IMG/VR virus record: IMGVR_UViG_3300030376_003949
Location: 1 to 57,099 of that record
Reading direction: 5' to 3' (one strand)
Origin: a virus
Lineage: Duplodnaviria > Caudoviricetes
DNA length: 57,099 nucleotides
This document shows positions 1-57,099 of the stretch, in pieces; the first letter of the stretch is position 1, and the number at the start of each line of letters is the position of its first letter. The position numbers were made by a program, and so were the translations under genes. The notes under the pieces are model-generated. The model was not told the origin of the DNA and did not search any database. It saw nothing but the letters and a program-made list of their open reading frames with translations.

Positions 1-942
1 AACGTACTCAGTGCCGTGTCCGATGAACGAAGTGGATCTCCCTCCATCCAATGAAACTCCATATCCTGATTGTGGTCCACTAATCCATCCTCCTTGTGCA
101 AATGAGGGTATGTTCTTGACTTTACCACCCTGAGACTTTCCATCATCATTTGGATCTGGTCCTCCACCCGATCCATCTTCATTTAGGTGTTGGTAGAGTT
201 TATATCCTCCATAAGCAGCACCTGCTAGTAATCCAAGTGCTCCAGCTCTACCTAGTAATCCCCTTCTACCTCTAATTAGATTATTATGAAGGAAAATTAG
301 TACATTACCAAAATCTGTAATAATTCTAGTTGGATTACTTAACCAACGCATACCCAATAATAAAGTTCCAAGTCCAGTTAATCCTTGTACAAGTCCTCCT
401 ATCTTCTCCCAAGGACTAGATTCATCTGATAGTAACGTATATAATCCTTCAATAGTATTAACAACACCAAACTCCGCAACCTTAGCAATAAACTTTATAA
501 ACTTAGTAAGAGCTTCGATCATATTTCTTACTTTCTTCTGATTCGCAGGATCACCTAACCATTTCAAAGCAGGTATAACAATCGCTGCTTTGATTAGGGC
601 ACTCAGCATCTTGAACAGACCTTCTAACCAATTAGGTTTTTTTACTAAAGCAGCAGGACTAAATCCAGAGAAAGTATTTTTCTTTCGTGTTTTTGTATAG
701 TTTGCTTCAAATTCTTTAGCACTTTTCCTTGCAAATTCTAATCTTGCAAGTTGAATCTTTTTAAAATCTTCAGCAATTTTTCCAATAGAGTTTACAGTTG
801 CACCCAGATTATTGATAGCAACAGTATTCATATTGAGAGAATTTACAGTTGCACCTTCTACAGATTTATCACCACCAGAAGATTTCGTTACCTGTACAAA
901 TTTGTAGAAATTAATTTTAGAAGATTTTTTTATGGTTGCCAT
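1..942 (-). CDS. Partial (runs off window) large virion protein, tape-measure-like; paralog of 942..3767
   Basis: ATG at 942 overlaps the TAA of the upstream gene (TAATG). Reads MATIKKSSKINFYKFVQ...LGATVNSIGKIAEDF...LKWLGDPANQKKV...WLSNPTRIITD, with motifs shared with the upstream ORF. Confidence 0.65.
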   Translation of the reverse strand, partial: MATIKKSSKINFYKFVQVTKSSGGDKSVEGATVNSLNMNTVAINNLGATVNSIGKIAEDFKKIQLARLEFARKSAKEFEANYTKTRKKNTFSGFSPAALVKKPNWLEGLFKMLSALIKAAIVIPALKWLGDPANQKKVRNMIEALTKFIKFIAKVAEFGVVNTIEGLYTLLSDESSPWEKIGGLVQGLTGLGTLLLGMRWLSNPTRIITDFGNVLIFLHNNLIRGRRGLLGRAGALGLLAGAAYGGYKLYQHLNEDGSGGGPDPNDDGKSQGGKVKNIPSFAQGGWISGPQSGYGVSLDGGRSTSFIGHGTEYV

Positions 943-3767
943 TATGATTGTGCCTCTGCTTTTGCTCTCTCAAGTAAAGAATTTGCAGTAGATATTACTA
1001 TTTCATTGAGGTTACCGCCACTATTTATTGGTACTCCTTGAGGGATAGGAACAATCTTTTCAATAATCGTGGGAATAGGAATAAACTCCATAGCTTGTTC
1101 CATAGCATATTCAGCAGAAAGTCCACCTTCTTTTAGTATCTGTTGATGTGCCTTATTTACATGTCCAAGAACTTTAGGATCGATACCCATCTCGGATGCA
1201 ATTTGTGTTATAGCAGTCATCTTATCACCACCACCAAATAAACCAGTAACTGCCTTAAGGACTCCTCCCATACCCTGTTGTTCTGCAATCTGACTAATCA
1301 GACCCATAGGATCTTGCCTAAATGAATCTATCATTGCCATTCCCTTCGAAACCATAGCACCCATTTCAGGATTGAAAGCACCTAAAGCACCTCCATAATT
1401 ACCACTCATAATATCAGAAGCAATACCACCCCACTTAGGATTAAACGTATTTAAAGCACCCAAGTAGTTACCACCCATAACATCACCAGCAATACTTCCC
1501 CACTTTGGACTAAACTGACTTATACCACCAGTGATGGCAGCAGTCCAGTTCCCCTGTAAAGCATTAGTTGCTACCTGACCCCAAGGACTAGCCATAAAGT
1601 TCTGAACTTGACCCATTACTCCACCTACACCAGGAATCATACTCAATGCACCCATAGGATTACCACTAGCAACCATGTTAAGTCCTGCCATGATTGGACC
1701 AGCACCAGGAATAAATTGTGCTCCAATTTGAACTATAGGATTACTTACAATCTTACCAACGGTTTTCTTAATACCCTTCCATAAACCACCAAGAAACATC
1801 TCTTGAGGTTTTTCCTTTCTGTTTGGAAATAAGTCAAGAAAGTCCCACCATTGATTCTTCTTAATTTCTTTAGTTTGTTTATCTTTTGGTAAAGGTTTTG
1901 TTTCTCCCTTCTTATCTTTACCAGTAAATGCTCCCAAAGGATCCCACCATGCCTTCTTCTTTTCCCCCTTCTCCTCTTCTTTCTCTTCATCACTCTTGAA
2001 TGGACTCATAAGTGTATTGACAATCACATCAAGACCAGGTAACTTAGATAAAACCTTATCAATACTATCTTTAAATCCCCTTAATCCCATAGCATCGACT
2101 ACTGCTTCTTCACCTTGTTGTAATTGAGGAACAAAGTCACGAACGAACATGTATCCATCCATAAGCATGGATATAACACTAGTAGCACCAGCAGTAGCAA
2201 GACCAAATACATCCAAAATACCAGAAGTACCTTCAATCAATCCACCAATAGAATCACCTTGTGAAAAACGTTGATAAGCAAAGAAAAGGTTTACAAGACC
2301 ACCAACAACAGGAAGAATTGCTGCTGCTCTCTTTCCTAATTTACTACCTGCCTTTGCAATACCATCAAAACCAGCAATACCTTTCTTTTTAAGAACAGAC
2401 GTTGCCTTATCCATGCCAGGAATCTTCATCAAACCATCCATCAATCCCTGACCAATTGATTTGGCTTTCTGACCAATTGGTTTAATAATTGGTTCAAGAG
2501 GTTTTAATACTTTATCATTAAGATATTTTCTAGCACCAGATTTAAGACCATTAATTCCATTATTAAACATGTCTCCTGCCTGAGCATATTTTTTTGAACC
2601 CCAATCTCCAATTGCATTACTTGCTTTAACAACATTATCCCAACCCTTTTGAGCATGTTTTGATAAATTACTATATTGCTCTCCTGCCCAAGCAGGTAAA
2701 TTTTTCAGATTTTTATGAACATCACCAACAAACTCCTGACCCTTTTTAACACCCTTATCAAAAAGACCTCCAAAGAAATCACCAGCTTTCTGTAATTTTG
2801 TTGGTTTGTATACTACTGGTTTTAATTTAAGTCTCTTCCACTTTTGAAGTGCCTTTACAGGATTTCCACCAGATTGTCGTAGAAACTGTTCATATGCTCT
2901 TGCAGCATCATCACCATATTCTGCAAGAATCTTCTTATATTGTTTTCCTGCTGCTTCACCAAACTGATCAATAACAGTTTTTACTCTAGGTCGACCCCTA
3001 GGTCCATCTATATTAGGATCAGCACCAGATGGATTTTTGGCTGATGGTCTATTATTATAATTCTTAGGTTTCTTAGGTTTACCACCTCCACCTCCACCAC
3101 CAAGTAAATCGATTAATCCTATAATATCTGTTATAAGACTAAATGGGTTCATCAGGTACTTTAACCCGATCAAACCCTTCATTATATTTCCAATACCACC
3201 TAACCTTTCTGCAAATGTCCCATTAGGATCCGTTAAAGAAGAAAATCCTTCTAGAACATTGTTAGTAAATCCCGCTGCCCAACCAAATATTTTTTCGAAA
3301 ACAAAGTGTGTTTTCCTTAGAAACTCCGATAATTTCTCAGTATTAGCAGGATCTCCTACCCACTCAAGTAATTCCTTTGTAATAGCAAATTTGAGTATGG
3401 AAGCAAAAAACTTTCCAATCGGTCTTAAAAATTTCTCTATCCAACTAAGACCACCCTTAGCAATCTTTAAGGATTTTCTGCTTAATTTGGGTTTTCGTTT
3501 TGCTGCCTTCTTATTCTCTATTGCTTCTTCTGCCGCCTGATCTAATTCCCTTCTTTCTCTGCGACGGTCTAATTTTGCTCTTAACTTATCATGCTTTACG
3601 TGAGCAATTGAAATATTTTCTATATCCTTAACAACCGATCCTATTCCAGATATTGTACTCCCTAATCTATTCAATGCTAAGGTTTGTCTTCTGGCAGCAG
3701 CAACTGTTGGAGATTTCGTAGTTGAAACTCCAGGATTTACAAATTTGTATCCTTGTAATTTAGCCAC
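942..3767 (-). CDS. Large Gly/Ala-rich virion protein, probable tail tape-measure (gp29-like role)
   Basis: 941 aa, amphipathic-helical with periodic W/F and ~20-aa repeats (FNPKWGGIASDIMSGNYGGALGA). Lies directly downstream of gp26/gp51. Confidence 0.6.
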   Translation of the reverse strand: MAKLQGYKFVNPGVSTTKSPTVAAARRQTLALNRLGSTISGIGSVVKDIENISIAHVKHDKLRAKLDRRRERRELDQAAEEAIENKKAAKRKPKLSRKSLKIAKGGLSWIEKFLRPIGKFFASILKFAITKELLEWVGDPANTEKLSEFLRKTHFVFEKIFGWAAGFTNNVLEGFSSLTDPNGTFAERLGGIGNIMKGLIGLKYLMNPFSLITDIIGLIDLLGGGGGGGKPKKPKNYNNRPSAKNPSGADPNIDGPRGRPRVKTVIDQFGEAAGKQYKKILAEYGDDAARAYEQFLRQSGGNPVKALQKWKRLKLKPVVYKPTKLQKAGDFFGGLFDKGVKKGQEFVGDVHKNLKNLPAWAGEQYSNLSKHAQKGWDNVVKASNAIGDWGSKKYAQAGDMFNNGINGLKSGARKYLNDKVLKPLEPIIKPIGQKAKSIGQGLMDGLMKIPGMDKATSVLKKKGIAGFDGIAKAGSKLGKRAAAILPVVGGLVNLFFAYQRFSQGDSIGGLIEGTSGILDVFGLATAGATSVISMLMDGYMFVRDFVPQLQQGEEAVVDAMGLRGFKDSIDKVLSKLPGLDVIVNTLMSPFKSDEEKEEEKGEKKKAWWDPLGAFTGKDKKGETKPLPKDKQTKEIKKNQWWDFLDLFPNRKEKPQEMFLGGLWKGIKKTVGKIVSNPIVQIGAQFIPGAGPIMAGLNMVASGNPMGALSMIPGVGGVMGQVQNFMASPWGQVATNALQGNWTAAITGGISQFSPKWGSIAGDVMGGNYLGALNTFNPKWGGIASDIMSGNYGGALGAFNPEMGAMVSKGMAMIDSFRQDPMGLISQIAEQQGMGGVLKAVTGLFGGGDKMTAITQIASEMGIDPKVLGHVNKAHQQILKEGGLSAEYAMEQAMEFIPIPTIIEKIVPIPQGVPINSGGNLNEIVISTANSLLERAKAEAQS

Positions 3768-3900
3768 CAGATGCTTGTTGCTCCTTCATTCTACGTTCCT
3801 CTTCTTTGAGGAAATTGACTAACATATTAACATAGATCTCCTTTTCCCATGGCATCAGATTATCGATATGAGCGATACTCCATTTATGATGATGCATCAT
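3760..3900 (-). CDS. gp51: gp51-like baseplate hub assembly catalyst (probably the C-terminal part of a frameshift fusion with gp26)
   Basis: Hand translation MMHHHKWSIAHIDNLMPWEKEIYVNMLVNFLKEEERRMKEQQASGG. The family-like stretch LQSYYEGNFA lies in frame upstream of the first ATG. Confidence 0.8.
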   Translation of the reverse strand: MMHHHKWSIAHIDNLMPWEKEIYVNMLVNFLKEEERRMKEQQASGG

Positions 3901-3947
3901 GGCAAAGTTGCCTTCATAATATGACTGTAGATTGGTGTGAAGAAGAG

Positions 3948-4664
3948 CTATTCGAAAAAAGCCGCTAGTCCCTCCAATACAACATCACTTTCAACTCCAG
4001 TATTAGGGTTAGTAACCTTAACAGTATGGGTCAATTTAGGCATTTTCTCAAAGAACTCTTGAATCATCATAAATTGCTTACTATTCAGTTGATCAAAAAA
4101 TTCTAGCAGTTCCTTTTGAGGAAGGTTAGAACAATCATAAACTTGATTAGCATCAGAAATTGATTCCACACAACTTGCTGCCATATCAAAAACCTGATCA
4201 ACACCAGCTTCATCACCAAAATTCATTTGGACAAATGTTTCAAGACTGGGGTATCCCATCGTAATAGCAACTTCATCAGAAACTTTAATCTCCTTCTTAT
4301 GCCCTCTAGTTTTCTTCACTTTGATTTCATCTAGAGGAATCGAGATGGATACAGTAGTTTCCTCATCATCAGGACAAGTTACAGTAACATCTACACTTTC
4401 ACCAACAGATTTTGTACGAATCTGTAAGAAAACAAATTCAATATCAAATGTAGCAAGTTTATCTACATCTGTAATGTCTGTACAATCTTTGATGATATTT
4501 TTGATTGCGTCAACAATAGTAGCTTGTTCTCCACTCTCAGTAGCTAAGAGAAGAATTTTCTCCTCCTTTACAAGGAATGGTCTGAAACTCACAGTTCTAC
4601 CGTCTGAGGGTAGTTTCAATTTGTACTTAGGTACACTAATCTTAGGTAATGCCATAAAATTCAC
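3948..4664 (-). CDS. gp26: Baseplate hub subunit/chaperone gp26
   Basis: MALPKI..P.Y.L.LPS...FRPFLVKEEKILL; FDIEFVFLQIRTKSVGE; C-terminal LEGLAAFF. Confidence 0.9.
   Translation of the reverse strand: MNFMALPKISVPKYKLKLPSDGRTVSFRPFLVKEEKILLLATESGEQATIVDAIKNIIKDCTDITDVDKLATFDIEFVFLQIRTKSVGESVDVTVTCPDDEETTVSISIPLDEIKVKKTRGHKKEIKVSDEVAITMGYPSLETFVQMNFGDEAGVDQVFDMAASCVESISDANQVYDCSNLPQKELLEFFDQLNSKQFMMIQEFFEKMPKLTHTVKVTNPNTGVESDVVLEGLAAFFE
3954..3975 (-). promoter_or_regulatory. Candidate -1 programmed frameshift signal (GGAGG-N10-T_TTT_TTC)
   Basis: Heptamer at 3960-3954 is in gp26 frame, followed by one codon and the stop; SD-like GGAGG at 3975-3971; the -1 frame is gp51. Confidence 0.7.
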
Positions 4665-4678
4665 ATCAGTACCTTTAT

Positions 4679-5524
4679 TTAGGCAATACCAGTAACAGTC
4701 AATAGTGAGTTAACAACGGTCTGTAGAATTGATTGGTTATTTGAAGTTGATTGATCGGTATTATTATCAATGTTAGAACCGACAGTAAGATAACGAATAG
4801 TATTAGTATCAAACTGATCTTGAGTAAAGAAACGATATCTCTCATAATAAAAACCAACACTCATAGTCATTGTCTGAGCATTCTGGTTATTCAACTGAAC
4901 AGAACCAATATTATATGGATATAAATTTTGAAGTTCCCAAGCAGCAGTTAATTGATATTTTCTTGCTACTAACGCATCTACCGTTCCAGATTCTCTTATA
5001 GAACGAAGTATTGCAGGATCAGTAACTGCTATATCTCCACCACCTCTTTCCCACTTGTAAATCATCATTTTAGGGCAAACATAATCATCATAATATCTTG
5101 TATATTGCTCACTATCACTTGCCATCAAGCTTGTCCATCTCTCAAAGAAGTTTCTTGAGTATTGAGAACGTGGCATCCTAAAGTTTATACTAATCTGACT
5201 ATATGTTGTATTTGTTGCATACTTAAATGGTGATCCAACATAAGGAGTTTGTGAAGTAGTAACCTGTTTACTTGGAAGATTTACAGTATCAGCATAATAA
5301 TCGAGTAACCAATCCAAATCATTTTGTCCATTAACTTCTAATCTTGAAGCTTGTGTTGGTCCCAATAGAACAAGAGGTGCTCTCAGCATCCGTGGTGTGC
5401 CAAATTTTACCGAATATAAATTGGTAAAACTAGGAGAATTATCCCTGCCCTTAGTTCTGGCCAGAAACTCCTGAAATGAATTATATCTTGCGTATTCGGG
5501 ATTCGCTCTTGATGGAAGTGCCAT
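4679..5524 (-). CDS. gp54-like baseplate/tail tube initiator (tail-tube fold)
   Basis: VNLPSKQV..., ISINF...FFERW, LQNLYPYNIGSVQLN..MSVGFYYE resemble the gp19/gp54 family; synteny with gp26 and gp4. Confidence 0.6.
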   Translation of the reverse strand: MALPSRANPEYARYNSFQEFLARTKGRDNSPSFTNLYSVKFGTPRMLRAPLVLLGPTQASRLEVNGQNDLDWLLDYYADTVNLPSKQVTTSQTPYVGSPFKYATNTTYSQISINFRMPRSQYSRNFFERWTSLMASDSEQYTRYYDDYVCPKMMIYKWERGGGDIAVTDPAILRSIRESGTVDALVARKYQLTAAWELQNLYPYNIGSVQLNNQNAQTMTMSVGFYYERYRFFTQDQFDTNTIRYLTVGSNIDNNTDQSTSNNQSILQTVVNSLLTVTGIA

Positions 5525-5943
5525 TAGATTTTAAGTTCTTTTTCAGTGACTAACATAAATTCCCAACCATGATCTTTACAAAACTCATCTGCTGCTTTAA
5601 ACTTTGCTTGATTTACAGCATAAGTCATAACTTCACTTATATATTTTTTAGTGTTTCGCTTTTGAGTTTTTGGTTCTTTCGTTTGATATGCTGGTTTAAC
5701 TTCTGCAATATATTTCTTATTTCCTACTTTAACGTAGAAATCTGGAAAATATCTATGTCGTTTACCATCAACAGGACTAATATAAGGTATAATAATCTCT
5801 TCACTTGCCCACTCTTCTACAGAAGGGTTGGATTCACACCATTGCATAAATTTATACTCCCATGAGGAGCGATATACCACGTTTCGTGGATCACCTTTGT
5901 ATTTCCTGGGATTGGAAACACGATACTTACCTCGATATCTCAT
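5524..5943 (-). CDS. gp4: Head completion protein gp4 (TnsA-like nuclease)
   Basis: NPRKYKGD...YRSSWE...W.SEE..IPY.SP.D...HRYFPDF...EVKP. Confidence 0.92.
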   Translation of the reverse strand: MRYRGKYRVSNPRKYKGDPRNVVYRSSWEYKFMQWCESNPSVEEWASEEIIIPYISPVDGKRHRYFPDFYVKVGNKKYIAEVKPAYQTKEPKTQKRNTKKYISEVMTYAVNQAKFKAADEFCKDHGWEFMLVTEKELKI

Positions 5944-5971
5944 AAATACATACAGGTCACGTAGTATTTAG
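5941..5971. promoter_or_regulatory. Opposing T4-type late promoters (CATAAATA on +, CTAAATA on -) for gp48 and gp4
   Basis: cataaata at 5941-5948 and tatttag at 5965-5971; T4 late consensus is TATAAATA. Confidence 0.65.
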
Positions 5972-5979
5972 GTAGAAAA

Positions 5980-6966
5980 TTGACAATATATCGCTACCCC
6001 TTAAACCCGCCCCAAGTTGGAAGCAGTGATGCAGAGAATCCTACCGAGTCAATTGACTATGTAATGTTTCAGCGGAAAAGAATTCAGTATGATGATCAGA
6101 ACGGTTCAGCTTATTATGGTTTAAACATTCCTAATAATAAAGTTGCGATGGAGAATAATCCTGATCGGATTTATATTGCAATGCCTCAGAATCTCTCAAC
6201 TCAATATTCACCAACTTATCGTCAAGTTGATGTAGGAGTTGCTGGAATAGCAGCAGCTACTGGATTAAATGTTTCTAGTTTTGAAGGTGCTGCTGAAGCA
6301 TTGTCATCTGCTGCTAGAGATGCAATGCCAGAATTCATGACAAGTACATTGGCACAGATGACTGGTGGTGCTGCACAGTTTTTAGGACTAGCAGGTGGTG
6401 TCGATGCAAATCAGTTAATGGCATTGTCTAAAGGAAAGGTTTTTAACCCCTACACTGAGCAATTGTATAGTAATATGCAGTTTAGAAATCATGTGTTCTC
6501 ATTTAAGTTTTTTGCTCGTAATGAAAGCGAATCTATACAAATTAATCATATTATAAGATATCTAAAACAAGGTGCTTTACCTATATACGGATCATCATCA
6601 GGAACTGGTATTAGTGCTGAAGGTGATGGTGCTAGTGCAGTTACTGAAATTGATTCAACACTAGAAGGTACAGGAGCTGCTCGTTTCTTCGAAGTTCCAG
6701 ACAAATATGACATTAAATTTGTTCGTTTGAATCCTTTAACGCAGACTATTAGTACAGAAAGTGCAGATCTTCATTATAAAGTACATACATCTGTGTGTAC
6801 TGGAATTGACGTAAATTACACCCCAGATGGTCAATATAATGCCATGAAGAGAAATAATCTTGGTGTAACTAAAGGTAAACCAATGCAAGTTCCTGCAGTT
6901 ACCGTAAATTGTAGATTCACAGAAACTCAATTTGTAACACAATCACAAATAACAGAGGGATACTAA
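5980..6966 (+). CDS. gp48: Baseplate tail-tube cap gp48
   Basis: YRYP..., VFNPYTEQLY..MQFRNHVFSFKF, VNYTPDG, FTET motifs; precedes gp53. Confidence 0.85.
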   Translation: MTIYRYPLNPPQVGSSDAENPTESIDYVMFQRKRIQYDDQNGSAYYGLNIPNNKVAMENNPDRIYIAMPQNLSTQYSPTYRQVDVGVAGIAAATGLNVSSFEGAAEALSSAARDAMPEFMTSTLAQMTGGAAQFLGLAGGVDANQLMALSKGKVFNPYTEQLYSNMQFRNHVFSFKFFARNESESIQINHIIRYLKQGALPIYGSSSGTGISAEGDGASAVTEIDSTLEGTGAARFFEVPDKYDIKFVRLNPLTQTISTESADLHYKVHTSVCTGIDVNYTPDGQYNAMKRNNLGVTKGKPMQVPAVTVNCRFTETQFVTQSQITEGY

Positions 6967-6967
6967 A

Positions 6968-7855
6968 ATGTCAGGATATTTTTCTTATTTTCCTAATGTA
7001 TATGTCGGTGAAGGTGTCACAGATGATGAGGCATTTAAATACCGACTAGTTAAAAATATTTTTAGAAAGGTTAGAGCAAGACCCGATTTAAACCAATATA
7101 CAACTCTTTTTGAACAATATTCAATTAGAGTTGGTGAAACTCCTTCTACACTCGCACAAAGATTATTTGGTGATCCAAAACTAGATTGGGCAGTCCTCTT
7201 AATTAATGACATTATTGATGTATATGAAGATTGGCCAAAGGAGCAAAGTCAACTAGAGGAGTATGTAGATGAAAAATATACTTCTGATAAAAGAGATGAT
7301 ATTCATCATTGGGAAACTAATGAAGTTATACTTGATGATGGTACACCAGTTATCAAAGAAGGTGTTCAAGTAACTGAAGACTGGAGAACTGTAATGCCAA
7401 ATGGTGATATAAAAGATAAAGAAGCATCAATATATCAAGTAACTAACTATGAGCACGAATATTTTAAAAATGAATTAAAACGACAAATTTTAATTCCAGT
7501 TAGAAACATGCTGGATATCATGATTGAAGAATTCGAGGACTTAGTTGCATATGAACCTCATAATGAACTTGATAGTTCAAATAACAAAAAAACAATATTG
7601 AATATTTCCTCCAGATTCTTAGATAACACAGGATCTGCTAGTTTTGCTAGTGCAGTTCGTTCTGTAGCAAATGGACAAACTGAAGTTACCTATGATGATG
7701 GACCTGGTAATGTTGGTGGTACAAATACTTTATCATTAACTGCTGGAGTTAGTAATACAGTAACTACCACTTCTAACACAAGTACATCAAATACAAGTAG
7801 TAGTTCTTCAAGTTCTAGCAGTAGTTCTTCTTCAAGTTCTAGCGGAGGATACTAA
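6968..7855 (+). CDS. gp53: Baseplate wedge protein gp53
   Basis: YFSYFPN..VKNIFRKV..Y.I..GETP..LA..LFGD..LDW..LL.N.I.D.Y..WP; Ser-rich tail. Confidence 0.9.
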   Translation: MSGYFSYFPNVYVGEGVTDDEAFKYRLVKNIFRKVRARPDLNQYTTLFEQYSIRVGETPSTLAQRLFGDPKLDWAVLLINDIIDVYEDWPKEQSQLEEYVDEKYTSDKRDDIHHWETNEVILDDGTPVIKEGVQVTEDWRTVMPNGDIKDKEASIYQVTNYEHEYFKNELKRQILIPVRNMLDIMIEEFEDLVAYEPHNELDSSNNKKTILNISSRFLDNTGSASFASAVRSVANGQTEVTYDDGPGNVGGTNTLSLTAGVSNTVTTTSNTSTSNTSSSSSSSSSSSSSSSSGGY

Positions 7856-7868
7856 AAACCCTACAGAC

Positions 7869-7903
7869 AAAAAAATACCCCGAATTTTTTTCGGGGTTTT
7901 TTT
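7869..7903. terminator. Bidirectional intrinsic terminator
   Basis: A7-ta-CCCCGAA..TTCGGGG-T7 between convergent genes. Confidence 0.85.
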
Positions 7904-7926
7904 GTAACTAAAAGTCGAATTATATA

Positions 7927-8442
7927 TCAACCTCCATCAATATCACAACCTATCACACTACCACCGACAATTCCAAGAGGGATTGCCCACCAACGACCAT
8001 CTCCTTGAGATATTGCTGCGGCAGCTCCACCACCTAAGATACCACCAAGGATTGCTCCTTCACTACACTCATTACCATCAGGTGATGGTTCTCTTTGCCA
8101 AATTGGTGGTAATGGTCTCGATGGTCTGTGTCTCCAGCATGGTACTTGAACAGTATCATACCATGAGTTAATATATCCTGGACTTCTTGCTGTACCAGGA
8201 ACATACTCTTCTCTATACTCTTCACGAGTACATGTACTAGAAGATGAATGTCCTGGTTGATAACTATTTGTCGCTGATCTATACTCGTAAGGAGTAGAAC
8301 TTGATGGTGTTGTAATCCATCTGTCAACCCAATTTCTAGAGGGAGCATCATCATATGCTTTACGATTACTACGATCCCCTATACTCTCTGCATTAACAGG
8401 AGCAATTAGAAATGGTAGTAACAACAGAGGTAATGCTTTCAT
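7927..8442 (-). CDS. Exported protein with C-terminal glycine-zipper 2TM
   Basis: Signal peptide; GAILGGILGGG..AIPLGIVGGSVIGC. Confidence 0.7.
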   Translation of the reverse strand: MKALPLLLLPFLIAPVNAESIGDRSNRKAYDDAPSRNWVDRWITTPSSSTPYEYRSATNSYQPGHSSSSTCTREEYREEYVPGTARSPGYINSWYDTVQVPCWRHRPSRPLPPIWQREPSPDGNECSEGAILGGILGGGAAAAISQGDGRWWAIPLGIVGGSVIGCDIDGG

Positions 8443-8463
8443 TGTAATCCTTTTTTATATGTA

Positions 8464-8499
8464 TATTATAGCATAAAAAAGGGGGTGTGTAACCCCCTT
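8464..8499 (-). terminator. Terminator hairpin fused to a TG-extended TATAAT promoter
   Basis: Minus strand AAGGGGG..CCCCC-T6-ATGCTATAAT. Confidence 0.7.
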
Positions 8500-8510
8500 G
8501 TGACAGTTTC

Positions 8511-8687
8511 CTATTTGGTTTCTAGGATTGCTTCTTTAATCACGGTCTTTAATTGTCTTAGTTTCTTTTTACCAAGACCAGCACGTGTATCTATCTTCAC
8601 TTTAACCCAGTATACTCCTGCTAATACGAGGAGAAAAGGAATGGCATCTGCCCATGAGATCTCATTCCATGCTTGTACTACGTTCAT
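8511..8687 (-). CDS. Small membrane protein (58 aa)
   Basis: Hand translation MNVVQAWNEISWADAIPFLLVLAGVYWVKVKIDTRAGLGKKKL... Confidence 0.65.
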   Translation of the reverse strand: MNVVQAWNEISWADAIPFLLVLAGVYWVKVKIDTRAGLGKKKLRQLKTVIKEAILETK

Positions 8688-8697
8688 AATTAATTAG

Positions 8698-9618
8698 TTA
8701 TTCACCAGCAAGTTTAGCAAAGTATGATAGAGTGTCTTCAGAATCCTCAACAGGAGACGAAGCAACTGCACTCTTTAGACCAGCGAGGTCAGAATCATTA
8801 AAACCACTAGAAGGTTGTGGTTCATATTCCTCACTATCAACGCCAATATTAGGACGTACAGGTGCAGCACCTTTACCAAGTACCAAGTTCAAACGTGCTG
8901 TAAGTTGCTCGTAAGACTTGAAGTTCTTCTCTGCTTCAAACTCTGCAAGAGAGTAACCCTCTTTCCAGATAGACTCTAGTTTATCATCATCGAAGTTACC
9001 TAACACTTTAGGTGCAGCGAACTCAGACTTATCATAGTTCCAGTAACCATCAACCTTGCGGATCTTCAATTTGAAGTCGGCACCCTTCCAGAAGTTGAAA
9101 GGATCAACAGGAGACTCGTCTGCAAATGCAGGTTGCATTGCTTCAATGAGTTTATCAAAGATCTTCTTACCAAACTTGTAGAGGAAGACACGACCCTCAT
9201 TCTCAGGATGAGCAGGATCTTGAACAACGTAAATATTGCTGTAGTAAGAGAGTTTACGCTTCTGAGCACGAGCGACCTCTTTATCGCTATCACGACCACT
9301 GTTCCAAAGTTCCCTGTTCAGTTCTCCAACGGGATCATCCTTACCAAGTGTAGTAAGACTGTTCTCAATGTACCACTGTCCACCTGGACCTTTAAAAGCA
9401 TGACTCCAAACCTTTGCCCAAGGCATTTCTTCTCCATCAGGAGCAGGAAGGAATCGGATGACTGCGTAACCGTTACCAGACTTATCAAGTTCAGGTTTCC
9501 AGAAACGTTCGTCAGCAGAAGAACCAGCAGCAGGCTGATTCAGTTTATCAATCTCTCTGGATAGTTTTGCAAAGGTATCACCCTTAGATGATGCCTTTTT
9601 AAGAGAGGCAAATGACAT
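8698..9618 (-). CDS. gp32: Single-stranded DNA-binding protein gp32
   Basis: DERFWKP..DKSGNGYAVIRFLP; WYIENSLTT; acidic C-terminus LSYFAKLA. Confidence 0.97.
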   Translation of the reverse strand: MSFASLKKASSKGDTFAKLSREIDKLNQPAAGSSADERFWKPELDKSGNGYAVIRFLPAPDGEEMPWAKVWSHAFKGPGGQWYIENSLTTLGKDDPVGELNRELWNSGRDSDKEVARAQKRKLSYYSNIYVVQDPAHPENEGRVFLYKFGKKIFDKLIEAMQPAFADESPVDPFNFWKGADFKLKIRKVDGYWNYDKSEFAAPKVLGNFDDDKLESIWKEGYSLAEFEAEKNFKSYEQLTARLNLVLGKGAAPVRPNIGVDSEEYEPQPSSGFNDSDLAGLKSAVASSPVEDSEDTLSYFAKLAGE

Positions 9619-9686
9619 TTCGTATTCTCCGTATTAAGTGTGTTGTTTTGGATTGTTACTGTGTAATCGTAACATACTATTTAGGT

Positions 9687-10016
9687 TTAGTCAACCCCTC
9701 GTTGTGCTGTTACATCAAGTGTCTTGATCATAGCATCCATGCACTCAGCAAGGTCTTTATACCCAAAAGCATTGGACAGGGCATTGATCCTAGATTTCAT
9801 GTCTGCTGCTTCCCTGTCCTCTGATGCAGCAAGGCATAGTCTACCATAAAAAGTCTTTTGTTTATCGATCAAGTTTTTACAATCTTCAATATGATCTAGT
9901 CTCTCTTCTCTACTCATCGTAGAAAGTTGTGCTGTCATCGCTGCAACTTCTTGATAAGTGTTGAAGATATCTTGTAGATTGTTTTGTACTTGGTCTGAAT
10001 TAAAAAATTTACTCAT
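9687..10016 (-). CDS. Conserved cyanophage/cyanobacterial protein (DUF1825-like)
   Basis: FF.S..V......IF..YQE...Q..FY.RL.L pattern. Confidence 0.65.
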   Translation of the reverse strand: MSKFFNSDQVQNNLQDIFNTYQEVAAMTAQLSTMSREERLDHIEDCKNLIDKQKTFYGRLCLAASEDREAADMKSRINALSNAFGYKDLAECMDAMIKTLDVTAQRGVD

Positions 10017-10017
10017 T

Positions 10018-10269
10018 TTACAATGGTAGAACTCCTTTGGATCGTTTCTTCATGTAGTTTAAACGCTCTGCTTCATGTCGCAAGCGTTCTTTAAGGGGTT
10101 TGGACATTAGTTTGGGAACAGTTTCAATCTCAATTTCATTCTCTTGACAGTACGTTACTACTGCTTCAATGTATGAAATGAGACCGCTACTACGCTTTAC
10201 CAATCGCTCAATTTCTTGAGAGAATTTGGTGGGCGTTAAAAACTTGTCCTCAACTTCTTTATCAGGCAT
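10018..10269 (-). CDS. gp33: Late-transcription coactivator gp33
   Basis: FS.EIE.LV....YIEAV..YC.EN.IE.E.V.KL.SKPLKE; likely start MPDK at 10269. Confidence 0.88.
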   Translation of the reverse strand: MPDKEVEDKFLTPTKFSQEIERLVKRSSGLISYIEAVVTYCQENEIEIETVPKLMSKPLKERLRHEAERLNYMKKRSKGVLPL

Positions 10270-10945
10270 TCGCTCTTCCCCTAACAAATTCTTCAATATA
10301 GGATTTGAGTAATTGTAAATAGTCATCAAGATTGTACTTCTGAAATACTTGAACAGATCCCTCTTCAGTGGCGATAAGTGTGACAATTTTCTGCACCTCT
10401 AAACCTGAACGTTCGAGGAACATTGCTGCGTACGCAGTTTCTTGAACAAAATAATGTTCAACCCAATCTTCCTTCTTTTCTTTTGTTGAAGTTTTGAAAT
10501 CGATTACTGCCAACTCACCATCAAACTCAGCGATGCAGTCTACACGACCAGCAAGACCAAGGTAATGAGAGTATAGAAAAGTCTCTAAACAATGAATGTT
10601 ATTGATACGATCTAACGTAGGCTTTGCTATGTGAAACATTCTAACAGATAATGGATTATTTTCCAAGTATTTGTCTGTATCTAATTCACCGTTGAAATAA
10701 TCTTCAGTAATAGAATGGAATGCTGTACCTCTTTGGGTTGCTCTGGCAGTAATTCTGTTCGCTTCCGTTTCACCAATTCGCTTTCTCCATTTTGAGAAGA
10801 AAGCAGCGTTCTTAAACGATGTGATGGAAGTTACACTCGGATAATATTTATCCGCACCAGGAATAGGGTAGAATCTAGTACCATTACGGTCAATAGCATC
10901 AACCTCAACATGTTCTTTGAGGTCGGTATCAATAAATTTAAACAT
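10262..10945 (-). CDS. PD-(D/E)XK exonuclease (Cas4/lambda-exo-like)
   Basis: YPSVT, RGT.FH, E..L, AGRVDCIAE, IDFKTS, Q..AYA. Confidence 0.88.
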   Translation of the reverse strand: MFKFIDTDLKEHVEVDAIDRNGTRFYPIPGADKYYPSVTSITSFKNAAFFSKWRKRIGETEANRITARATQRGTAFHSITEDYFNGELDTDKYLENNPLSVRMFHIAKPTLDRINNIHCLETFLYSHYLGLAGRVDCIAEFDGELAVIDFKTSTKEKKEDWVEHYFVQETAYAAMFLERSGLEVQKIVTLIATEEGSVQVFQKYNLDDYLQLLKSYIEEFVRGRANA

Positions 10946-11715
10946 TAAAAACCTAGATTATACTTAGTGACAAGATAAGATTTGACCAGTCCAGACCTCA
11001 CGATGTCATCAATACCAAACTCAACGCAAGTAAACTCACGCATTTGCTGAAGGATATTAATGAAGTTTGAGATACCAGACTTCTCATACTCTCTAGTGAG
11101 ATCGGTTTGAGTGATGTCACCACAGAACATAATCTTAGAATCTTGACCAACTCTTGTTATTATACTATCAAGTTCATGATAATTCAAGTTACTGAATTCA
11201 TCAACTATAACAATAGCATTATCGAGAGTAACACCACGAATGAAACTTGTAGACCAGAAACTTATTGTTTCTTGAGCACGAAGATTTTCATAGAGCATCT
11301 GAAAAGAGTTATCATCAGGCATACTGAACATAAATCTCACCATATTTTTATATGGTATCTGATATAGTGCAGACTTGTCTTCATGGTCACCAGGTAGGAA
11401 ACCAATCTCTCTAGTAGGTACTAGAGACCTGACAATGTATATCTTATCATAAGGTGTGCTCTCGTCAAGTACTTCTTTCAAAGCAAGATACAATGTAATA
11501 AAAGTCTTACCTGTACCTGCAGCACCATGTAACAGAAGGTTCTGTCCTTCTGCATACTTTTCAAACACTAACTCCTGATTAGGAGTCAATGGATTGACAG
11601 GAACCATGTAAGATGAATCAATAGGTTTCTTTCTCTTCATCATCTTCTTTGACATTGGTTGGAGTGGTGCAGTACCATTGCCATTACCGTTGGATTTCTT
11701 TCTTGCTCTTGGCAT
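10945..11715 (-). CDS. phoH: PhoH-family ATPase
   Basis: GAAGTGKT, REIGFLPGD, FIRGVT, DEF.N, GD..Q.D, IVRSGLV. Confidence 0.95.
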   Translation of the reverse strand: MPRARKKSNGNGNGTAPLQPMSKKMMKRKKPIDSSYMVPVNPLTPNQELVFEKYAEGQNLLLHGAAGTGKTFITLYLALKEVLDESTPYDKIYIVRSLVPTREIGFLPGDHEDKSALYQIPYKNMVRFMFSMPDDNSFQMLYENLRAQETISFWSTSFIRGVTLDNAIVIVDEFSNLNYHELDSIITRVGQDSKIMFCGDITQTDLTREYEKSGISNFINILQQMREFTCVEFGIDDIVRSGLVKSYLVTKYNLGF

Positions 11716-11945
11716 TATGTAAAACGACTCAAGTTTGATCGAGGGTGTGCTGCTTGGACTTTGGACATGACTTCTTTGAAACCATCATCAGCTTTAGGTT
11801 TGCCATACATATGACCACCTATACCTGCACTCCAATCTTTATCCCAATCGGGATTGTCTTTACGCCACTGATCATAATTACTCATTGACATGGAGAGTTC
11901 TTTTTTCTCTCCAGTAGTTTTATTTAGAACAGGGTAGGTGGGCAT
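11715..11945 (-). CDS. Conserved cyanophage small protein (MPTYPV.., FmdB-like)
   Basis: ORF track; translationally coupled to phoH. Confidence 0.7.
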   Translation of the reverse strand: MPTYPVLNKTTGEKKELSMSMSNYDQWRKDNPDWDKDWSAGIGGHMYGKPKADDGFKEVMSKVQAAHPRSNLSRFT

Positions 11946-12089
11946 TCAAGTTTCCTCCTTTTTGTGTTTTTCTTCTTGTTTAATACGCCATCTAAATTGT
12001 TTGGCATATTTAACTTCCTCCTCAGTATACCAGTCTGGGTGTTTTTTTGCAAGTTTTATAATCTTCTTTGCTGCTTTCTTATCCTTCAA
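11946..12089 (-). CDS. Small basic protein (47 aa, TTG start)
   Basis: Hand translation MKDKKAAKKIIKLAKKHPDWYTEEEVKYAK... Confidence 0.6.
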   Translation of the reverse strand: MKDKKAAKKIIKLAKKHPDWYTEEEVKYAKQFRWRIKQEEKHKKEET

Positions 12090-12125
12090 AATTAACTAGG
12101 CATTTGTACTAGGAAACTATTTAGA

Positions 12126-12836
12126 TCACTCAATCCTCAAACATGGTTGTATATCTTCCCAATTAGTATAGCGACAAGGACATTCATCATCTTCCTCAGG
12201 ACACCACCCAAGTGCCTCAGCAATGATTGGGAACTGACAGGTGAAATGATCTTTAACAAGGAGTGCAATCTCTCTGTGCTCCTTCTGGGTGCCATTGGAA
12301 GAACGTAGTTCGATATAATGAATCCAGTTGCGAAGATTACCAGTCATATACATCTTTGTTGGTACGGCAAGAGGCAATACATTTCTTGCACATTCTTTTG
12401 CAATACCTGAAGCAAGCATTTCTTTGTAGAGGTTCATCCCATCTACAAAATGCCTTTGCATTTTTAATTCGTAGTCCTGTCTGACAAATGGATCTATATC
12501 ATCAATACTATTCTGTCTATTCTTATCATCTTGACGACGTAGTTGTGGTAGAGGAATGCTATCTGCAAGTAGAGAAGAGTCAGCATATCTCTGTGAAAAT
12601 TCTTGAAATGTAAACGACCTATGCCTCAGCACTTGAGCAGCGATAGCACGAGTAGTATGAATCTCCAAAGTCATTGATGCTTGCTCAAACACAGACCAAT
12701 GACCGTGCTTAATACAATACTTCAACAGTCCTGAAACCTTTGGGTTCTCTTGATTGTTAGGATTACTCACACGAGCAATGTATCCAATGGTCTTCTCTGC
12801 ATCAGGAGTAACAGAGATTAAACATACTTGAGTCAT
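12126..12836 (-). CDS. thyX: Flavin-dependent thymidylate synthase
   Basis: H.SVFE, RHRSFTFQEFSQRY, KECAR.VLP, TQ.EHR; start at MTQVC (12836). Confidence 0.95.
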   Translation of the reverse strand: MTQVCLISVTPDAEKTIGYIARVSNPNNQENPKVSGLLKYCIKHGHWSVFEQASMTLEIHTTRAIAAQVLRHRSFTFQEFSQRYADSSLLADSIPLPQLRRQDDKNRQNSIDDIDPFVRQDYELKMQRHFVDGMNLYKEMLASGIAKECARNVLPLAVPTKMYMTGNLRNWIHYIELRSSNGTQKEHREIALLVKDHFTCQFPIIAEALGWCPEEDDECPCRYTNWEDIQPCLRIE

Positions 12837-13108
12837 GAATTCCTTAATAATATACGAAAAACTACATACAATCCCATTGCAGACCAATATCCTAGGGTTG
12901 CTAATCCGAAGAGACCTGGTATGCAAGCATTCCATACTAGCATAAGAGCTAGAGGTGATAGAAATAAATTTCCAATTGCATTGACAACTTCCTTACCCTT
13001 CTCTTCATCTCTTTCTTTTTTTGCCTTCTTATCTAGTTCTTCCTGTTTTATTTCTTCTTCTTCCTTTTTTTGTTCCTCTAAGGCACGTTTGTCAAAGTAT
13101 ATTGTCAC
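12833..13108 (-). CDS. Hypothetical membrane protein
   Basis: Charged N-terminus and two hydrophobic segments; GTG start overlapping the upstream stop. Confidence 0.65.
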   Translation of the reverse strand: MTIYFDKRALEEQKKEEEEIKQEELDKKAKKERDEEKGKEVVNAIGNLFLSPLALMLVWNACIPGLFGLATLGYWSAMGLYVVFRILLRNS

Positions 13109-13380
13109 TTTTTCCTGCCTTTCTTTGGAGGTTTTGGTTGGTTTGGATCGTTCCATAATTTAGGGTTACTTCTACCTTCTGATTGTGTAAATTTTACAAA
13201 GTTCTTTTTATAAAGATCATAATAATAATCAAAAAGATCTGCTTCCTTTCCTGTAAGTGCGATGTCAAAACATGATACACCATCTACCTTATACTCAACC
13301 AAATAGGCAGAATAAGGTAGAGACTTATCCGTTGCATCTTCAGCATTACATTTTTCTTTATAAACTTTTACTCCTTTCAA
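13105..13380 (-). CDS. Conserved hypothetical protein
   Basis: ORF track; coupled overlaps on both sides. Confidence 0.7.
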   Translation of the reverse strand: MKGVKVYKEKCNAEDATDKSLPYSAYLVEYKVDGVSCFDIALTGKEADLFDYYYDLYKKNFVKFTQSEGRSNPKLWNDPNQPKPPKKGRKK

Positions 13381-13841
13381 CCTCTACCTCCCCACTCGAT
13401 CTGAGGGAATGCTTCTGATACCATTGCTCTAGTGATACGCTTATACTTTTTGTTTAATCCACCATCCTTGGCAAGCACTACAAGTTCTGCTTCTTCCTGA
13501 TGAAGTCCCTCCAAGAGTTGAACAAACATAGTTTCTCTCTTCAAACCTTTTAGTCTAGGTTCTCCACCTTTAAAGAATCTATAAAGACCACGATACTCTT
13601 GCTCAAGGCGAGAGTGATCTGTTCCTATAGGTGCATCGTTAGGAGTGAATGGTACGTCACCCTCTGGCATCACTGATTCAATACTCTCATCAAAATTGAT
13701 GATTAGCAACTGCCTGAGAGCATTGCTATTATGTTTACGAAGAAGATCTACTTTCTCCTTCTTTGTTTTTGCATTAGAGACCTTTCTCAAAATCTCACTG
13801 AGTAGTAACCTTGGGTTACTGTTGTCCATATTACGTGGCAT
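13377..13841 (-). CDS. Conserved T4-like cyanophage protein
   Basis: LLSEIL.KV...K.EK...L; KRETMFVQLLEGLH..EA. Confidence 0.8.
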   Translation of the reverse strand: MPRNMDNSNPRLLLSEILRKVSNAKTKKEKVDLLRKHNSNALRQLLIINFDESIESVMPEGDVPFTPNDAPIGTDHSRLEQEYRGLYRFFKGGEPRLKGLKRETMFVQLLEGLHQEEAELVVLAKDGGLNKKYKRITRAMVSEAFPQIEWGGRG

Positions 13842-13857
13842 AATTTAATTCCTGTGT

Positions 13858-14103
13858 TTAGTCTTCTTCCTCATCTGCATCCTCAAACTTCCAGTATGGA
13901 TTTGTTGGTCTGATGTAGATAAGTTCATCATGTAACATGTTACCATCTTCATCAAACATTTCAGGATGTACAACCGATTTAGAATATGCTGCATTTTCTA
14001 TGTAGTCTTCTACATATCCTTTTGCCAACCAAGAAACAGTTACCCCAAGGATAAATGCTCCTATAACAAATAACACAATCAATGCAATAATGATTGGTTC
14101 CAT
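13858..14103 (-). CDS. Conserved membrane-anchored hypothetical protein
   Basis: N-terminal TM; HPEMFDEDG motif. Confidence 0.75.
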   Translation of the reverse strand: MEPIIIALIVLFVIGAFILGVTVSWLAKGYVEDYIENAAYSKSVVHPEMFDEDGNMLHDELIYIRPTNPYWKFEDADEEED

Positions 14104-14135
14104 AGGGTTTCTCCGCAGCTATTTTTATTTAGTGT

Positions 14136-14372
14136 TTATATCAAGTTGTTCTCTCTCAAATATAGAACAGTCTCTGTACAACCCCCAAGAATCTTACCAT
14201 CTAAGATGACTTGAGGAAATGTACTACCAGCACCAAACTGTTCGTAGAAACCTGGTCTATCGAAGTGTGTATCTAAACGATACTCACTAAACTTATACCC
14301 CTTACCAGCAATAACTGCTTTAACCTTTGAGCAGTAGGGACAACCATTACGAGTGTATACAGAAAAATTCAT
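14136..14372 (-). CDS. nrdC: Glutaredoxin
   Basis: CPYC, TFPQV, GGC. Confidence 0.95.
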   Translation of the reverse strand: MNFSVYTRNGCPYCSKVKAVIAGKGYKFSEYRLDTHFDRPGFYEQFGAGSTFPQVILDGKILGGCTETVLYLRENNLI

Positions 14373-14390
14373 AAGAAATATGTTTTTAAA

Positions 14391-14428
14391 ATTATAGCAT
14401 AAAAAAAGAGGGTGTCAAGCACCCTCTT
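14391..14428 (-). terminator. Terminator hairpin containing TTGACA, followed by TGCTATAAT (promoter for nrdC)
   Basis: AGAGGGTG-CTTGA-CACCCTCT-T6-ATGCTATAAT; 16-bp spacer. Confidence 0.75.
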
Positions 14429-14474
14429 GTAAGTTCCGATTGTAGAGACCGCACGAACGATGTCTCAATCCTAT

Positions 14475-14870
14475 TTAGAATGTGAACTTAGCACCGATTT
14501 TAGCACCCCAGTTACGGATGGTGTCGCCATCGCTGTCTTCGCCAGCAGTAGCACCAGAGATCTCAGCATAAGCAGAAAGATCATCAGATAGAGGAGCAGA
14601 AGCACCGATCTTACCAGAGATTTCTGTCTCAGTATCATCAGTTGTTTCTGAATGGTTCAATGAAGGACCACCTTGTACATAGTAAGCAATCTTACCTTCT
14701 GTTCCAACACTTCCTTCGTATCCAAGATGGATATCAGTTGTTGCTGCACTGTAGTCTCCATCAGGATAAGAAAGATTACTTTCTACATTCACGTATGGAC
14801 CAGCAAAAGCTGCACCAGCGAGAAGGAATGGAGATGCTGCTACTGCAGCGATTGTTGATTTAATAGTCAT
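14475..14870 (-). CDS. Small outer-membrane beta-barrel-like protein (host-like)
   Basis: Signal peptide MTIKSTIAAVAASPFLLAGAAFA, alternating beta-strands, C-terminal GAKFTF. Confidence 0.75.
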   Translation of the reverse strand: MTIKSTIAAVAASPFLLAGAAFAGPYVNVESNLSYPDGDYSAATTDIHLGYEGSVGTEGKIAYYVQGGPSLNHSETTDDTETEISGKIGASAPLSDDLSAYAEISGATAGEDSDGDTIRNWGAKIGAKFTF

Positions 14871-14879
14871 GATTGTTTT

Positions 14880-14990
14880 TAAAGTATCTCGCATAGGTAC
14901 TAAAATACCCTGCGGATGGTAGTCTCCCCGACATGGGAGTCTGTATTGCATCTACACAGGGTTACGATAGTTTCGAGTCCTTTGTATCAG
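14880..14990 (-). ncRNA. Candidate structured 5' leader RNA
   Basis: Nested stems ACCCTGTG/CGCAGGGT, GATG/CATC, CTCCC/GGGAG downstream of TATAAATA (14994-15001). Confidence 0.5.
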
Positions 14991-15023
14991 TATTATTTAT
15001 AATAACATAACTTTACATTAATG

Positions 15024-15260
15024 TCAAGAGGGGTTCGGATTATTCAACCTCTGCTCCTTTAAACGCTCGTGAGATTTCCTTCTTGATTCTAAAAGCATGT
15101 TAGCAACTCTTGCACGAGACTGTTGATCTTGTTCAGGATCAAGATAATCTATAAGAACATCCATAGGATCTACAATTGCTTCGAACTCAGCATCTCCATC
15201 ACCAAGAATCTCTTTCAACTCTTTAGGTAAATTTTCGTTTTTAATTTTTGGTAATTCCAT
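15024..15260 (-). CDS. Hypothetical protein
   Basis: ORF track; coupled to the upstream gene. Confidence 0.7.
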   Translation of the reverse strand: MELPKIKNENLPKELKEILGDGDAEFEAIVDPMDVLIDYLDPEQDQQSRARVANMLLESRRKSHERLKEQRLNNPNPS

Positions 15261-18200
15261 TAGGTAACCTCCTTGTATGAATACCCTGTAGCATCTCTAG
15301 TAGTCCAGATCAAGTTACCTCCCTTTATAAAAGGTCTTAAATCTAGAGACGAAGCTATTATAGCATTAGTGGCAACCCCTTGGTTAAGGGTTCCAATATC
15401 TATGTAAGCAGTACAACGTTGAGGATAGACAACAGATACTATATCTCCAAGGTCTGCTTCATTTCCTAATGGATTATTTGCATACGCAGTGAAGATTGCA
15501 AATTTAAGCGTATTAAAACGAGTTTCGTCAACAGGACCAGTCAATGATCCACCACTATTAAGATAAAACTCAACCCAATGAGTCATACCACTCTCATCGG
15601 GTGCTCTGCCTCTGTTTGGGAACGTACCTGTGCGTCCAAATCTACCACTGGTATACTCTGCAGCGATTGCTCTGACAATAGGATAAAAATACACTGTAGT
15701 ATCTGAAGCATTCTCAAATCCCAAATCATTATACTCAGTAAATGAACCTGTACGATTGATCTGTACATTTCTCATGAATGACATGTAAGTATTACTACCA
15801 CTATTATCATTCAAGCAAAGTCTTTGTCCATCGTTGTCAGTTCGTATATTATCTGTATAAAAAGAACTACTTGAATATGTTCTACCTTGTGCTCCACCAC
15901 CATCTACTTCAATAGTTTTAGTAGTAGTAACAGCAGATGTAGTCTGAACAAATGATTCTCCACCAATGTAGTAAGAAACTTGAGATGTACTACCATTAAC
16001 TCTAATAGTTGCAGTTTGACTACCAGATGTGGTAGGAGTCTGAGTAAATGCTTGACCTAAGAGTAATAAACTACCAACTGATCGTCCAGATACACTTACT
16101 TGGTCATTCCATGCAAAATCAAATACAACATCAGCAGATCCTGCTCCAGTTATATCGATACCAGTTCCATCAGAACTAAACGTAACACCTACATTTGAAC
16201 CACCTATCTGAGTAATACTTGAAATAGTAAGACTAGCATTTTCATCAAACCCACCACCAATATCATCGTCCCACATAATCTTAGTAGGAGATGCTATTTG
16301 ATACCCAGAATCAGATGAATTACCTGTGATTGACCAGTCAACACCAGTAGCAGTAGCAGCAACAGATGTAAAGGTCAATGGAACTTCTCCAAAACCTTCT
16401 CCTGTTACTAACAAATCACCATTATTTTTAAACCTAGCTGCAATATTAGATGCACTTGCTTGAGGAGTTAGAGTCCATCCTATACCTGCAGGATTCCTAG
16501 TCCAATCATCACTGTCTTGCATCTGCGTTTGATTCTCACAAGTAACTGTGATTACATGAGGACCAGCAGTAAGATTACTGATAGTATATGTTGCTGAACT
16601 TGGAGCATTATATGTAGAACTTACAATCTGTGTTCCATCTAATGAGATAGTTCCAGCATCATCCACAGCATATTCCAAAGTATAATTACCTGGAAAAGGA
16701 ACGTTAATATTATAAGATGTTGTATGAACAGTTCCCTTCAATACATTATTGTTAGATGGATAGACCAGATATGTATCCGCAAAATCTCCCCAAGAACTAT
16801 GAGGACCAGACGGAACCCATTCAACAGTTGATGGTGTAACACAACTAGAACCTCTACAGATTTTCAAATACCATCCACCAGGATTTCTATCCCATCTGAA
16901 TGCATCTCCTACTGGGTCACCATCAGCATCTACAAATCCACCATCATCATTAGTACACCTAACAACCATCTTTAATTCTCCAGCAGTCAAGGTTTGTTGT
17001 ACTGAATATGGAGTGCTTAATGCACCACTCTCAAAGATACCACCATCTCCTGTAATGATAGGTGTGCTACTATCGTTTAAAAATACCTGCCAATTATAAT
17101 CAGCACCACCAGTGAATGTATATGTATCATCTGCTGGTATATCGATTAGATAAGTTACTTCTTGAGTTGCAGTAGGTAAAGTACAAACTTCTGGGTTAAC
17201 CCAAACTGCATATTCATTTCCTTCCTCAGACCAATACCCATTTACATTAGTAACTTGAGGTTCTGGTTCAAATCTAACAATTGATAAGGTTGCATTCCAA
17301 TCTTGTCCATCAAGATCATAAAAACCTATATCTTTATTCTGCACTTCCTTTCCACCATATCCTGTACCAGGATTAATTGTTATTGGATAATCAACTCCAT
17401 TATTAACCGTAAGTATACCATCAGTCTCTCCACTTCTTCCTGTCTGATTGAATGTAACACCATCAACAACGACAGAACTCAAAGCAGTTCCAGCAGTATT
17501 AGGATTGTCATTCCATTTAAATTTAAGTCCAACAAGACCAGCAGCATCACCAGTTACCCTAAGTTTTAAATCACCACCATCTATAACTCTATTCTTAACA
17601 CGTGTCTCTACAGTATAGACACCTGCAGCCAATGTTAATGAAATAGTTTCTTCTCCCCAACCAGCAGTAGGGTTATAGTATATCTCTCTATCAAGAATAT
17701 CGATAGCAGCAGAGTTTGTAATCTTAATGTAACCATCGTTGTCAGACTCTATCCTTATATTATATGTGCCAGAGGTAGCAAAACTAACAGTAGTAGTATG
17801 TGACTGCCACACTCCTATGTAAGGATCTTCCTCTGTATCTAAAGGTACTGCTGGATAGATACCATAGTCAATCATGTGTTGTGTCCAACCACTACCAGGA
17901 TTATTTGATGCACCTACCTGTACCCAACCACCTCTTTTGAGAGCAGAGTTAGTAATTTGTGTATTAGTAGAGTCTGTAATACGCCATGCTAGTGTTGCTG
18001 GATTGGTATACCAAAGGTTATCTACATTAACCATTACAAAATCAGCACCAACATTTCCAGTTTCAATAGTTGATACACCACTTCTTACAGGGAAAGTTGG
18101 TGGTGAAGATCTTTCTGTTAGAATTTTCTCTACAAAAGTTCCATCAGGTCGATACATCTTCAAAGGAATTATATTAATGTCTGGTTCAAAGGGAGCACAA

Positions 18201-18622
18201 TCATAAGGATTCATCTTTATAGGTTCAAAGTCATCATCTAATCCCCAAGGATCTGTTGATCCACCTAACCAATCATACTCAGGTTCTATTAAAGGATAAC
18301 CAACTGGTGGTCCAATCGGTGTTAAAAAATCATCTACACAATCATAATATTCTTTCGTTCCATCAGCAAGAGTTCTAACTCTACATCTTCTAGTAGTAAT
18401 TGCAGGAACACCACCACCTGTTATACGTTCTATATCACCATAATCCACAGGACCATAAGTTGTTTGTCTACCATCACCCAGTGGAACACACCGACCATCA
18501 ACACAAATATATCCTGGAGGACAGTCAGCATCTGTAGAGCACCCACGTTTAACTACATCATCAGTGATGTAATCACATACTGGACCCATCGGTCCTTCTG
18601 GATAATAATATGCAATTGCCAT
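15260..18622 (-). CDS. Large virion structural protein with PA14-like beta-sandwich repeats and an N-terminal Cys-rich module
   Basis: 1120 aa; repeated G.Y......Dd.G.i, W.RNP.G..W, F.WND; CSTDADCPPGYICVDGRC; late promoter ATAAATA at 18648-18654. Confidence 0.7.
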   Translation of the reverse strand: MAIAYYYPEGPMGPVCDYITDDVVKRGCSTDADCPPGYICVDGRCVPLGDGRQTTYGPVDYGDIERITGGGVPAITTRRCRVRTLADGTKEYYDCVDDFLTPIGPPVGYPLIEPEYDWLGGSTDPWGLDDDFEPIKMNPYDCAPFEPDINIIPLKMYRPDGTFVEKILTERSSPPTFPVRSGVSTIETGNVGADFVMVNVDNLWYTNPATLAWRITDSTNTQITNSALKRGGWVQVGASNNPGSGWTQHMIDYGIYPAVPLDTEEDPYIGVWQSHTTTVSFATSGTYNIRIESDNDGYIKITNSAAIDILDREIYYNPTAGWGEETISLTLAAGVYTVETRVKNRVIDGGDLKLRVTGDAAGLVGLKFKWNDNPNTAGTALSSVVVDGVTFNQTGRSGETDGILTVNNGVDYPITINPGTGYGGKEVQNKDIGFYDLDGQDWNATLSIVRFEPEPQVTNVNGYWSEEGNEYAVWVNPEVCTLPTATQEVTYLIDIPADDTYTFTGGADYNWQVFLNDSSTPIITGDGGIFESGALSTPYSVQQTLTAGELKMVVRCTNDDGGFVDADGDPVGDAFRWDRNPGGWYLKICRGSSCVTPSTVEWVPSGPHSSWGDFADTYLVYPSNNNVLKGTVHTTSYNINVPFPGNYTLEYAVDDAGTISLDGTQIVSSTYNAPSSATYTISNLTAGPHVITVTCENQTQMQDSDDWTRNPAGIGWTLTPQASASNIAARFKNNGDLLVTGEGFGEVPLTFTSVAATATGVDWSITGNSSDSGYQIASPTKIMWDDDIGGGFDENASLTISSITQIGGSNVGVTFSSDGTGIDITGAGSADVVFDFAWNDQVSVSGRSVGSLLLLGQAFTQTPTTSGSQTATIRVNGSTSQVSYYIGGESFVQTTSAVTTTKTIEVDGGGAQGRTYSSSSFYTDNIRTDNDGQRLCLNDNSGSNTYMSFMRNVQINRTGSFTEYNDLGFENASDTTVYFYPIVRAIAAEYTSGRFGRTGTFPNRGRAPDESGMTHWVEFYLNSGGSLTGPVDETRFNTLKFAIFTAYANNPLGNEADLGDIVSVVYPQRCTAYIDIGTLNQGVATNAIIASSLDLRPFIKGGNLIWTTRDATGYSYKEVT

Positions 18623-18623
18623 T

Positions 18624-18654
18624 AAAAAAGAGGGTGCTTACCCTCAGTATTTAT
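18624..18654 (-). terminator. Terminator with an immediately upstream late promoter
   Basis: ATAAATA-ct-GAGGGT-AAGC-ACCCTC-T6. Confidence 0.6.
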
Positions 18655-18950
18655 TCTTGCATCGGACTACCGTTTCGGTATCGTGCATTGACATGAATAG
18701 ATTCGATGAAAGTAACATCTTTCCACTTAGATTCTTTAATTTCATCCATTGCAACTGAAACTTCACATTCCTCTGGTTGATTATGATTCTGAAGCAATCC
18801 TAGAATTCTATTCATGTCAAGTGATGACAATTCTCCTGTACTATCCCACTTCAAAGCAGAAGTGTTTGATATACATGGTTGTCTATCGTTGTGAGTAAAA
18901 TAGTCTCCTGACATAGGTTCTGTGTTGGGTTCCTCATAATAATTTATCAC
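18651..18950 (-). CDS. Hypothetical protein
   Basis: ORF track. Confidence 0.55.
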   Translation of the reverse strand: MINYYEEPNTEPMSGDYFTHNDRQPCISNTSALKWDSTGELSSLDMNRILGLLQNHNQPEECEVSVAMDEIKESKWKDVTFIESIHVNARYRNGSPMQE

Positions 18951-19030
18951 ACTTTCAACACAAAAGAGGTTTTATTTATATTATTTTTAGATTTCCTCAA
19001 TAGAAATAAACATAATGAAATGTTTGCAAT

Positions 19031-19052
19031 AAAAAACCCTCTTAAAGAGGGG
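19031..19052 (-). terminator. Intrinsic terminator closing the manA-like RNA
   Basis: CCCTCT-TTA-AGAGGG-T6. Confidence 0.75.
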
Positions 19053-19244
19053 TGGGAGATTGGGTTTCTGTATTACCAATAAGAGACGGGCATTACTACA
19101 GTAGTAAATTTTACATCTCTGCCTGAGACCCGACTGGTAAGTCGATTCTGCTTTCGCAGCAGCACCACCTGTGTCTCATCACCTTATCCAGCTATATGCC
19201 AGAAAGATTATTCAGTCACTCCCTGTTGGGTTCGTCAACTCAAC
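19053..19244 (-). ncRNA. manA RNA motif-like structured RNA
   Basis: GC-rich non-coding block GGGAGTGACTGAATAA...GGTGATGAGACACAGGTGGTGCTGCTGCGAAAGCAG...GGTCTCAGGC...TCTCCC, recalled as the cyanophage manA motif; has its own promoter and terminator. Confidence 0.75.
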
Positions 19245-19250
19245 AAATAT

Positions 19251-19278
19251 ATTATAGCATAAAGAAATCAGGTGTCAA
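19251..19278 (-). promoter_or_regulatory. Sigma70-type early promoter for the manA-like RNA
   Basis: TTGACA-N16-TATAAT with TG extension. Confidence 0.75.
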
Positions 19279-19281
19279 CCC

Positions 19282-19572
19282 CTAAAGATTTTCTTCTTGT
19301 TCAGCAAGGATAGTAAGGTCACTTGTAGGATAAGAAACACAAGTAAGAACGAATCCTTCTTCCATCTGATCTTCATCAAGGTAAGTTTGATCTTCTTGAT
19401 TAACCGTACCACTCACAACTTTGCCACAACATGTAGAGCAAGCACCAGCACGACAAGAGTATGGCATATCAACTCCTGCTTCTTCTGCTGCTTCTAAAAT
19501 ATACTCATCTGCTGGACAATCAAAAGTAGTTTCAGTATCGTCTGAGAGTTTTACTGTAATTTTATATGTCAT
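19282..19572 (-). CDS. petF: Plant-type 2Fe-2S ferredoxin
   Basis: [12 protein letters not shown]...LTC. Confidence 0.97.
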
Positions 19573-19650
19573 TTGTAAAAAACTATAGAGGTCAAAAAAT
19601 ATGCTGAGATTTTTTTGCGGTTATCTGGTAACCAAAAGTCGATTTTGGTT

Positions 19651-19914
19651 TTACCCTTGCCATATTAGATCAGGCATTGCTTGTTGTCCTGGTCTGTTAG
19701 CAATCAATAATATAAAGTATCCAACGAACCATATGATATTGAACAACCATGCTTGTCTCCAGAAATACTTTCTCACTGCCATAGACCTGAGCACTTGAGG
19801 TGCTTTGTCTTGTGACCTAAAAATTTGCTCAATAATAAACGCAATAATTGTTGCTATCACTAGAGGATAGAAGACAAAGTTTGCAAAGGACATTACTGAT
19901 ATTAAAAATAACAT
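19651..19914 (-). CDS. Small membrane protein (host-like hypothetical)
   Basis: Two hydrophobic segments. Confidence 0.7.
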   Translation of the reverse strand: MLFLISVMSFANFVFYPLVIATIIAFIIEQIFRSQDKAPQVLRSMAVRKYFWRQAWLFNIIWFVGYFILLIANRPGQQAMPDLIWQG

Positions 19915-19919
19915 AGTAG

Positions 19920-19950
19920 AAAAAAAAAGGAGACCCCCTAAGGAGTCTCC
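19920..19950 (-). terminator. Terminator downstream of psbA
   Basis: GGAGAC..GTCTCC followed by a T tract. Confidence 0.75.
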
Positions 19951-19981
19951 ATTATACGGTTGATTTATTTATGTGTCAAAT

Positions 19982-21064
19982 TTAACCAACAGCAGGAGCA
20001 ATTAATGCAACCTCAGATGTCTCAGCAGCAGCAAGATCAAGAGGGAAGTTGTGAGCATTACGCTCATGCATTACTTCCATACCCAAGTTTGCTCTGTTAA
20101 GAACGTCTGCCCATGTAGGAACTACAGCACCACGAGAGTCTACGACTGACTGGTTGAAGTTGAATCCATTCAAGTTGAATGCCATCGTGCAGATACCCAT
20201 TGAGGTAAGCCAGATACAAACAACAGGGAATGTTGCAAGGAAGAAGTGAAGTGAACGACTGTTGTTGAATGATGCATACTGGAAGATAAGTCTACCAAAG
20301 TATCCATGAGCAGCAACGATGTTGTATGTCTCTTCTTCTTGTCCGAACTTGTAACCATAGTTCTGAGAATCCATCCCAGTTGTCTCTCTGATTAGAGAAG
20401 ATGTTACAAGTGAACCATGCATCGCAGAGAACAAAGCACCACCAAACATACCTGCTACCCCTGCCATATGGAATGGGTGCATAAGAATGTTATGTTCTGC
20501 TTGGAACACGAACATGAAGTTGAACGTACCACTAATACCTAAAGGCATTCCGTCTGAGAATGAACCCTGACCGAATGGATACACTAGGAACACAGCGAAT
20601 GCTGCTGAAACTGGAGCAGAATATGCAACACAGATCCATGGTCTCATACCTAGACGGTATGATAGTTCCCACTGTCTACCCATGTAGGCAGAAATTCCGA
20701 TAAGGAAGTGGAAGATAACCAACTGGTATGGACCTCCGTTATACAACCACTCATCTAGTGTGGCAGCTTCCCAAATGGGATAGAAGTGTAGACCAATTGC
20801 GTTTGATGATGGAACTACAGCACCAGAGATGATGTTGTTACCATACATGAATGAACCCGCTACGGGTTCTCTGATTCCGTCGATGTCCACAGGTGGAGCA
20901 GCGATGAAAGCAATAATGAAGCAAGTTGTTGCGGCAAGCAAACAAGGAATCATTAAGACTCCGAACCAACCAACATAAATGCGGTTGTTCGTACTTGTTA
21001 CCCACTCACAAAACTCACTCCATCCAGAAAGGAGACCTTGCTCCTTACGTGTAATAGAAGTCAT
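19982..21064 (-). CDS. psbA: Photosystem II D1 protein
   Basis: Full-length D1 ([34 protein letters not shown]); no intron. Confidence 0.99.
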
Positions 21065-21160
21065 TGAATTAAGAAAACGTTTAGTGAACGGTATGAAAAG
21101 ACATTGTTACCCCATGGTCTTGGTTAGGGGGAAGATGAATGTCCTCAATTGAAGACACGT
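21065..21160 (-). promoter_or_regulatory. PhotoRC-II-like structured psbA leader
   Basis: CCCC..AAGAC..GGGG stem whose loop AAGAC can pair with downstream GTCTT (pseudoknot); promoter TTGACG-N17-TATAAT upstream. Confidence 0.65.
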
Positions 21161-21187
21161 ATATTATATATGAAGTTTTGTATCTCG

Positions 21188-21571
21188 TCAAGTCCAGCGT
21201 GTGACAGTTAGTTCAACGGCATTATTGTTGTTAACGATCTGACTTTCAACATCAAAACCTTCTGTCTTTGCAGTGGCAGTCAGCAATTGTATGCAGTATA
21301 ACTGAGTAATCTTTTCAAGAAATCTTTTTACTGGAATGGAGTGATTCCATGTTTGTATATCGGTTACTAATTCGTATGATAAGGTTTGCTTATTCCATAT
21401 GAAACCCATGTCCTCACCTACTGTGACTTCACACCTTACTCTCTCGTGATCGTGTCCTATAGGATTCACCAACTCTCGATTAATATCAACTGGCCAACCA
21501 TCAAACATCAATGCTTGAATCAATGCTGGTTTGTTTGTGATCTTGGTCTTGATTTTGCTGAAGTGAGACAT
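21188..21571 (-). CDS. DUF1257/Ycf35-family protein
   Basis: MSHFS.IKT.I....L..AL; GF.WN..Y.LV.D...W; Q.Y. Confidence 0.85.
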   Translation of the reverse strand: MSHFSKIKTKITNKPALIQALMFDGWPVDINRELVNPIGHDHERVRCEVTVGEDMGFIWNKQTLSYELVTDIQTWNHSIPVKRFLEKITQLYCIQLLTATAKTEGFDVESQIVNNNNAVELTVTRWT

Positions 21572-21725
21572 AGTATTCGGGTTTGTATTCTCGTGTTAAA
21601 ACTGTACCGAGTGCTTCTTCAAATGGTAGTGTAATATCTAAACACTGTTTTGACTCAGCACCTTGTACCTCTTCTGTAACTGTACCATCTTGAGCGATGA
21701 TGAATTTGATTGATTGCTTAGACAT
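21501..21725 (-). CDS. DUF2997-family protein
   Basis: IKF.I.QDG.V.EEV.G....C...T..FE.ALG.V; usual partner of DUF1257. Confidence 0.8.
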   Translation of the reverse strand: MSKQSIKFIIAQDGTVTEEVQGAESKQCLDITLPFEEALGTVLTREYKPEYYVSLQQNQDQDHKQTSIDSSIDV

Positions 21726-21736
21726 AAAGATATGTA

Positions 21737-22126
21737 TTAGTTTTGCCAGTGGTAGTGAAAGAAATTTCCTTTAGGATCACACATTGGATCTTCAGATGCA
21801 ACCCGATATGGAAGCATACTCTGACCTTTAAAGTCAGTTCTATCACCAATGATATTGTGTGCCTCCATCATCTTTTCCTTATCTTTAAGACGAAGGACTA
21901 CAGTTTTGTTAGCAGTGGTAGGCATCTTGTATTGAAAACCTTCATACTGACCAGGTGCATAGACAACATTTTCTACTGTGTTTGGATAGTATGGAGATGC
22001 TACTCGATTTAAAATTGATGTTGCAACACAATACTCATCCATAGTATTAGGTACTGCCTCCACCTGCACTGCTCGTGCTAGATGATCATAGTCTGTTGGA
22101 GTTAATGCTAATAGAATTTCAATCAT
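21737..22126 (-). CDS. SleB-like cell wall hydrolase (Hydrolase_2)
   Basis: LAR.V..EA...VA..ILNRV.S..YPNTV..VVY.PGQY. Confidence 0.85.
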   Translation of the reverse strand: MIEILLALTPTDYDHLARAVQVEAVPNTMDEYCVATSILNRVASPYYPNTVENVVYAPGQYEGFQYKMPTTANKTVVLRLKDKEKMMEAHNIIGDRTDFKGQSMLPYRVASEDPMCDPKGNFFHYHWQN

Positions 22127-22734
22127 GCGTCTGGATTCATCTTAAATGTATTCATTCCAACGGTTAGTGTGAACCAACCTGTCAATATATATTTCTCACC
22201 TTTCAAAGGAGAATTGCCTCTATGAATATGTGTGTATCCTCCTGGCCAAATAACTCCCATCCCTTTCTTGGGTTTAATTCTAAGACTTTGATGTAGGAAT
22301 TCAGTTTCTCCACCTTCTTCAACATCATTTAGATAAACCATCCAAGTAACCCATCTATCAGCGTCTTGGAAACCAGAATTTTCACAGTGCCAATTATGAA
22401 ACCCCTGAGTAGGACGTGTTTTCTGTATAAGAGCTGCACCTGATAACCAGTCACCTCTTTCAGTTAAGTATGGAAAGTCTTGGCAGTAATACTTAAAGGC
22501 ATTATTAATTACATCTTCACAAATTTCCTTTGATACGTTTGGAAAATACGGATCGATAGTCATTTGTGTATCTTGCAGATCCTGACCACGCTGTCTTCCT
22601 AGAGCTCTGTGCTCATCATTATCCTTATCCCATTCTTCCTGACTGTATACTGTTTGTTGATCCAGCATACCCATCAAATGATCACACCCATTATCAGAGA
22701 TAACATTATCATAGGTTCTAATAAAATTTTCCAT
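22123..22734 (-). CDS. 2OG-Fe(II) oxygenase
   Basis: [21 protein letters not shown]...KYI.TGW. Confidence 0.9.
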   Translation of the reverse strand: MENFIRTYDNVISDNGCDHLMGMLDQQTVYSQEEWDKDNDEHRALGRQRGQDLQDTQMTIDPYFPNVSKEICEDVINNAFKYYCQDFPYLTERGDWLSGAALIQKTRPTQGFHNWHCENSGFQDADRWVTWMVYLNDVEEGGETEFLHQSLRIKPKKGMGVIWPGGYTHIHRGNSPLKGEKYILTGWFTLTVGMNTFKMNPDA

Positions 22735-22754
22735 ACTGATCAGAGTAACCTCAC

Positions 22755-22792
22755 TATAATACCAATAAAAAAGGGAACCGTCAAGGTTCCCT
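22755..22792 (-). terminator. Terminator hairpin containing TTGACG, with a downstream -10-like element
   Basis: AGGGAACC-TTGAC-GGTTCCCT-T5-ATTGGTATTATAG. Confidence 0.7.
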
Positions 22793-22816
22793 GATCCATC
22801 TCGAACTCAATTGTAT

Positions 22817-22954
22817 TTAGTCCCTCTTCAATCGGATAATAATCTGATCGTTTTTATAATCTGCTTTAAATTCTAATGGTACATCTGGATCCCAACAGAG
22901 TTCCTCATATAAGGCATTGAGAGTTTCCATGTCTTGATAAAGATCTGTAGGCAT
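22817..22954 (-). CDS. Small hypothetical protein (45 aa)
   Basis: Hand translation MPTDLYQDMETLNALYEELCWDPDVPLEFKADY... Confidence 0.6.
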   Translation of the reverse strand: MPTDLYQDMETLNALYEELCWDPDVPLEFKADYKNDQIIIRLKRD

Positions 22955-23017
22955 GTTTTTTATTTAAAGAAATATTTAGAATGAATTGTATATTCAGTAT
23001 CGTATTGGTTGTAACAA

Positions 23018-23131
23018 TTATATCAATCCCAATGAACCAGCGGTGATACCAACACATACAAAAAATCCAAACTCTACGAGATCCCTAGAGCCTGGTGGTA
23101 AAGATGTTAATAGGGTTGCCAGTGGTATCAC
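23018..23131 (-). CDS. Membrane microprotein (37 aa, GTG start)
   Basis: MIPLATLLTSLPPGSRDLVEFGFFVCVGITAGSLGLI; GTGA overlap with the upstream micro-ORF. Confidence 0.55.
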   Translation of the reverse strand: MIPLATLLTSLPPGSRDLVEFGFFVCVGITAGSLGLI

Positions 23132-23202
23132 TGTAATACAAATGAAAATACGTTAGTGAATGCTGTTGCTGCTAAAACGCAACCGAAAACTATGAAAGGC
23201 AT
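23128..23202 (-). CDS. Hydrophobic microprotein (24 aa)
   Basis: MPFIVFGCVLAATAFTNVFSFVLQ; GGAG SD; coupled to neighbours. Confidence 0.45.
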   Translation of the reverse strand: MPFIVFGCVLAATAFTNVFSFVLQ

Positions 23203-23203
23203 G

Positions 23204-23398
23204 TTATGCTCCTGAAGGTAGTGTTTGCAATTGTGGTTGTGTTACTCTTATTCCTTTGCCTCCATCATCATCGTCATCATTATCATTGAAGGCACGTAAA
23301 ATTAATTCGATCAACACTAAAGCAGCCATGGGATAGAAAACCCAGAGGACTGCTACTAGTGGTGATATTGTATTAGAGTCGGCTATAAAGTCGCTCAT
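23204..23398 (-). CDS. Small membrane protein of the hli cluster
   Basis: TM followed by DDDDDGGKG; TATAAATA upstream. Confidence 0.7.
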   Translation of the reverse strand: MSDFIADSNTISPLVAVLWVFYPMAALVLIELILRAFNDNDDDDDGGKGIRVTQPQLQTLPSGA

Positions 23399-23449
23399 TG
23401 AATTGTGTTGTTATGTTAACTTATGAATAGGTATTTATACTATAGGGAT

Positions 23450-23587
23450 TTATACTAGACCAGGAATGAGTTGCCCTGTGAAACTGTAACTAGCAAAGGC
23501 TGCAACGCAACCAACGATAGCAGCAATACCATTCCACTTTTCAGCGATGGAGAAATCGACTTGTTGAGTAGTTTTGTCATTTTTCAT
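23450..23587 (-). CDS. hli: High-light-inducible protein
   Basis: AEKWNGIAAIVG...TGQLIPG. Confidence 0.88.
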   Translation of the reverse strand: MKNDKTTQQVDFSIAEKWNGIAAIVGCVAAFASYSFTGQLIPGLV

Positions 23588-23700
23588 TAGTAAATACCTG
23601 GAATAATTTGTCCTGTAACTGCATAGGAAAGACCAAAGATCCATATCCCTAGCATTGCTGCACGTCCTTGTGCTTTGAGGAAGATGTTAGTGTCTTTCAT
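23587..23700 (-). CDS. hli: High-light-inducible protein
   Basis: AQGRAAMLG...TGQIIPGIY. Confidence 0.85.
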   Translation of the reverse strand: MKDTNIFLKAQGRAAMLGIWIFGLSYAVTGQIIPGIY

Positions 23701-23807
23701 TAAAATATACCTGGTATAATTTGACCTGTTGTAGCGTATGCTCCGAAGGCAGCAACGAATCCAATCATTGCCATCCATCCATTAAACTTTTCTGCTTCTG
23801 GTGTCAT
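23700..23807 (-). CDS. hli: High-light-inducible protein
   Basis: Hand translation MTPEAEKFNGWMAMIGFVAAFGAYATTGQIIPGIF; AGGAG SD. Confidence 0.93.
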   Translation of the reverse strand: MTPEAEKFNGWMAMIGFVAAFGAYATTGQIIPGIF

Positions 23808-23895
23808 TGTTTTAAACTCCTTTCGTTTGATTTGTAATAGGGTTAGAAAGTAACCTCCACTGATTAGTTGAGGCGGTGTAAGAGACCTTGATATC

Positions 23896-24111
23896 TTAAA
23901 AGATACCTGGTATAACTGCTCCGAATAGGATGTAGTTATGTACTAGTGCGAAGAAACCAATCATAGCAAGGCGACCATTAAGTTGCTCTGCATGTGGACC
24001 GTAGCCCTGATAGTCTTCAACGTACTGCATAGGTGGTTCAGCAGCAAACATGTTCTGCTTACCATACTCAGTAGTTGTGTACTTCTTCATACTAGGTGTT
24101 GAAGTTGTCAT
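23896..24111 (-). CDS. hli: High-light-inducible protein
   Basis: TEYGKQNMFA.EP; AEQLNGRLAMIG; IPGIF. Confidence 0.93.
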   Translation of the reverse strand: MTTSTPSMKKYTTTEYGKQNMFAAEPPMQYVEDYQGYGPHAEQLNGRLAMIGFFALVHNYILFGAVIPGIF

Positions 24112-24114
24112 TCG

Positions 24115-24164
24115 TTTGTTAAGAAACGTAACATAATTATATAGTAAATCTAAAGGTCTGTCAA
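24115..24164 (-). promoter_or_regulatory. Sigma70 promoter of the hli cluster with an HLR1-like direct repeat
   Basis: TTGACA..TATAAT followed by GTTACGTT-tc-TTAACAAA. Confidence 0.55.
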
Positions 24165-24207
24165 GAGGTACGGTCTATAAAGATTCCTTATGACAATCAT
24201 AAGCAAT

Positions 24208-24234
24208 AAAAAAGGAGGGGTTTCCCCCCTCCTT
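24208..24234 (-). terminator. Intrinsic terminator
   Basis: AAGGAGGGG..CCCCTCCTTTTT. Confidence 0.75.
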
Positions 24235-24306
24235 AGATACACCTTGATCACTATGAACATCTGTCATACCGTGAAAACCATCTAGTTTATAGTCTATTGG
24301 CAAAGA

Positions 24307-24582
24307 CTAGTTGAATGTAACTATATCATCCTGAGTATTGAAACTCAAACTAATTGGTTCTGCTGCTTCAAATGTACTGGCATCAAATGTAACAGTATCT
24401 GTACACAAACTATCAGTATCGATATTAAAATGTATTGTGTCTTGATCAAGTTGTTTTGCAATTGCTTTGATGCCTTGATAGTGTCTCCAGATCTCACTCT
24501 GAGTACTTGCATCAACATTATTTTCCATAGCATCCTTAACACAATTTTCAAGTGCTTGGATTGCTGTTAGATAAGGGTTCAT
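24307..24582 (-). CDS. Hypothetical protein
   Basis: ORF track; coupled to the upstream gene. Confidence 0.7.
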   Translation of the reverse strand: MNPYLTAIQALENCVKDAMENNVDASTQSEIWRHYQGIKAIAKQLDQDTIHFNIDTDSLCTDTVTFDASTFEAAEPISLSFNTQDDIVTFN

Positions 24583-25187
24583 TTTACAATACGTAGATTA
24601 ATTTGACTAGTTTGGTGCCCGAACTGACCTTCAATAAAGTAATTAAATGCTAATGAAAATCTAACTTGATCAGATTTATTTACTTGAGTAGAGTGAGGTA
24701 AGTCTGAGGCAAATATAAGGAGTGAGTTCTTTTTCAACTCATGAAAGTATGTATCAGTATTAAACTGATTGTCCATACGATGTTCAAGTTTAATGGTCTT
24801 TGATCTCATAAAATTTGGATGATGGAAAAAGATACCTCCTCCATCTATAGGAGCATTCAAATAATAAACACCACTATAACAACAATTTGTATGATTATGC
24901 ACTGGAGCATGATCACCAGTATTATGATAATTTATCCATGATTGAACAAGGACTGGATTTCCTTGACCACATTGAAGTACTTCATAATGAAGATAATTTA
25001 CAGCATCATCGATTTGTTTTCTTAATTCTGCAAAAGGTTCTTCTTCAAGAATCAATTCATTGGAACTACTATACCCAGTGCCACATCCATACATTTTATA
25101 ATCTAGATTATGAAGATATTCTAGATCAATATCAAATGGAACGACATCATGATAAAGATAAGTTGGAAAAATAGATTCTACAAGCAT
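24579..25187 (-). CDS. 2OG-Fe(II) oxygenase (TIGR02466-like)
   Basis: IFPT; SWIN..H.H.N..SGVYY; F.S.L.H...N...R.SLAFN. Confidence 0.85.
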   Translation of the reverse strand: MLVESIFPTYLYHDVVPFDIDLEYLHNLDYKMYGCGTGYSSSNELILEEEPFAELRKQIDDAVNYLHYEVLQCGQGNPVLVQSWINYHNTGDHAPVHNHTNCCYSGVYYLNAPIDGGGIFFHHPNFMRSKTIKLEHRMDNQFNTDTYFHELKKNSLLIFASDLPHSTQVNKSDQVRFSLAFNYFIEGQFGHQTSQINLRIVK

Positions 25188-25324
25188 AATGAATTACTAA
25201 CCAAAGATGTAGTCTCTTCATTTTCAAGATCCGCATACTTATGTAACTGATCTATAAAAATATCCATGATTGCGTCTTGCACTTCTTCCTTTTCAAAGAA
25301 ATCAATGTTCATGCGATAAATCAT
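25178..25324 (-). CDS. Small acidic hypothetical protein (48 aa)
   Basis: Hand translation MIYRMNIDFFEKEEVQDAIMDIFIDQLHKY...; promoter TTGACG-N17-TATAAT upstream. Confidence 0.5.
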   Translation of the reverse strand: MIYRMNIDFFEKEEVQDAIMDIFIDQLHKYADLENEETTSLVSNSLCL

Positions 25325-25363
25325 ACGACTACCCTGAGATTATAGCAGACTCCATCTGGAGCG

Positions 25364-25858
25364 TCAACTATTTAGTGTGCCAGTCCTGAAATAATCCTTC
25401 CTCATGTACCTACCCAGTATATTACTATTGTAATACGCTGGTGACCCATCAGTCATTTCTTCTGTAAGTACATTATTTAAAAATAATTGTCGGGTCTCTT
25501 CAAAGTTTGTAAGACCCTTAGATTTATGAAGACTTAAGATTTCTCTCTTGAATAGGTCGTTCCCAAGTAACTTTCTATCTCTTTTAAGTTCTTCAGAGCT
25601 TCCATAGTATCTTTTCCAGTCACTCTCAGACGTAACCCTTCTCTTACCACCTCTAGGTTTACGAGACTGTGTGAAATACTTTCGTCCGATATATTTCTTG
25701 TTCGATTGCAAATTTGTAATGCAGTAGACGAAACCGAAGAAATCGTTAATGTCGTTAGAAGTAAAAGTTGTACCCTGATAGGTCCAGGGGTTCTCGTAAT
25801 CTCCCTCCAAAGTTTTTTCATTAGTCGCACTCTCCGTCTTCATCATTAATTTGGGCAT
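25364..25858 (-). CDS. GIY-YIG-family nuclease (true start may be TTG at 25810)
   Basis: GFVY.ITN...KKYIGRK; ESDW..Y.GSS; F.REIL. Confidence 0.85.
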   Translation of the reverse strand: MPKLMMKTESATNEKTLEGDYENPWTYQGTTFTSNDINDFFGFVYCITNLQSNKKYIGRKYFTQSRKPRGGKRRVTSESDWKRYYGSSEELKRDRKLLGNDLFKREILSLHKSKGLTNFEETRQLFLNNVLTEEMTDGSPAYYNSNILGRYMRKDYFRTGTLNS

Positions 25859-25982
25859 AGGATTTTATTCCATCACCCCTATCTATACGATAAGCAGTAG
25901 TGTCTGAATAAACCTCTGCTTTTATCTCTGCGATTGCTCGTTCTAAATCAGCAACTAATACTTTAAGATTTGCTTTCTGCAT
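25821..25982 (-). CDS. Small hypothetical protein (53 aa)
   Basis: Hand translation MQKANLKVLVADLERAIAEIKAEVYSD... Confidence 0.6.
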   Translation of the reverse strand: MQKANLKVLVADLERAIAEIKAEVYSDTTAYRIDRGDGIKSYAQINDEDGECD

Positions 25983-25985
25983 GTG

Positions 25986-26150
25986 TTACTCCCAGTATTC
26001 GTCTAGTCTTTCTAAAACATTTGTCAAGATTCTATTGGCTGCTCCTCTCTGTCTCGCATCCCATTCAGGATACCAGTGCTTTTCATAAAGACCTGTCTTC
26101 ATCTTATTAATGTAAGCAACCATATCAACCTTGTTTACACGACCGTTCAC
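25986..26150 (-). CDS. Small hypothetical protein (54 aa, GTG start)
   Basis: Hand translation MNGRVNKVDMVAYINKMKTGLYEKHWYPEW...LDEYWE. Confidence 0.6.
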   Translation of the reverse strand: MNGRVNKVDMVAYINKMKTGLYEKHWYPEWDARQRGAANRILTNVLERLDEYWE

Positions 26151-26804
26151 TTAACCACCCACCAATTTTTGCCAGTCTTGGTCGAACTTCTCTAACCCTT
26201 TCTCAGTAAGAACGTGCTTATAGAGTTGGTAAAAAATGGGAACCGAGATAGTACATATATCAGCTCCCACTCTAAAAGCGTCGGTGACCTGAATAGGTTC
26301 TCTGATAGAAGCTGCAAGAACTTCTGTTTTGATTTGGTGAGTAGCGAATACATCTGCGATCTCCTCAATAAGGTGTCTTCCATCCCAGTGTTGATCATAT
26401 ACACGTCCAACAAAAGGAGAAACATAAGTTGCTCCTGACTTTGCTGCTAGTATTGCTTGTGCTGCTGAGAATATTAGTGTTACGTTCACATGAACGTCGT
26501 TCTCTGTTAGTGCCCTACATGCTTTTAGTCCTTCAACTGTGCAAGGTACTTTGATTGTAATGTTTGGTCCGATCTCCAGATACTCTCCTGCCATAGCAAG
26601 CATTTCTTCAGCAGTGTCTCCAACTACTTCAGCAGATACTGAAGCATGAAAAGGAAAGATCTCAGAGATCTTTTTAATTACTTGCTTAGGATCATCTCCT
26701 GCTTTCAGCATCAGAGTAGGATTTGTAGTAACTCCGTCGATTAATCCTGTCTCAAATGCAGATGCAATAAGGTCTGGGTCAGAACAGTCCAGAAAGATTT
26801 TCAT
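26151..26804 (-). CDS. talC: Transaldolase
   Basis: MKIFLD, GVTTNP, IKVP, NVTL.FS, YVSPFVGR, LAASIR. Confidence 0.97.
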   Translation of the reverse strand: MKIFLDCSDPDLIASAFETGLIDGVTTNPTLMLKAGDDPKQVIKKISEIFPFHASVSAEVVGDTAEEMLAMAGEYLEIGPNITIKVPCTVEGLKACRALTENDVHVNVTLIFSAAQAILAAKSGATYVSPFVGRVYDQHWDGRHLIEEIADVFATHQIKTEVLAASIREPIQVTDAFRVGADICTISVPIFYQLYKHVLTEKGLEKFDQDWQKLVGG

Positions 26805-26841
26805 GACTCTCCTGTATAGGTTATAGTATATATTAGCACAT

Positions 26842-26866
26842 AAAAAAGAGGGGTCAAACCCCTCTT
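26842..26866 (-). terminator. Terminator after the DUF4278 gene, fused to a promoter-like TTGAC..TGC..TAAT for talC
   Basis: AAGAGGGG-TTTGA-CCCCTC-T6. Confidence 0.7.
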
Positions 26867-26891
26867 AGTATATCAACACATTAGAATGTGA

Positions 26892-27032
26892 TTAGCTTTT
26901 GGAAGCGAACTTACGTTGAACTTTGATCCCACGATACATTAGATCATGGTTTCTCTGTTGTGCTTCGTGCTGTACCATGTTACGGTACTCTTCAGAGTCG
27001 TACTTGACTCCACGATAAGTGACTTGTGTCAT
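26892..27032 (-). CDS. DUF4278-type small protein (46 aa)
   Basis: Hand translation MTQVTYRGVKYDSEEYRNMVQHEAQQRNHDLMYRGIKVQRKFASKS; two YRG motifs. Confidence 0.8.
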   Translation of the reverse strand: MTQVTYRGVKYDSEEYRNMVQHEAQQRNHDLMYRGIKVQRKFASKS

Positions 27033-27064
27033 TTGATTTACCTTAGGTAGGGTGGATTAGACCC

Positions 27065-27260
27065 CGTTCCTTCAGTCTTCTTTTGCGTCCCATGTACACT
27101 CTAGTCCTACTGCTTCCGTAAGATCTATTTTATAGATCTCCACTATCTCTTGTTTAGTTTGAGCGTTAACAGTATTGTTAACATTTACCCGATCTATCAT
27201 CTCTGATACATCAGCACAAGTCATTGCAGCAGCTAGTAAAAATTCCATGGGATGAACGAT
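27065..27260 (-). ncRNA. Glutamine-riboswitch-like aptamer 2 (split; ORF inserted in the P2 loop)
   Basis: ATCGTTCA-TCCCATG [151 nt] CATGGGA-CGCAAAAGAAGACTGAAG-GAACG. Confidence 0.7.
27072..27248 (-). CDS. 58-aa ORF embedded in aptamer 2
   Basis: MEFLLAAAMTCADVSEMIDRVNVNNTVNAQTKQEIVEIYKIDLTEAVGLECTWDAKED. Confidence 0.7.
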   Translation of the reverse strand: MEFLLAAAMTCADVSEMIDRVNVNNTVNAQTKQEIVEIYKIDLTEAVGLECTWDAKED

Positions 27261-27262
27261 TC

Positions 27263-27303
27263 CGTTCCGAGTCGGCTTACTTGCGTCCCTTTTGGGATGA
27301 ACG
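27263..27303 (-). ncRNA. Glutamine-riboswitch-like aptamer 1 (glnA/Downstream-peptide family)
   Basis: CGTTC-A-TCCC-AAAA-GGGA-CGCAAGTAAGCCGACTCG-GAACG. Confidence 0.75.
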
Positions 27304-27306
27304 TAT

Positions 27307-27339
27307 TGTCATGATAGCATGACATAATTATTTAGTCAA
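27307..27339 (-). promoter_or_regulatory. Composite early/late promoter of the riboswitch leader
   Basis: TTGACT-N17-TATCAT overlapping CTAAATA; inverted repeat TGTCATG-N4-CATGACA across the -10. Confidence 0.65.
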
Positions 27340-27632
27340 GTAATTGAATAAAATGTGTACTTGAGGAACAGTTCTTCCCCTTTCTTGATTGGTTTAATAG
27401 TCTTCATGTGATAGATCTTACCCCAATCCTCTTGCTCGTACCATTTGACACAGTTAGGATCTTCACTATGATTTACGAATCCACCTAAAGGAGTTCTCAT
27501 AATATCTTCATCCACCACAACGTGAGAGATACCAAGATACATCATAGAATCGATATCTTCCTTAGCAAATAGTCCCTGTCCTGCGACAGGACTATCTTTA
27601 ACATGTAATTCTGGTGGAAGTGCTACGTACAT
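27336..27632 (-). CDS. Minimal SET-domain protein (putative lysine methyltransferase)
   Basis: S.V.G.GLFA, F.NHS..PN, I..GEEL..Y. Confidence 0.85.
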   Translation of the reverse strand: MYVALPPELHVKDSPVAGQGLFAKEDIDSMMYLGISHVVVDEDIMRTPLGGFVNHSEDPNCVKWYEQEDWGKIYHMKTIKPIKKGEELFLKYTFYSIT

Positions 27633-27847
27633 TAGAAACTAGACTCTTCCTTACCTTGTCTTCGTGCCCACATCTGACGTTCCATCTCCCACATTGCTTC
27701 TGCTGTGCCTGGAGGTAGTTCTTCCTGCCCTGCCTTGTCTAGTAACCGATCATATTCATCAGCACTATCGATGATTGCCTTCTGTAAGTCTTCTAAATTC
27801 CACTCTGGATCAGAGGGAGAATCCTGCAAAGGAGTCTGACTTGACAT
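27632..27847 (-). CDS. Hypothetical protein
   Basis: ORF track; probable start MSSQ overlapping the nrdB 3' end. Confidence 0.55.
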   Translation of the reverse strand: MSSQTPLQDSPSDPEWNLEDLQKAIIDSADEYDRLLDKAGQEELPPGTAEAMWEMERQMWARRQGKEESSF

Positions 27848-28976
27848 CTTGTTTGATTCCTCCAACGACATAACTTTCAATCTCCGTTTCTTGTGGTGCA
27901 TTTTGTTGACCCTTAGAATTGAGCCAGTGCTCTGTCCAAGGTAGTGGATTGTTTCTAAGGGGTTGATCGTATATAGGTTTCAAACCTATTGCCTTCATCC
28001 TCCTGTTAGCAATCCACTCAACATAATTGTGTAGTAATCTTTCATTCAATCCTATCATACTCCCTTCTTTAAACAAATAATTTGCCCATGCTTTCTCTTC
28101 ATCGACACACTTCTTAAACATTTGTATAACAGTTTCTTGTTCTTCTTCTGCAATCTCTTGCATCTCTGGATCATCTTTACCTTCAGTCCAGTTCTTTAAT
28201 ATCTGTTGTGTAAGTACTAGGTGTTGTGACTCATCTCTTGCGATAAGGGATAAGATCTTTGCTGATCCTTCCATGAGTTTGTTCTCACCGAATGCAAAAG
28301 AGCAAGCAAAACTAACATAGAAACGAATCCCTTCCAAGATGTTAACATTTGCTACTGCTTTATACAAGTACCTTTTAAGATCTCTTCTTGTCCATTCTGA
28401 ATTAGGATGGGTTCGCATGTCTGGTGTCCAAGCATTACTCTGATCATATTCATGTGCGTAATTAATAAAGTCATCATATGATTTGGTAACAGACTCTGCT
28501 CTTGAGAGAATGTTTTCATCAGTTAAAATAGTATCAAATAATTCTGAAGGATCAGAGTACACATTCTTAATGATGTATGTGTATGATCTACTATGGATCA
28601 TCTCCATGAACTGCCACACTTGCATACATGCTTCTAACTCAGGTAGAGAACAGTAAGGTATGAATGCCATACCAGGTGCTCTACCCTGTACACTATCCAA
28701 CATGATCTGATACTTCAAGTTAGAAGTAAAGATATGTTTCTGTTGATCTGTAAGTTGTGCATAGTCAGCACGATCTTTCTGGAGTGATACCTCTTCAGGT
28801 CTCCAGAAATATCCTAGTTGTTGCTGTGTTAACCTATCGAATGTTGGAAACCTATATGAATCATAACGTTGAACACTCAGGGGTGCTCCAAAAAACATGA
28901 ATTGTTTAGTAGTATCAACGACATTCCTATTGAAGACTGTCATACCACTCACCTCTTTAGACTGCACAGCTGTCAC
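27810..28976 (-). CDS. nrdB: Ribonucleotide reductase class Ia beta subunit
   Basis: FWRPEEV, LDSVQGR, E.IHSRSY, LEGIRFY.SF, RDE..H. Confidence 0.97.
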   Translation of the reverse strand: MTAVQSKEVSGMTVFNRNVVDTTKQFMFFGAPLSVQRYDSYRFPTFDRLTQQQLGYFWRPEEVSLQKDRADYAQLTDQQKHIFTSNLKYQIMLDSVQGRAPGMAFIPYCSLPELEACMQVWQFMEMIHSRSYTYIIKNVYSDPSELFDTILTDENILSRAESVTKSYDDFINYAHEYDQSNAWTPDMRTHPNSEWTRRDLKRYLYKAVANVNILEGIRFYVSFACSFAFGENKLMEGSAKILSLIARDESQHLVLTQQILKNWTEGKDDPEMQEIAEEEQETVIQMFKKCVDEEKAWANYLFKEGSMIGLNERLLHNYVEWIANRRMKAIGLKPIYDQPLRNNPLPWTEHWLNSKGQQNAPQETEIESYVVGGIKQDVKSDSFAGFSL

Positions 28977-31263
28977 AGACCTCCTCCTCAGTAGTTAATA
29001 GTTCATTAATAAGTTTATCAACATCCACATCATCACCATCTTTCTTGGCATCGTATGTGTTCTGATAATAAGATGTTTTCCAACCATACTTGTAGGTTGT
29101 CAGTAAATCCTTTGCCATCGCTGATACTGGAACTTCATTATCAGGATAGTTCTCTGGATTATAAGACCAGTTACCACTGATCGCTTGATCAAAGAACTTC
29201 TGCATAATAGCGACTACATTAATGTACCCAGTATTATCTGGCATGTCCCAAAGAAGCGTATAGTTATTCTTTAGTGACCCATAAGACGGAACCACTTGCT
29301 TAAGAGGCCCTTTCTTTGATTTCTTAATGGACAAGTAGTCTCTAGGAGGTTCGATTCCATTGGTAGCGTTTGACACAACGGAACTGCTCTCCGAAGGCAT
29401 TTGTGCCGACAGTGTGCTGTTCCTAAGCCCATACTTGGATATGCGTTCCCTAAGAAACTCCCAGTCACATGATAGATCATTTGGTATAATCTCATCAACG
29501 TCCTTCTTATATGTATCGGTGGGTAAAATACCATCTGCATACTTTGTTTTACCAAAGTAACCGCATGGTCCTTTCTCCATTGAAAGACGATTAGATGCAG
29601 TCAATAAAGCAAACTGAAATCTTTCTGTTAGTTTATGAACTAAATCATATGCCTCTGCACTTTCATACTTAGCATTATTCTTAGCAAGATAATGTGCTAA
29701 ACCAATAAAACCTACGCCAAGTGATCTACGATTCTTTGTAGACTGTTCTGCTGCCTTTACAGGATACTGTTGATAATCAATAAGGGCATCAAGACCACGT
29801 ACTGCTAGGTCACACAACTCATCTAACTCTTCAATCTTATTAATCTTACCTACATTAATAGCAGATAGAATACACAATGCAATCTCACCACTACCATCAA
29901 TATGTTGGATAGGATCTGTAGGTAGTGTAATCTCTTGGCAGAGGTTACTCATACTTACCTTGTCCTTGAATGAACTATGACTATTACAATGGTCAATGTT
30001 CATTAAGTAAATACGACCTGTCTCTGCTCTCTCCTTAAGGAGATCAAGAATTAATTCTTGGGCACCGATGGTTGACTTAGGGATGGATTCGTCGGACTCG
30101 TATTGAGTATAGAGTTCGTCAAAGGAATCGCTACCAAAAGCGTCATACAACCCAGGCACATCATGAGGACTGAATAAAGTGATAGTACCGTTTTGGATAA
30201 ATCGCTCATAAAAAATCTTACTTAATTGTATACTGTAGTCTAGTTTTCTTACTCGGTTGTCTTCTGTTCCTTTGTTGTTTTTGAGGACGAGGATGTCTTC
30301 GATTTCCTGATGCCAGATAGGAAAGTGGACAGTAGCTGACCCTCCTCTGATGCCGTTTTGAGTACAGCATCTGACAGTTGACTCAAGTTTTTTAAGGAAG
30401 GGGACCACACCTGTGTGTTGAACTTCTCCACCCCTGATTTTACTGTTGATGCCCCTGATGCGACCTGCGTTGATACCAATACCTGCCCTCTGAGCGACAT
30501 ATTTGCCAATAGCCATATCGCCACTAAAGATACTATCGAGGGTGTCATCAAGATCAACCAGAACACAACTTGCAAATTGGCGAATGGGGGTTCTAACTCC
30601 CGCCATGATGGGGGTTGGGATGTTGATTTTGTGCTTGCTGATTGCGTCATAATACTTTTTGATATACTCCAGTCTATAAAACTTATCGTCATCTTGAAAG
30701 AGAGTAACTGCTATCATCATGTACATGAACTGAGGAGTTTCAAATATCTCTCCAGTGCTTCTATCTTGTACAAGATACTTATCGGTTACTTGACGAATAC
30801 CTGCATAGGTAAACAGATAATCTCTGTCTTGATCTATGTATCCGTTTAATTTTTCCCACTCCTCATCACTGAATTTGTTGAGAACTTCTTTGTCATATAC
30901 ACCTTTGTTAATACAATTTTGTACATGCTCTTTAAGAATAGGATGCTTGTCAGGATGTCCATTATATACAGACTTCCTCAAACCAAACAAGAGAAGTCTA
31001 GCAGCAACGAACTGATAGTTAGGATTCTCTAGAGTGATTAGATCATTGGCAGAACGAATAAGGATCTCTTGAATATCCTTGGTCTCAATTCCATCAAAGA
31101 ATTGGAGACCACTGTTGATTTCTACTGCTGACTCAGACACACCTGCTAATCCTTCGCAAGCATGTTCAACCATCTTGTGAACCTTTTCAAGGTTAAGAGT
31201 GGTCTTCTCACCATCTCTCTTAACAACTTTGATTTCCGTACTGGGTGTCATACTTTCTTCCAC
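28957..31263 (-). CDS. nrdA: Ribonucleotide reductase class Ia alpha subunit with ATP cone
   Basis: VVKRDG, SCVL, SNLCQEI, MPSESSS, C-terminal C..C. Confidence 0.97.
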   Translation of the reverse strand: MEESMTPSTEIKVVKRDGEKTTLNLEKVHKMVEHACEGLAGVSESAVEINSGLQFFDGIETKDIQEILIRSANDLITLENPNYQFVAARLLLFGLRKSVYNGHPDKHPILKEHVQNCINKGVYDKEVLNKFSDEEWEKLNGYIDQDRDYLFTYAGIRQVTDKYLVQDRSTGEIFETPQFMYMMIAVTLFQDDDKFYRLEYIKKYYDAISKHKINIPTPIMAGVRTPIRQFASCVLVDLDDTLDSIFSGDMAIGKYVAQRAGIGINAGRIRGINSKIRGGEVQHTGVVPFLKKLESTVRCCTQNGIRGGSATVHFPIWHQEIEDILVLKNNKGTEDNRVRKLDYSIQLSKIFYERFIQNGTITLFSPHDVPGLYDAFGSDSFDELYTQYESDESIPKSTIGAQELILDLLKERAETGRIYLMNIDHCNSHSSFKDKVSMSNLCQEITLPTDPIQHIDGSGEIALCILSAINVGKINKIEELDELCDLAVRGLDALIDYQQYPVKAAEQSTKNRRSLGVGFIGLAHYLAKNNAKYESAEAYDLVHKLTERFQFALLTASNRLSMEKGPCGYFGKTKYADGILPTDTYKKDVDEIIPNDLSCDWEFLRERISKYGLRNSTLSAQMPSESSSVVSNATNGIEPPRDYLSIKKSKKGPLKQVVPSYGSLKNNYTLLWDMPDNTGYINVVAIMQKFFDQAISGNWSYNPENYPDNEVPVSAMAKDLLTTYKYGWKTSYYQNTYDAKKDGDDVDVDKLINELLTTEEEVCDSCAV

Positions 31264-32228
31264 TCTGTAAATTTGATTTGTGCCTCTATGTTTTGGTAGG
31301 TGTTTGATTCTACCAGAGAATTAACGTCATGTCCAGCCATTACCATGTCATTAATGTCCTTTTGTTGTATATCATTTGGCCAGATCACTACCTTTTCTCC
31401 TCTATCGATTGACTTGGATATTCTGTTGACGATTTCTCTGTTACGAGGTTCGTTATCATAAACCCAAATATAATCGCTCCAATTATACGACCTAGGATCA
31501 ACGTCAGACCCAGCCATCGCAATGGAATTATCCAAGAAGGTCGAATCAAACGGTCCTTCAGTGATGTAGATTGGTTTTGTTTCATCAATGTTATCTAATC
31601 CGAAGATCTTAGGTCTGTTCTCATCTAACATCACCGTGATATACCTCATCTTATCCTTCGGGTTTAAAGATCTTCCTTGAAAACCAAACCATTTTTTCTC
31701 TGCATCAACAAAAGGAATAATAATTCTTGAGTGGTCCTTTTTGATGCCAGAGAAAGTAGGTTTCTGAGTGTTAACCCAAGTACAGAACTGGTCTGTAAAA
31801 TAGAATAAGGACGGATTCAATTTCCGTCCTACGATGTACTTATATGCTGGATGTTCTATATTTAGATCAGAAACTTTTGTAAGTTCTCCTTGTCTTTTAA
31901 ATACAGGTTTTTTAAATTTTGGTTTAGGAACATAGGATCCTTTACCTGTTGTGCCACTCTTATATCTCTCCATGATATACTCATCATGAAGGTCTGGTGC
32001 CTGATCTTTTAAGAAGTTTGGTAACGTCCTACCAACTCCACAGTTATGGCATTTGTATACCATATCTGCTTTCAGACGAAAAAAATACCCCCGTGCCTTG
32101 TTCCTATGTTTCTGTGAATCACCACAGTAGGGACAACGGAAGTTGTATAAGTTTGCTTTCTTCTTAGTAAACCTGTCCAGTCTACCAGAGAGAAGCATTA
32201 CGTAATGTTCATCAACAAATTCAGACAA
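31248..32228 (-). CDS. gp61: DNA primase
   Basis: NFRCPYCGDS..KARG, CHNC, TEGPFDS, DNEPRN, KDINDM. Confidence 0.96.
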   Translation of the reverse strand: MSEFVDEHYVMLLSGRLDRFTKKKANLYNFRCPYCGDSQKHRNKARGYFFRLKADMVYKCHNCGVGRTLPNFLKDQAPDLHDEYIMERYKSGTTGKGSYVPKPKFKKPVFKRQGELTKVSDLNIEHPAYKYIVGRKLNPSLFYFTDQFCTWVNTQKPTFSGIKKDHSRIIIPFVDAEKKWFGFQGRSLNPKDKMRYITVMLDENRPKIFGLDNIDETKPIYITEGPFDSTFLDNSIAMAGSDVDPRSYNWSDYIWVYDNEPRNREIVNRISKSIDRGEKVVIWPNDIQQKDINDMVMAGHDVNSLVESNTYQNIEAQIKFTEWKKV

Positions 32229-32613
32229 TACGATGGACGTTTACTACATCCATAGTAACAGGTGAAGGTGGTTGTGTCAAGTTTCTTAAAATTTTCTGTC
32301 CGACTGGACTAACGATGAAAGATATAACAGACAGAGCACCAAAAATAGTCCACATCTTCTTTTCCATTGTTCTAAGACGGTCATCAACTTTTCTGATGTC
32401 CCTCTCGCATCCTTTCTTGATCTCATCTGATCTCCTGTTAACCTCTCTATGCACTGACTCTATCTTCTCAAAGAGTACAGCATCTATTCTATCCTGTTTA
32501 TCTAATTTCTCATTGTGGACAGCAAGTAACTGTCCCATCTTTACAGAGTTCTCCTGTAATGAATCCACAACTTTCTCAAGTCTTTCTAATATTGCACCAT
32601 TAATATCTGACAT
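32221..32613 (-). CDS. Coiled-coil protein with C-terminal TM
   Basis: ORF track; LAVHNEKL...EKKMW-TM. Confidence 0.7.
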   Translation of the reverse strand: MSDINGAILERLEKVVDSLQENSVKMGQLLAVHNEKLDKQDRIDAVLFEKIESVHREVNRRSDEIKKGCERDIRKVDDRLRTMEKKMWTIFGALSVISFIVSPVGQKILRNLTQPPSPVTMDVVNVHRIV

Positions 32614-33194
32614 TACTTATCGACAGTTGCCTGTGCTCCATCTGCTCTTTGTTTCTTCATAAGAGATGCAGTTTTCTTTTGCAACTCCATTCTAATTTGC
32701 TTAATCTTATCACCCGACTTCTTCTTCTCAAGACCAATCTGCTGACGAGTCATCTGCTGTTTCATTGCTTGATCAGCATTCTCTTTAACATTTCTTAAAT
32801 GATTTTGTCTTTTATTCATAAAGAACTTACCAGCATCACCAGGCAAAATTCTTTCAATAGTAATATCTCCACGGTATCTGTAGTTAATAAGCAAACGTAA
32901 CTTCTGTCTTAGTTCTGCTGGATTACTAGCATATACTACAGTAGATCCTATTTCTGGAAGAGAAACTTTGTATTGAAATAGATGTGACTTAGGTGCAAGT
33001 TTGTTTACTGCAGTCACACTCTCCTTTACCTTTTTCTTACCGTCAGATAACTTATTACCAGGAGCAACTAACCCCTTCAACTCTTTACGCTTTGCTCTCA
33101 TACGCAATACAGGATCGAATCCAGCATTAGGACCAGTCGCAGTAGCACTGCCACTAAACCCTCCTGTACCTGCTGTCATCATTTCTTCGTTCAT
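32613..33194 (-). CDS. Hypothetical basic protein (possible internal head protein)
   Basis: GGFSGSA.A.GP.AG.DP; VKE motifs. Confidence 0.7.
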   Translation of the reverse strand: MNEEMMTAGTGGFSGSATATGPNAGFDPVLRMRAKRKELKGLVAPGNKLSDGKKKVKESVTAVNKLAPKSHLFQYKVSLPEIGSTVVYASNPAELRQKLRLLINYRYRGDITIERILPGDAGKFFMNKRQNHLRNVKENADQAMKQQMTRQQIGLEKKKSGDKIKQIRMELQKKTASLMKKQRADGAQATVDK

Positions 33195-33556
33195 TAGAGT
33201 TTCTCCAGTTCTTCTTCTAAGTCAGGATCCACCTCTAAAGATGGCATCATTCCTATAGGATATTTATTCAAATAAAGTAGTAGAGTTTTTATAAGACTCC
33301 AATACTCCCTCTCCATTTTAAAAAATAGTAAGGGAGTTGCTGCTTCACCAAAAACATTATAAAGTATGATTAAATGGTTGATAATAAGATGAGTTCTTAA
33401 AGAACCCCCTCGAACATAACGCTTCAAGAGTCTTTTTAGATACTTGAAGCGTTTCATATCTTCATCAAAATCCTCCCTCGTCATAGAGGAAGGATTCTCA
33501 TAATGCTTAATGGCGAACAGAATGTAATTAGATTCATTCAGTTCGTCAATTAACAT
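33194..33556 (-). CDS. Conserved T4-like phage hypothetical protein
   Basis: ELNE.N..LFAIK.Y.NP....EDF.ED.KRFKY.KRL..LI.NH.I.L.NVFG. Confidence 0.85.
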   Translation of the reverse strand: MLIDELNESNYILFAIKHYENPSSMTREDFDEDMKRFKYLKRLLKRYVRGGSLRTHLIINHLIILYNVFGEAATPLLFFKMEREYWSLIKTLLLYLNKYPIGMMPSLEVDPDLEEELEKL

Positions 33557-33559
33557 ATA

Positions 33560-34144
33560 TTATTCTGAAACTGTTAGTGTAACTGCTGTCAAACCACTGA
33601 GTACCAGTGATGCTGCTGTTGAACCGTCTGCTGTGTCAGTAATTGTACCACTGTTAAGTGTAACGTTTGATCCACCTAATGTTAGTACGTCATCCTCAGC
33701 AACAGTTTGAGATGCTACTGTGAAACGCTTCCTGTTTGCAGTTGAACCAGTTGCAGTATAGGTAAGAGTGTGAGGTCCACGACCACTACCTGTACCTTGG
33801 TTACCGTTAGCAATTGCAACTTGAGGTGATCCAGCAACTGTTACCTTCTCATCCCATGTAATCTCAGCAGTAATTGTTCTGCTACCAGCTGCAATAGAAG
33901 ATTGTACAATACGAATCTTAGTTACAGTAGGTGCTGCAAGAGTTGTCGATAGACCACCGATGCAAGCAAGAACTTCTGGTTGTGCGTTAGCATTATCACT
34001 ACCACTTGAGGCAGTACCAGGTGCTACAACCCATCCTCTTGTGTCAGCATAGACTGTTGCCTTATTGTAATCTGAATTCTCGTCTTCTGGCAGCCATTTG
34101 GGCTTGTTAGTGGCACCAGCAGCGGTTTTTCCCCATAATGGCAT
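33560..34144 (-). CDS. Virion structural protein (Ig-like)
   Basis: MPLWG..KPKWL..A..RGW..EVL; TATAAATA upstream (~34177-34184). Confidence 0.7.
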   Translation of the reverse strand: MPLWGKTAAGATNKPKWLPEDENSDYNKATVYADTRGWVVAPGTASSGSDNANAQPEVLACIGGLSTTLAAPTVTKIRIVQSSIAAGSRTITAEITWDEKVTVAGSPQVAIANGNQGTGSGRGPHTLTYTATGSTANRKRFTVASQTVAEDDVLTLGGSNVTLNSGTITDTADGSTAASLVLSGLTAVTLTVSE

Positions 34145-34187
34145 GGTAAATTATCTCCGAAAATATTCTGTATGAGTATTTATAAAG

Positions 34188-34409
34188 TTAACTTTCTAGC
34201 AGTGCCTTCTGAAGTGCTACAACTAGTTCATCATCTACTTTGTTACCAGTCTTAGCTGCTGCTTTCTTCAGCAACTTGATAACAAAATCTTTGATTACAG
34301 AGTCAAGATCATCAGGAATATTATCAACTGCTTTGTTAATAATACTGATCGCAATGGGCATTAAAAAATTGATCATTATTTTGTACCGAATAGGTACTCT
34401 ATATAGCAC
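34188..34409 (-). CDS. Small hypothetical protein (likely start MINF)
   Basis: LLKKAAAKT.NKVDDELV..L..AL. Confidence 0.65.
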   Translation of the reverse strand: MLYRVPIRYKIMINFLMPIAISIINKAVDNIPDDLDSVIKDFVIKLLKKAAAKTGNKVDDELVVALQKALLES

Positions 34410-34411
34410 CT

Positions 34412-35128
34412 TTATGTGCCTAGACCTTTACCTTTCTTATAGTTATCTTCTCCACCATACCTTGCCATAGTGTCAGCATATGATTGAGTAGATTTAAACC
34501 CTGCCTTCTTTGCTTTAGCAGCGTATGCTTTCTTATCGTCTGCTCTCTTCTTATACTTTCCAGTACCAGCATCAGACTTAGAACCCTTTACTTTCTTTGC
34601 CTGTCTGCTACCACCTTGTCCCATGACAGCACCAGCACCATGTTCCTTCCTAATCTTAGCAAGAACTACTGACATTGCTGTTGGTTTACCAGATGGTTTC
34701 TTAGTACCACCCTTATCGTAACCCTTCTCTTTCTTAAGACGAGTTGCTTCTTGAAAATTATTAAAAGTCAAGATCGAATTTTCAGTGCTCTCTTCTGTGC
34801 TTTCTTCTGAAACTTCTTCTTGACTGTCATAGGATTCCAAGTGCGGGTTTTTCATTTGCGGACCTTTCATAAGTTCCTTTCTCGCCTTCTCGTTATTTTT
34901 CAGGCGTTTCTTAAAGTCGGTCTCTAAGTATGTATCATCTTTCTTCTTTGCTTCTGATACTGAATTGCAATTACAATCATCTCCACACTTGTCATGAGAT
35001 TCGTGAGTATCACATTCACAATCACAACTAGATTTCTCCATCACATCCTTAAGATTAGGATTGATCTTGACTTTAGTTTTTTTCTCTTGAAGTTGTTTAA
35101 AGCTTAGCATCTTCCTTCTCCTTTTCAA
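34412..35128 (-). CDS. Lys/Glu-rich protein, possible internal head protein (likely start MLSFKQLQE)
   Basis: Low complexity, Cys/His patch, xxE-A motifs. Confidence 0.7.
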   Translation of the reverse strand: MKRRRKMLSFKQLQEKKTKVKINPNLKDVMEKSSCDCECDTHESHDKCGDDCNCNSVSEAKKKDDTYLETDFKKRLKNNEKARKELMKGPQMKNPHLESYDSQEEVSEESTEESTENSILTFNNFQEATRLKKEKGYDKGGTKKPSGKPTAMSVVLAKIRKEHGAGAVMGQGGSRQAKKVKGSKSDAGTGKYKKRADDKKAYAAKAKKAGFKSTQSYADTMARYGGEDNYKKGKGLGT

Positions 35129-36095
35129 GAATAACGTTTTCTATTTCTTCAATAGAGAATAGATTAGACTCATAAAGATGTGCAATCTCGTCATAGGATT
35201 CTCCCATACGAGTAGCAAGTTTGTTTGAACCCTTTGATACTGCACGAGCAGTCTTACCAACTGCTTTCTTTAGACCACGCTTAATTGCACCACCAATTCT
35301 CCTCAGTAAACCTGGACCTTTCTTTTTCTCCCCGCCACCATCACTTCCACCACTATCAGGTCTACTAGTAGTAGTGCTTGCATTATCACTAGTAGTAGTA
35401 CGAGACTTTGCTACTTCTTTCTGCTTTTCTTTAGCGGCAGAGAACTCACCAGCAACTTTACCAGCAGTCTGTACTGCTTTCTTTCCTACTGCCTTAACAC
35501 CTTTCTTAACTAGAGAACCTGCCTTCTTAGCAGCAGACTTAAGTCTCTCCATACGAGAAGGAGATTTTTTCTTAGATAGTAATTTCTTACGTGCCTCTGC
35601 TCCTGCATCTCTTTCAGGTGCTTTCTTAGGTGCTTGTACAGCAACATTAGGCATTGCTGAATGCTTTGATGGTGCTTCTGTTAATACTTCAGTCTCTTCC
35701 AAGTGCTCACAAATTTCAATAAGATCTTGATCGTCTTCTGATATCTCATGAATAGACTCTATCATTAGATCGACGAGTTCTTCATCAGACATTGCATCAA
35801 TCTCTTCTCCTAGTTGAGCAAGTTCTTCAAACTCCTCATCAGAGAAAGCAAATGCTTCCTTCTCGTAGTGCTTCTTCTTCTCTTTCTTTTCTCTCTTACT
35901 AATCTTACCATCAGTGTCAGATTTCTCGTACCACTTACCATCACAGTCATCATCCTGCCAGCGAGGTTCCTTCTTTTTGGCTTCCTTCTGGACTTCAACC
36001 TTTCCTGTTTTCTTTACGTCAACTTTACCGCCTTTAGAATATCCCTTGACTTCATCAAGGGCAGCAGTCATATCTGGTAGGTCTCTGAGATTCAT
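35097..36095 (-). CDS. Acidic/basic low-complexity protein, possible internal head/core protein
   Basis: WQDDD.DGKWYE..D.DGKISKRE; K/A-rich segments. Confidence 0.7.
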   Translation of the reverse strand: MNLRDLPDMTAALDEVKGYSKGGKVDVKKTGKVEVQKEAKKKEPRWQDDDCDGKWYEKSDTDGKISKREKKEKKKHYEKEAFAFSDEEFEELAQLGEEIDAMSDEELVDLMIESIHEISEDDQDLIEICEHLEETEVLTEAPSKHSAMPNVAVQAPKKAPERDAGAEARKKLLSKKKSPSRMERLKSAAKKAGSLVKKGVKAVGKKAVQTAGKVAGEFSAAKEKQKEVAKSRTTTSDNASTTTSRPDSGGSDGGGEKKKGPGLLRRIGGAIKRGLKKAVGKTARAVSKGSNKLATRMGESYDEIAHLYESNLFSIEEIENVILEKEKEDAKL

Positions 36096-36096
36096 T

Positions 36097-37257
36097 TTAC
36101 TTAGCGTCCTTGTCCCTTTTATTTAGCTTGCGAATGAATTCACCTGGAGTTAACTTTCTAACATAGTTGTCAAGTTGATCTGTACCAACCTCACCAGCAG
36201 GTTTCCAATTAAAATACTTAATATCATTTACTTCTACTAAGTCTTTCAACCAAGAACGATAGATACCATCACGCTCATCAATAGAGATGACGTAATTGCT
36301 ACCACGACTAACAACTTTAGAAACGATCCCTGTGTTCGTGTTCTCGACAAAACTTCCTACCTCAAATAAATTCTGATTAAAATATGCTTCACGAAGACCT
36401 TGAGGATCTAACCTAGGAGCAATCTCATACAAATAATATGATGCTTCAGTAAAATCGTCACCAAATTCTTCTACTTGCATTGCTTGACGTAAAGTTGTAT
36501 ATAACTTTTCCGTACCATCTTTACCTAAACTTTTTGACATTCCCTTTTTAAAGGAATCAAAATCATCTTCTGCTGCTGCCTTACGAAGTTTAGATGCAGA
36601 CATACCCTCCACACCTTCACCATCTGGATCTCTTGCTCCCGCAGAAACTACATTGATCTCATCAAATGTGTATATATCTCCGTTGTATTTCTGTGCAAGA
36701 CTATTAAACTCACTAACTCTATCACCACCAACTACTAAATTTACTGAACTATATCCTTCACCATCAAGAGTAGTAAGAACATCAAAGATAGTTCTCATCT
36801 CTTCATTGTTTTGAATAGCATTAGCATGATCAGGATATGCTTGCTTCATAAATCCAATTTTAGTTCCTGCATCAAGAGGATTCTTCTTAGGATCTTCAGA
36901 TCTAGATGGATATATTCTATACTCTCCTCCAGTAGCCTTTGCCTGTTGAGACACCTTGTTTAAAAGTTTCTCATGCCCAACAGTAGGTGGATTAAATCTT
37001 CCAAATGTAACAGATATGCTACCTTGATCGACCTGACCCTCGCCGCTTCCAGTTTCTTCTCCTCCATTTTGCTGCGTCCCAGTTGCTGCTTGTTGGGCAG
37101 AAACCTTTATTAGTTTACCATCCTTAGACAAGTGAGTAACGTTGCCATTTACATCGGCATACTTACCATACCCTACATGTTTAAGTTTTAATTTCTCCGC
37201 TTCTTTTGAAGCGAAAGATCTTTCGGCTTCAGTTAGGAAAGCACTGAACTTTTTCAT
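36097..37257 (-). CDS. Cytidylyltransferase-like nucleotidyltransferase
   Basis: TFGRFNPPTVGH (HIGH-type), VVG.DRV, SAG.RDPD, MSASK. Confidence 0.88.
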   Translation of the reverse strand: MKKFSAFLTEAERSFASKEAEKLKLKHVGYGKYADVNGNVTHLSKDGKLIKVSAQQAATGTQQNGGEETGSGEGQVDQGSISVTFGRFNPPTVGHEKLLNKVSQQAKATGGEYRIYPSRSEDPKKNPLDAGTKIGFMKQAYPDHANAIQNNEEMRTIFDVLTTLDGEGYSSVNLVVGGDRVSEFNSLAQKYNGDIYTFDEINVVSAGARDPDGEGVEGMSASKLRKAAAEDDFDSFKKGMSKSLGKDGTEKLYTTLRQAMQVEEFGDDFTEASYYLYEIAPRLDPQGLREAYFNQNLFEVGSFVENTNTGIVSKVVSRGSNYVISIDERDGIYRSWLKDLVEVNDIKYFNWKPAGEVGTDQLDNYVRKLTPGEFIRKLNKRDKDAK

Positions 37258-38158
37258 TCTGCCAATTCTTACTAAGGTTAAAGTTTGCTCTACTAAAGGT
37301 CAATCGATCTACTATTTTGTAAGGATTGGTTGAAACCGTAACGAACCCCTCATGTTGAGAAGATTCTCCATCGATGTAACATTCAACATTTCCATTTACA
37401 ACAATAGCACCGAGTAGACGCTGTTTCAGTTGGAAGATTTTGTGCCACACCCTAAAGGTATTCACATTAACTTCTCCCTTATATTTAGCATCTAACGTAT
37501 CATACATTTTTTGAGGATGCGGAAGTATACCTTGTCGTACAAATGAATTAATATGTTTTGCTATTTCGGTGCGGGATTGTGGAACCTTTGCAACTATAAT
37601 TGTAGGTAGTATCTTTGCTAAGTGTCTCCATCCTAAAGGTGGTTCTACTGTAGCATTATTAGTATCAACAAAGTAGCAATCAGAAGTAGATTCAAGACTA
37701 ACTCCTATCTTACCTTCAGCAGTAGGACTAACCTCAGTGTATTCTGTATGAGGTGCTAGAATAATTTGCTGAGTAATTGTAGAAGGAAACCTATACTTAA
37801 TAGTATTAGGACAATAAACATTGCCCCCACCGACACCGATCCAATCAGCTTGGATAATACGATTGATACGAGGAAGGTGATCAAGAGCCAACCGAAGAAT
37901 GTCAGCGACAGTGCCTTGATGATTCTGATCAATGTCCTCATGAGTATAATTAATTTTAATCTTTCTTTTGTTGAAGACGGACTTAGTGCCAACAAAGAAC
38001 TTACCATTCTCAGGATTAGTTCCAAACACTATAGCAGGAGCACCGTCCCATTTAACAGACAGTTTAGTAACTGTCACAAGTTCCTTGATAGTATCTATTG
38101 CAACTCTACGTCCTTTGAGAATCGAATCTTCAGGATGCTCAAGGTGCTTGTTAGGCAT
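37229..38158 (-). CDS. Conserved T4-like phage hypothetical protein
   Basis: N.HLEHPED, VKWDGAPA..FG, FFVGTKS.FN, HEGFV, K.VDR..FS..NF. Confidence 0.8.
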   Translation of the reverse strand: MPNKHLEHPEDSILKGRRVAIDTIKELVTVTKLSVKWDGAPAIVFGTNPENGKFFVGTKSVFNKRKIKINYTHEDIDQNHQGTVADILRLALDHLPRINRIIQADWIGVGGGNVYCPNTIKYRFPSTITQQIILAPHTEYTEVSPTAEGKIGVSLESTSDCYFVDTNNATVEPPLGWRHLAKILPTIIVAKVPQSRTEIAKHINSFVRQGILPHPQKMYDTLDAKYKGEVNVNTFRVWHKIFQLKQRLLGAIVVNGNVECYIDGESSQHEGFVTVSTNPYKIVDRLTFSRANFNLSKNWQNEKVQCFPN

Positions 38159-38229
38159 ACGTGTCTCTGCATTACCCCTGTATTATACTCCATTTTAGAG
38201 GGTAATGGGACAGTAGTGTGCCAGTTTAT

Positions 38230-39627
38230 TTACTGGAGTTTCCAGTACACAGAAGACTTGTCCGACTGTGAAGATGCGTACAAATATATTTCTTTCATTA
38301 TCTGATCAGAATCTTTATGAGTTGATACCCAATCCAATAATTTTAATCCCGCATACTTACTATACTTCCATGCTTGTTCTGCCTCATTTTTAATCCATGC
38401 CAAATCAGTTGATTTATTCTTTAAACCCTTTGCATTATATTTTACCAGTAAACTATAAATCTCTTCATCTAACTTACCATTCTTAGCTTTACTCCAAGTA
38501 TCTGTTCCACCATACTCAGGTAGTGTACCAAACTTACCATCCTTCAATAGTTCTTGTACCTTCTTACCTTGTATCTTACCCTGTGCAGCAGACTTACCTT
38601 TCAATTCTAACTTCCAATCACCCTTCTGAGGACCACCAAAGTTTCTTGCTTGAAACTTCTCAAAGGTACTTGTACCATAGTATAGATACACATCCATAGG
38701 GTGACTATCTTTCTTTCTACCATTATCGAATGTTAAATCGTACTTTGCAAAGTGTGCTTTCTCATTCTTCTTTCTCTCTGCAGCAGGTATATCATTCAAC
38801 AGTTTCATCTTAGGTGAACCTTCAATTTTCTTCAAAGATATACCAACTAACTGTTCTTCTATTCGCAATTGTAATAGAGCATTGTTTAAACAATCAATAG
38901 TAGTTTCTTTATTAAGATGATTCTTTACTTTAGTCTTATCTTTCACCATCCATATATCAGCAGGATTCCATTTGTCTTCTGATGATAAATTAGTCTGACC
39001 TTTTACTCTATTAAATGCATTCTTAACTGCACCATCATCGATGATGGCATCACCTCTAACAAATGTCCATCCACTTCCTTGTACTTTATTAAAGATCTCA
39101 TTAGCACCTAACCAAGATGAATCCTGCCATTCTTTTCCCAACGTCATAATTTCATCTAATTTAGAAGATACATCACAATGTTTCATACCACATTTAAAAT
39201 CATCTGCAGTAAATGCTTTCTTCTTTTCTATGTTAGGACAGTAATATCTCATAGCAGCATAGACACACTGTGCAGATTCTACTAGTGTAGTTTGTGCAGC
39301 ACCACCACCAGACCCTTTACTATTCTCTGGTTTAACTTCTATTCTAATAACCTGCTTGTCTCTTATAGGAATATCTAATGAAGTACCCGCTTTATTTGTT
39401 GTAATTCCTGGATAGTTCTCATCCAATGCACCTTTTATATTCTCAACTGCTGTAGTTCTTTTTGTTTGAGGAACAAAAACCTTTAATGCTATCTGAACTT
39501 TCTTAGTTGAGTCCTTGTCCTCTACATTCTTAACATCAAATAAGTAATATGAATAGTCGTCACCCCCCAATGCCTTCATCACATCTTCGAAGGCGGATTT
39601 ATTTACTGGGGGTATTGTTATTGCCAT
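38230..39627 (-). CDS. Hypothetical protein, possibly PD-(D/E)XK-like nuclease
   Basis: DKWNPADIW...GISLKK; late-type TAAATA upstream. Confidence 0.6.
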   Translation of the reverse strand: MAITIPPVNKSAFEDVMKALGGDDYSYYLFDVKNVEDKDSTKKVQIALKVFVPQTKRTTAVENIKGALDENYPGITTNKAGTSLDIPIRDKQVIRIEVKPENSKGSGGGAAQTTLVESAQCVYAAMRYYCPNIEKKKAFTADDFKCGMKHCDVSSKLDEIMTLGKEWQDSSWLGANEIFNKVQGSGWTFVRGDAIIDDGAVKNAFNRVKGQTNLSSEDKWNPADIWMVKDKTKVKNHLNKETTIDCLNNALLQLRIEEQLVGISLKKIEGSPKMKLLNDIPAAERKKNEKAHFAKYDLTFDNGRKKDSHPMDVYLYYGTSTFEKFQARNFGGPQKGDWKLELKGKSAAQGKIQGKKVQELLKDGKFGTLPEYGGTDTWSKAKNGKLDEEIYSLLVKYNAKGLKNKSTDLAWIKNEAEQAWKYSKYAGLKLLDWVSTHKDSDQIMKEIYLYASSQSDKSSVYWKLQ

Positions 39628-39654
39628 TAGTCAGACACAGGTCTCCACTAATAT

Positions 39655-39831
39655 TTATTCTGGAATAGAAGGACGAGGATAATGTATGATGATGTACTCT
39701 TCAAGAGATCCATCTTTGTTTGGCATTGTTTGTCTATACCACCTTGCATCTTCTCCATAATTTTTACAAACTTGCTCAACTTGCATAATTGCAAGAGAAT
39801 CTTTTTCTTTTTGTGTCATCTCTTTACTCAT
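39655..39831 (-). CDS. Small hypothetical protein (58 aa)
   Basis: Hand translation MSKEMTQKEKDSLAIMQVEQVCKNYGEDARWY... Confidence 0.5.
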   Translation of the reverse strand: MSKEMTQKEKDSLAIMQVEQVCKNYGEDARWYRQTMPNKDGSLEEYIIIHYPRPSIPE

Positions 39832-39838
39832 TTTCTTT

Positions 39839-40381
39839 TTAGGGGGTAAAAAAGTTTAAATTTATTACAGATTTAAGACGATTGTCAGTTTGACTGACAC
39901 CTCTATGTTTGAAGTTTGATGGAAATTTTACCAAACGGTTAGCAACACATTGTGTTGTTGTACCATCTTCAAACTCTGTATATCCATCACATGTATTAAC
40001 ATAATATATGGCAGTTGTCATTTTACTAGAAGGAATTGGATCCTCTACAGACTCTGCCCAATCATAATGAAAATCACTAAAGAATCTTTTACTCTTTAAA
40101 GGTTCTAGATTTGCTTTTACTTTATGCAATGAAAGGAAGTCAATTTTATTTAGTAGAGGTACGATGGACTCAAAATCAGGAGACATTCCATATTGGAAAT
40201 GACCATTCCATGATTGTTGAAAATAAAATTCATGCTCAAACTGATAATTGTCAACATCATTTTCATTTATACCATCATAAACCTTGTAAGGTTGATATTT
40301 CCATTGAAGAATATCCATAAAATATTTTTCAATGTTCTGAAAATCTTTATGTGGTAAGAAGTTATCTATTACTTCAATCAT
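39839..40381 (-). CDS. 2OG-Fe(II) oxygenase-like protein
   Basis: VIDNFL; FH.D; TAIYY.NT.DGYT.F; NRL..F....H; R..IN.N. Confidence 0.8.
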   Translation of the reverse strand: MIEVIDNFLPHKDFQNIEKYFMDILQWKYQPYKVYDGINENDVDNYQFEHEFYFQQSWNGHFQYGMSPDFESIVPLLNKIDFLSLHKVKANLEPLKSKRFFSDFHYDWAESVEDPIPSSKMTTAIYYVNTCDGYTEFEDGTTTQCVANRLVKFPSNFKHRGVSQTDNRLKSVINLNFFTP

Positions 40382-40899
40382 AATGGAATCAAAGACATCA
40401 TATGTTGAGGTTCCATAGGTTCAGTACAAATATCAAACCCTAATGTTATTCTTGGTTCAGTAAAATTATCTTTAGCAACAACCCTATGATACCTATAACC
40501 AGGACCGATGTATATATTTCCAACTTGATTCTCTACTTCGAATTTTTCAAATTCTGTTATAGAATTTTTTGGATCTATACTTATGTAACCATGATAAGGC
40601 CACTCATGATTGTGCCATTTTAAAACTGTATCTGGAGTATGATAGTTTAACCAACACTGCATCCACTTATATTTTTCTGGAACATATTCATGTATAATAT
40701 CTTTCAATTCAAAAAACAATTCTCTGAAAAGTAAATTAGGAGATGTTAATGCAAAGAAATTATACAACCCATAGGTATATGTTGAGTCTTGACCATTAAA
40801 AACATTTTGATGTGTCTCATATGCTCTGTGTATTAACTCAACCATCTCATCTTTATTATCAATGATTAATTGAGATTTGTAGATTTTATATTCAGTCAT
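40378..40899 (-). CDS. 2OG-Fe(II)/cupin-like protein
   Basis: WLN..L.WH.H; H.V...RITLGFD. Confidence 0.7.
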   Translation of the reverse strand: MTEYKIYKSQLIIDNKDEMVELIHRAYETHQNVFNGQDSTYTYGLYNFFALTSPNLLFRELFFELKDIIHEYVPEKYKWMQCWLNYHTPDTVLKWHNHEWPYHGYISIDPKNSITEFEKFEVENQVGNIYIGPGYRYHRVVAKDNFTEPRITLGFDICTEPMEPQHMMSLIPL

Positions 40900-42007
40900 T
40901 TATTCCTATGTTAAATGATACTGCAATACGATCATTATCCATCTCATTACTATCTACAGAATGAGCTAACTGAGATGGAAATAAAAGTAATCTCCCCTGT
41001 ACTGGAGGATAATAAGTATCTCTATGTTTTAGATCATGTTGTCGAATGATAAAATCTTCTTGATCTGGTCTATGAAAATAAATAGATCCTTGATCCTCAT
41101 CCTCTATACATTTTACATAATAAACTCCAGACATAAATGATCCTGGATGTATATGTCTTGCATTATAACCACCCTTAGGATTGATACATACCCAATAGTT
41201 TAAAATAGTTAATGTTCGTCTATCATCACCTTCAAGATACTGAGAACTAAAAATACTATTTGATACCATAGTAACATGATCAACCAATTTAAGTAGACCT
41301 CTTTGATTTATATCAAAGTTAAGATCATCAGATTGCCATCCATCTATTGTACTACGACCTCTACTATCAGGTTGTGAATTTCTTAATTGATAACAATCGT
41401 TTGCAATTACATCATTATCAAGATTCAAATCAGTCCACCACATTGGTGTTGGAAATAAAAAGTCTATATTGATTTCATTGTTTGATGTTTGTTGCACAGG
41501 TTCCGCATCGAAAGTAAAAGCTGTTGTCAGTCTTGGACTAGTACTATTATTAGCAGGAACATAGTGTTGTATTGTACCATCAAAAATTAAAATATCACCT
41601 TGATCTATTTCAGGTGATTCTATATTCACATCAGTAAATTTTGTTGAACTATGAATGTTCTTATCAAAGATCATATAATGAACGAAGGTGTAACCTCCAT
41701 CATGATCATGGGGTTCTTGATACTGTCCAGACTTATAATAATTATACCATATAGGTCCAAGACCTTTAAACTTTAGACCTCTACTTTCACAAAAAATTCT
41801 TGCTTGTTGTTCATACTCACCTCTTAAAAATTCATAATCAATTGGTTCAGCATCAAGATCATTATCATGTATCACATGACAATTACAATTCCACCTATTT
41901 TTAGATGGAAATTTCTTATAGTTTCTTTCAATGGCACCAATATTTCTTTGTACGAAATTATTAGTCCATTCAAGATTTTTCTTATAGAATTTACTTTCCA
42001 AATTCAT
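40892..42007 (-). CDS. Tandem two-domain 2OG-Fe(II) oxygenase
   Basis: Domain 1: WYNYY..GQYQE.H.H...H.V..N...R.T. Domain 2: LFPT..W..H.HP...SGVYY...H.V..N...R..VSFN. Confidence 0.8.
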   Translation of the reverse strand: MNLESKFYKKNLEWTNNFVQRNIGAIERNYKKFPSKNRWNCNCHVIHDNDLDAEPIDYEFLRGEYEQQARIFCESRGLKFKGLGPIWYNYYKSGQYQEPHDHDGGYTFVHYMIFDKNIHSSTKFTDVNIESPEIDQGDILIFDGTIQHYVPANNSTSPRLTTAFTFDAEPVQQTSNNEINIDFLFPTPMWWTDLNLDNDVIANDCYQLRNSQPDSRGRSTIDGWQSDDLNFDINQRGLLKLVDHVTMVSNSIFSSQYLEGDDRRTLTILNYWVCINPKGGYNARHIHPGSFMSGVYYVKCIEDEDQGSIYFHRPDQEDFIIRQHDLKHRDTYYPPVQGRLLLFPSQLAHSVDSNEMDNDRIAVSFNIGIND

Positions 42008-42194
42008 CAGTAAGTCCTTCTTCGACTTGTTCCAGTAAGGGAACTACATGTAGAATATTATCAATATTAGATAACATATCTGCAATGTGTTTTGATATGT
42101 ATGGTTTCTCAGTACGTGCTGCAAATGATAATGCGTTACGTAGATCTTCTTGTGCCTCTATGAGAGAGGATTCGACTTGTTCTGATAATGGCAT
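41991..42194 (-). CDS. Conserved hypothetical protein
   Basis: LS.QV..SL.EAQ..LRNAL.FAAR.E.P. Confidence 0.75.
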   Translation of the reverse strand: MPLSEQVESSLIEAQEDLRNALSFAARTEKPYISKHIADMLSNIDNILHVVPLLEQVEEGLTDEFGK

Positions 42195-42197
42195 AAT

Positions 42198-42368
42198 TTA
42201 ATTCCAGTGTCGGATTACTCCGCTAATAATAAAACAGTTAGTGACGAGATAAGATACGAAAATAAAAGTACGTACCAGAACAACGTAGTTGTCGTAGCGT
42301 TTAGTCTTTTCGTCAGAGAATGAACCCAGTGCATACTTCCATATCCTCCATGCTTTAATGGGGGTCAT
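42198..42368 (-). CDS. Small membrane protein (56 aa)
   Basis: Hand translation ..WRIWKYALGSFSDEKTKRYDN.V..VRTFIF.SYL.TNCFI.SGVIRHWN. Confidence 0.7.
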   Translation of the reverse strand: MTPIKAWRIWKYALGSFSDEKTKRYDNYVVLVRTFIFVSYLVTNCFIISGVIRHWN

Positions 42369-42435
42369 ACATTACGAATGTACATATGATTGCTACTATC
42401 AATGCAATAGCAATCGCTCCAAAAATTAGATGCAT
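42355..42435 (-). CDS. Single-TM microprotein (26 aa)
   Basis: [26 protein letters not shown]; TAATG coupling to purH. Confidence 0.4.
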   Translation of the reverse strand: MHLIFGAIAIALIVAIICTFVMYDPH

Positions 42436-43019
42436 TACACATTACCCTCCATCCATGTACTAATTGTTGCATCATACTCAGCAGTATGTATAAATGCTTC
42501 TAGCATAAATTGTTTCCTTAAATCCTCAGGTTTAATTGATATGTTTCCTTTGATTGAATCCAAGTAAATACCATACTGATTTGGATTAGTTAATACAGCA
42601 ACATCCTTATAATTCTTTGCTGCTGATCTTACCATACTAGGACCACCAATATCAATGTTCTCTATTGCATCTGCAAGAGTTACATCTGGTTTAGCAACTG
42701 TCTCTTTAAATGGATATAAGTTTACAGCAACGATATCAATCAATCCAATATCATTTGCATTACGATCCATATCATGTACAGGATTACCACGCTGTGCAAG
42801 AATACCACCATGAATCTTTGGATGTAATGTCTTTACTCTTCCATTAAGAATCTCTGGTGAACCAGTATACTCAGATACCTTCATTACAGGGATACCTTCT
42901 GCCTGAAGAACAGCATGAGTTCCACCACTAGAAATAATTCTATATCCAGCACTCACTAATCCTCTTGCGAAATCAACAATACCGTTTTTATTAGATACGC
43001 TTAGTAATGCATAATTCAT
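42435..43019 (-). CDS. purH: PurH N-terminal IMP cyclohydrolase (MGS) domain only
   Basis: [47 protein letters not shown]. Confidence 0.92.
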
Positions 43020-43432
43020 ACGTCACCTTCTGCACGGTTTTCTGAATGATGAACATCAAATTCACCACCAGGATATCTTGCCTTTAACTTCTCTACATTC
43101 ATCTCAATGATTTCATCGATTGTAGTATCAAGTGACATACATGCCTGAGCAACATACCACATGACATCTCCTAGTTCTCTCTTCATATGAAATCTATTCT
43201 CTTCAGTATATGGTTTACCTTGGAACACTATTTTCTTTACTACCTCAGTAAACTCTCCTGACTCTGCACTCATACCAAGTGCAGCAGTTATCAAACGATT
43301 GATAGGTATTCCATCATCGCCCTTTTGTATCTCAAAGCATCTAGAATTAAATGCAATATAATCATTTGATTCTTTAGATGTTACTGCATCAACGAAGTCC
43401 AAATAGGCATCCGTGTTTACTCGCTTAGTCAT
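43016..43432 (-). CDS. mazG: MazG-like nucleotide pyrophosphohydrolase
   Basis: AE.GEF.E.VKK...ELGD.MWY...N..KL..RYP. Confidence 0.93.
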
Positions 43433-44783
43433 ACTTTAGATCTTGAAATGTTTTCTTTGGTGTGAATTTTTTTACTAAGTCAATCTCAGGTTCACCAGCA
43501 TCAACTAGATCTTTCTGAGCTTCCTCTATATCATACAACCTCATCTTTGATCTGTCAATACCTATACAAAATCTTTTGTAAGAAGTAGGATCATTGTATC
43601 TATTCTTCAATTGCTTCACCATAATTTGATTCATCCCCTCCAACTCTTCTGTAGAAATAAGGGCAAACATAAGGTCAGCAGTAGCAGGGAGTCCAAAAGA
43701 TTCAGAGGTGTCATCAGAACTAGCAAACCCGCTACGAGTAGTTTGAGTGGCAGATACAATCGGAACGTTCGCCTCAACTGCGAGACCCCTAAGTTCTTCT
43801 GCGATTGCTTTGACATAAGTGTAACTGTTAACGATAGATCCTTTGTACCTCTGGGAGGCACAGATATTTAAATAATCTACAAATATAATATCAGGTCGAA
43901 TAGATCTTTTAAGAGCAAGATCATTAATAAGAGATTTAAAATGTCCAACATGTGCAGACGCAGTAGGATACTCTTTGATAATTAATTTACCTTGAGTCTT
44001 TTCAGAAAGTTTTGCAATCTTCTTCTCAAACATTACCTTCGGAAAATCCGAAAGTTTTTGAATGGGGATGTTGAGTAGATTCGCATCAATGCGTTCAGCG
44101 ATTTTCTCCTCCGCCATTTCCAACGTGATGTAAAGGACATTCTTCCCTTGAAGAAGGGCAGAGGCAGCACAGTGACACATAAACAAAGACTTGCCCACAC
44201 CAGTACCAGCAAGTGCGATATTAAGAGTCTTATTAGGAAGACCACCCTTCGTAATTTTATTGAAGAGAGATAGATCAAAAGGGATCTTATCTTCTTTACG
44301 ATGATAGAAATCATACCTTGCTTCTGCGTCTGAGACATAATCATGTCCTACGTGTTGATCGAATGATACTCCAAGTGCTTCAGATAAAATTTGTGGAATA
44401 GCACCCTTATCTTTCTTAGAATCCTGACCATCAGCAATCTTAACACTCTCCATAAGAGATAGGTAGATCGCACGTTCTTGACACCACTTCTCGGTAGCAT
44501 CTAGTAACCAGTCATGGTCTGATATATCATCAGAAAGAACATTTAGAACTCCAATAACCTCTTTAAATTGTTCTTCCGATAGATCAGTTCTTTCCTGACA
44601 CTCAATTCCTAAAGCATTAAGAGAAGGTAACGCATCATACTGACTAACATATTCATGAATCTCTAAGAAAACAATCTTATGTTCACGTGCAGTAAAGTAT
44701 TCTGACTTAAGAAATGGCAACACCTTTCTGGTATACTTTTCACTGTATACCAGATTACTGAGAATAGTTACTTCTAGATTCAT
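43425..44783 (-). CDS. gp41: Replicative helicase (apparent 4-aa deletion in a conserved motif)
   Basis: AGTGVGKS, ITLEMAEE, VDYLNI, SATQTTR, ESFGLPATAD, QLKNRY. Confidence 0.96.
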   Translation of the reverse strand: MNLEVTILSNLVYSEKYTRKVLPFLKSEYFTAREHKIVFLEIHEYVSQYDALPSLNALGIECQERTDLSEEQFKEVIGVLNVLSDDISDHDWLLDATEKWCQERAIYLSLMESVKIADGQDSKKDKGAIPQILSEALGVSFDQHVGHDYVSDAEARYDFYHRKEDKIPFDLSLFNKITKGGLPNKTLNIALAGTGVGKSLFMCHCAASALLQGKNVLYITLEMAEEKIAERIDANLLNIPIQKLSDFPKVMFEKKIAKLSEKTQGKLIIKEYPTASAHVGHFKSLINDLALKRSIRPDIIFVDYLNICASQRYKGSIVNSYTYVKAIAEELRGLAVEANVPIVSATQTTRSGFASSDDTSESFGLPATADLMFALISTEELEGMNQIMVKQLKNRYNDPTSYKRFCIGIDRSKMRLYDIEEAQKDLVDAGEPEIDLVKKFTPKKTFQDLKYD

Positions 44784-45424
44784 AGGTAGTGAAGATAGGA
44801 TCCAAGAATGTATTTTGTACCTTTAGTAACTGGGCGACCCGCATGGCGATACATCCAGTTTGGAGGGAACACTAATATCCTAGCACACTTTGGAGTAATT
44901 GCATAATTAAGTTTTGGAAAGTCTGTAGTTCCACCTTCCTCAACATCATTCAAGTATAAAAAACATACCAAAAATCTACGAGCAGAATTATAATCTCCAA
45001 CATCAACATGATCTGCAAATTCATCTGTAGAATTATGACGATATCTTTTAATTCTAAACTCCTCAAAAGCATATTTAGCAGGAAAATCTGGACCTATATC
45101 CAACTCATCAAGATATGTACTAACAGCTTCAACAAACATAGCTTGAACTTCTTTCTGAAAACCCATCCATGCAACATCCTTTGCTGCATACCGTTGAGAA
45201 ATATTCATCTCTGTAAACGTAGGTCTTGTTAGTCTATCGATATATGAATGATGTTCTTCCTGTGATTCAAATAAGTCTACAATTCCATTACAGGTTTCTT
45301 TATCACAAATATTATCATAGACTTTTATATAATCTTTAAGTCTTTCACACGGTTTGATTACATCAGATAATGAAACCTCTAAAGGATTATTCACCATAAC
45401 GAAACTCCTTCTGAGCAATCTCAT
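44780..45424 (-). CDS. 2OG-Fe(II) oxygenase
   Basis: [19 protein letters not shown]...H.G, KY. Confidence 0.88.
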
Positions 45425-46397
45425 CGAGTGCTTGCATCACTTCAGTAGTGAAATATGTTTCTGGATCCTTAAGTATTTGTTTAGCGTAAACTTTCTTACC
45501 ATTCATCTCATATCTACCTGCTACATTCTTCCACAGTCCACCTTTCTCACCCAATTCTAGCAATCCATAGTACCTATCAAGACCTTTATCATAGTATAAA
45601 CGTGTTTCAACTTGAGAATTCTCTTTCGTTAGTCTGGACTTTTGGGTTTTGCATTTGATAATATTTCCAACAACCTCAGTACCATCCTTTTCCTTCTTTT
45701 TTGATAGATATATAATTGTTGATGAAGCGTATTTGAGTCCACTTCCACCTCCCATTTCTTTCGTAGGAACATAAGAACCAATTACATCATATGTATGATT
45801 AGTAACGATCATTGGGACATTTACTTTACCTAACTTAAGAGTAAGAATACGGAACGCACCCTTAATAAGTTGTGCTTTAGTCATGTCACGAACATTCTTT
45901 TCTGCTGAAACGTCTGCAATCTCCTTCTCTGTAGAAAGCATACCCAAAGAATCTAAAACAAACATTAAGGGTTGACGATCTTCTTCTGGTTGATCTCCAT
46001 AATTTTCTAAGATTTGACATGCTTGAGTTCGGAACTGTTCGATAGTTGCAACAGGAACAATCAACACACGATCAGATGGAATACCACGATCTTCAATCAT
46101 CTGCTTAGATATAGCAGACTCAGATTCAAATAAAATTACTCCAGCATCGGGATTGTTTTCAAGGAAATGCTTAACCATCCCAAGGCAAAAGAAAGTCTTA
46201 CCAGTAGAAGACTCTCCAGCGATAGCAGTGATTTTATTTGAGGGAACACCACCAAAAATGGAACCACTAACCAAAGCATTGAAAATATAACTACCAGTAT
46301 CAATAAAATCAGCACGATCTTCTGCTAAGATACCCTCACTAGCAAGTGCTGCATAATCATTATTAATCTGTTTTGCTACATCTGTTAGAAAACTCAC
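45387..46397 (-). CDS. uvsX: RecA-like recombinase
   Basis: [26 protein letters not shown]. Confidence 0.95.
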
Positions 46398-46543
46398 TCT
46401 TTAACCTCCAATTTTGTGATGTAATTAGAACGTTTCATGGCACGTTCAAACCATTTAGCTTCGTCTTTGTCGAAGAATTCCTTCTCCTCTGGCATTCTAC
46501 CAGCACCGAAGGCTTTCTGATATTCAACAATGTATGTGGTCAT
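46394..46543 (-). CDS. Small hypothetical protein (49 aa)
   Basis: Hand translation [32 protein letters not shown]...; overlaps both neighbours. Confidence 0.6.
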
Positions 46544-49026
46544 CCGAATAAAAATTCAAGGTTAGCAACTTTTTCTGGCTTCCATCCTATCGTATCCATA
46601 ATGACTTTAATTGGTTCAAGAAAACTCTTGCTGAATTGTAAGTCATAATCCACCTGTTTGTCAAGCCCAAACTCACGAGGAAAAGTGCCCAGAAAACTGA
46701 TCACATTTTCCCCAATCTTGTTAGGTGTCTTTAAGTATACAAATTTAATCTTTTCGCCATCCTGTATTAAGGGATACTTATGTTTCAATTTGTTTTTCTT
46801 ATTATGAAAATTGTAGAGTAATGCTCCTCTAACGTGGATAGGTGTTCCCTTTGCGTAAAGGGTAGCAGGATGTGCCCATTTATTTAGATTATTACAACCT
46901 CTTGGAAATGATATATCTTCAACAGGTAATGATGTAAATTGTTCTCTGAAATCAGCAATAAATTTCTGTGCTGCATCTTCATCTTTGTTCATAATCACAG
47001 TCATACAATCTCTAATTGCTGTACGACAAGCAGCAGGAGTAGAGGATTTAACTGCCTCCAAACCCATGATCTTTAGTTTAGGTTTCTCATATCGAACACC
47101 TTCACTATCCCACACATTAAGAATGTAACGTTTCTTAGCAGTCCATATACCTTTGTTAGCAATGTTCTCTCTCTTCATGAACATCTTCTGCTCATAAGCA
47201 CCTACGTACTCGGCCAATTCTTCATAAGAACTCGTAATATACTTCTCAAGTTCCAACTCACAGATCTTATTAAGGAACGAAACAATGCTCTTATCATTTT
47301 TCTCTCTGCCCTTGTATACAGTCTCGACCAAAGGACCAAGGTTGAGGTATATACTATCAGTATCACTAGCAATAACATAATCTTCCTCCTCTGTTTTAAG
47401 TATCTTGTTTAGATACTTATTCATTTTGTTTTCAATCCAACGGATGCTAACCTGTCCTGAGAGGGTAATCGCTTCAGCATTCGCAAGATTGTAATACCTG
47501 AAGTATTGGTTACCGATTGCACCATAGGCAGAGTTAAGTTGGATCTTCCTCGCCATCTGGATGTTATTGAATTTACTAATATCTTTTTGTAGTTTGGTAC
47601 TTGGCGAAACTTCATTATCCCGCTTCGCTTGCAGCATTTTCTTCTTATAAATCGTACGCTCATCATAAATCTTCTGCATAATTTCTGGTAAGAATCCATA
47701 CACATCCTTACGATACTGAGCACCGTTAGCACATGTAGCAAACTCAGGATCGATATCAATCTCTTGTTTTAGAATCCGTTCAACGCTCGCACTGGGATGT
47801 CTAGTCTCCCTGAGTGTTTCGGGGGAGATATTGTACTGCATAATAAGGTGAGGATACAAGCTATTAAGGTCAAAAGAGACAACCCAATCATAGCATCCTG
47901 GTTTCGGTTCTTTAACATATGCTCCTGCGTATTTTTCATCTTTTTTAGATCCCTTTCTGGGTGGGACAACAATGTTTTTGTCACGTAGGTAATTATAAAT
48001 GATGGTATCCCACATGCGAACCTGTGAGTACACATCCTCAAAGTTTACCTTCGCATCATAAGACATAGTAATTGCTAGTTCTAGCAACTTCATCTTATCT
48101 TCAAGACGGTCAATTAGTTCAACGTCTTGGATGTTATATTCCATGAACTTCTGCCAATCAGAGGTATAGAAGTCCTTGAAGTTTTCATATTCAGAGTGAT
48201 CAACTTTTCGCTGACCAAGTTCGACGAAAGCGATGTGGTCAAGTCGGTAAGACTCTTGATTTGTATACGTAAATTTACGATATAGATCAAGGTAATCAAG
48301 AATATTGACACCAGAAATATCGTAAGCATAGTTTTTACGTCCTTGAACATAGACTTCCCTCTCATTTGCACGGTTCCATGGTGACAGACTCTTCATCCAT
48401 TTCTCACCTAACACACGATTGACACGACGGGCAATGTATGGTACGTCATATAGATTCACGTTCCAACCAGTCAAGATATCAGGTGTATTCTCAACCCACC
48501 AACCAAGAAAATGTCTAAGCATCTCTTGCTCATTCCAAAAAATGTGAGACTCTACACCTTCTGGTGCTTCAAATTCACGAGTTGCCCAACAATAATACTG
48601 CTTTGTCACCATATCTTTAATGGTGATTGACAACATTTCTTCTGCTGCCTCTTCTACATTAGGGAATCCATTCTCGCATTGAACCTCAATGTCCATTGCA
48701 TAGATCTTCATCTGATTGATACTATAATCAATCTCATCAGGAAACTCTTGGGTAATAAACTGATATACAAATCGCTCATACCCATGAACTTTAAACCCTT
48801 CAACATTTTGATACTGTTGAATGAACTCCCTTGCTTCTCGTGAAGATTCAAATTTAACTGGGCGAACATTCTCACCCTCTAGAGTTTTATACTTCTCCTC
48901 CTTGTTTGAAGTTACAAATAAGGTAGGACTAAAATGGGCACGAGATTGGACTCTTTGCCCATCCTCGTACCCACGATAGAGAATTGTATTACCTGCAAGT
49001 TGAACGTTGGTGTAGAACCTACTCAT
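46540..49026 (-). CDS. gp43: Family B DNA polymerase
   Basis: DIE, YN..D, SFDLNSLYP, K..LNSAYG, DTDS, KKRY; start MSRFYTNV. Confidence 0.98.
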   Translation of the reverse strand: MSRFYTNVQLAGNTILYRGYEDGQRVQSRAHFSPTLFVTSNKEEKYKTLEGENVRPVKFESSREAREFIQQYQNVEGFKVHGYERFVYQFITQEFPDEIDYSINQMKIYAMDIEVQCENGFPNVEEAAEEMLSITIKDMVTKQYYCWATREFEAPEGVESHIFWNEQEMLRHFLGWWVENTPDILTGWNVNLYDVPYIARRVNRVLGEKWMKSLSPWNRANEREVYVQGRKNYAYDISGVNILDYLDLYRKFTYTNQESYRLDHIAFVELGQRKVDHSEYENFKDFYTSDWQKFMEYNIQDVELIDRLEDKMKLLELAITMSYDAKVNFEDVYSQVRMWDTIIYNYLRDKNIVVPPRKGSKKDEKYAGAYVKEPKPGCYDWVVSFDLNSLYPHLIMQYNISPETLRETRHPSASVERILKQEIDIDPEFATCANGAQYRKDVYGFLPEIMQKIYDERTIYKKKMLQAKRDNEVSPSTKLQKDISKFNNIQMARKIQLNSAYGAIGNQYFRYYNLANAEAITLSGQVSIRWIENKMNKYLNKILKTEEEDYVIASDTDSIYLNLGPLVETVYKGREKNDKSIVSFLNKICELELEKYITSSYEELAEYVGAYEQKMFMKRENIANKGIWTAKKRYILNVWDSEGVRYEKPKLKIMGLEAVKSSTPAACRTAIRDCMTVIMNKDEDAAQKFIADFREQFTSLPVEDISFPRGCNNLNKWAHPATLYAKGTPIHVRGALLYNFHNKKNKLKHKYPLIQDGEKIKFVYLKTPNKIGENVISFLGTFPREFGLDKQVDYDLQFSKSFLEPIKVIMDTIGWKPEKVANLEFLFG

Positions 49027-49354
49027 TCTGTGCGTTGTACTCCTTGGTAATTTCTTCTGATGCATCCACTATAGTCAAAACTGACTCAGATGTCAAGAAC
49101 AAATCACGTTGTGAAGCAAATGCAGGGAAGGGTATGAGTTTTCCTTCAGGAGTAATACTACAACAATTTTCAATAAGAACCGAAGGTTCCTCATCCAACT
49201 CTGTGACAACTCCCATTAAGTACTCACTCCGCTGTTTCAACAGGATCACTTTGACCTGTTGTTGCAGGAGTTCCGATGATTCCATCGGTTCCAGAGGTTC
49301 CTCCTGTGGCGGTACTAGTGCCTGTGACAGACTCGATTCCATTTGTTGCTCCAA
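49019..49354 (-). CDS. Hypothetical protein
   Basis: ORF track; ELDEEPS.LIENC; start uncertain. Confidence 0.65.
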   Translation of the reverse strand: MEQQMESSLSQALVPPQEEPLEPMESSELLQQQVKVILLKQRSEYLMGVVTELDEEPSVLIENCCSITPEGKLIPFPAFASQRDLFLTSESVLTIVDASEEITKEYNAQNE

Positions 49355-49658
49355 CTAATTGATTGTATTTTTCGACTACATCATCATGTGTTTCATATGC
49401 ACTAATGATTTCATCATAACGAACAATGATCTTTTGTTCTTTTGCAAGAGGTACATAAGGTTCCATAGTAATTTCAGGATTACTAAGTTTATGGATGTCA
49501 CCTTCATCAGTCTCAGCTTCAATTCCTTGAGAAATCCAAACAGTATATGGTTTGTTTAACTGATAACCAAGAACCTTTTTGTCTCCTTCTTGACTAATTT
49601 CACGGATGTCACAGATGACATCTTCACCGTTTCTTGTTCTTACGACCCTTACGCTCAT
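49224..49658 (-). CDS. Conserved hypothetical protein (Sm-like fold candidate)
   Basis: MSVRVV...NGEDVICD..E; start at 49658. Confidence 0.7.
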   Translation of the reverse strand: MSVRVVRTRNGEDVICDIREISQEGDKKVLGYQLNKPYTVWISQGIEAETDEGDIHKLSNPEITMEPYVPLAKEQKIIVRYDEIISAYETHDDVVEKYNQLVGATNGIESVTGTSTATGGTSGTDGIIGTPATTGQSDPVETAE

Positions 49659-49869
49659 AGTTCCTCCGTTCGATTTCGTGTACTGCCTCCTTGATAATAT
49701 CCTTAAGGATTCTATCTTGGGGTATATTTTTCTGTTCTGCGATGGGTCTAACATGCCGCAGAAGTTCCTCACTATAAGATGAAGGAACCTCAATTGTCAA
49801 GAGGTCTGACTCACCATCGTAGCTATTTGGTTTTAGATTTACATAAACATTCATAGTAACCTCAAACAA
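49624..49869 (-). CDS. Hypothetical protein
   Basis: ORF track. Confidence 0.6.
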   Translation of the reverse strand: MFEVTMNVYVNLKPNSYDGESDLLTIEVPSSYSEELLRHVRPIAEQKNIPQDRILKDIIKEAVHEIERRNYERKGRKNKKR

Positions 49870-49892
49870 AAAAGAGACCCATCGGGTCTCTT
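49868..49892 (-). terminator. Terminator after pstS
   Basis: AAGAGACCC-GAT-GGGTCTC-T6. Confidence 0.8.
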
Positions 49893-49902
49893 CTGTTGTA
49901 CA

Positions 49903-50851
49903 TTATATAGCAATCTTCTCTACAGCATCTCTTGCCTTCTGTAGTATGTCACCTCTCAATGGTACATAACCTAGCACAGATGCCTTCTCTTGATACTCTG
50001 TAGAGAGTAACGTTCTAAAGGTATCCTTCACTGCTTCAGTCTTGTTACCATTACCAGTTTCATAAGCAAGTACCCATGTAAGCGTAGCAATAGGGTATGC
50101 CCCTTCTGCTGCAGGGTTAGGGTCTGTCCCTGCGAGGTTTTCATCAAGTGATATCCCATTGAGAGCCAAAGCACCTGACTCAATTGATGGTTTAATAAAC
50201 TCACCATTCTTATTCTCAAGGGCAGCACTAACAACTTCACCCTTAATGTAGGACTGATTAACATAACCAATAGAACCAATTTGATTTCTAATGTTGCCAG
50301 CAACACCAGCATTACCTTTGTTACCTATACCAACAGGCCAAGCAACTGATTTAGCAACTCCAAGTTTCCACTTCTTACTAAACTCATTCATCGATCTAGT
50401 AAATGCAGCAGTAGTACCAGACCCATCAGAACGGTACACCCATGTCATCGCATGGTCATCACAACCTACCTGTGACCAATTGTTGATCTCACCAATAGCA
50501 ACTTGTACTGCTTGCTCTTGTGTGACCAGGCATATTATAACCAAAGGCAATCGTACCTCCAGTCATAGGAATCTGAACTAGTCCTCGTTTTGATTTAGCA
50601 ATGTCTGCATCCTTCATAGGATCATCGGATGCTCCGAAGTCCACTGTTTCATCTAGGAATGCCTTTCTACCTGAACCACTACCAACTGCTTGGTAGTTAA
50701 CTCTGTTACCTCCTGACTTTGCGTAGTCAGAGAACCATCTTTGGTATACCTTAGATGGAAAAGAAGCACCTGCACCACTAAGTCTAGTCCGTGCCTCGGC
50801 ACAACCAGGTATTAGAGAAGCAAGTGCCGCTAATGCGATAAGCCTTTTCAT
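49903..50851 (-). pseudogene. pstS: Phosphate-binding protein PstS, frameshifted at ~50524
   Basis: N-half (GAGASFP, GSG.G, DFGASD) and C-half (RSDGSGTT, YPIA) are in different frames; the junction lacks about five residues. Confidence 0.85.
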
Positions 50852-50898
50852 TAGGATCCGCTTAAGGGCTCTTGTATATAGAGCAGTTTAATCCGATC

Positions 50899-51339
50899 TT
50901 ATTCTGCTGTCAAGTAATCCTTACGTGTATGATGTTCGGGTATTACTTTTCCCAATTCCACGGACAAGAGTCCGTCGGCAAATACGACCTGTCGAACTTC
51001 GCAATCCTCGCTGAGTGTCCAAGAGCGTTTGAATGAACGTTGTGCCAAGCCCCTGTGTTGATATGTTGCATCTGTTTCCTTATCTTCTTTGATGCCTTCA
51101 ACATGTAATTTTCCAAACTCTGTGAAGACTTTGACCTCTTCTTTCTTGAAGCCTGCCAATGCGACTTCCAATCTTGATTCATGATTACTCAAATACACCA
51201 AATTGTATGGTGGATAATTAGTTTGGGATTCCGTCTCCCAGAACCTATTTAGATAATCATCTATTCCAATGCCGTTACGAGTAATCTTCTCCATGAGTTC
51301 AGGAAGATTTGCAGCATGGTATCTTGCTAGTGTGTTCAT
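50899..51339 (-). CDS. hsp20: Small heat-shock protein Hsp20
   Basis: NYPPYN, LEVALAGF, HRGLA.RSF, DGLL. Confidence 0.95.
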   Translation of the reverse strand: MNTLARYHAANLPELMEKITRNGIGIDDYLNRFWETESQTNYPPYNLVYLSNHESRLEVALAGFKKEEVKVFTEFGKLHVEGIKEDKETDATYQHRGLAQRSFKRSWTLSEDCEVRQVVFADGLLSVELGKVIPEHHTRKDYLTAE

Positions 51340-51343
51340 AGTT

Positions 51344-51387
51344 CTCCTTAAATAAGCGAGTGTAAATTGTGTCCCTTACGGCGACAC
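51344..51387 (-). promoter_or_regulatory. ROSE-like RNA thermometer candidate in the hsp20 leader
   Basis: GTGTC-G-CC-GTAA-GG-GACAC hairpin, then CTCGCTT-ATTT-AAGGAG covering the SD. Confidence 0.55.
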
Positions 51388-51478
51388 TACTATTTAATCA
51401 CACATTATAAAAACCTTAAATGGTACACGCCGTACAACTTTCATACGGTTATAAACACCTATATAGTTCCAGGTAACA

Positions 51479-52006
51479 ATGTCAAATGGCATGAAAAAAT
51501 TTATTCCTTTTATTATGCTTGCAACCTTCGGTGCTTTGGTAAACCCAGTGAGGGCAGACATTACATCTAGATTTGCATCTAGTGTCCAACTTAGTGTTGG
51601 TGGTGCTCATACTTCTACTAACAGAATCGGATCATCATTCGCAGTTGCTGGTAGTGGTGTGGATACATCTATTACACCTACTGGCGGTAGTGCTGTTAGT
51701 GATCAGGTATCATCTGGTGTTATAACTTCAGGTGTTTATACGCCTGGTGTAGTTGTAGCAGAACAGAAAACAGCAGGATCAGCTTTCAGCTTTAGCCAGT
51801 CATACACTCAGGGCGATGCTATTGCTACTAGTGCTCCGACTGTTGGTGCTGTTAACAACTTTGGTGATATGTCTTCCACTGCTGGTGGAACCGTTGGATC
51901 CTTAGGTGGTACAGTAAGTAGTGCTCACGCATTTAGTGGCGTAGCAGCAGGTGGAGCTAATACTTCAGCTACTTCTCAATTCGTAACTGAACTTACCATA
52001 CGATAG
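51479..52006 (+). CDS. Exported Ser/Gly/Thr-rich protein
   Basis: Signal peptide ..PVRA|DIT; FSFSQSYTQGD. Confidence 0.8.
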   Translation: MSNGMKKFIPFIMLATFGALVNPVRADITSRFASSVQLSVGGAHTSTNRIGSSFAVAGSGVDTSITPTGGSAVSDQVSSGVITSGVYTPGVVVAEQKTAGSAFSFSQSYTQGDAIATSAPTVGAVNNFGDMSSTAGGTVGSLGGTVSSAHAFSGVAAGGANTSATSQFVTELTIR

Positions 52007-52016
52007 GTGATTAAGG

Positions 52017-52481
52017 ATGAAGAAGTTTATCCTACTATTTGTATTATTAATTCCGTCTAGAACCCTTGCGGTACCAGTGGTCCCAAACTTCCAACAAGGT
52101 TCGATGACGAGCCATACCGAGACTGAATCTACAGTCACGGAAACCATAAACTCAGTAGATTATAGAACAGGATGGGAATACAGCGTGACTGGGGTAGGCA
52201 TATCCAACGATGGAGGAGCACTCAACCCCAATGTGAATACATCAACAGTGACAATAGATCCTTCAGTAGGAGCAGGAGAAGGAGCTATAACGGGAAGCGT
52301 AACATCTTCCTTCGATGCATTAGATCTCTCCAATCAAAGTACTTACACAATGACAACTCCAGGTGCGGCGTTTCAATTCACCCAGAGTTATCAAGGACCA
52401 GGGCTAACCAACCAAACTCTCATACAGAGAGTAACAACAATCGAATCCGTCACAGACACAACAAGCGTGTTTACGCAGTAA
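52017..52481 (+). CDS. Exported Thr-rich protein
   Basis: Signal peptide; VPVVPNFQQGSMTS; FQFTQSYQGPG. Confidence 0.8.
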   Translation: MKKFILLFVLLIPSRTLAVPVVPNFQQGSMTSHTETESTVTETINSVDYRTGWEYSVTGVGISNDGGALNPNVNTSTVTIDPSVGAGEGAITGSVTSSFDALDLSNQSTYTMTTPGAAFQFTQSYQGPGLTNQTLIQRVTTIESVTDTTSVFTQ

Positions 52482-53515
52482 TAGCAGCAGTTCTCGGTTT
52501 TAATTCTTTACCTATAGGAGCACTAGCTCAAGGTGTAGGTGGTGTATCTGCTACTGCTAATCCTATCGCTAATAGTTCTGGCTCAGTAACTAACCAGGCA
52601 ATACAAGTTTTACAAGGTCCATACGTAACTAACACCTACGGTGGTGGTGTGTCGTGTCAAGGTACGACTCTAAACATGACACCATATATTCAATTTGCAG
52701 ATTCAAGGAAAGATCCTTGGGAAGATTTTTATAACGAACCACAATATAATACTACTGACGTAAGTGGTAAGATGACTCCTACTTATGTTAATGTCAAGAA
52801 CTATCCTTGGGAAGATTGGTATGATGATAGAACCTATACTAATGATGCTGGTGAGACAGTAAGATGGTTCCCAGATGGATCAGACATTACTATCATTCAA
52901 GATGTAGATGGTGCTAATGGTGTACCAGATCTAATTGATGGTGGTGGAGATATGACACCTAGTTGGTATAAACCAGTAAGGACTGATATGAAGGCAAACC
53001 AGAGTTTCAACCTAGGTCTCTCTGCTACGCTTTCAATACCACTCAACAGAGGTATGCAAAAGAGATGTAGATTAGCAGCAGAAGCACAAACAGCAGCTGT
53101 ACAACAATCCACTGCTAATAAACGGTTAGATTTTGAGATCGCAAGATTGAAAAATTGTGGTGAGCTCCTGAAACAGGGCATCATGTTCCATCCCAATTCA
53201 CCCTATGCATCTATATGTGCTGACGTAGTTGTAACTGCACCAGGTGGACAGATCATTCCACACGAACACCAGATACCACAACCTAATTGGACTAACCCTT
53301 CTTCTTCTTCAACGGAGGTAGACCCTTCTTCTCTCGATACTTCTCAGTCATCCTCTCAGTCAAGTTTGGACGGCGTTCCTCTTTCTTCCCTAACAACTTC
53401 TGAATCTTCCCAATTACCTTCTTCACAACAGGTTTCACAGCTTTCAGAATCAGATCTGCTAGGGGTTTGGCAAATAGGGCAGACGCAGTTGCCACAGTCG
53501 CAATCGTTGCCGTAG
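52172..53515 (+). CDS. Exported protein; true start unclear (signal-like segment begins ~52460)
   Basis: VGGVSATANPIANSSGSVTNQAIQVLQGPY; DFEIARLKNCGEL; ICADVV. Confidence 0.7.
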   Translation: MGIQRDWGRHIQRWRSTQPQCEYINSDNRSFSRSRRRSYNGKRNIFLRCIRSLQSKYLHNDNSRCGVSIHPELSRTRANQPNSHTESNNNRIRHRHNKRVYAVIAAVLGFNSLPIGALAQGVGGVSATANPIANSSGSVTNQAIQVLQGPYVTNTYGGGVSCQGTTLNMTPYIQFADSRKDPWEDFYNEPQYNTTDVSGKMTPTYVNVKNYPWEDWYDDRTYTNDAGETVRWFPDGSDITIIQDVDGANGVPDLIDGGGDMTPSWYKPVRTDMKANQSFNLGLSATLSIPLNRGMQKRCRLAAEAQTAAVQQSTANKRLDFEIARLKNCGELLKQGIMFHPNSPYASICADVVVTAPGGQIIPHEHQIPQPNWTNPSSSSTEVDPSSLDTSQSSSQSSLDGVPLSSLTTSESSQLPSSQQVSQLSESDLLGVWQIGQTQLPQSQSLP

Positions 53516-54197
53516 TTGTTACAACACCTGCTGATGGAAGGAATTGTTCCACTGCTGGTACTGGTTCCCAGATAGTCTCACAGATTTTACCATCAGGTGT
53601 TAGTTTATATTCTTTAACTTGCTCATCACCCTTTTGATTCCTATCACCTATGCGTCTAGCATTGAGTGGAGGACACTCTACCTCGTCTGAACCTGTACTT
53701 GGTATCTCAGGTGTTCCTGGTGTCTCAAAATCTGTATCTACATCAGTATCAGTATCTACACCCTCATCGACATCATCAGGTTCTGTATTAATTGTCTGCC
53801 AAAATAATTCTCTATAGTCATAGTCAGGTGGTTGGTAGTAAGGCATACCAGCATCACATAACGTGGTCTGTCCTTTAGGATCATCATTAACTAGATTCTT
53901 ATTAGCAGATGGATCCTTCTTTGCATTCTCTTTGTGTACTGTTACACAACCAGGCATATTAACAATAGGTGTACCAGCATTAACAGTGACTGGAACAGCT
54001 ATTGGAACTGCCTGTGGTGGATTCATCAACCAACTACGTGTCTCATTTACATTAACATTCCTTATGTCTGCAACATAAGTGTTACGAACACCTATAACTT
54101 GATTTTGTATTAGTGGAATTCCTGTACCATTGATTGTTATGTCAGGTATATTAAGTCCACGGAGAGTAATATTAGGTACATTATGAATAGGATCCAT
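53292..54197 (-). CDS. Conserved hypothetical protein with Cys pairs, TM and basic tail
   Basis: PIV.MPGC..H; LCD..P; LLK..KP..KK. Confidence 0.75.
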   Translation of the reverse strand: MDPIHNVPNITLRGLNIPDITINGTGIPLIQNQVIGVRNTYVADIRNVNVNETRSWLMNPPQAVPIAVPVTVNAGTPIVNMPGCVTVHKENAKKDPSANKNLVNDDPKGQTTLCDAGMPYYQPPDYDYRELFWQTINTEPDDVDEGVDTDTDVDTDFETPGTPEIPSTGSDEVECPPLNARRIGDRNQKGDEQVKEYKLTPDGKICETIWEPVPAVEQFLPSAGVVTTTATIATVATASALFAKPLADLILKAVKPVVKKVIGKIQKLLGKKEERRPNLTERMTEKYREKKGLPPLKKKKG

Positions 54198-54212
54198 AGG
54201 TAAGTATCCATT

Positions 54213-54470
54213 TTATTTTGGAGGTAACTCCTTCTTGTAATCTTTAGGATTTTGTAATCCTTTAACAGGTCCACTAGTTTTTGGCCAAGCATTAACTAGT
54301 TGTAGATATACTTCTTCTCGTACTACCTGTCGGATCCTCTCTATCTGAGCATCCTCTCGTTTTTGAGGACCACCAGTTTGTTGGTCGACGACATGATTGC
54401 CACCGACAAACGCACCAGTTCCTAGTACGGCAACTGCCGTACCAGTAGAAGCAATCTTCTGTACGTCCAT
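54213..54470 (-). CDS. Hypothetical protein
   Basis: ORF track. Confidence 0.7.
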   Translation of the reverse strand: MDVQKIASTGTAVAVLGTGAFVGGNHVVDQQTGGPQKREDAQIERIRQVVREEVYLQLVNAWPKTSGPVKGLQNPKDYKKELPPK

Positions 54471-54716
54471 TTAGAATCCGCCAGGAACAGGAAGACCTAG
54501 ACTAGCACCCTTAGGAAGAGAAGCACCAGCACCAGGTAGTCCTACATCTCCTGTAAGAGCACCACCAGCTAGTCCAGCACCTAATCCTCCAAGTGCTTTT
54601 TCTTTTATGTTTTCTATGATTGCATCCTTGCGTACATAAACGTAGCCAGCAGTGCCAACAACGGCAAGAGATACAACAGTAGACGCAATAGCGAGTACAT
54701 TAATTATTTTTTGCAT
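54471..54716 (-). CDS. Membrane-anchored hypothetical protein
   Basis: MQKIINVLAI.S..VS..VVG...YVY. Confidence 0.75.
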   Translation of the reverse strand: MQKIINVLAIASTVVSLAVVGTAGYVYVRKDAIIENIKEKALGGLGAGLAGGALTGDVGLPGAGASLPKGASLGLPVPGGF

Positions 54717-54718
54717 GG

Positions 54719-55183
54719 TTATAGTTTGTAAGGTTTGTCATCAGTAGTAATCTTAAGAGGTGCTTGCTCAATACGAATAGTTTGAACAGGACCAGCAGGT
54801 GCTTTTGCTAAGATAGCTTCAATATCTTGAGCAGTAACAGGAGGGGGACCACCGTTACCATTAACAGAATTACCGTTTTTATCCATCTTCATAGTACCGT
54901 CTCCTTTCTTAGAAGCAGTCTGAATTCCAAAGCTAGCTAAAACCCCAGTAAAAACCGAAGCTATAAAAGTTGGATCGATTTTCTGCTGTGGTACACCTGG
55001 GATGGCGACGTAGTTCAAAGTCAAAATTCCGCCCGACCAGGCAAGAACGGTAATGCGAACAAATGTACTAATGATAGCAGCTTGCTCATCAGGGTCTGGA
55101 AGAAGTGCATCTTTAGCTTTACCAAAGATTCCTTTTTTCTTTTCTTCCTTAACCTCAACCTCTTCTTTTATTTCATCTGTCAT
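54719..55183 (-). CDS. Conserved membrane protein
   Basis: LAWSGGILTLNY...IDPTFIASVFTGVLASFG. Confidence 0.8.
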   Translation of the reverse strand: MTDEIKEEVEVKEEKKKGIFGKAKDALLPDPDEQAAIISTFVRITVLAWSGGILTLNYVAIPGVPQQKIDPTFIASVFTGVLASFGIQTASKKGDGTMKMDKNGNSVNGNGGPPPVTAQDIEAILAKAPAGPVQTIRIEQAPLKITTDDKPYKL

Positions 55184-55209
55184 ATATTATCAGGGCGTGG
55201 CAGCTCTAT

Positions 55210-55638
55210 TTAGGATTCTGGAACTTGCCGTTTTTTTCCGATGTTATATTTGGACTCAAGAGTCCACTCACCCTTCTCTTTATATGCAATAACTTTAATT
55301 TGACTTAGGGGTGCAACGTTTGTAATAGACTCTTCCTTTACAATCTCTACTAAACCCCAATCAGATAGAAGTTTAATTATACGGTTTCGACGTTGAACAT
55401 CATTCTCAGATAGGTTTGCTTTCTTACCATCAAGGGCAAAGAGTTCCTTGAAATGTACTATGTAATACTGTCCTTTCTTATGAAGGATGTGGCATGATTG
55501 AAATAATTTCTTTTCTTTTCTGGATGCAACTCCAATACGTGTAAGAGTCTCACGAACTTTAAGGAAATCATCTGGTTCCTTTAAGTTCACCTCCACCATA
55601 TCATTCTTTGTCCATTGAACTTCTTTAGGTTCGCTCAT
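55210..55638 (-). CDS. regA: Translational repressor RegA
   Basis: PDDFLKVRETLTRIGVAS..L.QSCHILHK.G.YYIVHFKELF. Confidence 0.97.
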   Translation of the reverse strand: MSEPKEVQWTKNDMVEVNLKEPDDFLKVRETLTRIGVASRKEKKLFQSCHILHKKGQYYIVHFKELFALDGKKANLSENDVQRRNRIIKLLSDWGLVEIVKEESITNVAPLSQIKVIAYKEKGEWTLESKYNIGKKRQVPES

Positions 55639-56039
55639 AGTTTCTTACCTCCTTTATTCAGTTTTTCTTTAATGTAATCTAATTGTTTTGGAGTTAAGAT
55701 CCTTAAGGCTTGAATTGCTTTATCACTACTATAACCATAGTATTTTTTCACAAGGTCAAGATCTTTCACTGCTTGTTTTTTACCCCAAGGGGAAAAGCGT
55801 TTTCTGCTTCTGACGATATTTATAAAGAAATCGTACTGAAGTTTCTTATCTAAGTTAGGATATTGATTCATCTCATTTGCATACATTACAGTATCGATGT
55901 GATGAGACATACACTTATTGATTACAAAAGGAGAATAATTCTTTTCCCAAGCAGGATCTTCATCCTCCATGAGATTCTTCTTTGTCAAATTGATGGTGTT
56001 TAGATAATCCTTAAGTGGATACCTTTCATCGTAACTCAT
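55635..56039 (-). CDS. gp62: Clamp loader small subunit
   Basis: L.DYLN.IN, Y.PF..N, ANEMN, QYDF, KRFSPW, YYGYS..KA. Confidence 0.93.
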   Translation of the reverse strand: MSYDERYPLKDYLNTINLTKKNLMEDEDPAWEKNYSPFVINKCMSHHIDTVMYANEMNQYPNLDKKLQYDFFINIVRSRKRFSPWGKKQAVKDLDLVKKYYGYSSDKAIQALRILTPKQLDYIKEKLNKGGKKL

Positions 56040-56634
56040 GATACTCTTTCTTTAGAATGTTTGCTTTTGTAAGTTGATCTATACCTGCATATAGATCTAC
56101 GTTTTTATCAAAGAATGCATCTTTACACCACCCATTTGATCTCACATAATGTAAAAAGAATTGAGTGTATGCTTCTCCTGTATATGGTTTATCTCTCCAG
56201 TGATCAGCAATGACCCCAAGGTACATTATAGCATCACCTGGTTCTAGTATAACACAATGTTCCTCATAGTAGGGAGTTTCAATACAAAATTTCCACTCTC
56301 TATCTCCATCCAAATGAAGAGTTAAAGATATTTCACATGCTGCCCTGTCTGAATGACGTTCTAACTCAGAACCCTTTTGATATATTCTACCAAAAACATA
56401 AGATGGTAGTACAGTTTCACCACACAACTCAGATATTCTAGGACAAAGATTGCATAGAAGTGCTAATTGATCTCCACTATTACTCCAAGAAGGTGCATTA
56501 GCAATGTGTATATCGTCACCAAACCCAATTTGTTTTTGCAGATCTTTATATCGACAAGCAAGTTCCTTTGCCTCATCAACAGGAATAAAATTTCTTAAAA
56601 GAATATAATTATTTTTTAAAAGATCTTGATTCAT
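56026..56634 (-). CDS. 2OG-Fe(II) oxygenase-like protein
   Basis: R.Y..G..L.RH.DR..CEIS.T; HWR; Q.FLHYV. Confidence 0.8.
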   Translation of the reverse strand: MNQDLLKNNYILLRNFIPVDEAKELACRYKDLQKQIGFGDDIHIANAPSWSNSGDQLALLCNLCPRISELCGETVLPSYVFGRIYQKGSELERHSDRAACEISLTLHLDGDREWKFCIETPYYEEHCVILEPGDAIMYLGVIADHWRDKPYTGEAYTQFFLHYVRSNGWCKDAFFDKNVDLYAGIDQLTKANILKKEYHELR

Positions 56635-57099
56635 AATTGAGGAGTAGAAGTTCTTTACGAGATTGTTGTTCCTTCATATATTCTCCAACAGATCGCATAG
56701 TGTATGTGTGATCATACTCATAAGGTGCCCATTCTTTAAAACGATCTCTTATTAACTGAGAAGAATTGTATGATATCATCTGATGATTAGTATGCATATC
56801 ACACTCTTCAGCAAAAGCATCATGATCAAATCCTTTATGCATACCACCCTTCTTACCATACAAAGATGATTTTATCTCATAAGGAGGATCAAGATAAGTA
56901 AATACATTCTTCTCATCACAAGACATTCTTTCGTAAGTTAGATTAGTTATAACCCAGTTCTGTATTATCTCAGAATACTCTGGTAACTTCTCTATGCCTC
57001 GTAAACTGAAGTTGGAGTCTGATGCTTGGGACGAAAAGGATGAGGACTCAGTGAGACCAGAAAAAGAGCACTTGTTAACAACATAAAAACTAACGGCAC
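56609..57099 (-). CDS. dam: Dam-type DNA adenine methyltransferase (5' end beyond window)
   Basis: FY..NKCSFSGL, YLDPPY, FDH, ISYN, ELL..NY. Confidence 0.9.
   Translation of the reverse strand, partial: AVSFYVVNKCSFSGLTESSSFSSQASDSNFSLRGIEKLPEYSEIIQNWVITNLTYERMSCDEKNVFTYLDPPYEIKSSLYGKKGGMHKGFDHDAFAEECDMHTNHQMISYNSSQLIRDRFKEWAPYEYDHTYTMRSVGEYMKEQQSRKELLLLNYESRSFKK

Follow-up and report, generated by a model that had tools for sequence, protein, structure and literature searches.

A conserved small gene nested in the second aptamer of a tandem glutamine-riboswitch-type leader of a T4-like cyanophage

Glutamine riboswitches of type 1 (glnA RNA, RF01739) and type 2 (Downstream-peptide, RF01704) occur in tandem in cyanobacteria, and glutamine binding was reportedly demonstrated by Ames and Breaker in 2011. 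The cyanobacterial tandem riboswitches share with the phage leader described here a core composed of CGUUCA, a C-rich/G-rich hairpin, CGCAA... and GGAACG, and both are located upstream of DUF4278/IF17 genes. Unlike them, the phage leader contains an aptamer hairpin loop (both loops in some relatives) that appears from its sequence to be a complete translated gene. The start and stop codons of this gene lie within the aptamer, and the standard models fail on it. We found no published description of a gene-nested glutamine aptamer; Ames and Breaker 2011 may mention long insertions. One study describes glutamine riboswitches as ON switches for DUF4278/IF17 genes, shown for cellular riboswitches (PMC6212724), and a survey from 2017 counted no more than two glutamine aptamers among cyanophage genomes (PMC5473149). 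Furthermore, Huang et al. 2019 report a glutamine-II aptamer divided over two RNAs, which assemble in vitro in a glutamine-dependent manner (PMC6698751). Copy 2 of the phage leader is likewise an aptamer made of two separated pieces, but the split aptamer of that study is a two-molecule laboratory construct, whereas the halves of copy 2 are naturally joined by ~150 nt of coding RNA. Riboswitch aptamers are usually viewed as compact noncoding units of 5' leaders; this phage aptamer fully encloses a conserved protein gene.

Group I introns carry homing-endonuclease ORFs in their peripheral loops. As in copy 2, the ORF is inside a loop of a structured RNA, and translation and folding can interfere. 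However, the intron ORFs serve selfish mobility and are hosted by a ribozyme, whereas the RNA that hosts the ORF of copy 2 is a metabolite sensor; moreover, the start and stop codons of copy 2 are in the conserved core, and a mobility function is not evident. In leader-peptide attenuators, SgrS/SgrT and RNAIII/hld, a short translated ORF overlaps a regulatory RNA structure and, as would be the case in copy 2, the ribosome position influences folding. These systems have no ligand-binding aptamer around the ORF, unlike copy 2, and the nested phage protein belongs to a conserved family of 49 to 66 residues, unlike an attenuator-type sensor peptide.

The window (the whole stretch of DNA analyzed, 57,099 nt) harbors the following features, given in the order of transcription:

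27311 to 27339, minus strand: sigma-70-type promoter (TTGACT, 17-nt spacer, TG-TATCAT; 10 of 12 consensus matches, TG present)
27263 to 27303, minus strand: aptamer 1, short-loop glutamine-riboswitch type according to Rfam and leave-out model scores
27254 to 27267, minus strand: predicted inter-aptamer hairpin (minimum-free-energy fold)
27246 to 27258, minus strand: 5' half of aptamer 2 (P1 CGUUC, A, then P2 UCCCAUG with the start codon of the nested ORF)
27072 to 27248, minus strand: nested ORF of 58 aa, phrog_504, occupying the P2 loop of aptamer 2
27065 to 27094, minus strand: 3' half of aptamer 2 (P2 CAUGGGA, then CGCAAAAGAAGACUGAAG, then P1 GAACG)
27040 to 27076, minus strand: predicted expression-platform hairpin (local fold, -10.9 kcal/mol)
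26892 to 27032, minus strand: DUF4278 ORF of 46 aa, IF17-like, with two YRG motifs (PF14105)
26846 to 26866, minus strand: intrinsic terminator (9-bp stem, 3-nt loop, then a T run)
26804 to 26151, minus strand: talC, 3' of the terminator

The promoter, the two aptamer copies, the nested ORF, the DUF4278 ORF, the terminator and talC, which an earlier note had read from this DNA, were thus all found, and all on the minus strand. Judging from the spacing, transcription would start at ~27304, right at aptamer 1; the -35 box of the promoter shares sequence with the stop codon of the SET-domain gene that lies upstream. The two tandem aptamers and the IF17-like DUF4278 gene behind them probably belong to a self-contained early transcription unit of ~470 nt in a marine T4-like cyanophage.

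DNA similar to this region of the window was detected in 234 phage records. The unit is also covered by RNA-library contigs from two studies, including a near-identical contig of 199 nt that corresponds to 27080-27278; such contigs are silent on starts, ends, strand and level, and DNA carry-over is possible. An intron-like excision of the nested ORF at the RNA level was considered and rejected. The joints in question (27091-27093 to 27236-27261) are those of short-loop relatives and are not evidence for splicing, because these relatives exist as DNA too.

The P1 helix CGUUC/GAACG encloses both aptamers; it was invariant throughout the collected sequences, as the search anchors required it to be. 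Aptamer 1 has the sequence CGTTCA-TCCC-AAAA-GGGA-CGCAAGTAAGCCGACTCGGAACG, in which P1 is followed by P2 (UCCC-AAAA-GGGA, with a loop of 4 nt) and then by CGCAAGUAAGCCGACUCGG. The earlier note had likened both copies to glutamine riboswitches; on the native sequence, neither copy reaches the cut-off of the Rfam models. Aptamer 1 reached 32.0 bits (E 6.8e-5; cut-off 35) with Rfam Glutamine RF01739 and 29.3 bits (cut-off 33) with Rfam Glutamine-II RF01704, and it aligned with gaps over P3 of the Glutamine model. Aptamer 2 of the window gave no match at an E value of up to 10 with either model.

In aptamer 2 (27258-27065), which reads CGTTCA-TCCCATG ... CATGGGA-CGCAAAAGAAGACTGAAGGAACG, a 7-bp P2 closes 151 nt. 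We scored it with a leave-out covariance model (R1), whose training set came from other phages and contained neither the window nor its close relatives. An unfiltered search of both strands of the 57,099 bases gave 55.7 bits (E 1.1e-12) for aptamer 2 and 35.5 bits for aptamer 1, while the next best match had 13.7 bits. This result bears out the proposal that copy 2 is a real aptamer interrupted by an ORF. Furthermore, the short-loop orthologue of copy 2 in P-TIM68 passes the cut-off of Rfam Glutamine with 35.4 bits. Of 18 training loci that were scanned, 12 have a short-loop orthologous aptamer at or above this cut-off (35.3 to 41.4 bits). The positions of the ligand pocket are invariant in both halves over ORF identities down to about 16 to 30%. 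An obvious P3 hairpin is absent from aptamer 2, and the Rfam alignment of the short-loop copy-2 orthologue omits the P3 portion of the model. As a separate observation, a type-2-like helix of 4 bp (AGAC/GUCU) can be drawn by eye in aptamer 2 of the window.

The P2 pairing across the nested ORF was then compared with that of shuffled partners. Pairs 1 to 5 are standard in 99, 99, 99, 98 and 92% of the sequences (shuffle means of 98, 98, 90, 73 and 62%). For the named P2 pairs, 98.8% are paired, and 25 double-change cells were counted versus 6.5 in shuffles, with none of 500 shuffles as high; kinship among the sequences means that these shuffle tests overstate independence. Partners slid out of register pair in only 33 to 63%. 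The long-range P2 thus covaries across intervals of 130 to 200 nt. Pairs 6 and 7 (60 and 59%) were no better than shuffled partners (51 and 60%). A burial of the whole AUG by pairs 6 to 8 was rejected, the pairing there not being above that of shuffled partners. In folding calculations, the P2 pairing probability was 0.746 for native ORF interiors and 0.283 for shuffled ones, and the native value was higher in 68 of 71 cases.

The nested ORF begins with an ATG located in the P2 5' strand and stops with a UGA (27074-27072) directly 5' of the 3' strand of P1. Its product ends with TWDAKED, and the W-D-A-K-E-D-stop codons double as aptamer sequence. Since a diverse alignment of the protein had no sufficiently conserved stretch, relatives were gathered by a DNA pattern instead. 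Related phage DNA supplied 87 distinct long-loop second aptamers, and 85 of them contain an ATG ORF. In 83 of these 85, it starts 9 to 11 nt past the C of CGUUCA, and also in 83 it ends with UGA or UAA before AGGAACG; nested ORFs of first aptamers likewise start at offset 10. Stop codons across the three frames of the long-loop second aptamers numbered 0/437/408, and pN/pS was 0.28 to 0.60. In line with the suggestion that the ORF is a protein-coding gene, these data indicate a conserved gene under purifying selection.

The nested protein matches phrog_504 (E 2.8e-17; residues 2-57 on positions 3-53 of 53), contains two invariant cysteines (C11 and C51), and carries the label T4-GC 430 in annotated relatives. 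In Pfam, the nested protein of the window had no match, and 58 relatives had only weak, scattered ones. The best E value against PDB sequences was 0.22, a function-giving match was absent, and the protein atlas contained only unnamed clusters. Conservation of a C-x-W-D-A ending, which the earlier note had put forward for homologs, was found in part. D-A is fixed, because it is encoded by the aptamer core GACGCA, but W covaries with the 5' strand of P2, the compensatory changes in P2 altering the encoded residue to K, I, E or R.

The minimum-free-energy fold of the leader in the window includes the long-range P2 and two further hairpins. In the predicted inter-aptamer hairpin, GAACG of aptamer 1 pairs with CGUUC of aptamer 2 over the loop GAAU, 5 to 19 nt before the nested AUG; the hairpin alone has -5.2 kcal/mol. 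In all 14 sequences retrieved by BLAST, the linker would allow such a hairpin with a loop of 3 to 5 nt, which is no proof of its use, because two close and identical P1 stems yield one automatically. In the predicted platform hairpin, present in the full-length fold as well as in the local fold, ACU..AGG..GGGGU pairs with ACCCU..CCU..GGU. It would join the stop-codon region of the nested ORF to AAGGU (27044-27040), the ribosome-binding site of the DUF4278 ORF. RNAalifold found no conserved pairs in 52 expression platforms. A specific helix between the stop region and the ribosome-binding site was also tried and is no more than a lead: it has one covarying pair, but a slide by one column pairs equally (89.8%), and the window fits only 2 of the 6 pairs in that register.

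The DUF4278 ORF begins 32 nt past the end of copy 2. It scored 28.5 bits with PF14105 (cut-off 25.3) and matched phrog_5049 (E 5.5e-21). At related loci, a downstream ORF was present in 93 of 106 distinct aptamer-to-ATG segments, and 14 of these 93 ORFs contain fewer than two YRG motifs.

As proposed before, ribosome traffic on the nested ORF and a folded aptamer 2 are mutually exclusive. This follows from geometry, because P2 contains the start codon and the stop codon borders on the 3' strand of P1. The two predicted hairpins, one just before the nested start codon and the other joining the stop-codon region to the ribosome-binding site of DUF4278, point towards co-activation of both ORFs by glutamine, or translational coupling, rather than strict reciprocity. 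On balance, we favor a model in which the aptamers act in tandem, the second is built around a gene, and glutamine and ribosome traffic together set the output. Without glutamine, the 3' strand of P1 of aptamer 1 would pair with the 5' strand of P1 of aptamer 2, disabling both aptamers; the inter-aptamer hairpin would stand before the nested AUG, and the 3' half of aptamer 2 would pair with the ribosome-binding site of DUF4278. Binding of glutamine to aptamer 1 would free the leader of the nested ORF. Aptamer 2 could close across about 150 nt only when the nested ORF is free of ribosomes, and its closure with glutamine would release the DUF4278 ribosome-binding site, acting as an ON switch. 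This platform hairpin would also come open whenever a ribosome terminates at the end of the nested ORF. The output would thus respond both to glutamine and to ribosomes moving through the sensor. Selection probably keeps aptamer 2 and the nested protein jointly.

A strict reciprocal switch reporting host nitrogen status, as read in the earlier note, in which glutamine folds aptamer 2 to turn the nested ORF off and DUF4278 on, with the reverse in its absence, seems unlikely to us. It fits the AUG starting at P2 position 5 in most members (pair 5 being the one standard in 92%), the 7-bp P2 of the window, which spans the entire AUG, and the ON switching of downstream DUF4278 genes described in PMC6212724. 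However, the pairs that would cover the last two bases of the AUG, 6 and 7, form no more often than with shuffled partners, and transcription reaches the 3' strand of P2 only ~150 nt beyond the AUG, which lets ribosomes load before that strand exists. Moreover, aptamer 1, located 13 nt upstream of the AUG, has the usual ON-switch position for the nested ORF, and the opening of the platform hairpin by a terminating ribosome predicts coupling, not reciprocity.

Among 13 named cyanomyoviruses, 12 have the nested ORF in copy 2 and 3 have an ORF in both aptamers. All four layouts were found: short-short, short-long (as in P-SSM7), long-short and long-long (as in P-SSM4). In short-loop members, the P2 loop measures 4 to 47 nt between the anchors and is freely variable in length, and short-loop and long-loop forms interchange at the same position among related phages. 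Together with the splitting tolerated by the glutamine-II aptamer, as given in PMC6698751, this would agree with a P2 loop that, in a tightly packed phage genome, tolerates insertion of a small, independently expressed gene, the riboswitch being an ordinary tandem switch when free of ribosomes. We nevertheless hold such a passenger gene to be improbable. The start and stop codons are fixed in the aptamer core (83 of 85, and offset 10 in first aptamers), and only one protein superfamily occurs, in both aptamers, with homology between the ORFs of the first aptamer and those of the second (hhalign 97.2%, E 2.8e-11). Furthermore, the coding interiors favor P2 closure far above shuffled interiors. 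These three points favor co-adaptation over mere tolerance, and they leave a regulatory link unproven.

That copy 2 no longer binds glutamine, its halves persisting as a translation leader and stop context or as recombination boundaries for cassettes, would suit the Rfam result, the lack of a clear form of P3, the paralogous ORFs of the two aptamers and the four layouts, which resemble recombination products of repeated aptamer halves, but it is highly improbable given the compensatory changes that hold P2 paired even while altering the encoded residue, the short-loop orthologues at the Rfam cut-off and the invariant ligand pocket.

An exact-pattern scan of the genomes of 185,579 species, with a narrow pattern, yielded three matches, all in contigs of metagenome-assembled genomes. 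Both contigs examined among these are cyanomyophage DNA; in the matches checked, the gene-nested form was thus, unlike cyanobacterial riboswitches, restricted to such phages, although forms outside the narrow pattern may occur in cells. Gene-nested aptamers are present in many abundant T4-like phages of Prochlorococcus and Synechococcus. In contrast to the two cyanophage aptamers of the 2017 survey (PMC5473149), DNA like the region of the window is in 234 phage records. Searches restricted to intergenic regions, or covariance models with normal insertion penalties, are blind to gene-nested aptamers. If standard model searches miss them systematically, the use of riboswitches by phages is therefore undercounted.

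The four natural layouts permit a direct test of the interplay between translation and ligand-dependent folding on one molecule. Glutamine is the central nitrogen signal of the host. The unit putatively links the sensing of host glutamine by the phage to two microproteins, of which the DUF4278 microprotein is a relative of IF17, an inactivating factor of glutamine synthetase. If the favored model is true, ribosome traffic would be a second input before the release of a downstream gene resembling a glutamine synthetase regulator. More broadly, and only tentatively, the locus may represent a riboswitch class in which an aptamer surrounds a translated gene and integrates glutamine and translation status, a module that would have been duplicated and shuffled among ocean cyanophages, whose riboswitches may be more numerous than counted so far.

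All parts of the arrangement described in the earlier note (promoter, two aptamer copies, DUF4278 ORF, terminator and talC) were present on the (-) strand of the window, a virus record of 57,099 bases that covers about one-third of a genome (CheckV estimate) and, among named phages, is most closely related to the T4-like cyanomyoviruses of Prochlorococcus and Synechococcus.

27339-27311, (-): promoter TTGACT-17 nt-TG-TATCAT
27303-27263, (-): aptamer copy 1
27262-27259, (-): linker of 4 nt
27258-27065, (-): aptamer copy 2, with the nested ORF in its P2 loop
27032-26892, (-): DUF4278 ORF of 46 codons (28.5 bits; cut-off, 25.3)
26866-26846, (-): intrinsic terminator
26804-26151, (-): talC

The observation itself was confirmed. 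The P2 loop is 4 nt long in copy 1 and 151 nt long in copy 2, where it is closed by the stem UCCCAUG/CAUGGGA (27252-27246 with 27094-27088, [-]). The nested ORF (27248-27072, [-]; 58 codons) starts at an ATG within the 5' strand of this stem, and its final codons, TGG GAC GCA AAA GAA GAC TGA, are the 3' half of copy 2; AGGAACG comes immediately after the TGA.

The immediate upstream neighbor (27336-27632, [-]), whose stop codon overlaps the promoter's -35 box, encodes a 98-amino-acid SET-domain protein (PF00856, E 1.1e-10; phrog_28741). A short sequence, palindrome or hairpin, that immediately precedes the first aptamer overlaps the -10 box in the window (27307-27324; TGTCATG-CTAT-CATGACA) and at many related loci, such as L105 (GGTC-TATAAT-GACC), L065 and L067. 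Its sequence varies between phages and its structure is retained; whether it acts as DNA or RNA hinges on the transcription start position. T4-type phages have promoter-stem-loop cassettes, which this palindrome brings to mind.

The earlier note had proposed searching the native sequence with the Rfam models, and neither copy reached their cut-offs. Under a lenient threshold, copy 1 scored 32.0 bits with Glutamine (cut-off, 35) and 29.3 bits with Glutamine-II (cut-off, 33), and copy 2 of the window was not reported at E <= 10, as expected since the 151-nt insertion is heavily penalized. The isolate P-TIM68 carries a plain short-loop aptamer at the copy 2 position, which reached 35.4 bits with Rfam, and among 18 additional loci whose second aptamer has a short loop, 12 scored 35.3 to 41.4 bits with Rfam Glutamine. 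We then used a covariance model built on second aptamers from other phages (20 short-loop and 11 long-loop), excluding the window and its close relatives, and searched the entire window on both strands with filters off. Copy 2 was found at 27260-27063 (-) with 55.7 bits (E 1.1e-12), all nine model pairs were present, and the insertion fell in the P2 loop. Since long-loop members helped to set the model's insertion penalty, this score means that the halves match and not that long loops are unremarkable. Copy 1 scored 35.5 bits, and the next best match in the window 13.7 bits. We conclude that, by its architecture and orthology, the element belongs to the glutamine riboswitches, with both window copies short of the Rfam cut-offs. 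The sole window match above an Rfam cut-off was a full-length manA RNA (RF01745; 19049-19242, [-]; 176 bits, E 2.4e-47), which is unrelated to the riboswitch unit; in P-RSM6, P-TIM40 and P-SSM4, a manA RNA lies about 1 kb or less from the unit.

A blastn search with the region returned 234 phage records, every one labeled Synechococcus, Prochlorococcus, Cyanophage or Marine. Tandem aptamers were present in all 13 named isolates compared, which were drawn from different genera. Copy 2 held a loop ORF in 12 of them, the exception being P-TIM68 without an ORF in either copy, and copy 1 also held one in P-RSM4, P-SSM4 and P-HM1 (3 of 13). Depositors annotated the loop ORFs as hypothetical proteins (T4-GC 430 or 541 in the second aptamer, T4-GC 429 in the first). 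From IMG/VR, 34 loci were found via the nested ORF of the window and at least 118 via a pattern for the inter-aptamer junction. Among the junction matches listed, 33 lacked the 3' half of an aptamer and probably arose by chance; from the remaining 132 we obtained 114 distinct second aptamers, of which 87 had anchors more than 100 nt apart.

Counting distinct arrays with at least three P2 pairs among the pattern-derived loci listed, and naming loops in first-second order, we found at least 35 short-long, 12 short-short, 10 long-long and 7 long-short arrays, along with at least 10 single long and 4 single short aptamers; the short-short count is too low, since at least eight arrays (9-bp P2, loop reading CGCA) were mis-anchored by the search expression. 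At one locus (L044:32-73), the tandem unit is preceded by about 450 nt by another glutamine-type aptamer, the third there, which is followed by a DUF4278 ORF of its own, so some phages have more than one such unit. An exact-pattern scan of 185,579 prokaryote species (one genome each) gave three matches, all in contigs of metagenome-assembled genomes and none in a cyanobacterial genome. The two contigs examined (L167 and L169), filed under Verrucomicrobiales and Euryarchaeota, are 77 to 80% identical to the Synechococcus myoviruses S-SM2 and ACG-2014h and thus look like cyanophage DNA that was misassigned during binning.

Among the matches listed, 85 of the 87 long-loop aptamers contained an ATG-initiated ORF spanning the loop; the remaining two were a chance match and a variant whose frame is not intact. 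In 83 of the 85 ORFs, the ATG begins 9 to 11 nt past the C of CGUUCA; the stop ends 13 nt (n = 32) or 16 nt (n = 51) past the C of CGCA, both positions being a UGA or UAA right before AGGAACG. Summed over the 85 ORFs, the reading frame contained no stops and the other two frames 437 and 408. In six length classes, pN/pS of the ORF interiors (first two and last six codons dropped) was 0.28 to 0.60, with differences mostly at third positions. The proteins match phrog_504 (E 2.8e-17), and in 58 diverse members the cysteines C11 and C51 are invariant and D54, A55 and D58 at least 90% conserved.

The D-A residues are encoded by GACGCA, the aptamer core. Of the C-x-W-D-A ending whose conservation the earlier note had put up for testing, the cysteine, D54 and A55 were conserved, but the tryptophan was not: the residue preceding D-A is W with the stem CCCA/UGGG, and K, I, E or R with the stems CCUUA/UAAGG, UCUAU/AUAGA, CCUCA/UGAGG or CCCU/AGGG. 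Thus, RNA pairing is kept at the expense of the amino acid. ORFs in first aptamers start at an offset of 10 to 13; their stop is either inside the 3' strand of P2 or the UAA in CGCAAGUAA. The first-aptamer family, phrog_6471, and the second-aptamer family are homologs (hhalign probability, 97.2%; E 2.8e-11), with an alignment that runs from cysteine to cysteine, so either the unit was duplicated or the same gene family was repeatedly placed in loops. Some nested ORFs (L146, L120, L153, L052 and L078) are divergent and longer (61 to 68 amino acids) and retain both cysteines. Their N terminus resembles a signal peptide, for example with a leucine run ending in A-G, and judged from these sequences the family may be secreted or membrane associated.

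Covariation of the long-range P2 was analyzed with anchors that did not use P2 pairing for selection (5', the aptamer junction only; 3', CGCA...GAACG only).

Standard pairs at P2 positions in 87 sequences, compared with shuffled partners
Pair 1: 99%; shuffled mean 98%, maximum 99%
Pair 2: 99%; shuffled mean 98%, maximum 99%
Pair 3: 99%; shuffled mean 90%, maximum 93%
Pair 4: 98%; shuffled mean 73%, maximum 82%
Pair 5: 92%; shuffled mean 62%, maximum 74%

Pair 3 was C-G in 64, U-G in 12 and U-A in 10 sequences, and pair 4 C-G in 44, U-G in 22, A-U in 10 and U-A in 9; pairs 6 to 8 showed no gain over shuffled partners in these 87 sequences. In a MAFFT alignment of 71 representatives, 98.8% of P2 cells were paired, compared to 33 to 63% with slid partners. 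Furthermore, 25 cells were changed on both sides; shuffles gave 6.5, and none of 500 reached the native count, which bears out for P2 the covariation that the earlier note had put up for testing. P1 was invariant in all sequences gathered but was required by the search anchors and is uninformative on covariation. In a separate thermodynamic test, P2 pairs 1 to 4 had a mean probability of 0.746 in native sequences versus 0.283 with shuffled ORF interiors, and the native form was higher for 68 of 71 (Wilcoxon p ~1e-12, a generous value given the relatedness of the sequences and a shuffle that keeps base composition only). This preference of the native interiors in the folding model suggests that the coding sequence, too, is shaped so that the aptamer halves can meet.

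Glutamine riboswitches are described as ON switches of DUF4278/IF17 genes (PMC6212724); according to PMC6698751, the ligand stabilizes the helix with GGAACG and probably competes with a structure occluding the ribosome-binding site. The predicted full fold of the unit in the window (-76.9 kcal/mol, z -3.1) includes the long-range P2. A hairpin between the aptamers, GAACG-GAAU-CGUUC (-5.2 kcal/mol), is predicted 5 to 19 nt before the nested AUG, and in all 14 sequences derived from BLAST the linker permits it with a 3- to 5-nt loop. In another predicted hairpin (27076-27040, [-]), the stop-codon region is paired to AAGGU, the ribosome-binding site of the DUF4278 ORF. For most relatives, one can draw a helix from CU(G/A)AAG, which includes the stop codon, to CUU(C/U)AG at the edge of the AGGAG ribosome-binding site. 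It has C only opposite G (13 of 13), pairs equally well after a one-column slide and fits the window poorly; RNAalifold predicted no structure in the expression platforms. Six loci (L063, L080, L108, L145, L159 and L163) have about 25 nt extra between the second aptamer and the ribosome-binding site (AACGGAUC...stem-GAAA/GCAA-stem...AAGGU; spacer extended from about 33 to 56 to 64 nt), which resembles an extra hairpin capped by a GNRA-type loop.

From the start and stop codon positions, it follows that a translating ribosome on the nested ORF and a folded aptamer 2 are mutually exclusive. This part of the interpretation in the earlier note was supported; the rest of the switching scheme is our proposal. 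Without glutamine, the inter-aptamer hairpin would disable both aptamers and hinder both start sites. Glutamine on aptamer 1 would free the leader of the nested ORF. Closure of aptamer 2 would require ribosome-free RNA and, with glutamine, would release the downstream ribosome-binding site. A ribosome terminating on the nested ORF, with its footprint over the P1 3' strand, would open the hairpin between stop codon and ribosome-binding site.

RNA-library contigs from two studies span the unit, and one near-identical contig of 199 nt lies across the nested ORF. Strand and ends are not readable from contigs and DNA carry-over is possible, so these are weak evidence that the unit is expressed. Some metatranscriptome contigs join 27091-27093 to 27236-27261, with few letters between the aptamer 2 halves; we rejected spliced RNA as their source in favor of short-loop relatives from the same waters.

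Several papers (PMC9964418 and PMC9602691) refer to glutamine riboswitches of T4-like cyanophages, and a 2017 survey (PMC5473149) counted no more than two in the genomes of cyanophages. In Weinberg 2010 (PMC2864571), glnA RNAs are noted to occur in tandem, and short ORFs to follow the Downstream-peptide motif. In the literature searched, we did not find an ORF inside a glutamine aptamer described, and an earlier remark may exist. Relative to known glutamine riboswitches, what is new in these phages is a nested, conserved and co-adapted gene.
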